NCBI GenBank assembly: GCA_018829965.1
Contig: JAHJTG010000005.1
Span: 148,774 to 212,773, forward strand
Direction: 5' to 3'
From: Patescibacteria group bacterium
GTDB taxonomy: Bacteria > Patescibacteriota > Minisyncoccia > Minisyncoccales > Staskawiczbacteraceae
Length of the DNA: 64,000 nt
Below are positions 1 through 64,000 of this stretch, piece after piece (position 1 is the stretch's first letter; the number at the start of each line of letters is the position of its first letter). The position numbers were made by a program, and so were the translations under genes. The notes below the pieces were generated by a model. That model saw only the letters and a program-made list of their open reading frames with translations. It did no database searches and was not told where the DNA came from.

Positions 1-934
1 GCATCTGGTCGTAAGCTTTCCTCACGACAAAAGGGTGTAGCCCGCTTTTTTTAGCAATTAAGTTATACGGAGTATTTCTTTCTGCTAAGTCTTTTACTAT
101 CAAAAGATTACGGAATTGATAGCCTATCATTGAAAGCAAATAAAGAGGAGCGTCTCCGTCTTCTAAGTGCTTATACAATAAGTTAAGCGCTTGTTTTTTA
201 TTCTTTTGAGCAATCGCATCAATGGTTTTAAAAATATCTGTTTCAATTTTCGGCTTCACTAATAATTTAACGTCTGCAATTGTAATAGTTTTATCCCGAC
301 TCTGTCCCGACCCTATCGAGGACTCTCGATGAAATCGGAGTCGAGTATCCTCGATGGTTCCGACTTTGTCGAGAATCCTCGACTTTGTCGAGACTTTGCC
401 ATCGGAATTCTTCTTAAAATTAGATAGCTTCTGCAATTCATTAGAAAGCCACCATAAATCTTCACCTACATAATCTAAAAGCAAATCTTGAGCTATAGGA
501 TCAATCTTAATATTCCGTGATTCAATTTCCTTCTTCACCCAATTACTTAATTTTACGCCGCTTAATGATTCAAACTCCTGAACCTTAGCGCTCTTTTTTA
601 AGAATTTTAATAATGAATCGCTTTTCTTAATTTTCTGTTCTTCGTATAAAACTACTATTTCTTCTGAATCCAGCATCTCTTTTACTATTTTTAAAAACTT
701 TTCTTTTAAATCTGCGTCATTAAAAAGATTTTTTACTACTACCAGCTTCTTTTCTTTAAATATTGAACTCTGGCGGGTTTCATCTGTTAAATTATCTATA
801 GAAAAACCTACTTCTTCAACATCGAGGAACTTTAAATTCAACCCGCTTTTATGGGTTTTCTTGTATTCTTCAATAATCTCATTCAATTTCTGGCGCGACC
901 TATATGAATCTTGGCCGTAAAGAAAAATAACCAT
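1..934 (-). CDS. holA: DNA polymerase III delta subunit; the N-terminal ~310 aa lie in the window and the gene runs off the left edge
   Basis: Minus-strand frame opening at ATG 934 (MVIFLYGQDSYRSRQKLNEIIEEYKK...LLSMIGYQFRNLLIVKDL). Layout is HolA-like. Absent from the ORF track because it is open at the window edge. Carries an in-frame GC-rich insert at ~294-414. Confidence 0.6.
   Translation of the reverse strand, partial: MVIFLYGQDSYRSRQKLNEIIEEYKKTHKSGLNLKFLDVEEVGFSIDNLTDETRQSSIFKEKKLVVVKNLFNDADLKEKFLKIVKEMLDSEEIVVLYEEQKIKKSDSLLKFLKKSAKVQEFESLSGVKLSNWVKKEIESRNIKIDPIAQDLLLDYVGEDLWWLSNELQKLSNFKKNSDGKVSTKSRILDKVGTIEDTRLRFHRESSIGSGQSRDKTITIADVKLLVKPKIETDIFKTIDAIAQKNKKQALNLLYKHLEDGDAPLYLLSMIGYQFRNLLIVKDLAERNTPYNLIAKKSGLHPFVVRKAYDQM
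294..414. repeat. GC-rich palindromic insert lying in-frame inside holA (family E-like)
   Basis: A local GC jump in an AT-rich gene. Multiple CTCGA/TCGAG hairpins, and gactttgtcgaga occurs twice. Encodes SDGKVSTKSRILDKVGTIEDTRLRFHRESSIGSGQSRD without breaking the frame. Confidence 0.6.
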
Positions 935-1058
935 GGTTTTAATAGACAATTTATTGTCTCTATAAATAGTTGTTTTTATTATACCAAATTCCAAAAAGAA
1001 CTGCCCGAAGATGGTCATCGAGCAGTTTTTGTATTTTAGAAAAATTTATAAAAATTAA

Positions 1059-1679
1059 TTATCCTGTTTTTTTAATATCCATATCCACACCAGATTTTTT
1101 AATCGAACTGATGTGCTTTTCTCTTTCCACTGAAGACTCGTTTATCTGCTTAATTTCCTTTTTTAAATTAATAACCTCGGTTTCACGACTTTTTACTAAA
1201 TTCTGAAGCGCATCTGATTCTTTAATCATTCTTTGAAGCTCCTGCGCTCTATTTTTCACTTTCTCTTCTAAATCATTCACCATCTCTTCTAGCTCCTGAG
1301 TTTTAGCTCTTATTCTTACGTCTGCTATTCCCTCAGCCTCTTGAGTAGCCATCTGGCTTTTTTGTAAATCTTCGGCTATTTTATTAAAAGCTTTTGCTAA
1401 TTCTCCAAATTCATCTTTTGTCTCTAAGTAAACTCTAGATTTTAATTCTCCCTTGCTTAATCGCTCAACCGTATCTAATAATTGTCTAACGGGTGAGGCA
1501 AACTTTTGGCCGATAGCAAATCCAAAAAGAAAGATAAAAATTGATACAAGAATAGATACGATATAAACTTCTATGGTTAAATTCCCATAATTAAGGGCGG
1601 TAAAAATAACCATAACAAAAAGCCCGACTATGATTATAGGAAAAGCTATATTAAATAAGATTGTTTTTTGTATCGTCAT
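1059..1679 (-). CDS. Membrane protein with two TM helices, a HAMP-like linker and a coiled coil; no output domain
   Basis: Two N-terminal hydrophobic helices, then PVRQLLDTVERLSKGELKSRVYLETKDEFGELAKAFNKIAEDL (HAMP-like), followed by heptad-rich sequence. Confidence 0.5.
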   Translation of the reverse strand: MTIQKTILFNIAFPIIIVGLFVMVIFTALNYGNLTIEVYIVSILVSIFIFLFGFAIGQKFASPVRQLLDTVERLSKGELKSRVYLETKDEFGELAKAFNKIAEDLQKSQMATQEAEGIADVRIRAKTQELEEMVNDLEEKVKNRAQELQRMIKESDALQNLVKSRETEVINLKKEIKQINESSVEREKHISSIKKSGVDMDIKKTG

Positions 1680-1687
1680 AATTAATT

Positions 1688-2614
1688 TTATAATAATGAT
1701 TTTTGCTTACTGATATTTGATTGATCTCCCGCAAGCGGAAGCTTGTTAATAAGGCTGTTGAACTCAAACTTTGAGAAAACGCTTTCAACTTCTTTTTTAT
1801 TAAAGCTATTAAAACGGCACTGCTCTAAATTGAAATCCATATCAACATCTTTTTTCATTTCCACTAATTCTCTCGCCAATAATGCCTGCTCTTTATATTT
1901 CAATAAGATTTCTTTTATCCTGTGCTTAATATCTGGATTATCGTTTTTTATCTCTTTATATATATTCTCTAAATTACTAAATTTTTGCAACAATTCAGAT
2001 GCTGTTTTCTGTCCTATCCCTAGGACTCCAGGAATATTGTCTGAAGAATCGCCAACCATGGCCTTAAAATCAATCATCTGGCTAGATTTTATTGAATATC
2101 TGGAGAAAACCTTTTCTTCGTCGTAAATAACAGTATCTTTGATGCCACGGCCTAAGGTATAGACTTTTACGATATTATTAACCAATTGGATATTATCAAG
2201 ATCTCCGCTTAATATATATATCTCAGACAATTCTTTCTTTTTAGAACTACCTACGGCAATAGTAGCTATCAAATCATCTGCTTCAAATCCTTCTTTGGCA
2301 AAAATTGGAATTTTGAAAACCTCTAATATTTCTTTTGTCTTAGGAATTTGAGTTACGATCTCCCCTGGTGTTTTCGGCCTCTGCGCCTTATACTCTTTAA
2401 ACCTTTTATGGCGAAATGTCGGGGCAGGAGTGTCAAAACAAGCAACAATATATCCAGGATTTAAATCTTTTATAGCTTTAAAAAGCGTTAATAGAAATCC
2501 GTAAACAGCGCCTGTCTGTTCGCCGTTCTTAGTGGCTAGTGGCGGCAAGGCATGAAAAGCTCGGTGTAAAAGTGCGTTGGAATCAATAATGAGTAATCGC
2601 TTTTGGTCTGCCAT
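1688..2614 (-). CDS. 5'-3' exonuclease / flap endonuclease (stand-alone Pol I N-terminal domain type)
   Basis: LLIIDSNALLHRAFHA, FDTPAPTFRHKRFKEYKAQR and GDSSDNIPGVLGIGQKTA motifs. 308 aa. Confidence 0.85.
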   Translation of the reverse strand: MADQKRLLIIDSNALLHRAFHALPPLATKNGEQTGAVYGFLLTLFKAIKDLNPGYIVACFDTPAPTFRHKRFKEYKAQRPKTPGEIVTQIPKTKEILEVFKIPIFAKEGFEADDLIATIAVGSSKKKELSEIYILSGDLDNIQLVNNIVKVYTLGRGIKDTVIYDEEKVFSRYSIKSSQMIDFKAMVGDSSDNIPGVLGIGQKTASELLQKFSNLENIYKEIKNDNPDIKHRIKEILLKYKEQALLARELVEMKKDVDMDFNLEQCRFNSFNKKEVESVFSKFEFNSLINKLPLAGDQSNISKQKSLL

Positions 2615-2626
2615 TTTTTTATTTTA

Positions 2627-3082
2627 TCACCTAAGAGAAACTTTAGCAAAACTTATCTGACGCTTATTTTTATTTATAAGTTTAAACTTAATAAACATGG
2701 CTTCTGACGGTAAAATATCTCTGATTTTATCAGCCCACTCAAGAGCAATAATATTTTCTGGATTAGATATGATCTCCTCAAAACCTAATTGCACTAACTC
2801 TTTAGGGGACTGCAACCTATAACAATCAATATGATAAAAATTATCAAAAGGTGTTTCTCCTTTTATTTTAAATCTTTTTAAAATAACAAAGGTCGGGCTT
2901 AAAACTTTTTCTTTAACACCAAGACCCTTGGCAAACCCTTGCAAAAAAGTTGTTTTGCCGCTACCTAAATCTCCTTCTAAACCAATAACAACAGCTTTCT
3001 TGCTTTTAATAAGCTGTTTAACTAAATTCTCACCCATTTTTTGGGTTGCTCTAGCGCTATTGGTTATTCTTTTTTTTAGCAT
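2627..3082 (-). CDS. tsaE: tRNA t6A37 biosynthesis ATPase TsaE
   Basis: 151 aa. P-loop GDLGSGKTTFLQG and SPTFVILKRF...HIDCYRL motifs. Confidence 0.8.
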   Translation of the reverse strand: MLKKRITNSARATQKMGENLVKQLIKSKKAVVIGLEGDLGSGKTTFLQGFAKGLGVKEKVLSPTFVILKRFKIKGETPFDNFYHIDCYRLQSPKELVQLGFEEIISNPENIIALEWADKIRDILPSEAMFIKFKLINKNKRQISFAKVSLR

Positions 3083-3161
3083 TTTTTAAAAGCACTTTTA
3101 AAAAAATTTACTTTTTTTAAAATTGACTTGTCAGATAAAATAATGTAATTTAGACTAAACT

Positions 3162-3893
3162 ATGGATATTTTTCAAGAGGCAAAAAACCTTATTAATAAC
3201 TCTCAAAATATATATATTTTCTCCTCTGAAGAACGAGAAGAAAGCATAACAAGCGCTTTAGCCCTTTTTTATACTTTAAAGGATTTGAATAAAAATGTAA
3301 ATTTAACGTTAGAGAAAGTTCCTTCAAGGTTGAAGTTTTTAATACCTTCTCTAGACCATATTACCTACCCTAAAAACCTCTCCATCTCTATCCCTAAAGC
3401 CTCTGCTGAAATCTCTCAAATTCGTTATGAAAAAAACGAAGACAATTTAAAATTCTACTTAACAGTAGATAAAGGGAACATCAAGAAGAGCGATGTTTCT
3501 TTTTGTTTTACAGAACTTAAGTTAGACTTAATAATAACAGTGGGATTGAAGGATTTAGGAGAGATCAAGAATTCTAACTCTTTTAATAACGCTGTTTTAT
3601 CTGATTTAACAATTTTAAATATTGACAACCAGAAAGAAAACCTAAATTTTGGTAGAATAAACCTATTAAAAGATAACGAATCGTTATCCGAGCTAACTTT
3701 CAACTTTATAAAATCTATCAGCGAAAACTTGGTGAAGAAAGAGGTTGCCACAATCCTTCTAGCTGGCATAATTATTGCTTCTGACAACTTTAAGAGCGAT
3801 AACACTTCCCCTCAATTATTAGAAGCATCAGCTAGTTTAATAAAAAAAGGGGGCAATCATCAAGAAATTATTAGTAATCTATGTAAAAATTAA
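3162..3893 (+). CDS. Degenerate DHH/DHHA1 (NrnA-like) family protein
   Basis: NrnA-like layout (IYIFSS...SALALFYTLKDLNKNVNL; C-terminal LLAGIIIASDNFKSDNTSP...LIKKGGN). The DHH metal motif is replaced. Its stop overlaps the pilB start (TAATG). Confidence 0.4.
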   Translation: MDIFQEAKNLINNSQNIYIFSSEEREESITSALALFYTLKDLNKNVNLTLEKVPSRLKFLIPSLDHITYPKNLSISIPKASAEISQIRYEKNEDNLKFYLTVDKGNIKKSDVSFCFTELKLDLIITVGLKDLGEIKNSNSFNNAVLSDLTILNIDNQKENLNFGRINLLKDNESLSELTFNFIKSISENLVKKEVATILLAGIIIASDNFKSDNTSPQLLEASASLIKKGGNHQEIISNLCKN

Positions 3894-5212
3894 TGGAAAC
3901 AATAAACTCGCAAAAACTATTAGGCGCTATTGAAATCTCTGCTGAAATTTTTGAAAAGATAAAAAAAGAAGCAAAAAATATTGCTGATTTCAAAAAAAGA
4001 TTAGAGGAATATTTAAGCCAAAAGGTGTCAGATATCATTGACGTTCTTTTCGCAGGAGCGATAACATTAGGGGCATCAGATATCCATATAGAGCCCCAAG
4101 AAGAACAAGCGCGATTAAGAGTAAGGTTGGATGGCGTACTACAAGATGTTTTGTTTTTTGACCTAAAGATATACCATAATTTAGTTTCCCGCATAAAACT
4201 TCTTTCTAAAGTAAAACTGAATGTCACTGATAAACCGCAGGACGGAAGATTTTCAATTTTAATCAACGAATTGCCGATTGAAATCAGAACATCCTCTTTG
4301 CCTTCAGAATACGGCGAGTCAATCGTAATGAGAATTTTAAACCCAAAGAGTTTAATCGGTTTAGAAGAATTAGGTTTAAGAAAAGACCTCTATGAAATTT
4401 TTAAAAAAGAAATTCAAAAGCCAAATGGCATGATAATCGTTACTGGGCCAACTGGGTCTGGTAAAACAACCACTCTTTATGCTTTTTTGAAAAAAATCCA
4501 AAATCCAGAAATCAAAATTATTACCATTGAAGACCCTATTGAATATCATCTGCAAGGAATATCCCAAACGCAAGTTGCTCCGGAAAAAGGATATGATTTT
4601 AGCGAAGGTCTACGATCTATTGTCAGACAGGACCCTGATGTTATCCTTGTCGGTGAAATAAGAGACCTGGAGACGGCAAAGATTGCATTACAGGCTGCCC
4701 TAACAGGCCACCTAGTATTAAGCACGCTACATACTAATGACGCTGCAGGAACTATCCCGCGTCTTGTGGACCTAGGAGCAGACACTGCTTCAATCGCTCC
4801 CGCGTTAAATATGGCTGTTGCTCAAAGATTAGTAAGAAAGGTTTGCCCGAAATGCTCCGCCTTGTCAAAACCAACCGCGGAAGAATTTAAAGAAATTGAA
4901 AAGGGTTTAATTAATTTACCAAAGAGTATAGAAGTGCCTAAAATAGACAAAGATTTAAAAATTTCTAAAATTAAGGCGGGTGGATGTGAACATTGTAATT
5001 TTACTGGTTATAAAGGGAGGAAAGGTTTATTCGAAGTCTTTTTAATAGATAACGAGGTAGAAAGATTTATATTAACCAACCCGCCAATATCAGCTGTTAG
5101 GGATTTAGTTATAAAAAAAGGCATGATAACTATGTATCAGGCCGGGTTAATTGATATAATTTTAGGAGAAACTACCTTAGAAGAAGTTAAAAAAATTGTT
5201 GGCGAAGAGTAG
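3893..5212 (+). CDS. pilB: GspE/PilB-family type II/IV secretion (type IV pilus assembly) ATPase
   Basis: Walker A GPTGSGKTTTLY, Asp box EDPIEY, Walker B DPDVILVGEIRD, His box LSTLHTNDA, and the tetracysteine CPKC...CEHC. Confidence 0.85.
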   Translation: METINSQKLLGAIEISAEIFEKIKKEAKNIADFKKRLEEYLSQKVSDIIDVLFAGAITLGASDIHIEPQEEQARLRVRLDGVLQDVLFFDLKIYHNLVSRIKLLSKVKLNVTDKPQDGRFSILINELPIEIRTSSLPSEYGESIVMRILNPKSLIGLEELGLRKDLYEIFKKEIQKPNGMIIVTGPTGSGKTTTLYAFLKKIQNPEIKIITIEDPIEYHLQGISQTQVAPEKGYDFSEGLRSIVRQDPDVILVGEIRDLETAKIALQAALTGHLVLSTLHTNDAAGTIPRLVDLGADTASIAPALNMAVAQRLVRKVCPKCSALSKPTAEEFKEIEKGLINLPKSIEVPKIDKDLKISKIKAGGCEHCNFTGYKGRKGLFEVFLIDNEVERFILTNPPISAVRDLVIKKGMITMYQAGLIDIILGETTLEEVKKIVGEE

Positions 5213-5300
5213 ACCTTTTAGGATATATAATTACGACGCTCGGTCAAAAAGTAAAAATAAATTTTTCCTTTTTTCCCTCGTTTGTAATTATAAAAAAACA

Positions 5301-5426
5301 GCTCTACAATTGGAGGCGTCCTTATGTCTGGGACACAAGACGGACCTATCTGAGGAATAATCAAGCCGGAGCCAAATTACCCAAAATCGAGATAAACCCA
5401 ATAACACACGCCTCCAACTACAGAGC
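5301..5426. ncRNA. Candidate structured RNA of unknown class in the pilB-ruvB spacer
   Basis: GCTCTACAATTGGAGGCGT (5301-5319) pairs with ACGCCTCCAACTACAGAGC (5408-5426). Together they close a ~125-nt segment that is visibly GC-richer than its flanks and has internal hairpins (GTCT-GGGACACA-AGAC). No ORF. Confidence 0.3.
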
Positions 5427-5470
5427 TATTAATTTGTTACAAAAGCCTATTATGGCAAAAGTATAAACTT

Positions 5471-6514
5471 ATGTCAAGACCCTTAGACCCTTCACCTTTT
5501 TTAAAAGGTGAACAGGTAGACCAAAAACCCAAAGAAGATGAGATTTTAGACTCTGCTTTAAGGCCCAACAATTGGGAGGAATATATCGGGCAAGAGAGCA
5601 TTAAACAGAATATTAAGATAATTGTTACAGCTGCCAAGCAGAGAAATCAATCCCCTGACCACCTTCTTTTGTGCGGAAACTCTGGATTAGGAAAAACCAC
5701 ACTAGCCTATCTTATAGCAAAAGAAATGGGCAAGCCAGTTAGAGTTACTTCCGGCCCTGCACTTGAAAGAGCCGGGGATTTAGTTGCCATATTAACCAAT
5801 CTCTCTGATGGAGAGGTTTTATTTTTAGACGAATGCCACCGCATTAATAAAATAACAGAGGAATATTTGTATCCTGCTATGGAAGATTACAAATTAAACC
5901 TAATATTGGGAAAAGGCCCTATGGCAAGAACCATGGAATTAAAAATACCGCACTTTACTTTAATCGGAGCTACAACAAAACCCGCCCTATTATCCTCTCC
6001 TTTAAGAAATCGCTTTGGCGCGACATTTCAACTTAATTTTTACGAGAATAAAGATATAGAAAAAATTATTGAAAGATCTAGCAGGCTTTTGAATATAAAA
6101 ACGGAAAAGGATGCTATAAAAATTATTGCCCAAAGATCTCGTTTCACTCCCAGAGTAGCCAATAGGCTTTTAAAAAGGGTGCGAGATTTTGCAGAAGTAG
6201 AGGGAGATGGAATTATAAATAGAGAAGAAGCAGAAAGAGCTTTAGGTTCTCTAGAAATAGACGAAATGGGGCTAGAGCCATCTGACAGAAGAATTATAGA
6301 GGCAATAATTCATAAATTTAATGGCGGACCAGTTGGAGTCCAAGCTTTAGCCTCTGCTGTGCGAGAAGAAGAAGATAGTATTTTAGATATTAATGAGCCA
6401 TATTTAATGCAATTAGGTTTTATTGAAAGAACTCCTCGCGGAAGAATAGCCACAAAACTTGCCTACGAACATTTCGGCATAAAATATCCCTCAAACCAAA
6501 ACAATCTGTTTTAA
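5471..6514 (+). CDS. ruvB: Holliday junction branch migration helicase RuvB
   Basis: GNSGLGKTTLA, LFLDECHR and the C-terminal winged-helix region. 347 aa. Confidence 0.95.
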   Translation: MSRPLDPSPFLKGEQVDQKPKEDEILDSALRPNNWEEYIGQESIKQNIKIIVTAAKQRNQSPDHLLLCGNSGLGKTTLAYLIAKEMGKPVRVTSGPALERAGDLVAILTNLSDGEVLFLDECHRINKITEEYLYPAMEDYKLNLILGKGPMARTMELKIPHFTLIGATTKPALLSSPLRNRFGATFQLNFYENKDIEKIIERSSRLLNIKTEKDAIKIIAQRSRFTPRVANRLLKRVRDFAEVEGDGIINREEAERALGSLEIDEMGLEPSDRRIIEAIIHKFNGGPVGVQALASAVREEEDSILDINEPYLMQLGFIERTPRGRIATKLAYEHFGIKYPSNQNNLF

Positions 6515-6521
6515 AGGTTTA

Positions 6522-7739
6522 ATGAAAAGACATTTTTTTCTATTTGTAATTCTATTTTTATTATTCCCTTTTATTAGTAGCGGAGAAAGCGCTCCCGCTG
6601 TTGTTATCAACGAAATTGCATGGATGGGTACGGGTATTTCGGCGAATGACGAATGGATAGAGATGTATAATAATACAAACAACTCTATAAATTTTGATAG
6701 TTGGCAGCTAATTGCTCAAGACGGAACGCCAAAAATCAGCCTATTTGGAACAATCCCCGCTAATGGTTTTTATTTATTGGAAAGAACAAACGATGATACG
6801 GTGCCGGGGATTTCGGCTGATAAAATTTATACCGGCGCCTTGGGAAATGGCGGGGAAGATTTAAAACTTTATAATAGCTCTGGGAATTTAATTGACGAAG
6901 CCGATTGTTCTACAAAATGGCTTGCTGGCGACAATACCACAAAACAAACGATGGAAAAAACTCCTACTGGCTGGCAAACCAGTGAAAACCCGGGAGGGAC
7001 ACCGAAAGCGATCAACGAGAATCAAGAATTAAAAGATAAACCGACAGAGGATATTCCTCTGCTAACTAATCAAATAGCAGAAACGAACCTAACCGAAACC
7101 ATAGAATACCCTAGTGGCATTGTTTTTAATGAAATAATGCCAAACCCTGATGGACCTGACGAGCGAAATGAATGGATTGAATTATATAATGAAAACAATT
7201 TTGAAGTTGATATTTCTGACTGGAAAATTCATGATACCGAAGGAAAAATTACTAATTATATTTTTCCAGATGAAACAAAAATAAAACCAAACGGATATAT
7301 TATACTGACAAGACCTATAACAAAAATTACTTTAAATAATACAAAAGATGGATTGGTTTTTATGCAGCCAGATAGGAAAATAGCTAACGAAGTTAATTAT
7401 CAAAACGCGCCGAAAAATCAATCTTATAATAAAACGAGCTCCGGCTGGCCCGCCAGCAACGCTTCGCTTCGCTCGCGTAGCGATGCGGGCTGGGTATGGA
7501 GCGAAATATTAACTCCGAACTCAAAAAATATTATTTCTACAAAATCTAAAATAGCAGACGAAAAGACTATTACACCAAAAAATGAAGAACTGGGCAAAGA
7601 AAAATTATTGGCATCATTAAGCCAAGACAATGACAAAAAAAGTGATTTTAAAAATACATTCTTTATTGCTATCGGGGTTATTATTTTTTCCGCTACAACT
7701 TTTTATTTTTCAAAAAAGGCTCTAATAAAAATTACTTGA
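6522..7739 (+). CDS. Secreted protein with two lamin-tail-domain (LTD) repeats and a C-terminal TM anchor
   Basis: Signal peptide. INEIAWMGT...DEWIEMYN and FNEIMPNPDG...NEWIELYN LTD signatures. C-terminal hydrophobic helix. In-frame GC-rich insert at ~7440-7500. Confidence 0.6.
   Translation: MKRHFFLFVILFLLFPFISSGESAPAVVINEIAWMGTGISANDEWIEMYNNTNNSINFDSWQLIAQDGTPKISLFGTIPANGFYLLERTNDDTVPGISADKIYTGALGNGGEDLKLYNSSGNLIDEADCSTKWLAGDNTTKQTMEKTPTGWQTSENPGGTPKAINENQELKDKPTEDIPLLTNQIAETNLTETIEYPSGIVFNEIMPNPDGPDERNEWIELYNENNFEVDISDWKIHDTEGKITNYIFPDETKIKPNGYIILTRPITKITLNNTKDGLVFMQPDRKIANEVNYQNAPKNQSYNKTSSGWPASNASLRSRSDAGWVWSEILTPNSKNIISTKSKIADEKTITPKNEELGKEKLLASLSQDNDKKSDFKNTFFIAIGVIIFSATTFYFSKKALIKIT
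7440..7500. repeat. GC-rich palindromic insert in-frame inside the LTD gene (family E)
   Basis: ggctggcccgccagcaacgcttcgcttcgctcgcgtagcgatgcgggctggg. Related to the jag copies (gcttcgc...tagcgatgc(a/g)ggc). Encodes SSGWPASNASLRSRSDAGWVWS. Confidence 0.6.
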
Positions 7740-7848
7740 CCCTTCACCAATTTCAGCAGAGAATCATTGTAATAGTTTGTACAATATGCGAAGCGCCTGC
7801 GGCTGTCATTGTTAGTGTTCATTTTCTGTTGTAAAAATTGGTGAAGGG
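7740..7848. mobile_element. MITE-like element, family D (CCCTTCACC termini), flanked by a TTGA duplication
   Basis: Terminal inverted repeats CCCTTCACCAATTT (7740-7753) and AAATTGGTGAAGGG (7835-7848). TTGA sits at 7736-7739 and again at 7849-7852. Confidence 0.7.
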
Positions 7849-7900
7849 TTGACAAGACCTGTAATAAAAATTACGTTAAATGCGTCAATAACGTTCTGGC

Positions 7901-8000
7901 AACACCGGGTGTTGAGCGTTCCATGTTGAGCGTTCCACGGGTGTTTCCACGTTTCAACACCGGGTGTTGAGCGTTGTTGAGCGTTCGTGTTGAGCGTTCC
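7901..8000. repeat. Tandem/interspersed GTTGAGCGTT(CC) repeat array upstream of yebC
   Basis: At least five copies of gttgagcgtt and two copies of aacaccgggtgttgagcgtt within 100 bp. Confidence 0.8.
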
Positions 8001-8037
8001 ATTTATTGTTTTAAAAACATTTAATTAAATATTAATT

Positions 8038-8769
8038 ATGTCAGGACACTCACATTTTAAAACAGTCAAAGCGACGAAAGAGGCAGATGCCGTAAAAAGA
8101 GGCAAGGCTTTTGCTAAAGTTGGGAAAGTAATCGCAATTGCAGCAAAAGAAGGGCCGGACCCAATTACTAACTCAAAATTACGGGTAGCAATTGAGCAAG
8201 CCAAGATAGTAAACATGCCTAAAGAAAATATTGAAAGGGCGATTAAGCACGGGACTGGAGAATTAGCTGGTGAGAGCTTAGAAGAAGTAGTTTTTGAGGG
8301 ATTTGGACCTGGTGGGATAGCAGTTATTGTGGAAGGAATTACTGATAATAAAAATCGAACATTAGGCGATATAAAACAGATATTAGGACAGCATAACGGA
8401 AAATTAGCTGGCGAAGGCGCTGTAAAATGGATGTTTGAGAGAAAGGGCTGTATAGTTGTGGATTTAAAGTTGCAAAGCGAAGGCTGGGAGAATAAAGAAA
8501 AATTAGAAACAATGGCGATTGAGGCCGGCGCAGATGATATTTATTGGCAGGAAGACAATTTAGATATTTATACAAAACCAGAGGATTTAGAAAATGTAAA
8601 AAAGTCTTTGGAAGCAAAAGAAATTAAAATAGAAGCTTCTTTTCTCGGCTGGGTGCCAAAAGATACAGTAGCAATAGACGAAAGGGCAAAGAACGATTGC
8701 CAGAAACTATTTGAAGCCTTAGACGAAAACGATTCAGTCCAAGAAATATATTCTAATACTAAAGATTAA
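8038..8769 (+). CDS. yebC: YebC/PmpR family DNA-binding transcriptional regulator
   Basis: MSGHSHFKTVKATKEADAVKRGKAFAK...VAIEQAKIVNMPKENIERAI. Confidence 0.9.
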   Translation: MSGHSHFKTVKATKEADAVKRGKAFAKVGKVIAIAAKEGPDPITNSKLRVAIEQAKIVNMPKENIERAIKHGTGELAGESLEEVVFEGFGPGGIAVIVEGITDNKNRTLGDIKQILGQHNGKLAGEGAVKWMFERKGCIVVDLKLQSEGWENKEKLETMAIEAGADDIYWQEDNLDIYTKPEDLENVKKSLEAKEIKIEASFLGWVPKDTVAIDERAKNDCQKLFEALDENDSVQEIYSNTKD

Positions 8770-8771
8770 CT

Positions 8772-9251
8772 ATGCTAATTATCGGAATCGATCCAGGAAC
8801 GGCAATAACGGGTTTTAGCGTTGTTAAAAAAACCAAAGACAGAAAGTTCACTGCTGTTGAGTATGGCTGTATTTTAACCCAGCCTGGAAAATCTGCTGGA
8901 GAACGATTGAAAAAGATAGCTGATTCCCTTAATAAGCTGATTAAAAAACACAAACCAGATCTAATGGCAATTGAAAATATATATTTCTTTAAAAACTTTA
9001 AAACAGCGATGCCGGTAAGCCAAGCGCGAGGAGTAGCTTTATTAATAGCCGCTCAAAAGAAGATTCCTGTTTGCGAAATAACGCCTTTGCAAATGAAAAT
9101 GGCTATAGTGGGCTATGGTAGGGCTGATAAGAAACAAGTGCAGAAAATGGTTGAAAAAATTCTAGAATTAGAAAAGCCGATAAAGTCAGATGATGCAGCT
9201 GATGCCCTAGGAATCGCTATTTGTGGCGGGCTGAAAACTGTTTTGAAATAG
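8772..9251 (+). CDS. ruvC: Crossover junction endodeoxyribonuclease RuvC
   Basis: IIGIDPGTAITGF, AIENIYFF and DDAADALGIAIC motifs. Confidence 0.9.
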   Translation: MLIIGIDPGTAITGFSVVKKTKDRKFTAVEYGCILTQPGKSAGERLKKIADSLNKLIKKHKPDLMAIENIYFFKNFKTAMPVSQARGVALLIAAQKKIPVCEITPLQMKMAIVGYGRADKKQVQKMVEKILELEKPIKSDDAADALGIAICGGLKTVLK

Positions 9252-9257
9252 CTATGA

Positions 9258-9318
9258 GGGTTTAGGATTTAGAATATAGGACTCTAGGCTCTAGGTTCTA
9301 TCTTCTAATGCCTAACTA
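9258..9318. repeat. Family B heptamer-rich repeat, single arm (TTTAGGATTTAGAAT type)
   Basis: gggtttaggatttagaatataggactctaggctctaggttcta matches the arms of the 26.1, 37.4, 41.9 and 60.6 kb copies. Confidence 0.6.
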
Positions 9319-9333
9319 TCAGTGATGGGCTTG

Positions 9334-9463
9334 CCCCGTTAGAAGTCTACATAATTTAAAATTTTATAATCACAATTCTAAGAATTTATTATAATACTGT
9401 GGCGATGCACGAATTTTTGAATTCGTGCATCGCAAAGTTTTCCACCGCAAACTTCTAACGGGG
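9334..9463. mobile_element. MITE-like element, family C (CCCCGTTAGAAGT termini), flanked by a CTTG duplication
   Basis: CCCCGTTAGAAGT at 9334-9346 and ACTTCTAACGGGG at 9451-9463. CTTG at 9330-9333 and 9464-9467. 130 bp, with an internal perfect hairpin gcgatgcacgaat/attcgtgcatcgc. Confidence 0.7.
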
Positions 9464-9464
9464 C

Positions 9465-9492
9465 TTGACAACGTTCCTTGAAAAAATACAAT
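9465..9492 (+). promoter_or_regulatory. Sigma70-like promoter abutting the family C element end
   Basis: TTGACA (9465-9470), a 16-nt spacer, then TACAAT (9487-9492). It would drive the small acidic ORF. Confidence 0.4.
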
Positions 9493-9574
9493 AATGATAA
9501 TAACAAAAATTTATTAATTAAAACTTATAAAGGTCGAGCTAATTTAAAAATTTAATAAAACTAGTTCAAGAAAA

Positions 9575-9763
9575 ATGGCTGAGGAATTTTTAACTCGCTT
9601 TATCAACCTAGACGAAGAAGATGAAATTGAAATAGACCCTGAAGAACTGAATGATGATTTAAAAGACGACGATGATTTAAAAGATGATGACGACTTGAAA
9701 GACGACGATGCTTTAGAAAAAGATACAGACGACATAGACCCGATAGAACCAGACGACGAATAA
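9575..9763 (+). CDS. Small, highly acidic repeat protein (62 aa); hypothetical
   Basis: DDDDLKDDDDLKDDD repeats. A promoter-like site lies upstream and a hairpin terminator (ccgc-tcaact-ggcgg plus a T-run at ~9779-9803) downstream. No homology recognised. Confidence 0.3.
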   Translation: MAEEFLTRFINLDEEDEIEIDPEELNDDLKDDDDLKDDDDLKDDDALEKDTDDIDPIEPDDE

Positions 9764-9937
9764 ACTTAATTTAAAAACTCCGCTCAACTGGCGGGGTTTT
9801 TAAATTACTCTCTTTCTTTTCTAAGAAATTTGTTATTTAATGAACTAACCCGCCCTGAATAGCAGAGATATCCCCTTCGGGGCAAGTTCTTTTGGCGACG
9901 AGAATTCTCGTCGCCAAAATAGAATAATACTTTTATT

Positions 9938-12121
9938 ATGAATTTTTTAAAACTTCTAAAAACTAAACTCCGCCTAAAGGTTTGTCCAAAAACTCGCAAA
10001 AAAATAAAGCACATTGCTTTCTCTACTGCCAAATACGCTTTTTTTCTTTTTGTATTGTCGGTTCTTTTTGTTTTAGTTTTATTTATCTATTACAGCCGAG
10101 ACTTACCAAGACCAGAAAATTTTACCGAAAAACCTTTTATCCAATCAACCAAAATATATGACAAAACTGGGAAGATTCTTCTATACGATATCTATGGAGA
10201 AGAAAGAAGAGAAATTGTTTCCTTAACACAGATATCAGAAAACTTCAAAAAGGCTATTCTAGCCTCTGAAGATTCTAGATTTTATCAGCATCATGGAGTC
10301 GATCTTATAGGAATAGCTAGGGCAATTTTAATTGATTTAAAATTAAAGAGTCCTAGCCAAGGAGCATCCACCATTACCCAGCAACTTATCAGGTCTTCTT
10401 TCCTGACTATGAAGAAAACCGCTGAAAGAAAAATCCAAGAAATTATTTTAGCGCTAGAATTAGAGCGCAAATATTCAAAAGATCAGATCTTGGAATGGTA
10501 TTTGAACCAAATCCCCTTTGGAGATAATTCTTATGGAATAGAAGCTGCTAGCCAGACGTTCTTTAAAAAAGCCAGCTCTGATTTATCCATCCCAGAGTCA
10601 GCTACTTTAGCGGCTATGGTCTCTGCCCCAAGTTATTATTCGCCATACGGTCCAAATAGACAAAAGTTATTGCTAAGAAAAGACTATATCTTAAATAGAA
10701 TGGCAGCACTAGATTATATCACTCAAGAACAATTAAAAACTGCTTTAAGCGAAGAAATAGTTTTTGCAGATGCCTCAAAAGCCATAAAAGCTCCTCATTT
10801 TGTATTTTATGTAAAAAGCTATCTAACAAAAGAATATGGGGAAGATTATTTAAGAGAAAAGGGGCTAAAGGTTTACACTAGTTTAGACTGGGATGTACAA
10901 AAAAATATGGAAGATGTTGTCACGGAAAAAACAAAATCCAATGAAGGGTTCAACGCAAATAACACTGCTGCCGTAACTTTAAATCCTAAAACTGGTGAAA
11001 TATTAGGATTAATTGGTTCTAAAAACTATTTCGGGGAAGCATACCCAGAAGGGTGCGAGTCCAACCAAGGAAAATGTCTTTTTGACCCTTATTTTGATGT
11101 AGCCACTCTCGGAGAAAGACAACCTGGATCATCTTTTAAACCATTTGTTTACGCAACTGCATTCAAAAAGGGGTATTTACCGTCTACAATCCTATGGGAC
11201 GTTCCGACAGAATTTAATCCTAGCTGCAACCCTGACGGAACGCAAGAAAAAAATTCAAATGGAATGGATTGCTACCACCCTCATAACTATGACGAAGCCT
11301 TCAGGGGAAAAGTTACTATCCGCCAATCTCTAGCCCAGTCTCTTAATCTGCCATCTGTTAAACTTTTATACCTCGCTGGCATAGAAGACAGCCTTAAAAC
11401 AGCCTGGGACTTAGGATTAACAACTTTGACAGATAAAAATCGCTACGGCCTTTCTTTAGTTCTCGGTGGCGGAGAAGTAAATTTACTAGAAATGACATCT
11501 GCGTATGGCGCATTCGCTACTGAAGGATTAATAATCCCGCCTGTCAGTATTTTAAAAATAGAGGACGCTGATGGGAATATAATAAAAGAGAATAAAAAAG
11601 AACCAAAAAGAGTTTTAAGTGTCCAAGTAGCCCGATTAATAAACGATGTTTTGTCCGATAATGACGCCCGAGTCCCTGCTTTTTCCCGAGAAAATCCTCT
11701 TTATTTTAAAAATTACCAAGTAGCTGCTAAAACAGGCACAACTTCAAATTACGTTGACGTTTGGACAGTAGGATATACCCCTTTCGCAGTGGTCGGCGTT
11801 TGGGCAGGGAATAATGATAGTTCTCCTATTAATAAGAAAAGCGGGATAGGCTTAGCCGCTCCTATTTGGCGAATGATTATGGAAAAACTATTAACCACTA
11901 ACCCAATAGAAAACTTCTCAAAACCTGATACGATTATACAAAATAAGCCAGTTTTGAATGGAGAATCTCCAGAAAGAGATATTCATGAAATCCTATATTA
12001 TATTGATAAAAACAATCCATTGGGAAGCGCTCCCACAAACCCTGCTGACGATTCTCAATATGTAATGTGGGAAGAGAGCCTTAAAAATTGGCTATCTAAA
12101 AACCTTATACCGCAACTTTAA
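9938..12121 (+). CDS. Class A penicillin-binding protein (transglycosylase + transpeptidase), PBP1A type
   Basis: GT51 motifs EDSRFYQHHG and GASTITQQL. Transpeptidase motifs SSFKP (SxxK) and KTGT. N-terminal TM anchor. Confidence 0.9.
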   Translation: MNFLKLLKTKLRLKVCPKTRKKIKHIAFSTAKYAFFLFVLSVLFVLVLFIYYSRDLPRPENFTEKPFIQSTKIYDKTGKILLYDIYGEERREIVSLTQISENFKKAILASEDSRFYQHHGVDLIGIARAILIDLKLKSPSQGASTITQQLIRSSFLTMKKTAERKIQEIILALELERKYSKDQILEWYLNQIPFGDNSYGIEAASQTFFKKASSDLSIPESATLAAMVSAPSYYSPYGPNRQKLLLRKDYILNRMAALDYITQEQLKTALSEEIVFADASKAIKAPHFVFYVKSYLTKEYGEDYLREKGLKVYTSLDWDVQKNMEDVVTEKTKSNEGFNANNTAAVTLNPKTGEILGLIGSKNYFGEAYPEGCESNQGKCLFDPYFDVATLGERQPGSSFKPFVYATAFKKGYLPSTILWDVPTEFNPSCNPDGTQEKNSNGMDCYHPHNYDEAFRGKVTIRQSLAQSLNLPSVKLLYLAGIEDSLKTAWDLGLTTLTDKNRYGLSLVLGGGEVNLLEMTSAYGAFATEGLIIPPVSILKIEDADGNIIKENKKEPKRVLSVQVARLINDVLSDNDARVPAFSRENPLYFKNYQVAAKTGTTSNYVDVWTVGYTPFAVVGVWAGNNDSSPINKKSGIGLAAPIWRMIMEKLLTTNPIENFSKPDTIIQNKPVLNGESPERDIHEILYYIDKNNPLGSAPTNPADDSQYVMWEESLKNWLSKNLIPQL

Positions 12122-12140
12122 TAGATTATTCTTTTTAAAA

Positions 12141-12176
12141 AACAACCCTGCTGTAAGATATAGGGTTGTTTTTTGT
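12141..12176. terminator. Bidirectional rho-independent terminator between the PBP gene and dnaN
   Basis: aacaaccct...agggttgtt stem, flanked by an A-run and a T-run. Confidence 0.6.
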
Positions 12177-12192
12177 ATTCCTTATTTCCGAA

Positions 12193-13317
12193 TTATACTG
12201 ATTTTATAGGCATAACCACATAAAGATAACTAATATCTCCTACTGGTTTTAAAATACAAGGGCCGCCTTCTCCACTCAAACTTAACATGATTTCCGCGCT
12301 TTTAATATTTAAAATGCCGTCTGTCAAAAACTTATGATTAAAAGAAACCTCCATCGGCTCTCCATCTATTTTCGCCAATAAGGTTGATGTACTTTCGCCA
12401 ATATCTGGGTTTTTTGCTAAAATCTCCAGGGATTTTTTAGCGGGATTAATAATAAATTTTATTTCGTTAATCTTTCCGCTAAAAAGAGCTGCTGTTTTAA
12501 TATGGTTTAAGAAATCGTCCTTTTTAACTGTAATATTTGTTTTAAATTTAGAGGGGATAATCTCCTGATAATTAGGGTATTCTCCTTCTATTAAACGAGA
12601 AAAAACTTGAATTTGTGGATGTTTGACTCCTTCCATAGGAAGCTCAAATAAGGTTTGATTGGTCGCAAAACAAATTTTTAAAACACCCTCTTTGTCTCCT
12701 AGGGCATTAATTATTTCTTTTGCTGACTTTTGCGGGAGTATGAAAGAATAATCTTTTTTGTCTTTATTTTCTATAGCGATTGTTTTTTCAGCTAACCTGA
12801 AACTATCAGTGGCCACTATTTTTAAAGAGTCTTTAGAAAACAACAAATAAACACCTGAGATTTCCGGCCTCGCCTGTGAAAGAGAAGCGATGTCAACAAT
12901 TTGCCCTAATCCCATACAAAACCTTTTATTATCAACCACCAAAGATTCTTGGTTTTTAATTTCTGGTATTAAAGGAAAATCCTCCGGATTAAATCCTTGT
13001 AGTTGAGTTTTATAATTTTTACACTCTATAGATAAGTTTTGTTTTTTTTCTTCAATCAATATTTTTTCTTCTGGTAACAAAGAAATAAAACTAGAAAGGA
13101 ACCTTGCGGGGACAACCACTTTTCCTTCTTTTGATATTTTAGCTAAAACCCAATATTTTATGGCGGTTTCTAAATCGGTTGCGGTTAATAATAAAAAATT
13201 ATTTTCAGTGCTTATTAAAACGTTGTCTAAAATAGGAAGGGTTATGTTTTTCCCAATAATTTTTTCAACAATACTCAACCCAGTTTTTAGATTATTTTTT
13301 GAAACTTCTATTTTCAT
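12193..13317 (-). CDS. dnaN: DNA polymerase III beta sliding clamp
   Basis: 374 aa with three-domain clamp layout, immediately downstream of dnaA. Confidence 0.9.
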   Translation of the reverse strand: MKIEVSKNNLKTGLSIVEKIIGKNITLPILDNVLISTENNFLLLTATDLETAIKYWVLAKISKEGKVVVPARFLSSFISLLPEEKILIEEKKQNLSIECKNYKTQLQGFNPEDFPLIPEIKNQESLVVDNKRFCMGLGQIVDIASLSQARPEISGVYLLFSKDSLKIVATDSFRLAEKTIAIENKDKKDYSFILPQKSAKEIINALGDKEGVLKICFATNQTLFELPMEGVKHPQIQVFSRLIEGEYPNYQEIIPSKFKTNITVKKDDFLNHIKTAALFSGKINEIKFIINPAKKSLEILAKNPDIGESTSTLLAKIDGEPMEVSFNHKFLTDGILNIKSAEIMLSLSGEGGPCILKPVGDISYLYVVMPIKSV

Positions 13318-13515
13318 ATTTCACAATAGTTTTAATTATTTATATATATAATTATTGTTATTATTAGTTTTGTGTTTGTTTTATTGGTTTTGTGTTTGTT
13401 TGTGTTTGTTTTTTTTGTGGATTAATTGTGGTTTATATTAATGGGTTTATATGTTTTTTTTCGTTGTTTTTATAAAAATATTTTAATAGGTTTTTATCCA
13501 CAGTTTTTATCCACT
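13318..13515. other. Candidate oriC (dnaA-dnaN spacer with DnaA boxes and an AT/GT-rich repeat tract)
   Basis: TTATCCACA at 13494-13502. TTATCCACT at 13507-13515. TGTGGATTA (complement TAATCCACA) at 13417-13425. gttttgtgtttgttt tandem tract at 13360-13415. The rpmH/dnaA/dnaN synteny supports the call. Confidence 0.6.
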
Positions 13516-14862
13516 ATATATTTTTTGTTTTATTAACCCGATTTCCTCAGTTAGTTTGTTGTTTTCTTCAAACTCTTGATTAATTTTTCGATAAGCATAA
13601 ATCACAGTGGTGTGGTCTTTCCCCCCAAATTTTCTAGCGATAGCCGGGAAAGAATATTTTAATTCTTTTCTTAATAAAAACATTGCAATTTGTCGGGGCC
13701 TTACAATTTCTTTTTTTCTTGTTGTCTCAAAAAGATCTTTTTCTTCTAGGTTATAAAACTTAGCCACGGCCTCAATAATCTTTTTATAATTAGCAACATC
13801 GAAAGGAGAAAAAATATAGCTTTTTAAAAGTTTTTTAACTGTGTCTAAACTAGGAATACTATTATTTATTTTAGAATAAATTAAAAGGCGGTTCAAAGCT
13901 CCTTCTAATTCTCGTATATTTTTTTTGACATTAGCGGCAACATAATCCAGAACGTCTTCGGGGAGTCCTAGGTGCTTTTCTTGCAATTTGTTTTTTAAAA
14001 TAACCAAACGTGTCTCATAGTCGGGGAAGCTGATATCGGCAATCATCCCGCCTTCAAACCGCGACCTTAATCTTTCTTCTAGTTCTGGAATTGCGTTTGG
14101 CGGTCTGTCGGAAGATAAAATAATTTGCTTATTTTTTTCGTATAAAGTATTAAATGCGTGGAAAAATTCCTCTTGAGTTTTATTTTTACCAGCTAAAAAC
14201 TGAACATCATCAACAATTAAAACATCAATTTGGGACAAATTATTTTTAAACACATCTATATTGTGGTTTCTTATAGCATTCACAATGCCAGTGATAAATT
14301 TTTCGGAAGATATGTATTTAATTTTTTTCTTCTTTGAACCCCCAGTAATCTTATTCCCAACCGCTTGCAAGAGGTGGGTTTTACCCAACCCGACTCCTCC
14401 ATAAATAAATAAAGGATTATATGTCAACCCTGGGTTTTCTGATACTGCCCAAGCAGCGGCGTGGGCCAATTCATTGAAAGAACCGATAACAAAATTATCA
14501 AAAGTATAACGAGGATTGAGGTTTGTTTCTTTGTCTATTTTAAATTCTTCAAAATCAAGCTGCTCTATATTAGATTTTTCTCCATTAGAAATTTTTACAG
14601 GGAAGACTTTTGCGCCTTGAGGTTTAATAATATACTCAACTTCTTTAATTTTATCATCTAAATCATGTAGAATTTTTAGAATTAACTTATTATATTTATT
14701 GCTCAACCATTCTTTTGAAAAAGCGTTAGGAACCGAAACAACCACCACTTCGTCTTCTTTTGAGGCAATTTCAGTATTCTGAAGCCATGTAGCAAAATTA
14801 GCCTTAGAAATACCAAGCTGAATTTGGGTTAAAACTGTTTGCCAAAGCTCTTTATTGTCCAT
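13507..14862 (-). CDS. dnaA: Chromosomal replication initiator DnaA
   Basis: GGVGLGKTHLL, LIVDDVQFL and the C-terminal RKFGGKDHTTVIYA DNA-binding motif. Confidence 0.95.
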   Translation of the reverse strand: MDNKELWQTVLTQIQLGISKANFATWLQNTEIASKEDEVVVVSVPNAFSKEWLSNKYNKLILKILHDLDDKIKEVEYIIKPQGAKVFPVKISNGEKSNIEQLDFEEFKIDKETNLNPRYTFDNFVIGSFNELAHAAAWAVSENPGLTYNPLFIYGGVGLGKTHLLQAVGNKITGGSKKKKIKYISSEKFITGIVNAIRNHNIDVFKNNLSQIDVLIVDDVQFLAGKNKTQEEFFHAFNTLYEKNKQIILSSDRPPNAIPELEERLRSRFEGGMIADISFPDYETRLVILKNKLQEKHLGLPEDVLDYVAANVKKNIRELEGALNRLLIYSKINNSIPSLDTVKKLLKSYIFSPFDVANYKKIIEAVAKFYNLEEKDLFETTRKKEIVRPRQIAMFLLRKELKYSFPAIARKFGGKDHTTVIYAYRKINQEFEENNKLTEEIGLIKQKIYSG

Positions 14863-15141
14863 AGGTGGAAAATATTATTAGAATCTTTTGGTAAAAATAA
14901 TTAATAAATTAACGCTATAATTTAGAAGAGAAAAAATAATGCCTTTTTCATTGTAGCAGACAATAAGAGTAGTCGGAAATGAGCGTAAACTTTGCTTAAC
15001 TGTTATTAACTTGGGGATAAGTTGTGCAGGGATATAGGCTAATTTTAATCGTGATTTCTGTCCAAGCTGCGGGACATAATTGACGACGAAGTAATTTCAT
15101 AATATACTAAAATATAATAAAAACAATTAATTTTTATCAAT

Positions 15142-15276
15142 ATGAGTTTTACCTACCAACCCAAAAAGAAAAAAAGGAGAAAGACCCACGGTTTTTTGAA
15201 ACGAAAAAAAACCAAACAAGGCAAAGCAGTTCTTCAAAGGAGAAGAAGGAAAGGAAGAAAAAAATTGACGGTATAA
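15142..15276 (+). CDS. rpmH: 50S ribosomal protein L34 (not in the ORF track; 44 aa)
   Basis: ATG at 15142. [47 protein letters not shown] at 15274-15276. Upstream of rnpA as usual. Confidence 0.9.
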
Positions 15277-15291
15277 TATACATAAAAATTC

Positions 15292-15633
15292 ATGCTGCCA
15301 CGGCAAAACAGGCTTACTAAAAAAAGAGACTTCGATAGTGTTTTTAAAAACGGTAAAGGAGCTAAAGAAGGCTTTTTATTTTTAAAAACAGTCCCGAACA
15401 AACTTTCCGATAGCCGCTTCGCCTTTATTACGAGCCAAAAGATGTCCAAAAAAGCGACGGTTAGAAACAAAATTAGGCGTCAACTGCGGGAAATAATAAA
15501 AACCAATATAGGTATTATTAAAAAAGGAACGGATTGCGCGATAGTTGTTTTGCCTGGGTTTAATGACGTGTCTTTCTGGGATATAGAAAAAGATATGATG
15601 GGTTTATTAAAAAAAGCAAAGTTAGTTAAATAA
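15292..15633 (+). CDS. rnpA: Ribonuclease P protein component
   Basis: 113 aa, basic. LTKKRDFDSVFKNG...KKATVRNKIRRQLRE. rpmH-rnpA-yidC synteny. Confidence 0.85.
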   Translation: MLPRQNRLTKKRDFDSVFKNGKGAKEGFLFLKTVPNKLSDSRFAFITSQKMSKKATVRNKIRRQLREIIKTNIGIIKKGTDCAIVVLPGFNDVSFWDIEKDMMGLLKKAKLVK

Positions 15634-15645
15634 TTTTAATCAAAA

Positions 15646-16377
15646 ATGATTGAAATACTCGTAAAATCATTCTATTTAGTTTTATATCAACCGTTATTCA
15701 ATTTTTTAGTCTTGCTATATGAATATTTGCCTGGCCATGATTTTGGCTTGGCAATTATTGTTTTAACTTTAATAATTAGATTATTATTATATCCGTCCTC
15801 CGCAAAATCCATAAAGACTCAAAAAGCCCTGAACGAGATACAACCTAAACTCCAGGAAATCCAAAAAAAATATAAAGACGATAAAGAAAAGCAAGTGAAA
15901 GAGACGCTAGACCTTTATAAAAAAGAGAAGATAAATCCATTCGGAGGAATTTTATCCGCCCTTATACAGCTACCAATTTTGATTGCTTTGTACCAAGTGC
16001 TTAGAAAGGGTTTTGACCCAGCAGAATTGTCTGTTTTATATAATTTTGTCTCAAGCCCGGGCCATATCAACGCAATGTTTATAGGATTTATTGATTTATC
16101 AAAACCGAATTTAGTTTTAGCAATACTGGCTGGGGTTGCTCAATTCATCCAAACAAAAATCACACTTCCTATCACAAAAAAAACTAATGATAAAACACAA
16201 GACTTCGCGAAGATTATGCAAAAACAAATGGTATATTTCTTCCCTTTTTTAACGGTTATAATACTTATGGGTCTTCCTTCGGCGCTTGGACTTTATTGGA
16301 TGGTTGGAAGTGTATTTTTAATTATTGAACAATATCTTCTTTTTAACAAAACAAAAACTAATAAAACACCTATTTAA
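15646..16377 (+). CDS. yidC: Membrane protein insertase, short YidC/Oxa1 family
   Basis: Multi-TM protein with PFGGILSALIQLPILIALY and LPSALGLYW motifs. Synteny supports the call. Confidence 0.85.
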   Translation: MIEILVKSFYLVLYQPLFNFLVLLYEYLPGHDFGLAIIVLTLIIRLLLYPSSAKSIKTQKALNEIQPKLQEIQKKYKDDKEKQVKETLDLYKKEKINPFGGILSALIQLPILIALYQVLRKGFDPAELSVLYNFVSSPGHINAMFIGFIDLSKPNLVLAILAGVAQFIQTKITLPITKKTNDKTQDFAKIMQKQMVYFFPFLTVIILMGLPSALGLYWMVGSVFLIIEQYLLFNKTKTNKTPI

Positions 16378-16383
16378 AAAAAC

Positions 16384-16971
16384 ATGTTAAACTCTGATGA
16401 CATTAAAAAAGCGAAAGAAGCAACAGAAGAATTCTTTCAAAAGATGACGATCGGCGCCATTATTGACATTAACGCGGGCAATTTAAATACAGAGGATATT
16501 TTATCTGGACCTGCCCGCATCGACTACGCCGAAGGCGTTGCAGGCGGGGATAGTGAAGTAAAAGAAAATAAACCTGCCCGCAATGCTTCGCATAGCGATG
16601 CAGGCGGGAGCAATGATTCTATAGAGTTGAATATAAAGGTTGATGATCCGCAGATTTTAATTGGAGAAAGAGGGCAAACCTTAAACGAAATACAAAGGCT
16701 TTTGAGGGTGGTTCTTAATAAGAAATTAGATAAAGCGTTTTATTTAAACTTAGATATTAATGAATATAGGAAAAAGAAAACAGAGTACTTGAAAACTATG
16801 GCCAGGGAATTAGCTGATGAAGTAGTTTTAACAAAAGAAGAAAAGGTTCTTTCCCCGATGTCTTCTTATGAGAGAAGAATTATCCATGCGGAGCTAGCAG
16901 GCAGGCCAGATATAATAACAGAGAGTGAAGGAGAAGGGTTGGAAAGAAGAGTGGTGATAAAATTAAAATAG
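16384..16971 (+). CDS. jag: Jag/SpoIIIJ-associated RNA-binding protein (KH + R3H)
   Basis: C-terminal SYERRIIHAELAGRPDIITESEGEG (R3H), downstream of yidC. The linker carries two in-frame GC-rich hairpin repeats. Confidence 0.75.
   Translation: MLNSDDIKKAKEATEEFFQKMTIGAIIDINAGNLNTEDILSGPARIDYAEGVAGGDSEVKENKPARNASHSDAGGSNDSIELNIKVDDPQILIGERGQTLNEIQRLLRVVLNKKLDKAFYLNLDINEYRKKKTEYLKTMARELADEVVLTKEEKVLSPMSSYERRIIHAELAGRPDIITESEGEGLERRVVIKLK
16510..16608. repeat. Two tandem family E GC-rich hairpins in-frame inside jag
   Basis: cctgcccgcatcgactacgccgaaggcgttgcaggcggg (16510-16548) and cctgcccgcaatgcttcgcatagcgatgcaggcggg (16573-16608). The same termini occur at 35.5 kb. Confidence 0.75.
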
Positions 16972-17013
16972 TAAATAAAAAACCGCTCGGACCTAATAAG
17001 GTATGGGCGGTTT

Positions 17014-18174
17014 TTAATTATTTACGACTGGGAAAATTACAACAATTAAAGGTAGCCATTTTTGGTTTTGGATAACTTCCCATTTTATTTGTTTCGGCCC
17101 TTCCTTATTTATATCATTTGGTGTTGGGAAAAGTTGGCAGAAACCGAAAGTTTCCTTTTCCGGATTTTTAGGTGGCTCAGCGGTAATAAATAAAACAACA
17201 TAACTACCGTCTATTTCTATCGAGCCTATGTTCTGCCCATCTAAAGTAGGTGGTTTCCTCTCTATGCATTTGTTTTTAATATCCCATTTTATGCAAACTT
17301 GTTCCTCTATCGGAACATCTTTGAATTGTAGTTCATCTAAGCTGGCAACGTAAACATTTTTTAGTTCACTATTTTTAATAGTGTACCAGCCACCATTTTT
17401 ATCGTGATATGGTTTTCTATAAAATGTTACTCCATTGCCAGTCGGGCTTTTGGTTTCTTGGTATATGGCGGCTGAAGAGGCAGAAGTATCAATATCGCTG
17501 TCGCATCCTACGGGGAATACCCACAAACAATTGCCTTGGAAATTAATTACATCGAATAATATTGCCATATAAACAGTTGATTCTGCCCAAGTTTTCTCCC
17601 ACTTGTCGACTATTTTTACTGATTTTATTTTATTTTTATAGTCCCCAAAGTCATTTATACTCGAAGTCGAATATCCGACTGGGGTAGAAAAGCAGCCAGG
17701 TTTATCATAAAAATAAACACCAGCTGGCTCTCCTTCTTCTGGTAGCTTTGGTGGCTCCTTAAGCTTTTTTTGTATTTCAAAAACGCTAAGGGCCGGATTA
17801 ATAGTCGTGGCTATTAAATATGTAAACAATATAAGAAGAAAACCCGTTAAAGCTCCCCGAAAACGATCTTTGGCAGACACCTTTAAGCTTGGGAATACAT
17901 TAGAAAGCAGATAAAAAACACCAGCGACAATTAAAGCTAAAATTGTTATCAAAAAACCAAACCATATTCCGAAATTATATAAATACAATAGAAAGGTTGG
18001 TAGTTCTGGCATATCAGAAAGAGCTTCTCCTGTCGGGAGTTCTGGGTATTTAATTTCTAACGGTAGATTTGCGGCCGAACAAAAATTAAAACAAAAAAAA
18101 GAGAAAAGGCAGATTATTAAAAACCCCCAAACAAAAATACTGCAATTTATTTTTTTAAATATATTATATTTCAT
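17014..18174 (-). CDS. T4SS-pilin-domain fusion protein 3: signal peptide, TrbC/VirB2-like two-TM pilin module and a ~250-aa extracellular domain
   Basis: Start re-set to MKYNIFKK, where ATG 18174 overlaps the upstream TAA as TAATG. The N-terminal module LEIKYPELP...LYLYNFGIWFGFLITILALIVAGVFYL...TGFLLILFTYLIATTINPAL is paralogous to the two upstream genes and to the 119-aa ORF at 43.3 kb. Confidence 0.6.
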   Translation of the reverse strand: MKYNIFKKINCSIFVWGFLIICLFSFFCFNFCSAANLPLEIKYPELPTGEALSDMPELPTFLLYLYNFGIWFGFLITILALIVAGVFYLLSNVFPSLKVSAKDRFRGALTGFLLILFTYLIATTINPALSVFEIQKKLKEPPKLPEEGEPAGVYFYDKPGCFSTPVGYSTSSINDFGDYKNKIKSVKIVDKWEKTWAESTVYMAILFDVINFQGNCLWVFPVGCDSDIDTSASSAAIYQETKSPTGNGVTFYRKPYHDKNGGWYTIKNSELKNVYVASLDELQFKDVPIEEQVCIKWDIKNKCIERKPPTLDGQNIGSIEIDGSYVVLFITAEPPKNPEKETFGFCQLFPTPNDINKEGPKQIKWEVIQNQKWLPLIVVIFPVVNN

Positions 18175-19496
18175 TAAATAGGTTTGATAGAAATTACCCA
18201 TATTTTCCCTTTAGAAATATCATTATCCCTTAGAAGCCAAGAGGTTCTTAGGGTGGTAGCAGAATTGTTTTGTTGGGAAGAATATTTGTCAAAACCCTGG
18301 CAATAATTACCATCCGTTGAACAGATATAAACTAAGTAATCGCCTTTTATATTTATAGAACCACCGCAGGAGATTTTTGGTATGTCGGCTATTTTATAAC
18401 ATAGTTCTTTTTCTTCGTCGGTTCTATCTATCCCCGTATAGTCAAATTCCGCTTCCGCAGGCCATGAAGCTCCTAACCCAAGACTAAAAGCATAATTTTT
18501 ATATATATCAGGTGGAAAGGAATATTTACCAGCTCGCGCCGCAACCTGCCAGCCGTACGGATGGCTGTAGAAATCTACTCCATCACCAGAAGTTTTGGGT
18601 TCAAGGTTTAATTGAAAAAAAGTAAAAGAAGAAGGGGAAAAGTCTAATTTGCCAGTTATTAATGGTACTTTCCCAAAATAAATTTTTGAACATTTCCCTG
18701 TTTGGTCTATCCCTTCGTGAAAAATGACTCCGTAATATGTTTTTGTTTTCTCGTCGTTTACAATTATAAAAGATTTTGTATTTTTTTTATAATCTTGATC
18801 CATCTCTGGCTGGCTTTTTAAAATTTGTTTAGAGCGATCTTTGCCCCCTACGGTGGTAAGATAAAGGCCGGGTTTTTCTTTTTCCCACATAAAAGATTTG
18901 GCGTCACTGATGGCAGTTGTTCCTCCGCATTTTAATTCAACAATCCATTGCTGTACCCAAGGGATTAGATTTGCGGTAGGAAATTTTCTAACCCATAGGG
19001 TAGGCATTATCCCCTCTAACCCTTCTGGGCATTTATATTTCAGCGTTTTAAAAACTCCTAATTTAGAGGTGTCATCTATTGATGGCGGACAGGGCGTTTC
19101 TTCAGTTCCATCTGTGAGAATAACATCAAAGTTATCTGGGAGCTCCGCAGGGTTTTTATTGGTCAGCAATGCCGGATTAATTGTTTTCATAATCAAATAA
19201 GAGGAAAATAAAAGAATTAAGCCGAAAATAGAGCCTATAATTCTTTTTCTGGCGTTACCAACCGCGTCAGGATTACCAGCCGAAGTCATCCATTGGATAG
19301 CTCCGATTACTAGGGCCAAAACAGCAATAGCTCCGCCTAGTCCGATAAAAAAATTGAATAAAACATCTCTATAATCAATTAAAGTGGGGTTGCCCGGGAG
19401 ACCAGGTATTTCTACTTCTAATTTAGCGGAACAAAAACTTCCTGCTGTTAGGAGAATAAATATGATAAACAAAAAATAGTGATAAATTTTTTTCAT
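18174..19496 (-). CDS. T4SS-pilin-domain fusion protein 2 (440 aa)
   Basis: Signal peptide, then LEVEIPGLPGNPTLIDY...FFIGLGGAIAVLALVIGAIQWMTSAGNPDAVGNARKRIIGSIFGLILLFSSYLIMKTINPALL. The C-terminal domain shares motifs with the 17.0 kb paralog (GDGVDFYSHPYGW / GNGVTFYRKPYH; GSINIKGDYLVYI / GSIEIDGSYVVLFI). Confidence 0.6.
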   Translation of the reverse strand: MKKIYHYFLFIIFILLTAGSFCSAKLEVEIPGLPGNPTLIDYRDVLFNFFIGLGGAIAVLALVIGAIQWMTSAGNPDAVGNARKRIIGSIFGLILLFSSYLIMKTINPALLTNKNPAELPDNFDVILTDGTEETPCPPSIDDTSKLGVFKTLKYKCPEGLEGIMPTLWVRKFPTANLIPWVQQWIVELKCGGTTAISDAKSFMWEKEKPGLYLTTVGGKDRSKQILKSQPEMDQDYKKNTKSFIIVNDEKTKTYYGVIFHEGIDQTGKCSKIYFGKVPLITGKLDFSPSSFTFFQLNLEPKTSGDGVDFYSHPYGWQVAARAGKYSFPPDIYKNYAFSLGLGASWPAEAEFDYTGIDRTDEEKELCYKIADIPKISCGGSINIKGDYLVYICSTDGNYCQGFDKYSSQQNNSATTLRTSWLLRDNDISKGKIWVISIKPI

Positions 19497-19497
19497 A

Positions 19498-19627
19498 CTC
19501 CGTTAGAAGTCCTTTGCGAAAAAATTATAAATAAATTTTTTCTTGGACTCATAAATAAATTATTTAATAAAATTATATTTGCCCCATTAAAATTTCCATC
19601 GTAAAATTTATCAGACTTCTAACGGGG
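19498..19627. mobile_element. MITE-like element, family C, inside the pilin operon; flanked by a CATA duplication
   Basis: CTCCGTTAGAAGT at 19498-19510 and ACTTCTAACGGGG at 19615-19627. CATA at 19494-19497 (includes the ATG of the 440-aa gene) and at 19628-19631. 130 bp. Confidence 0.7.
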
Positions 19628-19693
19628 CATAGTTTTTATATTATTTAAAATTCAAATATTTTTTAATAAAAATTATAGACCCAGAAAATCCAC

Positions 19694-22600
19694 CTACTCG
19701 TTTTTTCCAATGACCGTTGTTGTTGCTGTTGTTTCACAGCACTCCCAGTTATCCATTAAATCGCTCTTTAATATTTCACCAAGTTGTAACCCATAGCATT
19801 GGTTTTTGTATTTTTTACTGTTTATTATCACGCTCCAACTTGTGACAGGCGCAACAAAATAATCTTTCGCCATTATACAGCTTATAGCCTTCTTTCCTCC
19901 TCCAAATAAACTAGAGACAACACCGCAATCCTGCATTTTCTTTCTTGAGTAAGTCAATTTTTTTAATAGGTCAGACCTATCTCCGGACTGAACAGCCTTT
20001 TCGAATTCCTTAAGAGTTTTCGTTACTTCTTGCTGGTACAAAGCTACACCCTTATATTCTACATCTTTAGGGCACCCGGACTCTTTCTTTTTTCCACGCA
20101 GTAAATTAATAACTTTTTGGCAAGGGTTGCCCGTACAGGGACTTTTAGTGCAAAAACAAGACCAATATTTTTCTCCAGTATCAGGGTCTTCCATCTCGGC
20201 TTGTCCATACATACAATTACTCGGGCAAGCATTTTCTGTTGCAGAACACTTACTATTGCATTCGCAATAACTTGCTTCTTTTCCTATCTGTCCGATGTAG
20301 TTTATTATGTCGTCCAGTTTTTTAATAGCATTTTCAGCTATGAATTTAACCATGTTGTCAGCCCATGTTTCTACTCCATCCACTGTTTCTCCGATAGGTA
20401 TTTCTTCTCCCTTTAAACAGCGAAGAGACTGTACTGTTGCGAGTTGCGATGAGCCTTGCTCTTCTTTTATGAGTTCGTCTTTTTCTTCTTTGGTTAGCCC
20501 CTCGGCATTCTTAATGTCTTCTATTACTCCTTTATCTGGCGAGCTACTTGTTCCTGTCCCAACTTCTTTCCACCAATCAGTTCGGCAGTAAAAAGTTAAA
20601 GGGTCTTGGTTGTAAGCAGATTCTACGCAATCAGCACTACAGAAAAGAGCTTTTTCTTCAATTTGAGAACAGTTTTGATTTTGGTCTCCGCAAATTTTTT
20701 TGCACGATTTATTTTCATCAGAGTTTTTTGGATATTTTGTATCGCAAGACGCAGAACATTCGGAGCAGGTCTTTTTGCATTTTTTATTTTCATCTGGATC
20801 CTTTGGATATTTTGAATCGCAGGAGATAGAACAGCCGTCCTTGCAAGGGCATTTAGGGCAGATAGAACATGCCGAACATTTCTGACATTCGGGATTATTT
20901 TCGACGCCTTCATAAATAGGATATTTTGTATCGCAAGACTTAGAGCATTCTTCTATATCATCGTCACTGCAATCATTTTTGCATTTTTTGTTCTCTTCTT
21001 TAACTTTCGGGTCCTGATAGCAAGATTGGCATTTTTGTTGGGCTGGGTTTTTATACAGATATAAAGAAGATGACGCCCCAAGATTTTTTGAGCAATCAGG
21101 ATAACCTGCATATTGGTCTGTACAAAAAGAACAAGTAGATAATTCTATACACCTTTTAAAGCTTTCAAAATCAGATTCATCATAAGCGTCAGCGCAATTT
21201 TTAGCTGATTTAAAATTGTTACCAAAGCAATTTTCGTCTTGGTTTAGAATATATTCTGAGTCCTGAGCGCAAACATCCTTGCATGCTTGATTTTTATCCT
21301 CGCACTTTGGAGAGCTTTTATCGCAAGATGCCTTACATTTTGATGATAAGGTGTCGCAAATATTTTTACATGTTGTTCTTTCTCCGCTGGGTTTTTTATC
21401 GCACTCTTTTTTACAATTAGAAAGATTAGTATCACAGGCGCTCCCACAATCTTTGTTTTTATCCGGGCATTCGGGCGTTCCAAGTTTTGGATATTTTAAA
21501 TCACAAGATGTAGAACATTCGGACCTACATCCAGTAAAGCACTCCTGCATATTTGTAAAACCAAAACTATTACTCGCGCATTTGTAAAAATTATCTTCAA
21601 GGCATTTAAAATTATTTTTATCGCAGGCTTTTAATCCCTTAAATGATTCTGGGTTTGTTGTTGGAAAACACATTTTTCGGCAAAAGCTAAAACAGGAAGA
21701 ATCACTATAATTATAGCCTTTGCAGTATTTTGAAGAATCAACGGTTTGGTTGGTAATTGGATCTTCGAAGTCTTTTTGAATTATTATTTCCCCATATTTT
21801 ATATTTTCATTTCCCTCCGTTATTTTCCAGAAATCAACAGATGACTTCACTAAGTAGCACTTGCTGATCTCATTTTCTACTTGCTTTAAAGTATCTGAGT
21901 CAGTTTTTAAGTCCTCCTTTATTTTATTTATTTTTTCTTTAAAATACATAAGCTGTTCAATCAGCTTTAATTGGCTCCATTTGTCTTTTTGGATAATTTT
22001 TACTTTCTTTCCGTTAATCGTAATTTCTTTTTCCACAAAAGAAGAAATTTCTGTTCGCGTTGTCCTAAATTCGCTTAATCCTTTGTATGTTTTTTCGCCA
22101 CATTCTGGGCAATCAATGCTTATTTTTATTGGTCCATTCTCTATTATTCCCTTTGCCCCAACTATTTTGCCGCCCTCTATAGCACATTCTATTTTGCCTG
22201 CGTCTGTGCTGACATTAATATCCAAAATATTATTATTTTTAATGCAAATATCTGGACAAACATTTTTTGCCGGCTTTTTTTTACAGGAAGCATTAACGCA
22301 ATTCCCCGTGCAGAGAGTCGATGTTCCTATGTATTTTTCATCGCGAGGGCAACTGCCACCTTTCCATGCGCACTTACTACAATTCTGGTCGCAGTTTCCT
22401 CCGCAACTACATTTATCCATTAATTTCGCTATTTCTTCTGATAGTAAGCTAAATATCTTTGCTTTTCTTTCTACTGCGTCGTATATTTTTAAAGCGCAAT
22501 CCAATCTGTCATGGTCTTCAATGCTTGGCTCATAAATATCACCAGTTCCTAGTTTTCCGTCAATTGGGTCTCCGTTTAAATCAAACTCATAACAGTAATC

Positions 22601-23116
22601 AGATGCCCTTGATAAAGTATTTTCCGTTAAAGTCCCTATCGGTAGTTCCACATAAGTCATTTCTGATATTTTCGGTACCTCTGGAATGTCGGGTATATTA
22701 ACTGTTGGCAAGGGTATCCCCAGCAAGCTCATTTTTAAAGAAACTAAATCTTTATTTATTGTATACAAAATTAAATAAGAGCACATTAAAAGAAGTAATC
22801 CCAGAATTCCCGCTTTTACCCATTCTTTACCCGCGTTTTTAGCCGTGGGGCTCCCGAAGGATGCTAAATAGCGCAGTCCGCCGAAAGTTACTGCTAAAAG
22901 AGCTAAACTGCCGGCCAATTGCATAACAAAATTAAAGATAAAAGAAATATATTGCGGCAATGTCGGATTTTCTCCTAACCCCGGCAATATAACCTCATTT
23001 ACAGAAGCTAAAACAAAATTTCCTCCAGTTTTTACAATTGATGGAGAATATAGCGAGAGGATAACAAAAAACGAAAGAATAAAAAACAAGTATGGCTTTT
23101 TAGTTTTCATCTTCAT
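19694..23116 (-). CDS. Giant cysteine-rich T4SS-pilin-domain fusion protein 1 (1140 aa)
   Basis: The N-terminal signal and pilin module is GLGENPTLPQYISFIFNFVMQLAGSLALLAVTFGGLRYLASFGSPTAKNAGKEWVKAGILGLLLLMCSYLILYTIN. The remaining ~1000 aa are extracellular and very Cys-rich. They contain repeated C-S-x-S-C-D-x-K-Y-P modules (CSTSCDLKYPK, CSKSCDTKYPI, CSISCDSKYPK, CSASCDTKYPK). Confidence 0.6.
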   Translation of the reverse strand: MKMKTKKPYLFFILSFFVILSLYSPSIVKTGGNFVLASVNEVILPGLGENPTLPQYISFIFNFVMQLAGSLALLAVTFGGLRYLASFGSPTAKNAGKEWVKAGILGLLLLMCSYLILYTINKDLVSLKMSLLGIPLPTVNIPDIPEVPKISEMTYVELPIGTLTENTLSRASDYCYEFDLNGDPIDGKLGTGDIYEPSIEDHDRLDCALKIYDAVERKAKIFSLLSEEIAKLMDKCSCGGNCDQNCSKCAWKGGSCPRDEKYIGTSTLCTGNCVNASCKKKPAKNVCPDICIKNNNILDINVSTDAGKIECAIEGGKIVGAKGIIENGPIKISIDCPECGEKTYKGLSEFRTTRTEISSFVEKEITINGKKVKIIQKDKWSQLKLIEQLMYFKEKINKIKEDLKTDSDTLKQVENEISKCYLVKSSVDFWKITEGNENIKYGEIIIQKDFEDPITNQTVDSSKYCKGYNYSDSSCFSFCRKMCFPTTNPESFKGLKACDKNNFKCLEDNFYKCASNSFGFTNMQECFTGCRSECSTSCDLKYPKLGTPECPDKNKDCGSACDTNLSNCKKECDKKPSGERTTCKNICDTLSSKCKASCDKSSPKCEDKNQACKDVCAQDSEYILNQDENCFGNNFKSAKNCADAYDESDFESFKRCIELSTCSFCTDQYAGYPDCSKNLGASSSLYLYKNPAQQKCQSCYQDPKVKEENKKCKNDCSDDDIEECSKSCDTKYPIYEGVENNPECQKCSACSICPKCPCKDGCSISCDSKYPKDPDENKKCKKTCSECSASCDTKYPKNSDENKSCKKICGDQNQNCSQIEEKALFCSADCVESAYNQDPLTFYCRTDWWKEVGTGTSSSPDKGVIEDIKNAEGLTKEEKDELIKEEQGSSQLATVQSLRCLKGEEIPIGETVDGVETWADNMVKFIAENAIKKLDDIINYIGQIGKEASYCECNSKCSATENACPSNCMYGQAEMEDPDTGEKYWSCFCTKSPCTGNPCQKVINLLRGKKKESGCPKDVEYKGVALYQQEVTKTLKEFEKAVQSGDRSDLLKKLTYSRKKMQDCGVVSSLFGGGKKAISCIMAKDYFVAPVTSWSVIINSKKYKNQCYGLQLGEILKSDLMDNWECCETTATTTVIGKNE

Positions 23117-23130
23117 TTAGCTTTCTATTT

Positions 23131-24933
23131 TTATTCGTTAGTTTGTTCTTTGGTTTGTTTTATTTTTAATAATTCCTCTGGCGAGGTTGTGATAATTTGG
23201 TTTTCGGTAGAGCTTGCCAAAACAGTTATTGCAGCGTGTTTTTTCCCGGCAAAGAAGATTCCTTCTCCTACCGCAGACTCTAATAATAGGAATTTTTCTT
23301 GTTCGGTCAGATTGAATACTTTTTGGAGTACGTCAATAGTTGCCGGTGATTGTTTAAATAAAATTGACATTGAAGAGTTTGTAATAATCGCTTGGCCATA
23401 ATCTGATTTCATAAAATCAGCAACGTCTTGAGTAATAGTTGTGACGCCCAGCCAGTATTTTCTCGCTCTTTTTACTAGTCCGAATAAAAATGAAGCTCCT
23501 TCTAATGTTTGCATCATCCACCAAGCCTCATCAATCACTAGAATCCTTTTTTTCATTTTTGACCTGATGATATTCCAGATGTATCTCATAATAATATACA
23601 AAGCCATTGGCTTTAATGATTCCTCCATATCCCTTATACCGAAAACAACCATATTTTTATCCATTGAAATATTAGATTTTTGGTTAAAGAAATCAGCATA
23701 AGTGCCTTTGATGAATTTTTTCATCCTCTTAACTAAGGATTCGGTTCCAGACATGCTTTCTAACACTTCTGCAAAATCAGACATTAAAGGAATATTTTCC
23801 TGCCAAGTTTTTGGGTCTGATTCCGGTGTGATGTCTCGGATTGCATAAGTTTCAGTTAAAGCCTCGTCTATAATGCTGTCTTCTTCCGGGTTTAACCCGC
23901 CAAGCATTATTCTTAATAATCCAACTAAGTTGATAATATTAGACCTTAAAATATCTTCTTTGTTTTCTTTTTCATTAGGGATTGGCAAATCAAAAGGATT
24001 AAGTTGATGCGGCGAAGTTAAAGAAATTTTAAAAAATGCCCCGCCTGCCGCATCTGCTAACGCCTGGTACTCGTTTTCAGGGTCAATGACAATGATATCT
24101 ACCCCTTGCATTAAGTAACGTAAAATTTCTAATTTTATCGCGAAACTTTTTCCTGATCCGCTTTTAGCGAAGCAAACCGAGTTCGCATTTTCCAAACTAA
24201 ATCTATCAAATAAAACAAGAGAATTATTATGGCGGTTAATGCCGTAAAGAATTCCTTCATTTGAGCTCAAGTCAAAAGAAGTGAAAGGGAAAGCAGTAGA
24301 TAAGGGAGCTGTATCCATCGGGATATGAACGCCGATTAAATCCATTCCATAAGGGCTACAAGATATAAATCCCTCCCTTTGTTTATAAAGGGCTGGTTTG
24401 ATATATATTAAGCGCGATTCAAAAATAGACCTTAAGGTAAGCTCAGTGTCTTTTAATTCTTTTAGCGTGTTTTCATAGATAGTGATATATAGCCCGAAGC
24501 GGAACATTTTTTCTTGCGCAGTTTGAAGACTATCTCTTAACGCTTCAATGTTTTGGTAAGCGGCTTCTAACGCGGGGTCGCGGACTAATCCCTTTTCCTC
24601 TCTGTCTAAAAGGTCGGCAGAAACCTCGGTAACTTTTTTTCTTAACTTTTTCAGGATTAGCTCGGTGCTGATAGGGTGGATATGGAAAGAAATATCCATC
24701 GGCGTATTTAGGTTGATTACAGGAGAGAGCCAACCTGTATTTAAATATCTTGGGTAAGAAAAAATAAAAAAAGAACGAGAAAGGCGTTCTCCTAATTTAA
24801 GATGGTCTTGTTCAACTCCGATATATGGAGGAGCAATAATATCTCTTACATCAAAAGCTTCTTCTTGGAAGATTTTCTCTTCTGTTTCGTCTTTTTGTTT
24901 TTTGAAAAGTTTATTTAAGAAATCAAATTTCAT
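23131..24933 (-). CDS. VirB4/TraE/PrgJ-like type IV secretion ATPase
   Basis: 600 aa. Walker A FAKSGSGKSFAIK and Walker B RILVIDEAWWMM. The N-terminal region is like Gram-positive VirB4 homologs. Confidence 0.8.
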   Translation of the reverse strand: MKFDFLNKLFKKQKDETEEKIFQEEAFDVRDIIAPPYIGVEQDHLKLGERLSRSFFIFSYPRYLNTGWLSPVINLNTPMDISFHIHPISTELILKKLRKKVTEVSADLLDREEKGLVRDPALEAAYQNIEALRDSLQTAQEKMFRFGLYITIYENTLKELKDTELTLRSIFESRLIYIKPALYKQREGFISCSPYGMDLIGVHIPMDTAPLSTAFPFTSFDLSSNEGILYGINRHNNSLVLFDRFSLENANSVCFAKSGSGKSFAIKLEILRYLMQGVDIIVIDPENEYQALADAAGGAFFKISLTSPHQLNPFDLPIPNEKENKEDILRSNIINLVGLLRIMLGGLNPEEDSIIDEALTETYAIRDITPESDPKTWQENIPLMSDFAEVLESMSGTESLVKRMKKFIKGTYADFFNQKSNISMDKNMVVFGIRDMEESLKPMALYIIMRYIWNIIRSKMKKRILVIDEAWWMMQTLEGASFLFGLVKRARKYWLGVTTITQDVADFMKSDYGQAIITNSSMSILFKQSPATIDVLQKVFNLTEQEKFLLLESAVGEGIFFAGKKHAAITVLASSTENQIITTSPEELLKIKQTKEQTNE

Positions 24934-24938
24934 AAATT

Positions 24939-25427
24939 CCTACGAATTACGAATTAAATCGAATTACGAATAACTTCGAATTTATCATGATTTTAAATTA
25001 ATGATTCTTTTAAATTGCAGTCCTTTTTTCGTAAAATTTGCTAAAATTCCTAATTCTAATCCAGTTGCTTTTAAATAAGCATAAACTTGGTCGGTGTTAT
25101 TTTTTAGAAATTTATCCATTTTTTTAATTTCTAATATAATTTTATTTTCAATTAAAAAATCTAAGAAATACCTGCCTATCGGATTTTTATCAAAGCTAAT
25201 TTCTATTGGGACTTGTTCTTTGAATAACAAATTGGTTTCTTTTAATCTCGTGCTTACGGCTTTTTGATAATATTTTTCTTGATAACCATAGCCTAATTTA
25301 TTAGAGACATCAAACAAAATTCCTATTATTTGGTAGCTTAACTCTGGGTAGAGCAAATCTTTCCGTCTTAACTTGCTTTGTTTATTTAAATTATATTCGT
25401 AATTCGGTGACATTCGTAATTCGTAAG
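24939..25427 (-). mobile_element. Family A hairpin element in its gene-bearing form: CGAATTA-heptamer arms enclosing a GxxExxY ORF
   Basis: Left arm cctacgaattacgaattaaatcgaattacgaata (24939-). Right arm attcgtaattcggtgacattcgtaattcgtaag (-25427). These match the arms of the ~115-bp copies at 37.8, 39.0 and 42.2 kb. The ORF start codon lies inside the right arm. Confidence 0.7.
24985..25413 (-). CDS. GxxExxY family protein (PD-(D/E)XK-fold, IVS-protein type)
   Basis: 142 aa. The family motif is present as G-YQ-E-KY-Y in LGYGYQEKYYQKA, followed by DFLIENKIILEIKK (D...E-x-K). Confidence 0.7.
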   Translation of the reverse strand: MSPNYEYNLNKQSKLRRKDLLYPELSYQIIGILFDVSNKLGYGYQEKYYQKAVSTRLKETNLLFKEQVPIEISFDKNPIGRYFLDFLIENKIILEIKKMDKFLKNNTDQVYAYLKATGLELGILANFTKKGLQFKRIINLKS

Positions 25428-25431
25428 ATCG

Positions 25432-26103
25432 TTATTTTATTAATTCCGGAAGAATTTCAGGATAGTAGCCGATTTCTGCTTGTTCCGGGTGGTGGATTGA
25501 CCAAAATAATTCAATCAATTCAGCCGTAGTCAAAGGAATGGCTTCTAACCCGCATCTCCTTAATCCCATTGCCAAGAATTCCATTCTTTGCCAAAGTTGA
25601 GTTTTACATCTTTGAAAGTCGCTATCATCTATTTCTTGCGAATTTTGTTCTTCTTTTTTGCCGAATAATTTTTTTAAATCGAATCCTTTTTTAACAGCAG
25701 CTTTTATGCCCAGCGCTTCTACTAAGCTATATGGCACGACGACATAGAAATTCTTGGTCATAATAGTTTCTCCTTTGACCAGCTCTTTTATAAAGTCGTG
25801 GTAACCAGCAGTTTGCGCTTTTAAAAGTTCATTTGTTTGGTTGGCTTCTAAGTCTTTTATGCCGTCTAAATATGGTGTGATATTTATCCTTCTTGATTGG
25901 ATTATGATTTGCGCGGAAAAATCCAAGCTATTTAAAAAGCTTTGGAAGGCATAAATAATTGCTGTTTGTTCGTCTTCAGATTTCAAAGCAAAGTTTAAAG
26001 AGGAAACCATTAAAACACCCCTTATTCCTTGGTTTTTTAAAATCAGTAAACCTTCTTTAATATCTTTAACTTCTAAAAAATCTTGAGTTGATGTTTCAGG
26101 CAT
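25432..26103 (-). CDS. Conserved T4SS-cluster protein (223 aa), function unknown
   Basis: Sits between the PrgI-like and VirB4-like genes. QDFLEVKDIKEGLLILKNQGIRGVLMVSSLNFALKSEDEQ resembles proteins that accompany VirB4 in Gram-positive-type systems (recollection only). Confidence 0.45.
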   Translation of the reverse strand: MPETSTQDFLEVKDIKEGLLILKNQGIRGVLMVSSLNFALKSEDEQTAIIYAFQSFLNSLDFSAQIIIQSRRINITPYLDGIKDLEANQTNELLKAQTAGYHDFIKELVKGETIMTKNFYVVVPYSLVEALGIKAAVKKGFDLKKLFGKKEEQNSQEIDDSDFQRCKTQLWQRMEFLAMGLRRCGLEAIPLTTAELIELFWSIHHPEQAEIGYYPEILPELIK

Positions 26104-26235
26104 AAATTTATGAAATTCTAAACTCTAATATCTAAATTCTAAACAAATTTCAATTTTCTAAATCCCAAATCACAAACACGTTTGAAATTTGAGCAATTGG
26201 GATTTGTGATTTATTTAGGATCTAGGATTTTAATT
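26104..26235. repeat. Family B hairpin element (CTAAAYY-heptamer arms), empty form
   Basis: Left arm aaattctaaactctaatatctaaattctaaa...aaatcccaaatcacaaa. Right arm gggatttgtgatttatttaggatctaggatttt. It fills the intercistronic gap. Confidence 0.65.
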
Positions 26236-26643
26236 CTACTTAGTATTTAGCTCTATTTTCGTTTTTAGCTTTTTAAGGCCACTTTTCTGACTTACTCCTA
26301 ATTTTACTTCTTCAACTTTTTTAAGAGTTGCTTTTTGTATTGTTTTGAAGGGATAAAGGGATTCTTTCTTTTTCCATGTATATGCTTTAGCGCCAGATAG
26401 AAATCCGATAGAATTGAAAACCATTGTTAATAAAGGAACGCCATTAATTTTAAAAAATCCTAAAGAAAGAGCGCCCCCGCCGACAATAATAGCGGCGACA
26501 ACAAAAATAGGGAAAGGGAGGATAGAGTAGAGTACAAAAATAACAGCACCGGCTACAGTAAGGTATATGAATTGTCGCATTGTTAAGAAAGAAGTCATTC
26601 TTGCTTCCTCTTCAATAAATTGTGGGACAGGATATTGTTCCAT
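26236..26643 (-). CDS. PrgI-family (VirB3-like) small T4SS membrane protein
   Basis: 135 aa. MEQYPVPQFIEEEARMTSFLTMRQFIYL followed by two TM helices. First gene of the VirB4 block. Confidence 0.6.
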   Translation of the reverse strand: MEQYPVPQFIEEEARMTSFLTMRQFIYLTVAGAVIFVLYSILPFPIFVVAAIIVGGGALSLGFFKINGVPLLTMVFNSIGFLSGAKAYTWKKKESLYPFKTIQKATLKKVEEVKLGVSQKSGLKKLKTKIELNTK

Positions 26644-27130
26644 AACAACTTAAATTCTAAATTCTAATTTCTAAATCCTAAATAAATCTAAAACTCAAAG
26701 GTTAAAATTCAAAACATTACATTATTTTGATTTCTCAACCATTGAGCCAAAAATTTTAGTCAGTTCGGTTGCTTCCTGTATTAATTTGTTCCCTTCTGTT
26801 TTTAGGGTTTCACTGTTAATTTCGACTAATCTTAACCAATAACAACTTTCTTTGGCTTCCTTGCGGCAAATTTTAATTCGCATTAGAAAATCTTTTTTGC
26901 TCAAAGTTTCATTCGCCTCAATATAATTTGCCCCGATAGACCCCGATGACCTAATAAGCTGTTTGCCGTCTTCTATGTTGGCAATAGTTCGGCTTAATTT
27001 TCTGACAAATTCTCTTACGTGTCTGGAAAATTCAAGCGTCCTGTCTTCAAGGTCATATCGTTTTGAATTTTGGATTTCGGACATTTAAATTTATTTAGAG
27101 TTTAGGATTTAGTGCTTAGAGTTTTAAATA
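26644..27130 (-). mobile_element. Family B hairpin element in its gene-bearing form, enclosing a four-helix-bundle (23S IVS protein family) ORF
   Basis: Arms taaattctaaattctaatttctaaatcctaaataaatctaaaactc (26650-) and atttatttagagtttaggatttagtgcttagag (27088-27125). The latter is near-identical to the right arm at 60.67-60.71 kb. Confidence 0.65.
26722..27084 (-). CDS. Four-helix-bundle protein (23S rRNA intervening-sequence protein family)
   Basis: 120 aa. LIRSSGSIGANYIEANETLSKKDFLMRIKICRKEAKESCYWLRL is the typical signature of that family. Confidence 0.75.
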   Translation of the reverse strand: MSEIQNSKRYDLEDRTLEFSRHVREFVRKLSRTIANIEDGKQLIRSSGSIGANYIEANETLSKKDFLMRIKICRKEAKESCYWLRLVEINSETLKTEGNKLIQEATELTKIFGSMVEKSK

Positions 27131-27218
27131 AGCATTTATCTATTATACCACAAGAGAAAATCGTAGACAAAAAGCCGTTGAATTATTAAATAAGCATCCT
27201 GTGTTTACACGACGAAGA

Positions 27219-28151
27219 TTATTTTATATCCTTGCGTTCCAGTATTCTAAATCCGTCTGCAACAGCCTCACAAAGAAACTCCTCCAACTGGCTGGGATCA
27301 TCTTTTGTTTGGGCCTTATAAAGATAGGTGTAGTAAAGCTGTTTTTGTTCCTGGCGGATTATGGCCGGAGCGAAATTCTTTTTCAAAAACATAGCGTTCA
27401 TAAGCAGACGACCCACGCGACCGTTACCGTCCGAAAAAGGATGAATTTGTTCAAATCGGCTATGGATATTAACCGAGAGGCTGATAATATCTTCGCTCGT
27501 TTTTTCCGCATCGGTCATGACTTTGGATATTAAATTCGGCACGCGGATATAGTTTGTCGTCGGTAAATTAACACCGGTAATTCGCACGCCGTGTCTGCGA
27601 TATTGGCCGGCATCGGACCGGACACCGTTCATAAGAATTCCGTGGAGCTTTAGTATTAAGTTTTCATTGATTTTTTGTTTTTTAGAAATATGGTCAAACA
27701 AATAATTTAAAGCTGTCTGATGGTTTTTTGCCTCCAGTTGTTCAGTTAGACTTTTATCAGGCAAGGCGGCATTATCAAAAAGTATGGCTGCTGTGTCCGA
27801 TTCGGTCAATGTACTTCCTTCAATGCTATTGCTGTGATAGGTAAGCTTTAAAATAAACTCATCACGGATATCTGGATTATTTAAAATCTCCGAAATCATG
27901 TTTTTATGCTCGGACGATTTCTGATTTAATACACTTTTTTTAGCCGACAGCTGATCTGCTGAAATCACTTTTTGTCCTGTTACTTCCAAAAACAACTCGT
28001 CAATAGCAGCTTGTATTTTGGGTCGTGGCGTTGACTTGCCAGTCCACCAGCTATTGAAGGCGACAAAAGACACGCCAAACTTTTCGGCAAGCTTTGTTTG
28101 GGTTAAACCCAGCATTTTTTTGATGATTTCTAACTTTTGACGAATAGTCAT
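27219..28151 (-). CDS. Fic/DOC family protein with an N-terminal XRE-type HTH
   Basis: HTH LGLTQTKLAEKFGVSFVAFNSWWTGKSTP. Fic motif HPFSDGNGRVGRLLMN. Visibly GC-richer than the neighbouring genes. Confidence 0.85.
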   Translation of the reverse strand: MTIRQKLEIIKKMLGLTQTKLAEKFGVSFVAFNSWWTGKSTPRPKIQAAIDELFLEVTGQKVISADQLSAKKSVLNQKSSEHKNMISEILNNPDIRDEFILKLTYHSNSIEGSTLTESDTAAILFDNAALPDKSLTEQLEAKNHQTALNYLFDHISKKQKINENLILKLHGILMNGVRSDAGQYRRHGVRITGVNLPTTNYIRVPNLISKVMTDAEKTSEDIISLSVNIHSRFEQIHPFSDGNGRVGRLLMNAMFLKKNFAPAIIRQEQKQLYYTYLYKAQTKDDPSQLEEFLCEAVADGFRILERKDIK

Positions 28152-28187
28152 ATTTTTAGACCAATAGTTATTATATTGTTATAATAC

Positions 28188-28234
28188 CTAACTTTATAAA
28201 GTTAGTCAAAATGGGGACAACTTTATAAAGTTAG
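28188..28234. promoter_or_regulatory. Two palindromic operator-like sites upstream of the HTH-Fic gene
   Basis: CTAACTTTATAAAGTTAG (28188-28205) is a perfect 18-bp palindrome. AACTTTATAAAGTTAG follows at 28219-28234. Centres are ~29 bp apart, 37-85 bp upstream of the start codon. Confidence 0.5.
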
Positions 28235-28427
28235 TGAGCGGTTGGTTTGTGTAAATAGTTACATATATTTAACTATTTTTTCAATTGTTTTCATTTGCTA
28301 ATTTGGATTATATATTATGGTGGACAGTTGACTGTATACTGTCCACCTTTTATCTATCCATTATCCTCTCCCCCTTAAAATATAATAAAAAGCCCCAATG
28401 CTTGTCATTGGGGTCACCTCTAGAATT

Positions 28428-28660
28428 CTATTCCAAAGTGCAGCATTTTTGTTTTTGGTTGAACACTTCATAAGGAGTAGAGTAATTAAGTCTTTTACGC
28501 GGTCGGTTGTTTAGCAATCTGGCCGCTTTTTATATGTCTCTTTGCGTTATTGCAGCAAAGATGGTTTTCTTGGGGAAGAACTGACGCAATAGTCCATTAG
28601 CGTTTTTGGATACCTCGAGTTCGCCTAAGGCAGACGAGGATTGCGCTTTTCGTATGCTTT
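28428..28660 (-). pseudogene. IS30-family transposase C-terminal remnant
   Basis: The minus-strand frame reads ...LEVSKNANGLLRQFFPKKTIFAAITQRDI*KAARLLNNRPRKRLNYSTPYEVFNQKQKCCTLE*. There is an internal TAA at 28530-28532, no N-terminal part, and a terminator hairpin ccccaatg/cattgggg just downstream. Confidence 0.7.
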
Positions 28661-28741
28661 ATTATACCATAGTAAAAAAACGTAAACAAAAAGAACTACT
28701 ATTCAAAACCGCCATATGTCCGTATACATTACCATTTGGGC

Positions 28742-28770
28742 TTGACAAGAGATTAGAGAAATGACATAAT
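28742..28770 (+). promoter_or_regulatory. Sigma70-like promoter for the SPFH-like gene
   Basis: TTGACA (28742-28747), a 17-nt spacer, then CATAAT (28765-28770). Confidence 0.4.
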
Positions 28771-28849
28771 ACAACATGTATTCTGAAGAGCGTATCTTTG
28801 GTACAAAATTGTAATTTGTCAACTTAATTGGAAATGGAAGGGTATACAA

Positions 28850-30190
28850 GTGGAAAATATTATTGAAAAAATTCTAAACGTTGTTAGATTGGGTATTGGC
28901 TCGAAGGTTGTCTTTATTGCTGTTTCTTTTTTTGTCTTGTGGTTGTCGTTACATATTTTTAAAAAATATGCCAACAATCGTTTATGCCGGATGGCAGCAG
29001 GAGTAGTTTTTGGTATTACCGTCGCCGTCTTACTGATTTGGTTTTTGAAGGGTTGGGGAATTTTACTGATGTTGTTAGTTGGTTTCGTGGTATATATTCC
29101 TTTTTGGTTTACTATAGTAAAAGAAGGGACGGGGAAGATTGTTAATAAAATGGGAGCATATCACAAGATTTTAATCCAGTGGGAAAATAGAACCATAAGT
29201 AAAAAAGTTGCTAAAGATTTAAACAATAAAATCACAATTGATGTCGATGACGTTGTCAGCGGAGAAGAACATCACATCTTAGGTGGCATTCGTTACAAAG
29301 GACCTCCGCCATTTTATACTCTCGACAGTCATAGCTTTAGTTGGACCAGCGTAAAACCAGATGGGACGTTTGAAGTCCACGACAAGGAAAGTCACGATTA
29401 TTTTCTTTTCAAAGATGATGTTTATGGTTGTAAGATTATCGGCGCAGAAGATAAGAATAAAATTCCCTTGGATATTAATCTAATTATTACCGCAGCAATT
29501 GTTAATGCCATAAAGGCTCGTTTCAATGTCCAAAACTGGTACGAAACAATGATGAGTAGGATCTATCCTTATGTGCGAGACTGTATAACAAAACATACAT
29601 TTGATGAGTTGATCAAAACCGACATAAGGATTGACAAAATCATTTGGGATAGGCTCATTGAGGAAGGGATCATAGCAGAATTTTATGATCGCTATGGTGT
29701 AAAGATCCGTAAAATAGAAGTTAGGAACTTTGATCCTCAAAGAGAATATCGCGAACTTACTTTGCGTGAATACGATGCCGAAAAAGACGCCGGAGCCCGA
29801 ACTCAAAAGACAACCGGTGCTTTAATGCGAATGATTGCTCAAGTAACGGGGAAAAGGATAGAAGACATTCAAAAAGAAATTGAGTTAGATTCTTCTGCAA
29901 AAGAAAAGTTTATAAATATGTGCTCTGATTTACTTGCTCGACAAATGGCTATTGATGGTAAATCTTTCTTTGACATTAGATACGGTGGTCCAGATGGAAT
30001 GAGTGCTATTTTAAGCACTATCGCCACGGCCCTGGGAATGTCGCGAGGTAAAAATAGTCTTACTTCTTCTCCTGCTACTGTGGATGATTTAAAGAAAAAA
30101 GAAAAGAAAAAGAAAAAAATTGATGATATGGATCCAACTGAATTAGAAGAGGCGTGGCAAGCTGAACAAGAAGACAAGAAACAGGTTTAG
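28850..30190 (+). CDS. SPFH/band-7-like membrane protein (GTG start)
   Basis: N-terminal TM helices, then IVKEGTGKIVNKMGAYHKIL and GAEDKNKIPLDINLIITAAIVNAIKARFNVQNWYETMMSRIYPYVRDCITKHTFDELI (SPFH-like). Charged C-terminal tail. GC-richer than background. Confidence 0.5.
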   Translation: MENIIEKILNVVRLGIGSKVVFIAVSFFVLWLSLHIFKKYANNRLCRMAAGVVFGITVAVLLIWFLKGWGILLMLLVGFVVYIPFWFTIVKEGTGKIVNKMGAYHKILIQWENRTISKKVAKDLNNKITIDVDDVVSGEEHHILGGIRYKGPPPFYTLDSHSFSWTSVKPDGTFEVHDKESHDYFLFKDDVYGCKIIGAEDKNKIPLDINLIITAAIVNAIKARFNVQNWYETMMSRIYPYVRDCITKHTFDELIKTDIRIDKIIWDRLIEEGIIAEFYDRYGVKIRKIEVRNFDPQREYRELTLREYDAEKDAGARTQKTTGALMRMIAQVTGKRIEDIQKEIELDSSAKEKFINMCSDLLARQMAIDGKSFFDIRYGGPDGMSAILSTIATALGMSRGKNSLTSSPATVDDLKKKEKKKKKIDDMDPTELEEAWQAEQEDKKQV

Positions 30191-30215
30191 ATAAAACCCC
30201 ACTTTTAGTGGAATT

Positions 30216-30252
30216 AAAAAAGGGTTGGATTATTAATAATCCAACCCTTTTT
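30216..30252. terminator. Bidirectional terminator hairpin
   Basis: aaaaagggttggattattaataatccaaccctttttt, a perfect stem with A and T runs on each side. Confidence 0.7.
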
Positions 30253-30289
30253 ACTTAGACTAAATAGCGAAACAGTAAAATAACCTAAA

Positions 30290-30874
30290 TCATTCTATTG
30301 GTTCACGATAAACATCTGACTGTTTCGGATTTTTTCCGTTTTCCATATTTTTTTCTATCATCGGATTTCTTTGTTTTTTTATATTCTGTGATTTAATATT
30401 AGGCCTAGGTTTTTGATTTATTGAGGGAATTGGTTTTCTTTTTATTTCTAATTTATATTCCTCCTCTTTTTTAAATATAGGAGGAAATGTTTTAGGGATA
30501 TCCATCACCCTCTCATTCGTAGTAGCTTCTTCTTTAATCACAATTTTTTTGGTGAAAGGAATAATTTTTTCTTTGGTACTTTTTATTAAGTTTTCCGCTT
30601 TTTCTTTAGAAATTTCTAATTGGTTTTGTAATAAAAGAATAAAGTCATTTTCTGAAATATTACCACCTACAAAACTTTTTGTTGCGTCATTTATTGTAGT
30701 TATTCGGGAAGGTTTTTCTTGCATTAATTTTTCATAAGCTTCCTCTATCGTTTCCTGTAATCCGTTCTCTTTTAAAATATTAGAGAAAACGTCAATTGAA
30801 TCAATTTCTTCTGGGAAAGAAAATACCACCCTTTGTTTTTTATTGTTGGAATTTGATATATCAAGATTTGGCAT
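30290..30874 (-). CDS. Hypothetical protein co-transcribed with the VirB6-like gene
   Basis: 194-aa ORF, 22 nt downstream of the VirB6-like gene. No recognisable motif; basic, proline-rich C-terminus. Confidence 0.4.
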   Translation of the reverse strand: MPNLDISNSNNKKQRVVFSFPEEIDSIDVFSNILKENGLQETIEEAYEKLMQEKPSRITTINDATKSFVGGNISENDFILLLQNQLEISKEKAENLIKSTKEKIIPFTKKIVIKEEATTNERVMDIPKTFPPIFKKEEEYKLEIKRKPIPSINQKPRPNIKSQNIKKQRNPMIEKNMENGKNPKQSDVYREPIE

Positions 30875-30896
30875 ATTTTATGAAACGATTAAAATA

Positions 30897-32657
30897 TTAT
30901 AATTCTTTAATGGTAAGATATTTTTTTATCAACTCTGCTCTTTCTTTTGATCCTTTAGCGGCGGCAGATACCAAGGAATTTAATTCGTTTTTTTCCTTTG
31001 TTCCTTTTGTTACATATTTTTTAAGCTGATTAACATTTCCTTGGGACATTTCGTCAGAAGCTTTGTTTATTTTTTTATGACTAACATTTTTTATAAAATT
31101 TATATCCAACGCGTTTTTTGGTAATTTTCTTATATCAGAAACATCAAGTTTTTGATACGCTATATTAACCGCTTCATTTTCTGCTTGGTTTTGGGTATAG
31201 GTTGGGTTTGCTTTCATAATTTTGTTCACTTCCTCTGTATTATTTTTTGCTAGATTAGGATCTGATTTCTCAAAAATTTTTCTTTGGGTGCCAAAAGCTT
31301 GTGCGCGAGCCATAAGGGTTGGAATCTTTGCTTGATTTAAATTTTTTGAACCTAGGTCATTATTTTCAGCCATTACCTCTAGCGCAGCTGCTGACCTTGA
31401 TCCTTTTCCGATGTTAGCAACGCGCGCAACCTGTTCCTTTTTCCCTTGGGCGTATAAAGATTGCATATATTTTTTCTCATCCTGCTTTTTATTTTCTTTA
31501 TATTTAGCGGTCGCGCCTTTAGACGCAAGTCCCATTTTTTCTTTTGCCGCTGTCCATCTTGCTCCCATTGCTTCACGACTTGCTGTCGCTGCCCTTGAAT
31601 TTCCTATTAAATTACCTAATCCAGCTCCAGCTTTTCCTAATATGCCTTTGCCTTTAGCCGTTCCTGTAAAGGCTCCTGCGACAGCTCCTGTGAGTGCTCC
31701 ACCCGTTGCAGCCGCAGCTCCCATAGCAATTGCCGCTCCAGCTCCGGAGAACTTTAAAGTATAAAGAAATCCAACCAACATTATCATAGCTGGTAGAGAA
31801 AAAGTAAAAAGCATAGCCATAGTTGAATCTCCAGATGGACTAGTTTTATTAATACTGTATGACATACTGGCAAGGTATAAGGTGAAAGCTGCTGGTATTC
31901 CTACAAGGCACCATTTAATAAATTGGCTCCACCATTGTTTAAAATATTGATTTGTAAAGGGAAAAACATAGCAGACAAAGGCTATCGGCGAGAATATCAC
32001 TAATATCCATAACATAATATATCTTGCCAAAAATAAGACAAACAAAAGCCCGAAGACAAGAAATCCGACAATATTGCCCAAAATAAGGCTCCCTGATACT
32101 GTAATTGTTTCAGTGTAATTCGTTGCTTTCGCTATGTCCCTTGATTGTGTCTCCCAACTAGGAAGGATTTCTCTAACATCCCCTTTCATAAAAAAATTCA
32201 TAGTTATATTTGAAGCATCAATTACCACGCCACAGATTACAGGAGAAAAATTAATTAAGATGGCAACTATTATCAGTTTTGGTAAAAGTTTTTGAGCCTG
32301 ATAGTCTTGGAGTCTTAATATGGTTGCTATACCAATAATAATAAAGCCAAGTACAACTATCATATTTGCTAAATCTCTGCAGATTGCCCAACCAGAGTCA
32401 ACCATTAGATTATGATTTCCTGTCCAACTGGCCCCGTGTGGTGTATAGGCAACATTTATTGCATCGGACATTATTATCCATTTTAAAAGACTAGCTGTAA
32501 TGTCCGAGCACATTTTTGTAATTCCTACGATCATTATGTCAATTCCCTTAACAAACGATAATAATAAGTCAGCATTGGCTATTTGAGGAATAACTAGGGT
32601 CATAGCAACTAAAAATAGAAAAAAATAGGAAATTAATGTTTTTTTATTATAAGGCAT
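30897..32657 (-). CDS. VirB6/TrbL-like polytopic T4SS membrane protein
   Basis: 586 aa. Signal/TM plus ~7 further hydrophobic helices, a Gly/Ala-rich segment (GAGAAIAMGAAAATGGALTGAVAGAFTG), then a long Lys-rich cytoplasmic tail. Confidence 0.55.
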   Translation of the reverse strand: MPYNKKTLISYFFLFLVAMTLVIPQIANADLLLSFVKGIDIMIVGITKMCSDITASLLKWIIMSDAINVAYTPHGASWTGNHNLMVDSGWAICRDLANMIVVLGFIIIGIATILRLQDYQAQKLLPKLIIVAILINFSPVICGVVIDASNITMNFFMKGDVREILPSWETQSRDIAKATNYTETITVSGSLILGNIVGFLVFGLLFVLFLARYIMLWILVIFSPIAFVCYVFPFTNQYFKQWWSQFIKWCLVGIPAAFTLYLASMSYSINKTSPSGDSTMAMLFTFSLPAMIMLVGFLYTLKFSGAGAAIAMGAAAATGGALTGAVAGAFTGTAKGKGILGKAGAGLGNLIGNSRAATASREAMGARWTAAKEKMGLASKGATAKYKENKKQDEKKYMQSLYAQGKKEQVARVANIGKGSRSAAALEVMAENNDLGSKNLNQAKIPTLMARAQAFGTQRKIFEKSDPNLAKNNTEEVNKIMKANPTYTQNQAENEAVNIAYQKLDVSDIRKLPKNALDINFIKNVSHKKINKASDEMSQGNVNQLKKYVTKGTKEKNELNSLVSAAAKGSKERAELIKKYLTIKEL

Positions 32658-32724
32658 AGTTAGTTTGGGCTAAGTTTAATTATTTAATAATAGCATAAAA
32701 AAAGATAAATACTAAGTCCAAGTT

Positions 32725-33561
32725 TTAATTTTTAAATATTAAACTAAAAGATTTTATTAAATTAATCCAATCGTTAATGTTTAGTGTCCCGGCTCTTTGT
32801 TCTGTCTTTAGCCCATTTTTTAGGAGAATAGAGCTTATTTGTTCTTTACCTAATTTTAAGCTTTTTGATAGATTATTAACAAGTTGTTTCCTTGGTTGAG
32901 AAAATCCCGCCTTTACAATCTCAAAAAATCTGTGTGAATCCGTGTTCTTATCTGTGTGAATCTGTGTAATCCGAAGGATAGCTGAATCAACTTTTGGTTT
33001 TGGCCAAAATGATTCTTTTGACACATAATCTATAATTTTCGGTTTAGCATAAAATTGTACAGAGACAGATAAAATACTCATTTTAGGCGGATTGTTGCAG
33101 ATTCTTTGAGCAACCTCTTTTTGGACCATTAAAACCATAGAGCTAGGCGGTTTTTTTAATTCTAAAAATTTTCTGACTATAGGAGAAGTAATATAATAGG
33201 GAATATTTGAAATTACTTTGTAGGATTTAGGTAGGATATAGTGGATAATATCTATTTTTAATATATCTGCGTTGACGATTTCTACATTTTTAATATTTTG
33301 ATGTCTTAACGATTCTTTCAAGATTTCGCACATTTTAAAATCTTTTTCTATGGCGATTACCTTCTTTGCATTTTTTGCCAATTCTTTAGTTAAAATTCCT
33401 GTCCCTGGTCCTATTTCAACAACTGTATCACTTAGTTTAATACCAGCTGTTTCAATAATTTTATCTAAAATTTTTCTATCTATTAAAAAGTTTTGACCCA
33501 AGTATTTGATTGGTTTAAGATTATGTCTCTTTAAAATGGTTTTTTCGAAATTTATAGTCAT
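32725..33561 (-). CDS. rsmA: 16S rRNA (adenine1518/1519-N6)-dimethyltransferase RsmA/KsgA
   Basis: LGQNFLIDRKILDKII...VVEIGPGTGILT. Start trimmed to MTINFEK (ATG 33561) rather than the ORF-track start at 33603. Confidence 0.85.
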   Translation of the reverse strand: MTINFEKTILKRHNLKPIKYLGQNFLIDRKILDKIIETAGIKLSDTVVEIGPGTGILTKELAKNAKKVIAIEKDFKMCEILKESLRHQNIKNVEIVNADILKIDIIHYILPKSYKVISNIPYYITSPIVRKFLELKKPPSSMVLMVQKEVAQRICNNPPKMSILSVSVQFYAKPKIIDYVSKESFWPKPKVDSAILRITQIHTDKNTDSHRFFEIVKAGFSQPRKQLVNNLSKSLKLGKEQISSILLKNGLKTEQRAGTLNINDWINLIKSFSLIFKN

Positions 33562-33701
33562 TGTTAAATTATAGCAAGAATTACTGATAAAAGGTATTGA
33601 CATAAGCGCCTATTCTGTAATATAAAGAAGATAGTAATTTAATAATCTTTTAGGGTTGTGAAATAATAAAACAATTTTAGATAAAACTGAAAGGATATAA
33701 G

Positions 33702-34151
33702 ATGAAGAAACGGTTTAATTGCATTTTGTTAATTATCGTGTCTGTCGCTATGGCGATGATGCTAGGCGGTTGTAAAGAAAAATATCAAGTGCAAGAAATA
33801 GTAGAAAACGGAACGGTCTCGTGCTTCGTTGTAACGGTAATTGGTCCCGCAAATGACCTCATTGTGATATTGCTTAGTCCCACCGGAGACTCTTTGAAAC
33901 AGAACATTGAGAAAACAGTTATGGAAAATATGAAAAATTCCGCAACTGTGCGCTTTGCTTTTTGTGAGCTCGGGAAAGGATATCCTTGTTCCCCTGAAAA
34001 TAGAGGGAAAAATGGTTTCTACAAATTGTTGGTTCAGAATAGCGAAAGTAAAAAAGTTGTTCTCGAAAAAACAGTAATACTTATCGGCGGATATGATAGC
34101 GTAGAAATAGTGTCAACAACGGCACAGGCAACGGCAAAAGCCGGGTTATAG
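33702..34151 (+). CDS. Lipoprotein, function unknown
   Basis: Lipobox MAMMLGG-C at the N-terminus. 149 aa, GC-richer than its surroundings. Confidence 0.5.
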   Translation: MKKRFNCILLIIVSVAMAMMLGGCKEKYQVQEIVENGTVSCFVVTVIGPANDLIVILLSPTGDSLKQNIEKTVMENMKNSATVRFAFCELGKGYPCSPENRGKNGFYKLLVQNSESKKVVLEKTVILIGGYDSVEIVSTTAQATAKAGL

Positions 34152-34326
34152 GCCGCGTTAGCGGAGAACACTAAAAGGCTTGGATTTATCATAATCCCGG
34201 CCTTTTTTATTACAAAAACCAGAATATAAGAGGTGTGGATTAAACCTTGACCGCGACCCTTTGCAATGATATCTTAAATATAGCCCTATCTTCTAACAAT
34301 AAAGGAGTGCGGGTTTTAATATTTTA

Positions 34327-35493
34327 ATGCCGTCCTTTCGAAAATTAAGAAGCAAGGTAATAGATACTTGTCATTATTTGTGGGAAAAGATAGGCATCCT
34401 GACACAATTTAAGGGCTTTTTTAAAACGCCCTGTTTTTATTACGGATTAGTATCAATTATTGTGCTTGGTTTAGTTTGTTTCGGCATTCAACGTCTTTCC
34501 CACGCTACTGTCTTATCAGGAACAAACTATTTGCCAAGCACTCAAGCCTCATTATTCAACCCCATTTCTAAGAATTCAAACGACTCTAAGGAAGGGGTTT
34601 TGTTTTTTAATCAAAGCCAGTCTTGTCTATTAGAGCCACCAGAATTAAAGATTATACAAAGCGATTGTTTAGCCGCTCTTACCTCGCCAAGGGTTTTATC
34701 TACAAAAGTTTTAGGCGCTATCTTCGGTCAAGGACCGCAAATCAGAAAAGAGATTATTGAATATGCCGTTCAATCTGGAGATACTTTCCAATCAATAGCT
34801 AAGAATTTTGATATTTCTTTAGATACTTTGCTTACATCAAATAGCTTTACAAAATCTTCTAAAATTAAAGCTGGGCAAAAGCTTATTATTTTACCAGTTA
34901 CTGGTTTGGTTCATATTGTAAGAGCAGGCGATACGTTAAGCGAGGTGGCTAAGCTGTATAAGGCGCAAGCAGATGAGATTATAGAAACTAATGAATTAAC
35001 AGACGAGTCAGATGTATATATCGGAGATATTTTAGTTATTCCTAACGGAGTTGCCCCGAAGAAAGCCCCGGTATATTCAGAAACACAATTAGCTAACAGC
35101 TACTTTAAGTTTCCAGTTGAGGGAAGAATTACACAGGGCTTGCATTGGTATAATGCTGTAGATATTGGCAATAAATGCGGCACCCCGATTTTTGCGGCAG
35201 CTGCCGGAACGGTTTTAAAAGCTAAATATGGTTGGAATAGCGGCGGTGGTAATGTTGTCACTATTATGCACAAAAATGGAGTGGTCTCTTATTATGGTCA
35301 TCTTCAAATTATTTCTGTAAAAGTAGGAGATAGCGTTGACCTCGGAGACAGAGTTGGTTTAATGGGAGGAGGGAAAGGAATGGATGGCGCAGGAATTTCA
35401 ACTGGTTGTCATTTGCATTTTGATGTTATCGGCGCTAAAAACCCATTTGGTAAACTTCCTTTAGGATATAAAATGCAATATGTCGGGGAATAG
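34327..35493 (+). CDS. LysM-domain M23 family metallopeptidase
   Basis: TM anchor. Two LysM repeats (YAVQSGDTFQSIAKNFDISLDTL; HIVRAGDTLSEVAKLYKAQADEI). M23 motifs HWYNAVDI and GCHLHFDV. Confidence 0.85.
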   Translation: MPSFRKLRSKVIDTCHYLWEKIGILTQFKGFFKTPCFYYGLVSIIVLGLVCFGIQRLSHATVLSGTNYLPSTQASLFNPISKNSNDSKEGVLFFNQSQSCLLEPPELKIIQSDCLAALTSPRVLSTKVLGAIFGQGPQIRKEIIEYAVQSGDTFQSIAKNFDISLDTLLTSNSFTKSSKIKAGQKLIILPVTGLVHIVRAGDTLSEVAKLYKAQADEIIETNELTDESDVYIGDILVIPNGVAPKKAPVYSETQLANSYFKFPVEGRITQGLHWYNAVDIGNKCGTPIFAAAAGTVLKAKYGWNSGGGNVVTIMHKNGVVSYYGHLQIISVKVGDSVDLGDRVGLMGGGKGMDGAGISTGCHLHFDVIGAKNPFGKLPLGYKMQYVGE

Positions 35494-35494
35494 T

Positions 35495-35752
35495 TTTCAC
35501 CCTACGAATTACCTGCCCGCATCGGCTACGCCAGCCCGCATGACTCGCGTCAGCGTGTCTGGCAGACCGGAAGCGTTGCAGGCGGGCGGAATTCGAATTA
35601 CGAATAAAATTCCTGCCCCTACGAATTACGAATTTAACCAAATTACGAATTTAAAAAACGGAGTGATTTATCTCCGCTTTTTTATTAGTACTCGGTTGCT
35701 ATCCCCTAAACCCTATACCCTAAACCCTGCACCCTATCCCTTAGACCCTAGC
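35495..35752. repeat. Repeat pile-up: a family E hairpin nested in family A arms, a terminator, then CCCTAAA-type heptamers
   Basis: - cctacgaatta|cctgcccgcatcggctacgcc...gaagcgttgcaggcggg|cggaattcgaattacgaata.
- Terminator cggag-tgatttat-ctccg plus a T-run (~35656-35690).
- ccctaaaccctataccctaaaccctgcaccctatcccttagaccctag at 35704-35752. Confidence 0.7.
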
Positions 35753-37328
35753 TCTCTTTTAACCTATACATTAAAGCCTCGGCGACATGTCCATATTGGA
35801 TGCTCTCTGCTTTATCTAAATCAGCAATAGTTCTGGCGACTTTTAACACTCTGTGATATCCTCGGGCAGATAGTTTTCCGGAATCAACGTATTGTTTTAG
35901 AAGATTTTGTCCTCGCGAGTCATGTTGACAGTACTTTTTTATATCAGGTAATCCCATTTCAGAGTTCGTAAAAATCTTATTAGAAGAAAATCTTGATTTT
36001 TGTATCTCACGGGCTGTCTCTATTTTTTCTCTTATTTTCTCGCTTGTATTTTCTGTTTCTTCTGAAACTAATTTTTCATATTTTACAGCCGGCACCTCAA
36101 TAAACAAATCCATTCTATCCATTAATGGCCCTGATAATTTTCTTCTATACATCGCGACTTGGGAAGTTGTGCAATTGCAGATTTTATCCGGGTCATTTAA
36201 ATATCCGCAAGGGCAGGGGTTGGAAGCTCCAATTAACATAAAACGGCTGGGAAAATTAAAAGTATTTTTTGCCCGAGAAACAGTTATTGTCCCTTCTTCA
36301 ATTGGTTGTCGGAGTGATTCTAAAACATCTCTATGGAACTCTGGAAATTCGTCCAGAAACAAAACTCCGCGATGCGCCAATGTTATTTCCCCTGGTCTTG
36401 GAGGATTTCCGCCGCCGAGCAAAGCCACTTCAGACGAAATATGATGCGGGGAACGGAATGGTCTGAAATTAATAAGCGGCTTGTCATCCGGCAGTAATCC
36501 AGCTATGCTGTAAATTTTTGTGACCTCTAACGATTCTTGAAAATTTAATCTCGGCAAGATAGAAGGGATTGCTTTGGCTAATAAAGTTTTTCCTCCGCCC
36601 GGCGGTCCGAAAAGAAAAAGATTATGACCTCCTGCGGCGGTGATTTCCAAAGCTCTTTTCGCATATTCTTGGCCTTTAATCCAAGCCAAGTTCACGGGAT
36701 AATCAGGGTTTTGGAATAATTCTTCTATTTTAAAATCCTCTGGGGCAAAAGATTTCTTTCCTTCTAAATACTTTATTACATCTGTTAATGATTCGCATCC
36801 TATTACTTTTAGGCTATTATCCTGCGCCCCATCTTTTTTAGATAAGGCGGTTGCTAAAACTGCCTCTTTTTCGTTTGCTCTTGGCAAGATTATTTCTTTA
36901 ATTCCTTGTCTTTTAGCCAATAAAGCAAAAGATAAAGCGCCTTTAATCGGCCGTAATCTTCCATCTAAGGATAGCTCGCCAAAAAATATTTTATCTTGCG
37001 ATTCAAATTTAATCTGGTTAGACGCAGAGAGAAATGAAAGAGCTATTGGCAAATCAAAAAGCGCCCCTTCTTTTTTTAAATCAGCAGGAGCTAATCCTAT
37101 CAGAACTTTATATGGTCTTTGATAGGGAGAGAGAAGCTTCGAACTTTTAATGGCGCTGCCAATCCTTTCTTTTGATTCTTCAACCGCCTTGTCTGGAAGC
37201 CCTACTATATTAAAAGAGCGGAGACCGTGTGAAACATCAGCCTCCACTTCTACAATTTTTGCTTCAAGTCCTACTATTGACGCCGAAAAAACCTTTGATG
37301 GCATAGAATAATAAATCCTAAACTCCAA
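35748..37328 (-). CDS. comM: Mg-chelatase-like AAA+ protein YifB/ComM
   Basis: 526 aa. Lon-like N-terminal domain, GPPGGGKTLLAK, GVLFLDEFPEF, and the Zn motif CPCGY...CNC. Confidence 0.85.
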   Translation of the reverse strand: MEFRIYYSMPSKVFSASIVGLEAKIVEVEADVSHGLRSFNIVGLPDKAVEESKERIGSAIKSSKLLSPYQRPYKVLIGLAPADLKKEGALFDLPIALSFLSASNQIKFESQDKIFFGELSLDGRLRPIKGALSFALLAKRQGIKEIILPRANEKEAVLATALSKKDGAQDNSLKVIGCESLTDVIKYLEGKKSFAPEDFKIEELFQNPDYPVNLAWIKGQEYAKRALEITAAGGHNLFLFGPPGGGKTLLAKAIPSILPRLNFQESLEVTKIYSIAGLLPDDKPLINFRPFRSPHHISSEVALLGGGNPPRPGEITLAHRGVLFLDEFPEFHRDVLESLRQPIEEGTITVSRAKNTFNFPSRFMLIGASNPCPCGYLNDPDKICNCTTSQVAMYRRKLSGPLMDRMDLFIEVPAVKYEKLVSEETENTSEKIREKIETAREIQKSRFSSNKIFTNSEMGLPDIKKYCQHDSRGQNLLKQYVDSGKLSARGYHRVLKVARTIADLDKAESIQYGHVAEALMYRLKES

Positions 37329-37480
37329 ACTCTAAATTCTAATCACTAAATTCTAAATAAATCCAAAAACTAAAATCAAAAATTCAAAACTTTATAATTT
37401 AAATATTTGGATTTTGAAATTGTTTAGGCCTATTTAGCTCGTCGAGCCAACGGTTCGAATAGAGATTTAGGATTTAGGAT
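37329..37480. repeat. Family B hairpin element, empty form
   Basis: aatcctaaactccaaactctaaattctaatcactaaattctaaataaatccaaaaactaaaatcaaaaattcaaaac ... agagatttaggatttaggatttt. It spans the comM start and the dksA-like stop. Confidence 0.65.
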
Positions 37481-37839
37481 TTTATAATGTTGCATTTTGT
37501 ACAAAATTTTGCTTCTGGGCAGGCTTTCAATCTCGCAATGTCTATAGATTTTCCGCATTTTTCGCATTTGCCATATTTACCCTTCTTTATTTTTTCCAAA
37601 GCCAGATTAACATCGCGTAATCGTGTTTCCAGATTGTATTCCACGGATAAAAGTTTTTCATATTCTTGTACTTCGTCTGCTTCTGATTCTAAATTTCCTC
37701 CATCAAATTTAGGATAACGAGTGCCCCAGTCCCCCCTTGATTTAGAGTCTTCATTGGCGAAATTCTTTAACTCTTTTTCAAGAGAGCTTTTCTCTTTTTC
37801 TAATTTTTGTTTTAATTCTTCAGTTGATTTTTTAATCAT
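37474..37839 (-). CDS. DksA/TraR-family C4 zinc-finger protein
   Basis: Coiled-coil N-terminus and CEKCGKSIDIARLKACPEAKFCTKC. Confidence 0.75.
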   Translation of the reverse strand: MIKKSTEELKQKLEKEKSSLEKELKNFANEDSKSRGDWGTRYPKFDGGNLESEADEVQEYEKLLSVEYNLETRLRDVNLALEKIKKGKYGKCEKCGKSIDIARLKACPEAKFCTKCNIIKS

Positions 37840-37847
37840 AATAAATC

Positions 37848-37960
37848 CTACGAATTACGAATTATTTCGAATTACGAATATGTGGAAAGCGTTATGCGAA
37901 TTTTTATTTTCCGCTCCGAATTTTTTATTCGTAATTCGGTAGCATTCGTAATTCGTAAGG
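37848..37960 (-). mobile_element. Family A hairpin element, ~115-bp empty (deletion-derivative) form
   Basis: cctacgaattacgaattatttcgaattacgaatatg...ttattcgtaattcggtagcattcgtaattcgtaagg. The minus strand retains ATG CTA CCG AAT TAC GAA TAA (MLPNYE*), the stub of the GxxExxY ORF start (MSPNYEY...). Confidence 0.75.
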
Positions 37961-38980
37961 TTATTTATCTTCTTTTGCCCGTTCTTCAATGTTTTTTAAA
38001 AACTCTTCTCTTTCTTTTTTTTCTTTGTCTGCGCTTTGCTGTAATTTTTCAACTAGTTTTTCTTTAGCAGTCTCTGGTATATTTCCTAAAAATCCCCTAT
38101 CGTCAGGTTTTTCTTTTTGAACCCATTCTTGCCTTTGTATTTTTTCTTTCAAAAGGGATTCCTCTTTTGCCCTTCCTGCGGTTTCTAAATTTTTCTGCGT
38201 CTCTTTCTCGCTTTTTTTATTTTCTTCCCTTTGCATAATCTTGGTATATATCGCGCGCAATGAATTATTATTTTCCTCTATTTTATCTTTTAATGCCCTC
38301 TGGTTTATTAGAACTCCTTGCTCTTGGTCACCTATGTCTTTTGTCTTGTTTAATATTGCTTCCATTTCTTTTTCTATCACCCATTTTCTTTTTTCTAATT
38401 CCGTCCTTTGTTCTTCCAAAGATTGCCTTTTCTTTTCTAGTTTCTGCCTATCGCTGGGCGCGGTTGCTGTTCCTTCATTTTCGCTAACAACTTTTTCTTC
38501 GTTTTCAATCGCTTTTTCTTGTTCTAAAATATGGTTGAGTCTATTCTCAACTTCGTTTCTTTTTAATAAAAACTCATTTTTTTTCAACAGCAAAGAAGAC
38601 CCCCGTTCTTTTTGTAGGGTTTTAAGTTGTTCTTCTAGGGTTATTTTCTCTGATTCCAAATAAAAAATCTGTTGTTTTTCTTGCTCTTGGGCATAACCTT
38701 TCAATTGCTTCATCGTGTCCTCTTCATTCGCAAATTGTTTTTTTAATACCGCGCTTCTTAGCTCGGTTTCTTTTGCCAATTTTTCTTTTTCTATAATTTC
38801 CTGTTTTTCTTTTTCTAATTTTTCCTCTTCTGGCATTTTCATTTTTACTATCCTGTCTCTTTCTTTTAACGCTTCCCCTTCTCTTAATTTCCGAAGGTCT
38901 TTCTTCATTGTTCTAATCTCGGTTCTACTCAAAAACTCCCTTAATTGTGCATCTTCATTGTTTTGTGGCGTATTTACCAT
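37961..38980 (-). CDS. Glu/Lys-rich coiled-coil protein; hypothetical
   Basis: 339 aa, almost entirely heptad-like charged sequence. Flanked on both sides by family A elements. Confidence 0.4.
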   Translation of the reverse strand: MVNTPQNNEDAQLREFLSRTEIRTMKKDLRKLREGEALKERDRIVKMKMPEEEKLEKEKQEIIEKEKLAKETELRSAVLKKQFANEEDTMKQLKGYAQEQEKQQIFYLESEKITLEEQLKTLQKERGSSLLLKKNEFLLKRNEVENRLNHILEQEKAIENEEKVVSENEGTATAPSDRQKLEKKRQSLEEQRTELEKRKWVIEKEMEAILNKTKDIGDQEQGVLINQRALKDKIEENNNSLRAIYTKIMQREENKKSEKETQKNLETAGRAKEESLLKEKIQRQEWVQKEKPDDRGFLGNIPETAKEKLVEKLQQSADKEKKEREEFLKNIEERAKEDK

Positions 38981-38984
38981 AAAT

Positions 38985-39099
38985 CTTACTAATTACGAAT
39001 TTTTTTCGAATTACGAATATGCAGGAAGTGTTATACGAGCTTGCCTTTTCCGCTACGAATTTTTTATTCGTAATTCGGTAGTATTCGTAATTCGTAGGG
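38985..39099 (-). mobile_element. Family A hairpin element, empty form
   Basis: cttactaattacgaatttttttcgaattacgaatatg...ttattcgtaattcggtagtattcgtaattcgtaggg. The stub start codon has decayed to ATA. Confidence 0.75.
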
Positions 39100-41253
39100 C
39101 TATTGTTTTTTATTCTTAGGTTGGAATCCAGCTTCTATAGCAGAAAGATTAATCCTGCCTAACTCATCTATTGAGGTAACCTTGACCGGGATAATATCCC
39201 CGATATTTACCACGTCAGTCGCGCTTTTTATATGATAGGGGACAAGTTTGGAAATATGAACTAAACCGTCTGTTCCCGGCAGAACCTCCACAAAAGCTCC
39301 AAAATCCAGAATTCTTTTTACTTCTCCTTGGAAAACTTCTCCGACCTGCACTTCTCTAGTCATGCCTTTTATTTGTTGCACTGTTGCTTCTACTGCATCA
39401 TCATCTTTTCCTGTGATATAAACTAATCCGCTATCTTCTATATCAATGCCAACATTATATTGTTCAATCATTTTATTGATTACGCTTCCTCTCGGTCCGA
39501 TTACCTCGCCGATCTTCGCAGGATCAATATGAATAACTTTTATTTTTGGCGCCCAAACAGAAAGATTTTTTCTTGGCTCGGGTATTGCTTTTTTTATTAT
39601 ATCAAGAATTTCTAATCTTGCCTTCTTAGCTAATGCTAAAGCGTCTTTCATCAGCTCTTTATCAATGCCAGCTGTCTTGGTATCCATTTGGATTGCAGTT
39701 ATACCATTCTTTGTGCCGGCTACTTTAAAATCCATACCGCCTAAATGATCTTCTGGTCCCTGTATATCAAGTAAAAGTTCTTGTTTGCCTGTTTTTTCAT
39801 CTTCTGCTAAGCCAATTGAAATACCAGCCACTGGTTCTTTGATAGGAACGCCGGCGTCTAATAAAGCTAAAGTTGACGCGCAGACTGAAGCCATTGAAGT
39901 AGAGCCGTTGCTAGACACGACTTCTGAAACAATTCTTATTGTATAGGGAAACTGTTCAGAGTCTGGTATCAAAGGCAGTAAAGCTTTTTCAGCCAAGCAT
40001 CCGTGGCCGATTTCTCTTCTTTTAGGTCCCCTTGAGAAGCCAACCTCGCCAGAGGAATAGGCTGGAAAATTATAATGATGCATAAATCTTTTCTTTCCGA
40101 TAAACTCCATCCCCTCTAAAAGTTGTTGGTCTTTAGGTCCGCCCAAAGTCAAAATAGATAAAACCCTTGTAAGCCCTCGAGAAAAAACTCCAGTTCCATG
40201 AGTTCTTGGCAAAACTCCAACTTCACAGGATAACTTTCGTAATTCGTCTGTTTTCCTTCCATCAGGCCGTTTATTATTTTCAATGATATTTTTGTAGACA
40301 GCTTTTGCTATCTCTTCTTCAAAGTATTCTAAGGCGAGCTTTATTTTTTCTGGGTCTGGATATTTTTCTTTAACTATATTGATCAATTCTTCTTGCAGAT
40401 TATTGATAGTAGAGAGTTCTTTTTCCTCTGGCTTAAGGTCTTTTATTGCTTTTTCTAATTTATTTTTTGCGAATTCTTTTACCTCTTTTTCTAATTGCTC
40501 ATCAATGATAGCGGGTATTATAGCTTTTGTTTTTCCAATTTCAGCACCAATTTTTCTTTGAAAATCTATAAGTTTTTTTAATTCCGGTTCAGCTACTTTT
40601 GTTGCTTCCATAACATCGTCTTCTGGCACTTCCTTTCCGCCCATTTCTACCATATTAATTAAGATTTTTTTATTTGATTCCACGGCAGCCAAAATTAAGT
40701 CAATGTCGCTTTTGGCCCTTTCTTCATAAGTTGGGTTAAAAATCCATTTATTATCAACCCTTCCAATTCTTACTAACCCAATTGGTCCCGAAAATGGGAT
40801 ATCGGAAATAGATAAAGCAGTTGATGCCGCGATTAAACCCAAAACATCAGGGTCATTTTCCCCGTCCCAGGAAAGGCAAGTTATAACTACTTGAGTTTCT
40901 CTTTTTAATTCTTTAGGAAAGCGGGGGCGTATTGTTCTGTCAATCATCCTTCCCGTTAAGATTGCTTCATCTGTTGGCCTGCTTTCTCTTCTGATAAAAC
41001 GAGAGCCAAAAATTCTGCCAGCAGCATAAAACCTTTCCTCGTAATCAACTGTTAGAGGAAAAAAATCTTGTCCTTCTTTATCTTGTTTTGCCATTACTGC
41101 CGTGGCTAAAACCTCAGTGTCTCCAATTTGGACCAAGCATGACCCAGATGCTTGTTCTGCCCAATTCTTTATCTTTATCTGTATCGGGCGTCCGCCTACT
41201 TCTGTTTGGAAATTACGTTCTTTTTCCATCTTTATTTTTATTGTTGCTGGCAC
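39100..41253 (-). CDS. pnp: Polyribonucleotide nucleotidyltransferase (PNPase)
   Basis: 717 aa. Two RNase PH domains, GGMDFKVAGT, KH (GPRGSVINKMIEQ) and S1 (GEVFQGEVKRILDFGAFVE). Confidence 0.95.
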   Translation of the reverse strand: MPATIKIKMEKERNFQTEVGGRPIQIKIKNWAEQASGSCLVQIGDTEVLATAVMAKQDKEGQDFFPLTVDYEERFYAAGRIFGSRFIRRESRPTDEAILTGRMIDRTIRPRFPKELKRETQVVITCLSWDGENDPDVLGLIAASTALSISDIPFSGPIGLVRIGRVDNKWIFNPTYEERAKSDIDLILAAVESNKKILINMVEMGGKEVPEDDVMEATKVAEPELKKLIDFQRKIGAEIGKTKAIIPAIIDEQLEKEVKEFAKNKLEKAIKDLKPEEKELSTINNLQEELINIVKEKYPDPEKIKLALEYFEEEIAKAVYKNIIENNKRPDGRKTDELRKLSCEVGVLPRTHGTGVFSRGLTRVLSILTLGGPKDQQLLEGMEFIGKKRFMHHYNFPAYSSGEVGFSRGPKRREIGHGCLAEKALLPLIPDSEQFPYTIRIVSEVVSSNGSTSMASVCASTLALLDAGVPIKEPVAGISIGLAEDEKTGKQELLLDIQGPEDHLGGMDFKVAGTKNGITAIQMDTKTAGIDKELMKDALALAKKARLEILDIIKKAIPEPRKNLSVWAPKIKVIHIDPAKIGEVIGPRGSVINKMIEQYNVGIDIEDSGLVYITGKDDDAVEATVQQIKGMTREVQVGEVFQGEVKRILDFGAFVEVLPGTDGLVHISKLVPYHIKSATDVVNIGDIIPVKVTSIDELGRINLSAIEAGFQPKNKKQ

Positions 41254-41350
41254 GAGGTACTTTTCTTAGAATTTCACCCGGATATTTCGAAACTAATTTC
41301 GATGCATTCGGGTGTTATCCTTTAACCAAGTCGACCAGCGCTATTAATAT

Positions 41351-41848
41351 TTATTTAAACAAAAACTTATTGGTTTCTTTATCTATATCAATAAATTCAT
41401 CTGCTATTTCTTTTAAGTGCAAGGACGTGGTTTTTCCGAATGCCATTACTTCAACTCTTTTACCTTGGTTTTTTAAATATTCAACTAAAGGAATAAAGTC
41501 TCCGTCGCCTGAGGCCAAGATAACAACATCAACCCCTGGAGAAGTGCGAATAGCGTCAACTACAATGCCGACATCCCAGTCAGCTTTCTTCTGTCCATCA
41601 TAAAATTCCTGAAGGTCTTTTACTCGTGTTTCAATCCCTAACTTTATTAATGCTTCAAAAAACGGCTCTTCAGTGCCGGTTTTTGTGCGGACGACATAAG
41701 CAAAGGCGCGGATAAATTTTCTTCCAGCGATTGCCTCTTTTAGAATTTCTTTAAAATTAACTTTCGCGTGATAGAGATTTTTTGCAGAGTGATAAAGATT
41801 TTGAACATCTATCAATACTTCTACTCTTTGTTCTTTTGGTTTTGCCAT
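41351..41848 (-). CDS. NYN/LabA-like domain protein inserted between rpsO and pnp
   Basis: VEVLIDVQNLYHSAKNLY...VILASGDGDFIPLVEYLK, the typical NYN layout. Confidence 0.65.
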   Translation of the reverse strand: MAKPKEQRVEVLIDVQNLYHSAKNLYHAKVNFKEILKEAIAGRKFIRAFAYVVRTKTGTEEPFFEALIKLGIETRVKDLQEFYDGQKKADWDVGIVVDAIRTSPGVDVVILASGDGDFIPLVEYLKNQGKRVEVMAFGKTTSLHLKEIADEFIDIDKETNKFLFK

Positions 41849-41869
41849 AATGCTTTTACTTCGTAAAAG

Positions 41870-41968
41870 AAACTCTAAATTCTAATATCTAAACTCTAAA
41901 TGTGTTTTGGATTTTGTGATTTAGAATTTGTGATTTGTTTAGAATTTAGAATTTGGGATTTAGGATTT
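41870..41968. repeat. Family B hairpin element
   Basis: aaactctaaattctaatatctaaactctaaatg...tgatttagaatttgtgatttgtttagaatttagaatttgggatttaggattt. Confidence 0.65.
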
Positions 41969-41969
41969 A

Positions 41970-42233
41970 TTACTTTACTCCTAATTTTTTACAAATTTCA
42001 CTGTATCTTTTTGCAGACTCTTTTTTAAGATAAGCTAAAAGCTTTTTTCTTTTAACCACCATTTTTATTAAACCCCTCTTTGAATGAAAATCTTTAGGAT
42101 GTTTTTTGAGATGTAAAACTAACCTGTTAATTTCTTCGCTTAACAAGCCAATCTGGACCTCTGGAGAACCAGTGTCAGTTTCGTGAATATTGTGCTTCTT
42201 AATAATCTTTGTTTTTTCTTCCGTCTTTAGCAT
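41970..42233 (-). CDS. rpsO: 30S ribosomal protein S15
   Basis: 87 aa. [39 protein letters not shown]. Confidence 0.95.
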
Positions 42234-42238
42234 ATTTC

Positions 42239-42352
42239 CTACTAATTACGAATTATTTCGAATTACGAATATATGGAAAGCGTTGTGTGAGTTTTTATTT
42301 TCCACTCCGAATTTTTTATTTGTAATTCGGTAGCATTCGTAATTCGTTAAGA
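42239..42352 (-). mobile_element. Family A hairpin element, empty form
   Basis: cctactaattacgaattatttcgaattacgaatatatg...tatttgtaattcggtagcattcgtaattcgttaag. The stub reads MLPNYK*. Confidence 0.75.
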
Positions 42353-42407
42353 TTGTCTTTTATTGATTTTAAATATATATTGTAAAACGATTTATGTCAA
42401 ACGAATG

Positions 42408-42480
42408 TGCCCCCAGCAGGGCTCGAACCTGCGACTCACAGCTTAAGAGGCTGTTACTCTACCGACTGAGTTATGGGGGC
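42408..42480 (-). tRNA. tRNA-Lys (anticodon CTT)
   Basis: GCCCCCATAACTCAGTCGGTAGAGTAACAGCCTCTTAAGCTGTGAGTCGCAGGTTCGAGCCCTGCTGGGGGCA folds as a clean cloverleaf. Anticodon loop CTCTTAA. CCA is not encoded. Confidence 0.9.
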
Positions 42481-42499
42481 TTAGTTAAACTTTAGTATT

Positions 42500-43228
42500 T
42501 TATGAGACGTTTATTGCCCTGGAGACTTTTTCAAGTGATTTCCATTCTTGTTGTGTTAGTTCTGTTTTTGCGGAAATATCTTGTAAAACTACTTTAATCC
42601 AACCGAAAATTCTGTGACGCATATCAGTTCCTCGGGGTACAGTAATTTTTATTGTTCCATAATAAAGATTATTTTTCTTGTAATTTTTACTTAATGGTTT
42701 AACAAAACTTTTACCGAAATTTTCTAAAGGTATGCCAGTTAATTGAGACCAAAAGCTTTTAATCTTTAAATCGTTTTGTTGAGGATAAATATTAAGCCAG
42801 GCCTTCAAGTCTTTTGGCGCTACCCCAAGTATTTTTTTAAACCACTTTACTATAAATGAGATAAGATAAGGATCAGAATTTGTAATTTCTAAACCGTTCT
42901 TTTTATTGCCTTCTGCCCAATATAATGCAGCACCGAATAGGCGATAGCTTTCCAATGAAATAGAGTTACTAACTTCTTTTTTAGCATTTTTGATAATTTC
43001 AGCGATTTCACGTATTCTTCTTTCTTTTTGGCTCTGAGGACCTTTTGATAAAATTGAAATTTGTTTTGTATATAATCGTTTTCTATGTTTCGGTGAGAGA
43101 GGTATATTTTTCAACCACAGACTGAGTGTACTTTTTGCAACCTTTACTGATTTTTTTATTTCATTATAGCTTCGCCCTTGTTTTCTAAGTTTTATAGCTT
43201 TTATTTTAAGAAGATTATAGTTCTTCAT
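42500..43228 (-). CDS. HTH + LAGLIDADG-like (single-motif) homing-endonuclease-like protein, tRNA-adjacent
   Basis: N-terminal resolvase-type HTH (RKQGRSYNEIKKSVKVAKSTLSLWLKN). LFGAALYWAEGNKKNGLEITNSDPYLISFIVKWFKKILGV resembles a LAGLIDADG core. The stop lies 19 nt upstream of tRNA-Lys. A paralog sits at 63630-64000. Confidence 0.45.
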   Translation of the reverse strand: MKNYNLLKIKAIKLRKQGRSYNEIKKSVKVAKSTLSLWLKNIPLSPKHRKRLYTKQISILSKGPQSQKERRIREIAEIIKNAKKEVSNSISLESYRLFGAALYWAEGNKKNGLEITNSDPYLISFIVKWFKKILGVAPKDLKAWLNIYPQQNDLKIKSFWSQLTGIPLENFGKSFVKPLSKNYKKNNLYYGTIKITVPRGTDMRHRIFGWIKVVLQDISAKTELTQQEWKSLEKVSRAINVS

Positions 43229-43334
43229 ACTTCCAATTATACCACACAGAGAAGCCGAACTGCAATCCGTTGATTAATTTTTAGTGAGTTTGTTTTTCTC
43301 ATTAACTATTAAGTTACGGGCACGCTAAATGAGA

Positions 43335-43694
43335 TTAAGGACCGACGGTATATGTTGAACCGAGGGCTCCTAAAATGAAATTAATGATAAGTACAGACCC
43401 GTATGCCAACACCATACCGATAACGGTTGCTATAAGAATTTTTTTGCCCGTGTTCTTCAGTTCCGGGTTTCCGCCAGATATTAACAATACTATTCCGCCT
43501 ATTGTTAGAAATAAAATAGATAGTGGTAAAACAAGAAAATCCATTATAAAATTTATTATCCTCGGGATTATATCTTGGAAATCTTGGAAACTACAAGGGT
43601 CATCTGCGCATGATACTATCGATTCTCCGTGGACAAAACTTATTGCTGGAATCAATAAAACAAAAACGAAAAATATAAGAAATAATTTTTTCAT
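43335..43694 (-). CDS. Stand-alone TrbC/VirB2-like T4SS pilin (119 aa)
   Basis: Signal peptide followed by two TM helices: FIMDFLVLPLSILFLTIGGIVLLISGGNPELKNTGKKILIATVIGMVLAYGSVLIINFI. Same architecture as the N-termini of the three fusion proteins. Confidence 0.6.
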   Translation of the reverse strand: MKKLFLIFFVFVLLIPAISFVHGESIVSCADDPCSFQDFQDIIPRIINFIMDFLVLPLSILFLTIGGIVLLISGGNPELKNTGKKILIATVIGMVLAYGSVLIINFILGALGSTYTVGP

Positions 43695-43764
43695 AGAGTT
43701 TTTATCAATTTTAAATTTTTGTTTAACAACTTAATACTAAATATTGTTTTAACCACGTTTGACG

Positions 43765-43840
43765 TGGTGCCCTCGCCAGGATTTGAACCCGGAACTTTTG
43801 CTTCGAAGGCAAAGATGATATCCAGTTTCAACACGAGGGC
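43765..43840 (-). tRNA. tRNA-Arg (anticodon TCG), CCA encoded
   Basis: GCCCTCGTGTTGAAACTGGATATCATCTTTGCCTTCGAAGCAAAAGTTCCGGGTTCAAATCCTGGCGAGGGCACCA. Anticodon loop CTTCGAA. Confidence 0.85.
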
Positions 43841-44068
43841 CCTATATCCTAATCCTGTAAAAACAGGACGGGTCGGGCTCGACCCCGCTAAGCGGAGTAT
43901 AGAGCTTATTTAAACTTTATCATAAAATTGTAAAAAATCAAACCCAGTAAAATTCTTTACTGGGTGCAGTCCCGCACCGTGCTTTGCTTTGGTGCGGGGC
44001 AATTTTAGATAATTTTTAATTGAAATAAATAAAAAATTAAGATAACATAAATTTGTATTATTAAATTT

Positions 44069-45640
44069 ATGTTAATCCCAAAAGAAGTAAGGTCTGCTAT
44101 TGATAAGTTAAAGAAGCAAGGATTTGAAGCATATATTGTGGGCGGTTGTGTCCGCGATTTTTTGCTTGCCTCGCCGAAGTTTGCAAACGAAGGCGGGATT
44201 GGGATTGCCGCCCAAAGTAAATCTTTGGGCGAGCCTCGCCAAAGGCGGGAACCCGCGGATTGGGATATAACAACTAATGCTAAACCAGAAGAAATCCAAA
44301 AAGTATTTCCAAAGAACTTTTACGAGAACAAGTTTTTAACTGTAACTATTCAAACTGGCAGTAAAAAATCAAAATTAAAAGAAATAGAGGTGACAACTTA
44401 TCGATTAGAGGCGAAATATTCAGACAAACGTCATCCGGATGGAATAAGGTTCGCAAAAACATTAGAAGAAGACCTGGCCAGGCGCGATTTCACCGTAAAT
44501 GCAATCGCGCTGGAAATTCTAAATTCTAAATCCGAAATCCCAAATAAATCTAAAATTCAAAATTCAAAATTCAAAATTGTGGATCTGTTTGACGGCCAAA
44601 CAGACTTAAAAAATAAAATTATTAGAACTGTCGGAAATCCAGAAGAGCGATTTTCTGAAGACGCCCTAAGAATGCTCAGAGCAATAAGATTTGCTACAAC
44701 GTTAGGCTTTACAATTGAGCTCAAAACCTTAGAAGCTATTAAAAAGAACGCCGAGTGGCTAAAAATGATATCAGAAGAAAGAATAAGAGATGAACTCGTA
44801 AAAATTATTATGTCAGAGAGAGCAGATGAAGGAATAGAATTATTGCGTGAAACAGGGCTTTTACGGTTTTTTATCCCAGAGTTATTAGAGGGTTATAAAG
44901 TAGGCCAGAATAAACACCATATTTATGATTGTTGGCAACACTCTTTGCTTTCTTTAAAATATAGCGCTCAGAAAAAGTTTAATCAAAATGTAAGATTAGC
45001 TGCCTTATTTCACGATATTGGCAAACCCCGCGCTAAACGCGGCGATGGCCTTGATTCAACTTTCTATAACCACGAAATAATTGGAGCTAGAATGACCCAA
45101 GGAATTTTAGAAAGATTAAAATTCTCCAAGAAAGATATTGAAAAAATAGTAAAGTTGGTTCGTTACCACCTTTTTTACTATAACGTTGATGAGGTTAAAG
45201 ATGCTTCTGTAAGGCGTTTAGTTCGTAATGTCGGTCCAGACAGCATGGAAGAGCTTTTACAGGTTAGAATGTCAGACAGAATAGGTTCTGGCGTGCCTAA
45301 AGCTGAGCCGTATAAGTTAAGACATCTAAAATATATTGTTGATAAGGTTGCCCAAGACCCGATTTCAGCAAAAATGCTTAAAATTAGCGGGAATGACGTG
45401 ATGAAAATTTTAAATATTAAACCGGGACCAAAGATCGGACAGATTTTAGATATTTTGCTAAGCTATGTTTTGGCTGAGCCTAAGAATAACAAAAAAGCAT
45501 TTTTAGAGAAAGAAGTTTTAAAACTCGGTAAATTATTAGATAGTGATTTGAAAAAAATAGCCGATGGGGCTAAAAAAGAGAGAGAAAAAACAGAAACGAA
45601 AAGAGATGAGATGACAAAGCAGAAGTATTGGGTAACATAG
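44069..45640 (+). CDS. cca: CCA-adding enzyme / poly(A) polymerase family nucleotidyltransferase with HD domain
   Basis: GGCVRDFLL...DWDITT head motif, RAIRFA, and HD domain LFHDIGK. Two repeat-derived in-frame inserts (44165-44258 and 44514-44578). Confidence 0.85.
   Translation: MLIPKEVRSAIDKLKKQGFEAYIVGGCVRDFLLASPKFANEGGIGIAAQSKSLGEPRQRREPADWDITTNAKPEEIQKVFPKNFYENKFLTVTIQTGSKKSKLKEIEVTTYRLEAKYSDKRHPDGIRFAKTLEEDLARRDFTVNAIALEILNSKSEIPNKSKIQNSKFKIVDLFDGQTDLKNKIIRTVGNPEERFSEDALRMLRAIRFATTLGFTIELKTLEAIKKNAEWLKMISEERIRDELVKIIMSERADEGIELLRETGLLRFFIPELLEGYKVGQNKHHIYDCWQHSLLSLKYSAQKKFNQNVRLAALFHDIGKPRAKRGDGLDSTFYNHEIIGARMTQGILERLKFSKKDIEKIVKLVRYHLFYYNVDEVKDASVRRLVRNVGPDSMEELLQVRMSDRIGSGVPKAEPYKLRHLKYIVDKVAQDPISAKMLKISGNDVMKILNIKPGPKIGQILDILLSYVLAEPKNNKKAFLEKEVLKLGKLLDSDLKKIADGAKKEREKTETKRDEMTKQKYWVT
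44165..44258. repeat. GC-rich palindromic insert (family E-like) in-frame inside the catalytic head motif of cca
   Basis: gcctcgccgaagtttgcaaacgaaggcgggattgggattgccgcccaaagtaaatctttgggcgagcctcgccaaaggcgggaacccgcgg. It encodes ASPKFANEGGIGIAAQSKSLGEPRQRREPA between VRDFLL and DWDITT. Confidence 0.7.
44514..44578. repeat. Family B heptamer arm in-frame inside cca
   Basis: aaattctaaattctaaatccgaaatcccaaataaatctaaaattcaaaattcaaaattc encodes ILNSKSEIPNKSKIQNSKFKI. Compare the four-helix ORF start MSEIQNSK. Confidence 0.65.
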
Positions 45641-45658
45641 ATAGAATTTTTAAAACAA

Positions 45659-45729
45659 CGGGAGTTGGTTTAACGGTAGAATCTACGGTTCGGGACCGTA
45701 GGGCGAGAGTTCGACTCTCTCACTCCCGA
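45659..45729 (+). tRNA. tRNA-Pro (anticodon CGG)
   Basis: CGGGAGTTGGTTTAACGGTAGAATCTACGGTTCGGGACCGTAGGGCGAGAGTTCGACTCTCTCACTCCCGA. Anticodon loop TTCGGGA with G37. Confidence 0.85.
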
Positions 45730-45779
45730 ATGATGGTGGCAGAGCATTGTGTCCGCGTTGCAGAAATGGCGGTTCGCCT

Positions 45780-46700
45780 CTATTCTCCCTGAAATTTTAA
45801 ATTAATAAAATTCTGAAATTTTTCTTTTAGATTTTTATTTAGAAGATTTTTAGGATAAATATCTTTTGGGTAGATTCCGATTAAAGGGATATTATGTTTT
45901 TTACATAACATCTCTTTTTCTTTTATAGAGCGGTCGTACTTTGGACTGTCATTTGCTAATCCAAAGTATTCAACAAAAATTTCTTTATCTTCGATAATTA
46001 TTTTCCAATCTGATTTATGATTAGTCTCTGGATAATGAGCATCTCTTTCATGTAAAATACTGTTTTTATAAAACCAATTATCAATCAAAAGCTCTGAAAT
46101 AGAGTCGCACAAGTGGCCATCCAAAGCTTTAGCACGAGATCTTTTATACATTCTGTTGTCGTGAGATCTATTTGGCGTAAACCCCGCTGCTAAAACAGCA
46201 TTGTTCCATGAGCCGAAAGATTTTCTGCACGCCCCATTCACACCATTTAATATTTCGCGTCTTGCCGGAACCCTTTTTAGTTTTTTAAAGTATTTTCGGA
46301 TGATATCTAATAATTCTTCTGGCTTATATCGTTCTGCGTCAACCCTACAACTCAATGAACAGTACTTTTTATTGCTGGTACTTTTTCTATATTTCTTCCC
46401 ACATTGTTCGCAAATTTTAAATTTAGGTAGTAAGCGTTTTCTATCATATCTTTTATTATTAACTATCATTGCACAGGAGTGAGAACAATAATTATGAATA
46501 GAAATACCACTTAATGTTCGTTCAAATTTTCTTCCACAATTTTCACAGGAGATTTCTTTTTTTGTAGTTTTGTGTTTAAATTGACATTTTGTTGAACAGT
46601 ACTGATTCCAGCCAAATTTTATAGCTTCATTAAAACGCCCAGTTAAGCGGTAAAAAGTTTTTTTACAATTTTTACAGCGAACTTTTATAGTTTTAACCAT
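45780..46700 (-). CDS. Multi-zinc-ribbon + homing-endonuclease-associated-repeat + PD-(D/E)XK-like nuclease protein
   Basis: - Four CxxC...C...C ribbons (CKNCKK, CENCGRK, CEQCGKK and others).
- RVPARREILNGVNGACRKSFGSWNNAVLAAGF, typical of the HNH/homing-endonuclease-associated repeat.
- C-terminal LCDSISELLIDNWFYKNSILHERDAHYP...DWKI...IFVEYFG (nuclease-like). Confidence 0.45.
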   Translation of the reverse strand: MVKTIKVRCKNCKKTFYRLTGRFNEAIKFGWNQYCSTKCQFKHKTTKKEISCENCGRKFERTLSGISIHNYCSHSCAMIVNNKRYDRKRLLPKFKICEQCGKKYRKSTSNKKYCSLSCRVDAERYKPEELLDIIRKYFKKLKRVPARREILNGVNGACRKSFGSWNNAVLAAGFTPNRSHDNRMYKRSRAKALDGHLCDSISELLIDNWFYKNSILHERDAHYPETNHKSDWKIIIEDKEIFVEYFGLANDSPKYDRSIKEKEMLCKKHNIPLIGIYPKDIYPKNLLNKNLKEKFQNFINLKFQGE

Positions 46701-46877
46701 ATTTTATCCATTTACAGTTTTGATTTTTAGGATTAGTATTATAAATGAATTAGAAATTCTTATTTAATTATAACACAAAATGGGAGAGTATAGACTGAGC
46801 GCAAATCCCAGCGCCACGACAAATATGATATAGTGGAAAAAATTGAATAGGAATAAAAAATAATTTAAATTAGTTTT

Positions 46878-47729
46878 ATGCTAAATAAAAAAACAAATAA
46901 CAAACAAATCGCTATTTTTGAAGGTCAGAAAATTCGTCGAACATGGAACGAGAAAAAAGAACTATGGTATTTTTCCGTAATAGATGTCATCGCGACATTA
47001 ACGGACAGCGTTAATCCGCGCGATTATTGGTTTAAAATGAAAATTAGGGTGAAAACAGAGGATGGAGCTGAGTTGTCGACATTTTGTCGACAACTGAAAT
47101 TACCGGCTTCAGACGGTAAATATTACTTAACTGATGTCGCTAACACGGAAGGAATTTTGAGAATAATCCAATCTATCCCATCTCCTAAGGCCGAACCATT
47201 CAAGCTTTGGTTAGCAAAAGTTGGCTATGAAAGGATACAAGAAACAACAGATCCGGAAAAATCAATCAATCGGGGCAGAATGAATTGGCAGAGGTTGGGT
47301 CGAAGCGCAAAATGGATTCAGCAAAGAATGATGGGGCAGGAAGTTAGAAATAAACTAACTGATTATTGGAAAGATAACGAGGTTAAAGAAAAAGATGAGT
47401 ATGCTATTTTGACGAATATAATCCATCAAGAATGGAGCGATTTGTCGGTTAAGGAACATAAAAATTTGAAGAAGTTAAAAACGCAAAATTTACGCGATCA
47501 TATGTCTGATGCCGAATTGGTCTTTACTGCTCTTGCCGAACTTTCCACTCGCCAAATCGCGGAAACTATGGAAACAAAAGGATTGGAATAAAATAAAACT
47601 CCAGCGAGAAAAGGCGGTCGTATCGCCAAAAATGCGCGCATAGAATTAGAGAGTAAAACGGGTAAAAAGGTAGTAAGCAGGAAGAATTTTTTACAATTTC
47701 CGGAAAACGGCAAAAAATTATTAAAATAA
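46878..47729 (+). pseudogene. dinD: DinD-like (Bro-N domain, DNA-damage-inducible protein D family) gene interrupted by an in-frame TAA
   Basis: WYFSVIDVIATLTDS...LRIIQSIPSPKAEPFKLWLAKVGYERIQE. TAA at 47589-47591. The same frame continues NKTPARKGGRIAKNARIELESKTGKKVVSRKNFL...* to 47729, which looks like the normal family C-terminus. Confidence 0.6.
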
Positions 47730-47783
47730 AAAACTAAATTAAATAATAACCCACCACTACCAGTTCGCCTGTGGGCGATTGGT

Positions 47784-48770
47784 GTGGGGGCAAGAAAAAT
47801 TATGGAAAATATACAATCAGTTCCTAAAAGAAATTTACCAAGAGATGTATTCTTACATCTTTTGGTGATAGTCACTCTTTATTGGTCAGCAATAAGCTTT
47901 GTGACTCTAATCTGGCAATTCATCAATAAATTTTTTCCAGATATTTTGGATTATCGCTCAAGCGAATATTCTTTATCGCTTATCAGATTTTCAGTTTCCG
48001 CTTTAGTTATAGTTTTTTCAGTATTCATTTTAGTGTCTTGGTATTTAAATAAAATTTACAGAAGAGAATCGCAAGTCAGAGATTCTAAAATAAGAAAATG
48101 GCTAATTTATTTGACTCTTTTTATTACTTCGTTGGTTATAATTGGAGATTTAATTTTCATTATTAACACTTTTTTAGGAGGAGAGATAACTATAAGATTT
48201 ATTTTGAAAGCCCTGTCAATAATTTTGGTCGCTGGTGTTATTTTTGGATATTATTTAGACGATGTAAGGCGGGATACGCCTACAAAGTTAGCGAAATACT
48301 TTGCATGGGTAACGAGCATTTTGGTTTTAGCGGTTATTGTAAGCGCATTTTTAGTTGTTGGTTCTCCGCAAGAAGCAAGATTGAAACAATTTGACCAGCA
48401 GAAAATAAGCGATTTACAGGAAACCCAATCAATGATTATAAATTACTGGCAGAGGAAGGAAAAATTGCCAGATAGATTATCTGATTTGGATGACAGCATA
48501 TCAGGCTTTATTGCTCCGATTGACCCGCAAACAGGAGATTCTTACGAGTATAATACAAAAGGAGATTTAGAATTTGAATTATGCGCTGTATTTAATAGGG
48601 TGTGGAATAATAAAGAGAATCTTTCTATTCCAAAAGGCATGTATCCTTCTATGTATTCCCAAAATTGGGATCATAGTCAGGGGAGAGTATGCTTTGAAAG
48701 AATAATTGATAAAGAATTATACCCGCCACTGCCAAAAGATGTAATAAATATAAGAGATGTAATAGAGTAA
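47784..48770 (+). CDS. DUF5671-like multi-TM protein with a pseudopilin-like C-terminal domain
   Basis: Four to five TM helices, then ARLKQFDQQKISDLQETQSMIINYWQRKEKLPDRLSDL...IDPQTGDSYEYN...FELCAVF. The real start may be MENIQS at 47802. Confidence 0.45.
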   Translation: MGARKIMENIQSVPKRNLPRDVFLHLLVIVTLYWSAISFVTLIWQFINKFFPDILDYRSSEYSLSLIRFSVSALVIVFSVFILVSWYLNKIYRRESQVRDSKIRKWLIYLTLFITSLVIIGDLIFIINTFLGGEITIRFILKALSIILVAGVIFGYYLDDVRRDTPTKLAKYFAWVTSILVLAVIVSAFLVVGSPQEARLKQFDQQKISDLQETQSMIINYWQRKEKLPDRLSDLDDSISGFIAPIDPQTGDSYEYNTKGDLEFELCAVFNRVWNNKENLSIPKGMYPSMYSQNWDHSQGRVCFERIIDKELYPPLPKDVINIRDVIE

Positions 48771-48778
48771 GAATATAA

Positions 48779-48811
48779 AAAGCCCCCCCCTTTTTAAAAT
48801 GGGGCTTTTTA
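48779..48811. terminator. Bidirectional terminator
   Basis: aaaagcccc...ggggctttt hairpin between convergent genes. Confidence 0.6.
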
Positions 48812-48822
48812 ATTATAATTTA

Positions 48823-51057
48823 TTAAATTTTACTTTTATAAAACTTCATTGAGAGTGCATTGAGCACTACGCTTACTGAAGAAAAAGCCATAGCCACCGC
48901 AGCAATTGCCGGATTTAAAAGCCAACCAGTGAAAGGATATAAAATACCAGCGGCAACAGGAATGCCGACAATATTATAAAAGAAAGCCCAGAAAAGATTT
49001 TGCTTAATTTTATTTAAAGTGTATTTGCTTAAATCAATTGCTATTACTACGTCTCTTAAATCGTCTTTAATTAAAACTATTTCGCCGGTTTCCATTGCCA
49101 CATCTGTGCCCGAACCCAAAGCAATGCCTAAATCCGCTTGGGCCAAAGCTGGCGCGTCATTAATGCCGTCGCCCACCATCGCCACAATATTTCCTTCACT
49201 CTGTAATTTTTTAATTTCGGCTGATTTTTCTTGCGGCAATACCTCGGCTAAAACTCTATCTATGCCGACTTGCTGGGCAATAGCTTGTCCAACTCTTTTA
49301 TTATCTCCGGTAATTATCGCGACTTTTTTCCCCATTTTATGAAGCATTTTAACTGCTTCTTTTGAGTAATCCTTAAGCGTATCAGCCACTGCAATGATAC
49401 CAATGATATCTTTTTCTACAGCCAAAATCATTGCTGTTTTGCCTTGATCTTCTAAAACAATCATTTTTTCTTCTATTATATTTGGATTAATTTGATTGTT
49501 AGTCATTAGTTTTCTTGTTCCGAAAAGTATTTTTTTATTTTTTAAATCAGCCGTAACGCCATAGCCGGGAATAGCTTGAAACCCTTCGACTTCGCTCAGG
49601 GCAAGATTTTTTTCTTTGGCTTTTTTAACAATTGCTTCCGATAGAGGATGCTCTGAATTTTTTTCCACTGACGCCGCGATTTGCAAAACTAAATTCTCAC
49701 TGACATCGTTTTTAATTTTCACCACGTCAGTAACACTTGGTTCACCCTTGGTTAAAGTTCCGGTTTTATCAAAAATAACAATATCCAAGTCGCGGGCAAT
49801 TTCCAGCGCCTTACCACTTTTAATTAAAATGCCATTTTTTGCCGCCAGACCAGTACCCATCATCACAGCGGTTGGCGTTGCCAGACCTAAAGCGCAAGGG
49901 CAAGCGATAATTAAAACAGCGATAAAGGCTGTGAGCGCGAAAGGAAAAGGATGGCCTGCAAAAATCCAAACCGCGAAAGAGACAATAGCGATGACTACTA
50001 CTGTCGGTACAAAATAAAGAGAAACTTTGTCGGCTAAAAGCTGAATTGGCGCCTTAGAACCCATAGCTTCTTCAACTATCTTTATAATCTGGGCCAACAT
50101 CGTATCTTTACCAACTCGAGTTGCTTTAAATTTCAAAACGCCGGTTTTATTAATAGTGGCGCCGATGACTTCATCGCCCTTGCTTTTTTCAACCGGGATA
50201 CTTTCGCCAGTGATTGCTTTTTCATCAACGCCGGAATAGCCGTCAATAACAATTCCGTCTACCGGGATTTTTTCGCCGGGCTTGACTAAAATAATATCCC
50301 CGACTTTTACTTCGGAAATAGGAATTTTTATCTCCTCATCGTCTTTTATAATTGTCGCTTCTTTGGGCTGAAGTCCGATTAATTTTTTAATAGCTTCGCT
50401 TGTTTTCCCTTTAGTTATTGCTTCTAGATACTTTCCCAAAAGGATGAAGATAAGAATGAAGCCCGCTATCTCGTAGTATAGCTCTTTCATTCCGTATGTT
50501 TTGATGTTGAGCCAAGTAGATAAAGAGATTGCCACGCTGTAGACATAGGCAGCCGAAGTGCCAATAAATATCAAAGAGTCCATATTTGGCGCTCGTCTTA
50601 AAATAGCCTTGAGTCCGGAAATGTAAAGTTTGAAGGCAACTATAATCACGGGGGTAGTTAACAGAAATTGGATTAGATGCTGGTTCATCTCGATAATCTT
50701 CGGTATGTGAAGACCAACCATCATACCCATTGAAACATAGAGAAGAGGAATGCCGAAAATGAGGGCTACAATAAGTCTTATTTTCAGATCTTTAACTTCC
50801 TGAATTTTCTCTTCCTTGTGATGATCCTCCATTTCTTTTCCAAAACCTTCTTCACTGGCTTTATATCCCAATTTTTCTATTACTTTTTGAATTCGGGCAA
50901 TACTTATTTTGATAGAATCAAATTCTAAATAGGCCTTTTCCGTAGCAAAATTGACATTAGCAGATTTAATACCCTCTTCTTTTTTAAGCGCGTTTTCAAT
51001 GATTGCCGAGCATGAAGCGCAATGCATGCCAGATATTTTTAAAATTGTTTTTTTCAT
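48823..51057 (-). CDS. copA: Copper-translocating P1B-type ATPase
   Basis: HMA GMHCASC, the TM CPC motif ([12 protein letters not shown]), DKTGTLT and GDGINDAP. Confidence 0.95.
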
Positions 51058-51078
51058 ATATATAAATTAGCGAATTCT

Positions 51079-52611
51079 TTATTTTATATTACAGCTACCT
51101 CCGCAACTTCCACCGCCACACCCTCCACCACCTCCGCAACCGCAACCACTGGCTCCAGACGATATATCCGAGATATTATTTACAGTAGTATTCAAATTAG
51201 TTGTAGGGGTGGAATTTGTATTATTAACATCAATAACTTCTATTGTCCCCGTTACCATTCCCATCCAACAACTAAATTTGTATCTTCCGGGGTTTGTGGG
51301 GGTAAATTCTTTAACGCTTACTTGTCCAGGGGTAAGATTAATCGCTCCATCAAATAAATTTTTTGAAATAACAGCATTAGTGCAACCGCTAGTTCCCTTA
51401 TCGGTTATCTCCCATCTTATTGGTATTCCGGCTTTAACTTTAAAATAATTAGGCGAATAGCCGCGAGAAGAAGCGCCCATTTTTAAAATTTGCTTACCAT
51501 CAACGATTGGCGTCAGCCCTTCTAAATTTTTGTTTTTTGATTCTGTGCTCGTATTCGATTCTAAAGCTATATCGTTTAAACTAAAAAAACCAAGAATATT
51601 CATTTGAGAATTAATATTAAAAAGGGCGAAAAATAAAATTAGGATGCCGGCAATTTTAGTAAATCTGTAAGCTAAGTGGGGTTTTTGAGACATTTTTATA
51701 CTCGATAGTCCGATAGCTAGAAGTGGTCCGAATGTTCCTAGCGCAAAAAATCCCATTATTAAAGCGCCCTGTATCGGACTGCCGGATAAAAGAGCTAATC
51801 CTTGGCTGGTTATAGTAAAACCGCAAGGCAGAAAGAAAGTTAAGGCACCCATTAAAAATGGCATATTTTTCCTTTTGAAGTTTTTTTCATTTGCAATTCG
51901 TCTGGTTATGAATTTCGGCAAACTAAATTGTCTTCCTTTAAATTTTTTAACTCCTAACATTTGAAGAGCTACAAAGAGCATCATTATTGATATTGCGATT
52001 ATTAGAAATGACGTAAATGTTAAAGATGAGCGGAATTTATTTCCTAACAAACCTAATAAAAAACCAAAAAATATATAAGACAGAAGCCTTCCTATATTAA
52101 ACATTAAATGAGGTTGGAGCTTTTTAATTGTTGATGGCTCTTGCGCATATAATTGCAACCATTGCTTTGACATGGATAATATTAATCCTCCGACTAAAGC
52201 TGCGCAGGTAGAAATACCAGCTAATAAACCAAAAACAAAAAAAGCAGGCAAAGAAGACTTTGAATTCACGTTTATTAAGCCTGCCAATCCTAATTTATTA
52301 AGGATTATGAACCCGGCAATTATTAGCAAGCCGATAAAAATACTATTACCTATGCCGCTATTTTTATTTGTTTCTGCCTTTATATTTTTTGTTACATCAA
52401 AAAATGTATACCCTTCTTTTAAAAATATGCTATTCAGTTTTTCTAACGTTGGTTTTTTGTCTTCATATTCTATCAATAGTTTGCCCTTAGCGTTTGAAGC
52501 ATCGGCTGATTTCACGCTTTTAAAAGCCAAAAGTTTTTTTTCTATTAATATCTCACAAGAGGCGCAATGCATGCCTTTTACAGAATAAATATGCTCTTTT
52601 ATTTTTGCCAT
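51079..52611 (-). CDS. HMA domain + TauE/DsbD-like permease + cupredoxin-like domain protein with a Gly/Cys tail
   Basis: N-terminal GMHCASC, ~8 TM helices, and C-terminal YFKVKAGIPIRWEITDKGTSGCTNAV...YKFSCWMGMVTGTIEV. Tail GCGCGGGGGCGGGSCGGSC. Confidence 0.65.
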   Translation of the reverse strand: MAKIKEHIYSVKGMHCASCEILIEKKLLAFKSVKSADASNAKGKLLIEYEDKKPTLEKLNSIFLKEGYTFFDVTKNIKAETNKNSGIGNSIFIGLLIIAGFIILNKLGLAGLINVNSKSSLPAFFVFGLLAGISTCAALVGGLILSMSKQWLQLYAQEPSTIKKLQPHLMFNIGRLLSYIFFGFLLGLLGNKFRSSLTFTSFLIIAISIMMLFVALQMLGVKKFKGRQFSLPKFITRRIANEKNFKRKNMPFLMGALTFFLPCGFTITSQGLALLSGSPIQGALIMGFFALGTFGPLLAIGLSSIKMSQKPHLAYRFTKIAGILILFFALFNINSQMNILGFFSLNDIALESNTSTESKNKNLEGLTPIVDGKQILKMGASSRGYSPNYFKVKAGIPIRWEITDKGTSGCTNAVISKNLFDGAINLTPGQVSVKEFTPTNPGRYKFSCWMGMVTGTIEVIDVNNTNSTPTTNLNTTVNNISDISSGASGCGCGGGGGCGGGSCGGSCNIK

Positions 52612-52645
52612 AAAATTTAATTATTTAAATGTTTGGGTTTTTTAC

Positions 52646-52918
52646 TTACTTATTAAATAATTTTGTTACTAATAATATTTCTTCTATCATTTCTTGTTTT
52701 TTTCTTTCGTTGCGGGTAGACATTGCTTTTTTAAAACAAGTATTCAGATGATTTTCCATCAACATTTCATGCGCTGACCTTAAAAGTCCGATTACAGCTA
52801 AATTTTGCTGCATAATGTTAATGCAATATTCATCGCTCTTAATCATTTCGATTATTTTTAAGAGCGAGCTGGCGGCTTTCTTTAAATTTATCAATGTTTT
52901 TTGTTTTTTGTTAGTCAT
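52646..52918 (-). CDS. csoR: CsoR/RcnR-family metal-sensing repressor
   Basis: 90 aa. YCINIMQQNLAVIGLLRSAHEMLMENHLNTC (Cys...His...Cys ligand pattern). Heads the copper operon. Confidence 0.8.
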   Translation of the reverse strand: MTNKKQKTLINLKKAASSLLKIIEMIKSDEYCINIMQQNLAVIGLLRSAHEMLMENHLNTCFKKAMSTRNERKKQEMIEEILLVTKLFNK

Positions 52919-52924
52919 ATGTTT

Positions 52925-52965
52925 TTTATTTTTTAATATACCCCGACCTATGGTATAGGTATAAT
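52925..52965. promoter_or_regulatory. Candidate CsoR operator/promoter
   Basis: tataccccgacctatggtataggtataata lies immediately upstream of csoR. It contains ATACC/GGTAT inverted repeats reminiscent of CsoR GC-tract operators, plus a TATAAT-like box. Confidence 0.35.
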
Positions 52966-52991
52966 AATAACAAATCCTAAAAACGTGTCAA

Positions 52992-53069
52992 CCCTTCACC
53001 TTCGCCAATACTGTTTGGAAACAAGAAATAGCTATTTTCATTAATTTATTTTTTAACGAAGGTGAAGGG
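52992..53069. mobile_element. MITE-like element, family D, flanked by a TCAA duplication
   Basis: CCCTTCACCTTCG at 52992-53004 and CGAAGGTGAAGGG at 53057-53069. TCAA (the complement of TTGA) at 52988-52991 and 53070-53073. Confidence 0.7.
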
Positions 53070-53154
53070 TCAATAGTTATTCCCTTTTTGTATAAGAAAT
53101 GATAGAGTCAAATATAGGAAAAGATTAAATAATTATTTTATTTAATAAAAATAT

Positions 53155-53594
53155 ATGGCAGAAGAAATTAGAAAAATGAGAGAATTAGAAGTGGCTCTTA
53201 GCAGGAATCTTTATCTGATTTGCGCTTTTGTAACTTTAATTACAATGATTATGACTGTAATTGAGTTTTTCAGTAGAGGAACCTTTTTCCCGAATCATAT
53301 GGGTCTTTTTTATTTAGGAATTTTACTGATTTATTCTTTACATAAAGAGATGATAAGGTGGCTGGGGCGCGCCAAGGAGAATATTTTGTATATAGTTGGA
53401 TTATATTAACAACCGTTCTTTATATTATTAATTTTATATCAAAAGATTATTATACATATATGGTCCAAGGCGGACTCTGCGACACTTTGCGGGATACTGC
53501 CGTTCTTACGTTAGAGGTTCTTGCTGTGTTTATCTTTACTCGTTGTTTGAAGATTTTCCAGATTTATATAAAAACACGGAAGATTAAGTTTTAA
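53155..53594 (+). CDS. Small membrane protein(s): two overlapping frames (84 + 78 aa), possibly one frameshifted gene
   Basis: ORFs 53155..53409 and 53358..53594 are both hydrophobic. They overlap by 52 nt around a GC-rich GGCGCGCC site. Confidence 0.3.
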
Positions 53595-53599
53595 TCTTC

Positions 53600-54058
53600 G
53601 GGCCTGTAGCACAGTCCAGACGCAGTCGTGGATCCACGATTGATAAAATCAATCGGGATGGCCCTATGTAGAAATTTTTTAAAATTTCTACCGGGCTCGT
53701 TCAAAATTTTGGAATAGAGCAATACATCGCATTCGTCTCGATAAAATTTTAAGATTTTATTGAGGATACTCGATAACTCTGGTGGGCCCATGGTCCAGTG
53801 GCAAGACACCGCATTCGCATTGCGGAAACGGCAGTTCAAATCTGCCTGGGTCCACCAGAGTTATCGGGACATTGCTGAATTCCGGGTTCGACTCCCGGTG
53901 AGTCCATAGATATTTCTAACGGGGCGAGTTGCGGGGACGCGAGTTCGTCCGGTCATTCGGCCTGACGCCCAGTCGAATGACTGGGCGATTCTGCCCATGT
54001 CCATAAAAATTTAGGCGGGTAAGTTGTAGAAATGGCGGTTCAAATCCGCCCAGGTCCA
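53600..54058 (+). ncRNA. tmRNA-like (ssrA candidate) structured RNA with tRNA-Ala-like termini
   Basis: - 5' GGGCCTG (53600-53606) pairs perfectly with CAGGTCC (54051-57), giving G3:U70 and discriminator A.
- A T-arm GGCGG-TTCAAAT-CCGCC (54034-50) sits immediately 5' of that acceptor strand.
- The interior is GC-rich with hairpins or possible pseudoknots (gtcattcg/cgaatgac, cccagtc/gactggg, ggacg/cgtcc).
- I could not identify a canonical tag ORF. Confidence 0.4.
53784..53857 (+). tRNA. tRNA-Ala (anticodon CGC), CCA encoded, nested in the tmRNA-like locus
   Basis: GGGCCCATGGTCCAGTGGCAAGACACCGCATTCGCATTGCGGAAACGGCAGTTCAAATCTGCCTGGGTCCACCA. G3:U70 is present. Anticodon loop TTCGCAT. Flanked by a 13-nt perfect inverted repeat cgataactctggt / accagagttatcg. 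Confidence 0.8.
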
Positions 54059-54084
54059 TTATATAAATTTTTTTAATAATAATT

Positions 54085-54762
54085 ATGATAATAAAAACCA
54101 AAAATCCCAAAGAAGCTATCGCTTATTTGAAATCTTCAAAAAATAAAATATTGAACTATTTAAAAAAAGTAGTAAATGATAAAGATTTTAATTATCGTAC
54201 TTTTGGGACCGCCATAGAGGAGCATCTTACAGAGGTTCTTATTAAATTATTTAAAGAGGGTGGATTTATTAAAAGTAATAGAGATTATATTGTCGCGCCC
54301 GATAAAAATTATTTTCCAGACCTTGAGTTAAAAACTAAACCTCCACTTGCTATTGAGTTTAAATCTGGGAATAGTAGCCAATATAGAAAAGGAAAATGGG
54401 TTACGGTAAAGAACAGTGAAAACGATATGGGTACGCTAAATAAGTGGCCGCTTAAGATTGCCAAATTCGGCGGAGAAAATATTTATTATATTTTTGTTTT
54501 CTATAATCTTAATGATAGAGCCAAAGAAGTTTTAAATATTGAGATAGCCCCGTTTTATCAATTCATAGGATTAAGCGGCGGTAAGGTTCTTAAATATAGA
54601 GAAAAAGATGGAAACCTGCGACCTAAGGATTTTAAAATTGAGCCTTCAATTAAAACATTAAAGCAGTTTGAGGGATTGTTTATCAAAACGGTAGTTTATA
54701 GATCAAAGCGTATAATAAAAAAACATCGATCAATTATAAAAGAGGCATTTAAGAAACATTAA
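54085..54762 (+). CDS. Putative type II restriction endonuclease (PD-(D/E)XK pattern)
   Basis: 225 aa. NYFPDLELKTKPPLAIEFKSG gives P-D...(12)...E-F-K. Convergent with the methyltransferase gene and overlapping it by 4 nt. Confidence 0.45.
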   Translation: MIIKTKNPKEAIAYLKSSKNKILNYLKKVVNDKDFNYRTFGTAIEEHLTEVLIKLFKEGGFIKSNRDYIVAPDKNYFPDLELKTKPPLAIEFKSGNSSQYRKGKWVTVKNSENDMGTLNKWPLKIAKFGGENIYYIFVFYNLNDRAKEVLNIEIAPFYQFIGLSGGKVLKYREKDGNLRPKDFKIEPSIKTLKQFEGLFIKTVVYRSKRIIKKHRSIIKEAFKKH

Positions 54763-56303
54763 AAGAGGGTACAATTAATTGCCGTTGGGATAGATTCTGT
54801 ATTGTCTATTGGATAAATCCCTTCGTCTTCGGATATAGTCAGGTTTTTCAAATATTTTGAGGCTACTTTTGGTATATTATCATTGTATTTATAACCATTA
54901 CTTGATCGATAATTTACTTTCTTTAATTTGTCTGAAACAATTTTTTCGTATTTCGGGTCGATATCGATCCCAATATAATTTCTACCCAATCTTTTAGCTG
55001 CTAGCGCGGTTGTGCCAGCTCCAATAAATGGATCTAATACAACATCTCCCTCATTGGTGCTCATCAAAATTAAGCGTTCAAGTAGTGGCTCGGGAAGTTG
55101 GCAAGGATGTTCGTCTCTACGAGCACTATGTCTAATGCGATGTATATCAGCCCAAACATCGCTTAAAAGTGTTCCATAGGGGTTGATTTGGCTTTTTTTA
55201 CCACCATAATCTTTAATCATTTGTCCACATGTGCGGCATTTTCTATGTGGAGATCTAAGCTCATGAAATTTAAATCCCTTAGGAATTTTTGTATAGAAAA
55301 GTATCCCATAATGAGCTGGTAGTAATGTTTTTCCAAGGGGTATGCTCATTGAGTCCCATGCGATCCAATGCTTGAATATAGCGATTTTGTTTAAATGGTT
55401 TGCAAAATAGACCAACCATTTTGGGATATTGTGTACAAAAATTGAACCAGTTGGCTTGGTAACCCTAACCATTTCAGTAAGCCATTGTTCACACCATTTT
55501 ATATAATCTTCGGCTGCTCTTTTATCTTTATAATTGCCGTATTTTTTATTTAGGTTAAATGGCGGGTCTGCAAATGTCATATCTGCAGAATCATCAGGGA
55601 TTTTTTTTAGCTCTTCTATCGCATCGCCACACAAAATCTCATTAAGCGGAAGTTTTTTATATTGTTTAATAGTTGCGTTTACTTTCGGTAAAGTAGTTGG
55701 GTTTTGAGTTATTTCATGTATAACATCTATTACTACCCCTTGAATCGCAATATCTCTGTTATTGCGGATTATAATTGGCTCAATGCTTTTGTTAGCTGGT
55801 TGTAAGCGAATATATCCTCCTTCTCGATAATATTTTTTTAGAGTTGCTTCTTGATTATCAATTAAAGCAACTACTTTTTGTCCGTTATCTGCTGTTCCTT
55901 GTTTTTTTACCAAAACAATATCTCCATCATTTATATTTTCATCAATCATACTATTTCCACTGACTCGTAGTGCGTAAATATCTGAACTAGGAGGTAATTT
56001 AGTTTTCGGAACAGCTATCATTTCTTTATTCTCTATCGCCTCTATCGGCTCGCCAGCCGCTATAGTTCCTAATAAGGGTATACTTACCATCTGCTCATTT
56101 TCATAAAGATTAATGGCTCTGGGTTTATTTTCTTCTTTATTTAAATAACCAAGCTCTTGGAGTTTTTTAACATGAAAATGGGCCGTAGACACAGATACGA
56201 TTTTTAGTTTTCTTTTAATGTCTTCAAGGGAGGGGGAATACCCCCTTTTTTTTGTATAATCTTTTATAAAATCTAAAACTTGTTTTTGTCTTTTTGTAAG
56301 CAT
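54759..56303 (-). CDS. LexA (wHTH + S24 autopeptidase) fused to a beta-class N6A/N4C DNA methyltransferase
   Basis: A single 514-aa frame.
- aa 1-~197 are LexA: LLGTIAAGEPIEA (Ala83-Gly84), VSGNSM (Ser118), EATLKKY (Lys156).
- aa ~215-514 are the methyltransferase, with FADPPFNL (motif IV) preceding VLDPFIGAGTTALAA (motif I). Confidence 0.8.
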   Translation of the reverse strand: MLTKRQKQVLDFIKDYTKKRGYSPSLEDIKRKLKIVSVSTAHFHVKKLQELGYLNKEENKPRAINLYENEQMVSIPLLGTIAAGEPIEAIENKEMIAVPKTKLPPSSDIYALRVSGNSMIDENINDGDIVLVKKQGTADNGQKVVALIDNQEATLKKYYREGGYIRLQPANKSIEPIIIRNNRDIAIQGVVIDVIHEITQNPTTLPKVNATIKQYKKLPLNEILCGDAIEELKKIPDDSADMTFADPPFNLNKKYGNYKDKRAAEDYIKWCEQWLTEMVRVTKPTGSIFVHNIPKWLVYFANHLNKIAIFKHWIAWDSMSIPLGKTLLPAHYGILFYTKIPKGFKFHELRSPHRKCRTCGQMIKDYGGKKSQINPYGTLLSDVWADIHRIRHSARRDEHPCQLPEPLLERLILMSTNEGDVVLDPFIGAGTTALAAKRLGRNYIGIDIDPKYEKIVSDKLKKVNYRSSNGYKYNDNIPKVASKYLKNLTISEDEGIYPIDNTESIPTAINCTLF

Positions 56304-56319
56304 AAATTTATTGGCTTTA

Positions 56320-56361
56320 TTCTATCAACTATAGTATAATAGAAAGAAAATAGAAAATCAA
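56320..56361 (-). promoter_or_regulatory. Promoter with an overlapping palindromic operator candidate for the LexA-MTase gene
   Basis: Minus strand: TTGATT (56361-56356), a 17-nt spacer, then TATACT (56338-56333). Inverted repeat TTCTAT-N13-ATAGAA (56320-56344) with an inner palindrome ACTATAGT overlapping the -10. Confidence 0.4.
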
Positions 56362-56458
56362 TAACAGAGTTATCCATAATTAAAGTTTATGTTTATAGAA
56401 AAATTTTTAAAAAATCATTTTTTTTAGTAAAACCAAATTATAGAGATTATAAATAATC

Positions 56459-56589
56459 TATATAATTAATTCATTCGGTCGTCCCGCTAAGCGGGACTTT
56501 CTCATTCATAATTATAGAAACAACCTCACTATTTATATAATTAATCTTTCGGTCGTCCCGCTAAGCGGGATTCCCTCTCTCATAATTAT
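56459..56589 (+). repeat. Two ~56-bp direct repeats, each with a TATATAAT box and a GTCCCGCTAAGCGGGA hairpin, upstream of yraN
   Basis: Unit 1 at 56459-56515 and unit 2 at 56534-56589, a 75-bp period. Unit 2 ends in the yraN ATG. Unit 1 ends in ATA at the equivalent position. Confidence 0.7.
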
Positions 56590-57040
56590 GGATAAAAAAG
56601 AATTAGGACAATTCGGAGAAAATATTGCTTGCGAATATCTCAAAAGAAAGGGATACAAAATTTTAGATAGAAATTATATTAAAATTTGGGACGATAAAAC
56701 AAAGGGAGAAATTGATATTATTGCCAAGTCCCAAAGTAATGTCTTTGACATCCTACGGGGTAAAAAAGACAATGCCGTTTGTTTTATTGAAGTGAAAACG
56801 ATTATTGAAGGTTCGGGATTTTTGCCAGAAGACAAGGTGGATTATAAGAAACGAAAAAAATTGATAAAATTATCCCAAAATTGGTTTTTGGAAAAGAAAA
56901 TTCCATCAGAGTCGCAGTGGCAAATTGATGTAATAGGAATTTTAGTAAACAGAGACACCCTCTTTCGCCTTTCGGCTTCGGACGGGCAAGCAAAAAAGGC
57001 AAAAATTAGACATTTTGAAAATGTGGTCGCGGAAAGCTGA
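56588..57040 (+). CDS. yraN: YraN-family (UPF0102) endonuclease-like protein
   Basis: GENIACEYLKRKGYKILDRNY...GEIDIIAK...FIEVKT. Carries a GC-richer in-frame insert at ~56951-57000 (RDTLFRLSASDGQAKKA). Confidence 0.75.
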   Translation: MDKKELGQFGENIACEYLKRKGYKILDRNYIKIWDDKTKGEIDIIAKSQSNVFDILRGKKDNAVCFIEVKTIIEGSGFLPEDKVDYKKRKKLIKLSQNWFLEKKIPSESQWQIDVIGILVNRDTLFRLSASDGQAKKAKIRHFENVVAES

Positions 57041-57052
57041 TAGGAGGGTTGA

Positions 57053-57204
57053 CCCCGTTAGAAGTTTGCGATTGGATACCGAGCGAAGCGCGAGTGGCGA
57101 ATAGCCACATCCTGAACCGGGGCGAAGCGCTTCGCCCAACAAGGGATATACCTATTCGGTATACGCACTTCGTTACTGAAAACTATGGCAAACTTCTAAC
57201 GGGG
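57053..57204. mobile_element. MITE-like element, family C, flanked by a TTGA duplication
   Basis: CCCCGTTAGAAGT(TTGC) at 57053- and (GCAA)ACTTCTAACGGGG ending at 57204. TTGA at 57049-57052 and 57205-57208. 152 bp, with a GC-rich interior containing ggcgaagcgcttcgcc. Confidence 0.7.
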
Positions 57205-57335
57205 TTGACATCCAATTTTCATTTTGATAAGCTACAATAAAGTATTGGATATTTGGAAGATACGTCCGTCTGACCGCGGACTATTTTTTTAAGAAAATAA
57301 TTACTAATATCTAACATCTAATATCTAACACCAAA

Positions 57336-58685
57336 ATGGAAATCGATATTAAGTCGTTTCATCGGGCTTTAAATCAAATTGCTCAAGAAAGAGGCATCCC
57401 TGCCGAGAAAATTATAGAAACGCTGGAAGCAGCGATTGCTACTGCATACAAAAAAGATTATGGGAAAAAAGGCCAAAAAATTAAAGCGAAGTTTAATCCT
57501 GTGTCAGGAGACGTTAAGTTTTGGCAGATAATGTTGGTTGTTGATAAGGATATGATTTATTCAGAAGAAGAAATAGAAAAACTGAAAGAGAAAAAAGAAA
57601 TCGCTGTTGTTGAGGCAGAAGAACACGAAGAGGGAAAGAAAGTTGTTTTTAATCCGGAAAAACACATTATGATAGAGGATGCTAAGAAAGATAATTCTAA
57701 TATCAAACCGGGAGATGAATTAGAGATTCCTTTGGCACCAAAAACTGATTATGGCCGCATTGCTGCTCAGACAGCAAAACAGGTTATTTTACAGAAGATA
57801 AGAGAAATTGAAAAAGAAGCTATCTTTGGAGAGTATAAGTCAAAAGAAGGAGAGATTACTTCAGGAATCGTTCAAAGAATTGAAGGTCATACTGTTTTTG
57901 TTGATATCGGTAAAACTTTAGGCGTTTTAAACAGAGAAGAAAATATTCCAGGAGAGTTTTATAGACCAGGTCAACGTTTAAAGTTTTACATCCTTAAAGT
58001 TGAAGAAACTCCAAGAGGGCCAGTTGTTTTGCTTTCTCGCGCTTATCCTAAATTAATCTCCAAACTTTTTGAGTTAGAGGTCCCAGAAATTACTACTGGC
58101 ACCGTTGTTATAAAAGCTGTTGCCAGAGAAGCTGGTTTCCGTACCAAAATAGCAGTTGAATCAACAGCTGAAGGAATCGATCCAATTGGTTCATGTGTTG
58201 GGCAAAGAGGAACAAGAATTATGGCAGTGATTAATGAGCTTGGCGGAGAAAAAATAGATGTTGTTGAATGGAAAGAGGACCCTGCAAAATTTATTTCCAA
58301 TGCCTTAGCTCCGGCAAAAATTATTGAAGTAAAAATTGATAAGAAAAATACTGCGAAGGTTTCAGTTCCTGACGACCAGCTATCTTTAGCTATTGGGAAA
58401 GACGGCAGGAATGTAAGATTAGCAGCGAATCTCACTGGTTGGAAAATTGATATTGAGGGAGTGGTCGCCGAAGAAGCGACCACAGAAAATGTTCCAGAAG
58501 AAAAATCCGAGAAAGAAGTCAAAGAGAAAATAGAAGGAATAGAAGGGGAGAAAAAAGAAAACGAAGGTAAAGAGGGTGATAAAAAAGAGGAAAATAAGGC
58601 AAAAAAGAAAGAGGAAGAAAAGAAAAAATCTATCTCAGCTAAATCTCCAAGAAGTAAGGGGAAAAAGCCTCCTAAAAATAATTAA
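57336..58685 (+). CDS. nusA: Transcription termination/antitermination factor NusA
   Basis: N-terminal domain, S1 (GEITSGIVQRIEGHTVFVDIG), two KH domains (GSCVGQRGTRI; AIGKDGRNVRLA), and a Lys/Glu-rich tail. Confidence 0.9.
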   Translation: MEIDIKSFHRALNQIAQERGIPAEKIIETLEAAIATAYKKDYGKKGQKIKAKFNPVSGDVKFWQIMLVVDKDMIYSEEEIEKLKEKKEIAVVEAEEHEEGKKVVFNPEKHIMIEDAKKDNSNIKPGDELEIPLAPKTDYGRIAAQTAKQVILQKIREIEKEAIFGEYKSKEGEITSGIVQRIEGHTVFVDIGKTLGVLNREENIPGEFYRPGQRLKFYILKVEETPRGPVVLLSRAYPKLISKLFELEVPEITTGTVVIKAVAREAGFRTKIAVESTAEGIDPIGSCVGQRGTRIMAVINELGGEKIDVVEWKEDPAKFISNALAPAKIIEVKIDKKNTAKVSVPDDQLSLAIGKDGRNVRLAANLTGWKIDIEGVVAEEATTENVPEEKSEKEVKEKIEGIEGEKKENEGKEGDKKEENKAKKKEEEKKKSISAKSPRSKGKKPPKNN

Positions 58686-58715
58686 AAGTCGATTTTAATT
58701 AAAATTTTAAAAATT

Positions 58716-59255
58716 ATGGTTAATTTATATAAAGATTTAACACCTGGCAAAAATCCACCAAAACAAATAAACGTCGTGGTGGAAATTTCTCAAGGGGCCA
58801 ATAATAAGTATGAATATGACGAAAAAGGCGGTTATTTTAAATTAGATAGAACGCTTTTTTCACCGATGTATTATCCATTTGAATATGGTTTTATTCCTCA
58901 GACCGTCTCAGAAGACGGGGATTCTTTAGATGTTGTTTTGATAACAAGCAGGCCGACTTTCCACGGTTGTGTTGTTCAGGCTAGGCCAGTCGGGGTTTTA
59001 AAAATGAAAGATGAAGGAGGGGTAGATAATAAAATAATTGCTGTTCCTATAGAAAAAGTTGACCCTCGTTTTAAAGAGATTAAAGAAATTAACGATTTAG
59101 GAGGGCATTTAAAAAAGGAAATAGAGCTTTTTTTCGCCGACTATAAAAAATTAGAAACGGAAAAATATAAATTTGTGAAAGTTGAAGGTTGGAAGGGACG
59201 AGAAAAAGCAGAAGATATCATCAAAAAATCAGTAGCTAAATATCTCGGTAAATAA
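58716..59255 (+). CDS. ppa: Inorganic pyrophosphatase (family I)
   Basis: NVVVEISQGANNKYEYD, YGFIPQTVSEDGDSLDVVL and DNKIIAVP. Confidence 0.9.
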   Translation: MVNLYKDLTPGKNPPKQINVVVEISQGANNKYEYDEKGGYFKLDRTLFSPMYYPFEYGFIPQTVSEDGDSLDVVLITSRPTFHGCVVQARPVGVLKMKDEGGVDNKIIAVPIEKVDPRFKEIKEINDLGGHLKKEIELFFADYKKLETEKYKFVKVEGWKGREKAEDIIKKSVAKYLGK

Positions 59256-59281
59256 AAAACAAAAACAGGAAAATATAAAAA

Positions 59282-59313
59282 CTATTGGAAGGTCAGACCT
59301 TCCAATAGCTTTT
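59282..59313 (+). terminator. Rho-independent terminator after ppa
   Basis: ctattggaagg-tcaga-ccttccaatag followed by ctttt. Confidence 0.6.
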
Positions 59314-59321
59314 GTAGATAT

Positions 59322-60590
59322 ATGAAACATCAAATTAAAAAACTACCAGCATCACAAATAGAAATTGAAGTAGAAATTCCTTCCGAAGATTTGGATAAGT
59401 TTTTAGAAAAAGCCTTTGCGCATTTTAACGAACACTTAAAAGTGGATGGTTTTAGGCAAGGAAACATCCCGAAAAATATCGTGGAAGAAAAAGTTGGCAA
59501 GGAAAATATACTTGCCGAAGCAGCGGATTTAGCAGTGAAGGATGCGTATGCAAAAATAATTAAAGAAAATAATTTGGAGCCTATTACTGCGCCGGATGTA
59601 CAGGTTTTGAAGTTGGCAAAAGGCAATCCTTTCATATTCAAAATAAAAGTGAATCTCTTGCCGGAAATTGGTCTCGGAGACTATAACAAGATTGCTTCGC
59701 AAGTTAAAAAGAATAAAATTTCTGTCAGCGAAGAAGAAATTAATAACTCGTTGGAATATATCAGAAAATCAAGATCTAAGTTTTCCCAACTTGATAGACC
59801 TGCTCAAGAAAAAGATTTTATTGAAATTGAATACGAAAGTTCTCAATTAGGTTCTGAAAAAATGAAGGACCAGTTTATCCTAGGGGAGGGCGGATTCATG
59901 CCTGGTTTTGAACAAAAAATCGTAGGGATGAAAACCGGCGAGGAAAAAGAGTTCTCTGTAGCCTTTCCGCAAAACGCTCAAAGAAAAGATTTAGCCGGAA
60001 AGGAAGTTTCTTTTAAAACTAAAATGCTCGGCGTTAAAAAAGTAGAAATACCAGAAGCTAATGACGATTTTGTTAAAAGTTTAGGGAAGTTTGAGAGCCT
60101 TTCAGCTCTTAGAGATAATCTTAAAGAAGGAATAACAATGGAAAAAGAAGAACAAGAAAGAGAAAATAGAAGAAAGGAGATCTTAGAGAAAATAGTTGAA
60201 AAATCAAAAATTGATATTCCTCAATCTTTGATTGATTCTGAAAAAGAAAACCTATTAAAGAATTTTAAAAACAGAATAAGCCAAAACCATAAAATCAGTT
60301 TTGAAGAATATTTGGCTTCGGTAAAACAAGACGAAAAGACAATTTTAGAATCTTTTGTAAAAGAGGCAGAGAAAAAGATCAAAAACTATCTAATTTTAAA
60401 AGAAATCGGAAAGAGAGAAAATATTCTAATTAGCGAGGAAGAAATTGAAAAGGAAGTCAATAAAAATATCAAAAATTATTCAAAAGAGGTTTTAGAAAAA
60501 ATTGACATTAACGAATTTAAAGAGTATATTAAAGGAGTAATATATAACGAAAAGATTTTCCAATTATTGGAAAATCTTTTAAAACCCTAA
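59322..60590 (+). CDS. tig: Trigger factor
   Basis: 422 aa. N-terminal ribosome-binding region GFRQGNIP, a central FKBP-like region and a C-terminal arm domain. Upstream of clpP as usual. Confidence 0.85.
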   Translation: MKHQIKKLPASQIEIEVEIPSEDLDKFLEKAFAHFNEHLKVDGFRQGNIPKNIVEEKVGKENILAEAADLAVKDAYAKIIKENNLEPITAPDVQVLKLAKGNPFIFKIKVNLLPEIGLGDYNKIASQVKKNKISVSEEEINNSLEYIRKSRSKFSQLDRPAQEKDFIEIEYESSQLGSEKMKDQFILGEGGFMPGFEQKIVGMKTGEEKEFSVAFPQNAQRKDLAGKEVSFKTKMLGVKKVEIPEANDDFVKSLGKFESLSALRDNLKEGITMEKEEQERENRRKEILEKIVEKSKIDIPQSLIDSEKENLLKNFKNRISQNHKISFEEYLASVKQDEKTILESFVKEAEKKIKNYLILKEIGKRENILISEEEIEKEVNKNIKNYSKEVLEKIDINEFKEYIKGVIYNEKIFQLLENLLKP

Positions 60591-60712
60591 ATTCGAAATC
60601 CTAAACTCTAAACAATATTAAAATTATAAATCCAAAGCACAAAACCAGTTTAGAATTTTAAATTTTTAGCATTTGGATTTATTTAGGATTTAGAGATTAG
60701 TGCTTAGAATTT
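60586..60712. repeat. Family B hairpin element between tig and clpP
   Basis: ccctaaattcgaaatcctaaactctaaac...atttggatttatttaggatttagagattagtgcttagaattt. Confidence 0.65.
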
Positions 60713-60729
60713 AATTTATTAAAATTTTT

Positions 60730-61326
60730 ATGCCAATAGTTCCAACTATTGTCGAAAAAACGCAACGTGGTGAACGTGTTTATGATATATTCTCTCGTCT
60801 TTTAGAAGAGAGGATAATTTTTCTTGCAGGACAGATAACAGACCTTAACGCTAATGTGGTTATCGCTCAGATATTGTATTTAGCCTCAAAAGACCCAAAG
60901 CGTGACATAAAAATCTACATCAATAGCCCTGGAGGTTCTGTGACAGCAGGACTGGCAATTTACGATACAATGCAGTACGTAAAATGCCCTGTTTCCACTA
61001 TTTGTGTGGGTTTGACTGGTTCCATGGCGGCAATTCTTTTGGCAGCAGGTAGCAAAGGAAAGCGCTTTGCTTTGCCAAATGCCGAGATTTTGCTTCATCA
61101 GGTAGCCGGAGGTATAACGGGTCAGGCAAGCGAGATAGAAATTACAGCTAAGCAGATAATGAAGTTAAAGGAGAATATTAACCAGATTTTGGTTAATCAT
61201 ACTGGGCAGCCATTGAGTAAGATAGAAAAGGATACTGATAGAGATTTCTATTTAACTTCTCGGGAAGCCAAAGAATATGGCTTAATTGATGATGTTATTG
61301 GGGTTAAAGAAAAGATAGCCAAGTAA
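60730..61326 (+). CDS. clpP: ATP-dependent Clp protease proteolytic subunit
   Basis: [20 protein letters not shown], the GSMAA active-site Ser and LLHQ His. Confidence 0.95.
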
Positions 61327-61546
61327 GATTATTTTAATTTTATAAACACAGATTCGCCCGCCAAAAATGCTTTGCATGTTTAGGCGGGTAAACTCACCTC
61401 GTTGGGGTGAGTTGTTTTATTTAATAAATGCGATACCAATAATACTAATCTGCATACCAATGATACGAATAATTTATGGTGAGTTCGTCGAACCATTAGT
61501 ATAATTGGCATGACATTCGTAGATTAGTATCGCGTTAAACAAAAAA

Positions 61547-63076
61547 ATGGATTTAATTATGTTAATAGTAATCATATTTATTGCTGTAGGTGTAGGCGTT
61601 GTTTTAGGGTATTTGGCTCGCCAGTCTATTGTCAAAAGAAGAGCTGGCACTATTGAAGCAAAACTTCATCAAAAAATAGAGCAAGTAAAAAACGAAAACA
61701 GCGTTCTTATAAAAAACGCCCAGAATAAAGCGGCTAATATTGTTAGCCAAGCGGAAAAAGAAATTGACCAAAGAAGAAGAGACTTTTTAAAGTCTCAGCA
61801 AATTTTATTAGACAGAGAAAGCCTTTTGGAAAAAAAGATAACTGCTTTTGAAATAAAAGAAGAAGATTTCCATCACAAAGCGGATAAATTAAAGGAAATA
61901 AAAGATGACTTGGAAAAATTAAGAAAAGAAGCCGAAGAAAAATTAGAAAAAGTTGCTAATTTTTCGAGAGAAGACGCAAAAAAAGAGTTATTATCTTTAG
62001 TTGAAGTTGAAATACAAAAAGAATTATTAGAAAAAGAAAGAAAGTTTAGAGAAATTGGGACGGAAAAATTTGATAAAAAAGCAAAAGAAATTTTAGCATT
62101 GGCTATCCAAAAGTGCGCTATTTCACAGGTACAGGAATTAACTACCACAACCCTTATGCTTAAGGGAGAAGATATTAAAGGAAGAATTATTGGTAAAGAG
62201 GGAAGAAATATCAGGGCGTTTGAGAGGTTAACCGGAGTTGAACTTATAGTTGATGAAACTCCGGAATCAGTAGTTATTTCCAGTTTTAATCCTATTCGCC
62301 GACAAATTGCGAAAATAGCTTTAGATAAATTAATTCAAGACGGAAGAATCCAGCCGGCAAAAATTGAGGAAAAGGTTGAAGAGGCAAAGGTTGAAGTTGC
62401 GACTAAAATTAAAGAAGCTGGAGAAAAAGCTATCTATGATGTCGGCGTTGTCGGTATGGACGACAAGCTTACTCAATTATTGGGAAGGTTATATTATAGA
62501 ACCAGTTATGGTCAAAATGTTTTACTTCATTCAATAGAGGTGGCATTTTTGGCAGAAGCAATTGCTGAAGAAATCGGAGCTAACAGCCAAATAGCAAAGA
62601 GAGCAGGTTTATTGCACGATATAGGAAAAGCAGTTGACCACCAAATACAAGGGTCGCATGTTGATATTGGTATTAAAATTTTACAGAAATTTGGGGAAAG
62701 CGAAGATATTATTAAAGCGATGAAGGCGCATCACGAAGAATACCCAGCCGAATTATTAGAAGCAATTATAGTAAAAACAGCCGATGCTGTTTCTGGCGCA
62801 AGACCCGGAGCAAGAAAAGATACTTTAGAAAATTATCTTCAGAGATTGAAAGAATTAGAAGATATTGCGACAAAATTTGATGGCGTAGATAGAGCTTATG
62901 CTATTCAAGCAGGGAGAGAAATAAGAGTTTTTGTGAAATCAGATAAGGTAGATGATTTGGGTTTACAAAAATTAGCCCGTCAAATTGCTGATAGGGTTGA
63001 GGAGGAATTAAAGTACCCTGGTGAAATAAAAGTGGTTGCGGTTAGAGAAAACAGAATAGTGGAGTATGCGAGGTAA
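61547..63076 (+). CDS. rny: Ribonuclease Y
   Basis: N-terminal TM, coiled coil, KH (IGKEGRNIRAFE) and HD (AGLLHDIGK). Confidence 0.9.
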   Translation: MDLIMLIVIIFIAVGVGVVLGYLARQSIVKRRAGTIEAKLHQKIEQVKNENSVLIKNAQNKAANIVSQAEKEIDQRRRDFLKSQQILLDRESLLEKKITAFEIKEEDFHHKADKLKEIKDDLEKLRKEAEEKLEKVANFSREDAKKELLSLVEVEIQKELLEKERKFREIGTEKFDKKAKEILALAIQKCAISQVQELTTTTLMLKGEDIKGRIIGKEGRNIRAFERLTGVELIVDETPESVVISSFNPIRRQIAKIALDKLIQDGRIQPAKIEEKVEEAKVEVATKIKEAGEKAIYDVGVVGMDDKLTQLLGRLYYRTSYGQNVLLHSIEVAFLAEAIAEEIGANSQIAKRAGLLHDIGKAVDHQIQGSHVDIGIKILQKFGESEDIIKAMKAHHEEYPAELLEAIIVKTADAVSGARPGARKDTLENYLQRLKELEDIATKFDGVDRAYAIQAGREIRVFVKSDKVDDLGLQKLARQIADRVEEELKYPGEIKVVAVRENRIVEYAR

Positions 63077-63093
63077 TCATCAAATATAAGATA

Positions 63094-63558
63094 TTAAGTA
63101 AACAAAAACCGCCTCAAGGCGGTTTTTGGCTCTATTTTGTCGCTTACTTTTAAGTTAATTTTATCCGATAGGCCACCGTTTATCTCTAAAACATATTTTG
63201 CCGGAATGCTCTGGTTGATTAACGGGCACGGATTTATTTTGCAGGGTTGATTGTTTTTACTAATAAAAACTACTTTTTTGTTTTGATTAATCCAAATAAT
63301 ATCTAATGGGATTGAAGTATTTTTCATCCAGAAAGAATAAGTTTCTTCTTTTGGAAAAATAAAAAGCATTCCTTGATTTTCATCTAGGCTTTTTCTAAAC
63401 ATTAAACCCAGTTCTCTGGTAGTGGGATTGTTAGCAATTTTTACCGCAAAGCAATTATTTCCAAAACAGACAACTGCAGTTTTTTTATATAAAAAAACTG
63501 CAACAATAGCAGTGATGATAATTATAACAGTAAATAATATAATCCAGGTTTTTTTCAT
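63094..63558 (-). CDS. DUF192 domain protein
   Basis: Start trimmed to MKKTWIILFTV (ATG 63558), because the ORF-track extension to 63675 runs through tRNA-Gly. GLMFRKSL...GMLFIFPKEETYSFWMKNTSIPLDIIWI. Confidence 0.75.
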   Translation of the reverse strand: MKKTWIILFTVIIIITAIVAVFLYKKTAVVCFGNNCFAVKIANNPTTRELGLMFRKSLDENQGMLFIFPKEETYSFWMKNTSIPLDIIWINQNKKVVFISKNNQPCKINPCPLINQSIPAKYVLEINGGLSDKINLKVSDKIEPKTALRRFLFT

Positions 63559-63573
63559 TTTAAAAAAAAGATG

Positions 63574-63644
63574 AGCGGGTAAGGGGAATCGGACCCCTGT
63601 GATCGGCTTGGAAAGCCGGTGCATGGCCACTATGCTATACCCGC
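63574..63644 (-). tRNA. tRNA-Gly (anticodon TCC)
   Basis: GCGGGTATAGCATAGTGGCCATGCACCGGCTTTCCAAGCCGATCACAGGGGTCCGATTCCCCTTACCCGCT. Anticodon loop TTTCCAA, discriminator U. Confidence 0.85.
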
Positions 63645-64000
63645 ATTTATTTGGTTTGCCGCCGATTCTATCCATCCCGCTATTCTTCTATGTAATCTTT
63701 TCCCGAATTCTTTTTTACCGCAAGATTTAATACATAAGTGTAAGGTGCCATACGGTAAATTTTGTTTTTTGGCACTAGATTTATTAGTTCTTATATCTAT
63801 CTGGGTTTTACCAAACTGTTTTTTAGGAACGTCTGTTATTTTAGACCAATAATTAATAGTTTTTTTAATATTGTTGTCTGGATAGATATGAATAGCTGGG
63901 CTAAAGTTTTCATTTTTTAAATGGCAAATTTCTTTAAACCATTTTATGGCGATTTTTATTATTTGTGGGTCAGAGTTCGCAATTCGAATATGTTCATATG
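63630..64000 (-). CDS. Paralog of the 42.5 kb HTH/LAGLIDADG-like protein; C-terminal part only (N-terminus off the right edge)
   Basis: Open minus-strand frame from the window edge: ...IANSDPQIIKIAIKWFKEI...IHIYPDNNIKKTINYWSKITDVPKKQFGK...YGTLHLCI...RRIAGWIESAANQINAGIA*. The stop at 63630-63632 lies inside the 5' end of tRNA-Gly. Confidence 0.5.
   Translation of the reverse strand, partial: YEHIRIANSDPQIIKIAIKWFKEICHLKNENFSPAIHIYPDNNIKKTINYWSKITDVPKKQFGKTQIDIRTNKSSAKKQNLPYGTLHLCIKSCGKKEFGKRLHRRIAGWIESAANQINAGIA

Follow-up and report, generated by a model that had tools for sequence, protein, structure and literature searches.

In-frame GC-rich hairpin elements between the two halves of motif A in a Patescibacteria cca gene, and their relatives beside tRNA-linked GIY-YIG genes

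The 64-kb stretch of Patescibacteria DNA analysed here (the window) carries a gene for a class II tRNA nucleotidyltransferase in which the two halves of motif A are held apart by GC-rich DNA. The features of the locus are as follows; a slash within a nucleotide sequence marks a junction.

44069–45640, plus strand: cca, encoding a 523-aa tRNA nucleotidyltransferase of class II (CCA-adding type; C-terminal HD domain) (open reading frame list, Pfam)
44141–44164, plus strand: first half of motif A, GGCVRDFL, residues 25–32 (translation; a helix in the model of an insert-free ortholog)
44165–44197, plus strand: element A, a single GC-rich hairpin, cttGCCTCGCC-gaagtttgcaaacgaa-GGCGGG, encoding LASPKFANEGG (codon comparison, predicted stem)
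44198–44206, plus strand: host linker IGI, att ggg att (alignment of 120 orthologs, codon alignment)
44207–44248, plus strand: element B, a twin hairpin, GCCGCC-caaagtaaatcttt-GGGCGAGC/CTCGCC-aaa-GGCGG, encoding AAQSKSLGEPRQRR (cca relatives, 44 copies elsewhere)
44249–44266, plus strand: EPADWD, the second half of motif A, where Asp64 and Asp66 are the catalytic residues (invariant D64, W65 and D66; PDB alignment resumes at residue 61)
44514–44581, plus strand: second in-frame insert, ILNSKSEIPNKSKIQNSKFKI, some 21 residues long, which follows the RRDFTVNA strand (arm of repeat family D1)

The 523-aa protein matches the Pfam domains PolyA_pol head (PF01743), PolyA_pol_RNAbd (PF12627), HD (PF01966) and tRNA_NucTran2_2 (PF13735), of which PF12627 and PF13735 cover the body and RNA-binding part of class II CCA enzymes. 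The PF01743 match (E = 2.7e-29) extends over residues 21–186, against a profile of 126 positions. Orthologs from Patescibacteria are 66–75% identical by BLASTP, the nearest reaching 77–80% over shared columns, and the distance between the query and its nearest ortholog, at 80% over shared columns, is usual for the ortholog set. The solved CCA enzyme 6IBP was matched by phmmer at E = 1.4e-42, and the best Foldseek match of the predicted model was 1MIV_A (E = 1e-17, TM(target) 0.73). In an alignment of 68 ortholog sequences, the query included, the query keeps all of the invariant residues, among them G25, G26, C27, R29, D30, D64, W65 and D66, as well as R138, R139 and D140 (RRD) and E197, D198 and R201 (EDxxR). 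Both parts of motif A, GGCVRD and DWD, are present, split by the insert. There was no second cca gene within the 64-kb window. Judged by its motifs and modelled fold, which are those of CCA enzymes, the gene probably encodes the working CCA-adding enzyme of the organism.

The insert separates GGCVRDFL from EPADWD by 25 additional codons (75 nt), which are GC-rich, in frame and free of stops. Residues 25–66 read GGCVRDFL-LASPKFANEGG-IGI-AAQSKSLGEPRQRR-EPADWD, with ASPKFANEGGIGIAAQSK and SLGEPR as insert-derived peptide stretches, and the uninterrupted form of the site is GGAATTGAACC. The insert consists of two elements on either side of the host tripeptide IGI, which corresponds to RGV, RGI, LDK and the like in orthologs. 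Element A forms a clean block of 30–33 nt in codon alignments, in which FL is followed by the element and then by the host tripeptide; codon-level comparison found it present in L002, L004, L005 and L006 and absent from L007 and L211. Element B forms a block of 42–51 nt after the host tripeptide and follows the scheme GCCGCC-[stem-loop]-GGCGAGCCTCGCC-[stem-loop]-GGCGG (hairpin 1, 44207–44234; hairpin 2, 44235–44249). Its flanks in cca are GGGATT on the 5′ side, from the linker, and GAACCC on the 3′ side, from the EPADWD codons. The same architecture, with compensatory changes in the stems, was seen in the cca genes of L001, L003, L005, L208, L209 and L210. The insertion points of the two elements lie 9 nt apart, and the elements occur singly or together among orthologs.

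The GC content across the insert is 53–62%, as against 35% for the window, and the pattern CTCGCC-N3-30-GGCGGGA, for which no match was expected, occurs twice in the window, both times inside the insert. The segment folds into three hairpins, and as a whole the insert RNA folds only modestly better than shuffled sequences (z = -1.76). Rfam gave no intron, ribozyme or other family matching the insert or its relatives at E <= 1, and a search of a protein database with the 50-aa concatenated insert peptide returned no candidate.

An earlier sequence-only reading of the locus had described the insert as splitting VRDFLL from DWDITT and as containing gcctcgcc twice, and the sequence and the reading frame are as described, with gcctcgcc at 44168–44175 and 44233–44240. 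It had put the interruption at about 94 nt and 30 residues; the net gain is 25 residues, as seen from the orthologs and from the alignment to 6IBP, which runs on from chain residue 75 to 76 opposite query residues 36–60, and what had been taken as one insert is in truth two elements around a host tripeptide. Of the hairpins named in that reading, gcccaaag-taaat-ctttgggc is perfect, whereas ccgaagtttgcaaacgaagg is only partly palindromic (stem CTCGCC with GGCGGG, plus GTTTG with CAAAC). Its description of the insert as repeat-derived finds strong support across genomes, but not inside the 64-kb window, where blastn and a pattern search gave no second copy of the insert and no second twin hairpin.

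We compared the site among cca orthologs. In 100 of 120 close orthologs, as in the solved structures, the two halves of motif A are contiguous, with the 3-residue linker only. The loop contains related in-frame elements in 20 further orthologs (about 17%), and these carriers are scattered among non-carriers in the ortholog clustering. This patchiness extends to close relatives: element A is present in P0106 and absent from P0108 despite 89% identity, and present in P0027 and P0032 and absent from P0093 at 91–92% identity. Similar A sequences are shared within small clades (P0041, P0106 and P0090; P0027 and P0032). Element A was seen in cca genes only, always with the left flank GATTTTTTG/CTTGCC. 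Since homologous inserts are present in independent assemblies from other samples, an assembly artefact, which had been raised as a way in which the insert might prove unreal, does not account for it.

Element B belongs to a dispersed family. A frame-agnostic scan of genome contigs, informative only for loci below 48% GC (about 100 of 120 scan matches were discarded as chance matches in high-GC genomes), yielded low-GC matches almost all from Patescibacteria, and 44 distinct twin hairpins were collected from other low-GC contigs, mostly of this phylum. The copies, whose right hairpin varies in length, were compared by regular expressions and per-copy folding. They share the pattern GCCGCY...GYGAGCCTCGYY...GGYGGG with self-complementary variable stems, and window positions 44207–44249 fit both pattern and fold. 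The bases of the stems are conserved (GCCGCC...GGCGAGCCTCGCC...GGCGGG) and the distal stems vary: the 44 copies contain 42 and 40 distinct variable segments in hairpin 1 and hairpin 2, respectively, nearly all of them self-complementary (median z of -3.9 and -3.1 against shuffled sequences). RNAalifold on five twin hairpins predicted 21 pairs and showed compensatory changes at 8. Some metagenome-assembled genomes hold several copies per bin (L071, L087 and L114 come from one bin); the window holds one. The cca junctions gave no evident sign of target-site duplication, and neither did the flanking sequence of the 22 copies for which it was read.

Fifteen copies lie within open reading frames, namely those of seven cca genes and eight others, including topA (L082), ychF (L095) and rpoA (L126), and all of these frames are uninterrupted. 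The peptide frame differs between copies, reading GEPR in some and ASLA in others. The element is also found in intergenic DNA, and none of the intergenic copies resembled a split gene. All 15 in-frame copies have a frame-preserving length, compared with 15 of 29 non-coding copies, a comparison that carries some ascertainment bias because the call of an in-frame copy needs an open frame. That 17 of 22 copies fall into a single length class was rejected as proof of coding constraint, as non-coding cassette copies show a weaker excess too. Since the copies within genes are all frame-preserving and free of stops, translation is the parsimonious reading, and we infer that the elements are transcribed and translated. 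We found no description of such elements in the literature on palindromic, REP, MITE, in-frame or GIY-YIG/tRNA elements of Patescibacteria/CPR, and the family is apparently undescribed.

The family is found mainly at the margins of small, free-standing GIY-YIG cassettes, which sit at tRNA genes. Of 80 loci with a small GIY-YIG nuclease gene, 53 carry the element, next to a tRNA gene or a fragment of one. Across 200 kb drawn from the 80 loci, the core YGAGGCTCGY was counted 64 times in sense and twice in antisense orientation, and in 53 loci it lies within 200 nt of the GIY-YIG frame. The GIY-YIG proteins are about 85 aa long and comprise the catalytic domain only. The cassettes are abutted by tRNA genes, with the tRNA 3′ end repeated past the hairpin, and a duplicated tRNA fragment carries the twin hairpin in its T-loop or anticodon loop, or else the hairpin directly adjoins the tRNA 3′ end, the T-loop position being just one of these three arrangements. 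The cca flanks, GGGATT/GAACCCG, match the flanks of type-1 cassettes, GGRATY/AACCCR, and correspond to an antisense T-loop; for topA, ychF and rpoA, the flanks of the element bear no clear likeness to a T-loop. A tblastn search detected no GIY-YIG homolog in the window, and the cca copy is a solo copy; with neither a GIY-YIG gene nor a second twin hairpin there, this part of the genome does not show the source that we propose.

The structural setting was examined with AlphaFold2. The query model has a mean pLDDT of 80.8, with values below 50 only at residues 34–58 and 155–165, which are the two inserts, and at the C-terminal residues 520–523. Both inserts are thus modelled as disordered loops on an otherwise normal CCA-enzyme fold, an outcome in keeping with the suggestion of the sequence-only reading that the enzyme tolerates a loop next to its active site. 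An insert-free ortholog modelled as a control, P0002, has a confident helix at residues 26–32, whereas in the query model the helix after GG is no longer called and the pLDDT of residues 21–30 falls to 69, so that there may be a structural cost close to the active site. Taking model and sequence together, we infer that the enzyme tolerates a surface loop of 25 residues rich in A, G, E, P, R and S; the linker between helix and DxD strand may be a naturally permissive insertion site.

The reading that we favor, and consider likely, is that the cca inserts are selfish hairpin elements from a GIY-YIG/tRNA-linked Patescibacteria family, which were inserted in frame and are translated and tolerated. 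A 33-nt single hairpin and a 42-nt twin hairpin would have entered separately, each in frame, on either side of a 3-codon linker, the connection in the nucleotidyltransferase head between the GGxVRDxL helix and the DxD strand. Solo copies may arise when DNA of a cassette end is copied or transposed into target-like sequence, and the cca codons for G-[I/V]-E-P, which read GGRRTT/GARCC, would present such a target as a mimic of the antisense T-loop. Such mimicry would make the loop a recurrent landing site; as a G-[V/I] linker is frequent among orthologs that lack the element too, the idea is suggestive only. Selection would then keep only frame-preserving copies in permissive loops. The same reading had been likened beforehand to Rickettsia palindromic elements, and the parallel is upheld by the open, stop-free frame, the retained invariant residues, the modelled loop, the related in-frame elements in 20 other orthologs and the twin hairpins in topA, ychF and rpoA. 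IS200/IS605 or RAYT mobilization was considered in view of the hairpins and their apparently precise gain and loss and was rejected, as there is no GTAG head and the flanks that were read showed no gene of that kind; the association with GIY-YIG genes was preferred.

Selfish insertion has to be weighed against several other explanations. One is that the insert is removed, by an RNA intron, programmed ribosomal bypassing of the hairpins or intein-like excision, so that motif A is contiguous in the mature product. The sequence-only reading had called such removal unprecedented for so short an element, yet precedents exist, since the T4 gene 60 gap and the Magnusiomyces mitochondrial byps are short segments that the ribosome skips, and a GC-rich segment with three stable hairpins superficially resembles them. 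Group I introns are, moreover, abundant in the tRNA and rRNA genes of Patescibacteria, although the subject of the study concerned is introns at tRNA position 35/36 and not these hairpins (PMC13011429). We nevertheless regard removal as highly improbable. Rfam gave no intron or ribozyme match, the frame contains no stop, and take-off and landing codons that match, or other bypass features, are lacking; 94 nt is far under the size of a self-splicing intron, and 25 residues without intein motifs are far too few for an intein. The frame-preserving length of all 15 copies within genes, unlike that of non-coding copies, would be needless if the element were removed. A further proposal of the same reading is that the gene is impaired. 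In this case the loop beside DxD would disrupt the active site, the gene might be becoming a pseudogene, and encoded CCA ends or a paralog would compensate. The proposal draws on the lost helix and the low confidence at residues 21–60 of the AlphaFold2 model, which the insert-free control does not share, and on the accumulation of two inserts in one head domain. It appears quite unlikely, since the 523-codon frame and every invariant residue are intact, the divergence is ordinary for an ortholog and the window offers no second cca; intact genes in the insert-bearing orthologs of many lineages point to long-term purifying selection.

The hairpins could instead be kept for use, as mRNA structures that control how cca is expressed or how stable its mRNA is, or because the peptide loop modulates tRNA binding. 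Stem pairing is upheld by many compensatory changes, the same loop is occupied in about 17% of orthologs and the hairpins are conserved parts of GIY-YIG cassettes. Orthologs 89–92% identical nonetheless differ in the presence of the element, the encoded peptide changes with the frame (GEPR versus ASLA), copies of the element also lie in unrelated genes and between genes, and the loop is modelled as disordered; a retained function is therefore unlikely, in our judgment. Very unlikely, too, is a single ancient cca-specific insertion, inherited vertically with repeated loss and with no mobile or dispersed element involved. The restriction of element A to cca, its constant left flank and the similar A sequences within small clades are what such a history would leave, but element B has many non-cca copies of the same architecture, A and B occupy points 9 nt apart and occur singly or together, and carriers are scattered over the ortholog clustering.

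Beyond selfish insertion as such, we tentatively put forward a broader proposal, which is less probable. The twin hairpin may be the cis-acting end of an undescribed class of Patescibacteria mobile element, consisting minimally of the ~85-aa GIY-YIG gene and the structured twin hairpin, that homes into tRNA loops (T-loop, anticodon loop or 3′ end), duplicates the displaced part of the tRNA and sheds solo hairpins into loop-mimicking DNA, including the G-[I/V]-E-P codons of cca. If so, a tRNA-targeting parasite would repeatedly mark the gene for a tRNA-maturation enzyme. The small tRNA-associated GIY-YIG genes, the hairpin and the target together form a candidate system that is apparently undescribed.

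The closest known parallel is provided by the Rickettsia palindromic elements (RPEs), reportedly found in frame in protein-coding genes by Ogata et al. in 2000. Like the elements described here, RPEs are short palindromic selfish DNA lying in frame in essential genes of a reduced-genome bacterium (cf. PMC1779305). Both would add surface loops without loss of function, and both have intergenic copies. The present elements are smaller (30–60 nt versus about 100–150 bp), GC-rich within an AT-rich genome and low in copy number per genome fragment; they combine conserved stem bases with hypervariable distal stems, in contrast to the near-identical RPE copies, and are linked to GIY-YIG cassettes at tRNA genes. 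No sequence similarity was evident by inspection and size, the basis of this comparison, and the differences in size, composition and host phylum give no reason to expect homology, making the elements an analogue and not a member of the RPEs. They would represent an RPE-like case in CPR, in which ultra-small Patescibacteria genomes tolerate selfish hairpins in essential genes, here beside an active-site motif, and they tie this behavior to a concrete family of elements defined by sequence. Peptides of "low complexity" that recur in Patescibacteria proteins are explained by this family, such as AAQSKALGEPR, ASLAPSGRE and ARRSLGEGG, which bear on the annotation, alignment and phylogenetics of CPR proteins.

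GC-rich mini-elements are also known from mitochondria, as the GC clusters of yeast (S. cerevisiae var1) and the byps of Magnusiomyces capitatus. These, too, are GC-rich hairpins of 30–55 nt that invade AT-rich genomes, coding regions included; their host is an organelle and not a bacterium, and byps break the frame and are skipped by the ribosome, whereas the copies within genes here preserve the frame and lack stops. The related GIY-YIG loci resemble the free-standing GIY-YIG homing endonucleases of tRNA gene clusters, such as phage T4 SegB (PMC2330249). In these loci a small free-standing GIY-YIG gene lies directly beside tRNA genes, and the adjoining tRNA sequence is duplicated, which homing with co-conversion of flanks would be expected to produce. 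They differ from SegB in their proteins of about 85 aa with the catalytic domain only, their conserved twin hairpin and their Patescibacteria host. REP/BIME-RAYT systems and MITEs are likewise small dispersed GC-rich bacterial stem-loops (PMC3184786, PMC10969869), and mobilization in trans by a protein that recognizes the hairpin foot is a possible further likeness to REP/BIME. Unlike REPs, the elements start with GCCGCC without a 5′ GTAG, and the associated gene encodes a GIY-YIG protein and not a Y1 transposase, none of which was seen beside a copy whose flanks were read; unlike REPs and MITEs, the hairpins are in tandem and not inverted, many copies are intragenic and target-site duplication is not evident.

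The second insert of this cca gene has a different origin. D1 is an AT-rich, heptamer-rich dispersed repeat family, and a repeat search of the window found 44514–44581 to be 82% identical to the D1 reference copy, so that its assignment to a repeat family of the window by the sequence-only reading was correct. The insert corresponds to one arm of the repeat and is the only stop-free copy within an open reading frame among the 9 D1 copies in the window. Its site is hypervariable among orthologs, which show similar SKIQNSKF peptides.

The features of the cca gene considered here are as follows.

44069..45640, + strand: cca ORF, 523 aa, with PolyA_pol head, PolyA_pol_RNAbd, HD and tRNA_NucTran2_2 domains
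44165-44197, + strand: element A, a single hairpin (cttGCCTCGCC-loop-GGCGGG)
44207-44248, + strand: element B, a twin hairpin (GCCGCC-(stem-loop)-GGCGAGC followed by CTCGCC-(stem-loop)-GGCGG), between the host tripeptide and EP
44514-44581, + strand: second cca insert, ILNSKSEIPNKSKIQNSKFKI, a member of D1, an AT-rich, heptamer-rich family (82% identity to its reference copy)

By sequence, the 523-aa product is a CCA-adding-type class II tRNA nucleotidyltransferase, with its closest relatives (66-75% identity) in the Parcubacteria, Staskawiczbacteria and Nealsonbacteria groups of Patescibacteria. Its residues 25-66 read GGCVRDFL-LASPKFANEGG-IGI-AAQSKSLGEPRQRR-EPADWD, and the DNA encoding the extra residues has 53-62% GC in an AT-rich window of 35% GC. 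A sequence-only reading of this gene had proposed that a repeat-derived insert of 30 residues splits the catalytic motif. The split was confirmed by phmmer comparison with solved structures, in which query residues 36-60 fall within an uninterrupted stretch of the 6IBP chain (...LLGK directly followed by TPHDVD). Orthologs do not broadly share the insertion, as 100 of 120 in a MAFFT alignment have just a three-residue linker (RGV, RGI, LDK or similar) between FL and EP.DWD; the net gain is therefore 25 residues (75 nt) rather than 30. The two copies of gcctcgcc and the hairpins described in that reading are indeed present in the insert DNA, and homologous inserts in independent assemblies exclude an assembly artefact.

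Codon-level comparison of twelve cca loci resolved the extra residues into two separate insertions flanking the host tripeptide (IGI in the window). In other orthologs, element A is a clean 30-nt block (LASPKFNEGG, LARRSKSEGG) with FL on one side and the tripeptide on the other, and an ortholog may have just one of the two elements (either A or B), both or none. Carriers are interspersed with non-carriers; for element A, the orthologs P0106 (carrier) and P0108 (non-carrier) are 89% identical, and P0027 and P0032 (carriers) are 91-92% identical to P0093 (non-carrier). These differences imply frequent gain and/or loss with codon precision. Three hairpins are predicted for the whole insert, with an energy just modestly below that of shuffles (z = -1.76).

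Within the 64-kb window there is no second copy of the insert, and its repeat origin could not be demonstrated there; it became evident across genomes. When 185,579 species genomes were scanned with a frame-agnostic pattern, the listed matches were mostly chance hits in high-GC genomes, but all 17 loci below 48% GC among the matches listed had the exact twin-hairpin architecture, mostly in Patescibacteria. Pooled loci gave 44 distinct copies, whose variable segments, 42 and 40 different ones in the two hairpins, are nearly all self-complementary (median z against shuffled variable parts, -3.9 and -3.1). The RNAalifold structure of five twin hairpins has 21 pairs, 8 with compensatory double changes. 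The twin hairpin is thus an element with conserved stem bases and freely varying distal stems that keep their pairing. No Rfam family matched the insert or its relatives. Some bins labelled as other than Patescibacteria also have contigs of 37-46% GC with twin hairpins (L071, L087 and L114 in the MAG Hainich-H41-bin252-1, labelled Brocadiaceae; L074, labelled Gammaproteobacteria; and L026, Planctomycetia), which are either mis-binned contigs or a sign of a broader host range.

In three intergenic cases (L047, L071 and L074), the copy is located at the 3′ end of a gene that encodes a small GIY-YIG nuclease (~85 aa) and closely follows a tRNA gene. We examined 80 metagenomic loci encoding relatives of this protein. 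Counts of the 10-nt core YGAGGCTCGY were 64 for the GIY-YIG sense strand and 2 for the opposite strand; the core lay within 200 nt of the ORF in 53 of the 80 loci and occurred just 4 times away from the ORF ends. Because the core clusters at ORF ends in three recurrent arrangements, we conclude that the twin hairpin is a component of tRNA-linked GIY-YIG cassettes.

Arrangement 1: complete tRNA-Gly or tRNA-Leu, directly followed by the ORF, then GGGTTC-(twin hairpin)-GAWTCC and a repeated tRNA 3′ end
Arrangement 2: upstream of the ORF, a 5′ tRNA-Gly(CCC) fragment with the hairpin in its anticodon loop; complete tRNA downstream
Arrangement 3: upstream of the ORF, a complete tRNA-Gly with the hairpin at its 3′ end and CCGCTC repeats on either side of the hairpin
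Examples (~85-aa GIY-YIG genes abutting tRNA-Gly or tRNA-Leu on Patescibacteria-like contigs): metagenome loci L128-L207; L047 6632-6946; L071 655-1038; L136 1365-1835

Arrangement 1 thus contains a duplicate tRNA 3′ half whose T-loop is split by the twin hairpin. Together, the GIY-YIG gene, the duplicated tRNA fragments and the twin hairpin look like an undescribed mobile cassette, the nearest known analogues being homing endonucleases of the free-standing GIY-YIG type that are encoded in tRNA clusters, for example T4 SegB (PMC2330249). We found no description of the element family or of its tie to GIY-YIG/tRNA cassettes in the searchable literature; both the family and its link to minimal GIY-YIG cassettes at tRNA genes appear to be new. 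Some cassettes contain at least three hairpin units or tandem whole twin hairpins (L148 246-370; L155 652-790; upstream regions of L154 and L192), so units can multiply in tandem. At 8860-9250 of L006, ~800 nt upstream of the cca gene that encodes ortholog P0001, there is another small GIY-YIG gene; a tRNA 5′ fragment and a perfect hairpin of a different kind (tgctccctgcctgccggcaggcagggagca) come before it, and a complete tRNA comes after it. The 64-kb window itself has no GIY-YIG gene.

On the cca sense strand, element B is antisense relative to its cassette orientation. Its flanks in the window gene (GGGATT...GAACCCG) match those of T-loop-embedded copies (GGRATY...AACCCR), and other B-bearing cca genes have GGAGTT...GAGCCA and similar flanks. 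Uninterrupted orthologs read GGAATTGAACC or GTTGAACCC, encoding G-I/V-E-P, and agree with the antisense T-loop GGATTCGAACCC at 9 of 12 positions. These flanks are suggestive of a linker that mimics the natural target of the element and would thereby act as an insertion hot spot. The proposal is weakened by the fact that G-V/I linkers are also common in orthologs without the element, by the lack of clear T-loop flanks at the topA, ychF and rpoA copies, and by the absence of a GIY-YIG gene from the window.

Three fates of the insert had been considered in the sequence-only reading: a tolerated loop, removal at the RNA or protein level, or an impaired gene. Copies also lie within the long ORFs of several hypothetical proteins and of topoisomerase I (L082), YchF (L095) and RpoA (L126), two of them in antisense orientation; the remaining copies are intergenic, and none visibly breaks a gene. 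Of the copies within ORFs (7 in cca and 8 in other ORFs), all 15 belong to the single frame-keeping length class, as opposed to 15 of 29 non-coding copies. This is our main argument that the elements are translated, and removal is not supported.

Impairment of cca would find some backing in the AlphaFold2 model of the query (mean pLDDT 80.8): the model of P0002, an ortholog that lacks the insert, has a strand at 41-44 and a confidently predicted helix at 26-32, whereas the corresponding helix is not called in the query, where residues 21-30 have a pLDDT of 69. The insert may thus have some local structural cost near motif A. However, the residues with pLDDT below 50 are just those of the two inserts (34-58 and 155-165) and the C-terminal four (520-523), and the modelled fold matches the Bacillus CCA enzyme 1MIV (E 1e-17). 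The query also keeps the invariant columns of a 68-sequence alignment (by construction, as it is included), among them the motif A Gly pair and Arg/Asp, the DxD pair, RRD and EDxxR. A dead gene is therefore unlikely; a second cca, which had been suggested as worth looking for, was absent from the 64-kb window. The best reading remains the tolerated loop, with two selfish repeat elements (three with the second site) translated in permissive loops of an essential enzyme, like Rickettsia palindromic elements and, likewise, mitochondrial GC clusters.

The proposed derivation of the second insert from a dispersed repeat family was borne out by its identity to D1. Its site, after RRDFT.NA, is hypervariable in orthologs, with frequent SKIQNSKF-type peptides. 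The other eight D1 copies in the window have stops in all frames; just the cca copy is open, and it alone is not intergenic. D1 copies (AAATTCT/AAATCCT heptamers) at 26113-27124, 37304-37394, 41869-41977 and 60578-60721 form MITE-like inverted arm pairs, adjacent at 41869-41968 and 60582-60712 and ~400 nt apart at 26652/27084. In the second insert of the P0012 cca (L005 2290-2400), a GC-rich hairpin, ccccttgacccgcagggcatccccgcagg, is nested in the AT-rich insert, an element within an element.

Around cca (42407-47591), tRNA genes are clustered with genes that look selfish.

42407-42480: tRNA-Lys
42500-43228, - strand: HTH protein
43335-43694, - strand: T4SS-pilin-like ORF
43765-43840: tRNA-Arg
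45659-45729: tRNA-Pro, 19 nt past the cca stop
45780-46700, - strand: HNH_repeat homing-endonuclease-associated protein
46878-47591, + strand: Bro-N protein

The HNH_repeat gene adjoins cca in L003 and L005 as well. A different GC-rich hairpin family, with bases CCTGCCCGC...GCAGGCGGG (7427-7506, 16501-16559, 16572-16615 and 35497-35602), is probably the family A of the sequence-only reading. A short hairpin, tcgtcccgctaagcgggac, recurs at 56472-56505 and 56545-56583, and a similar one, ccccgctaagcgg, lies between tRNA-Arg and cca (43854-43906). Among the GC-rich islands, 7892-7989 holds dense direct and inverted repeats of caacaccgggtgttgagcgttcc.
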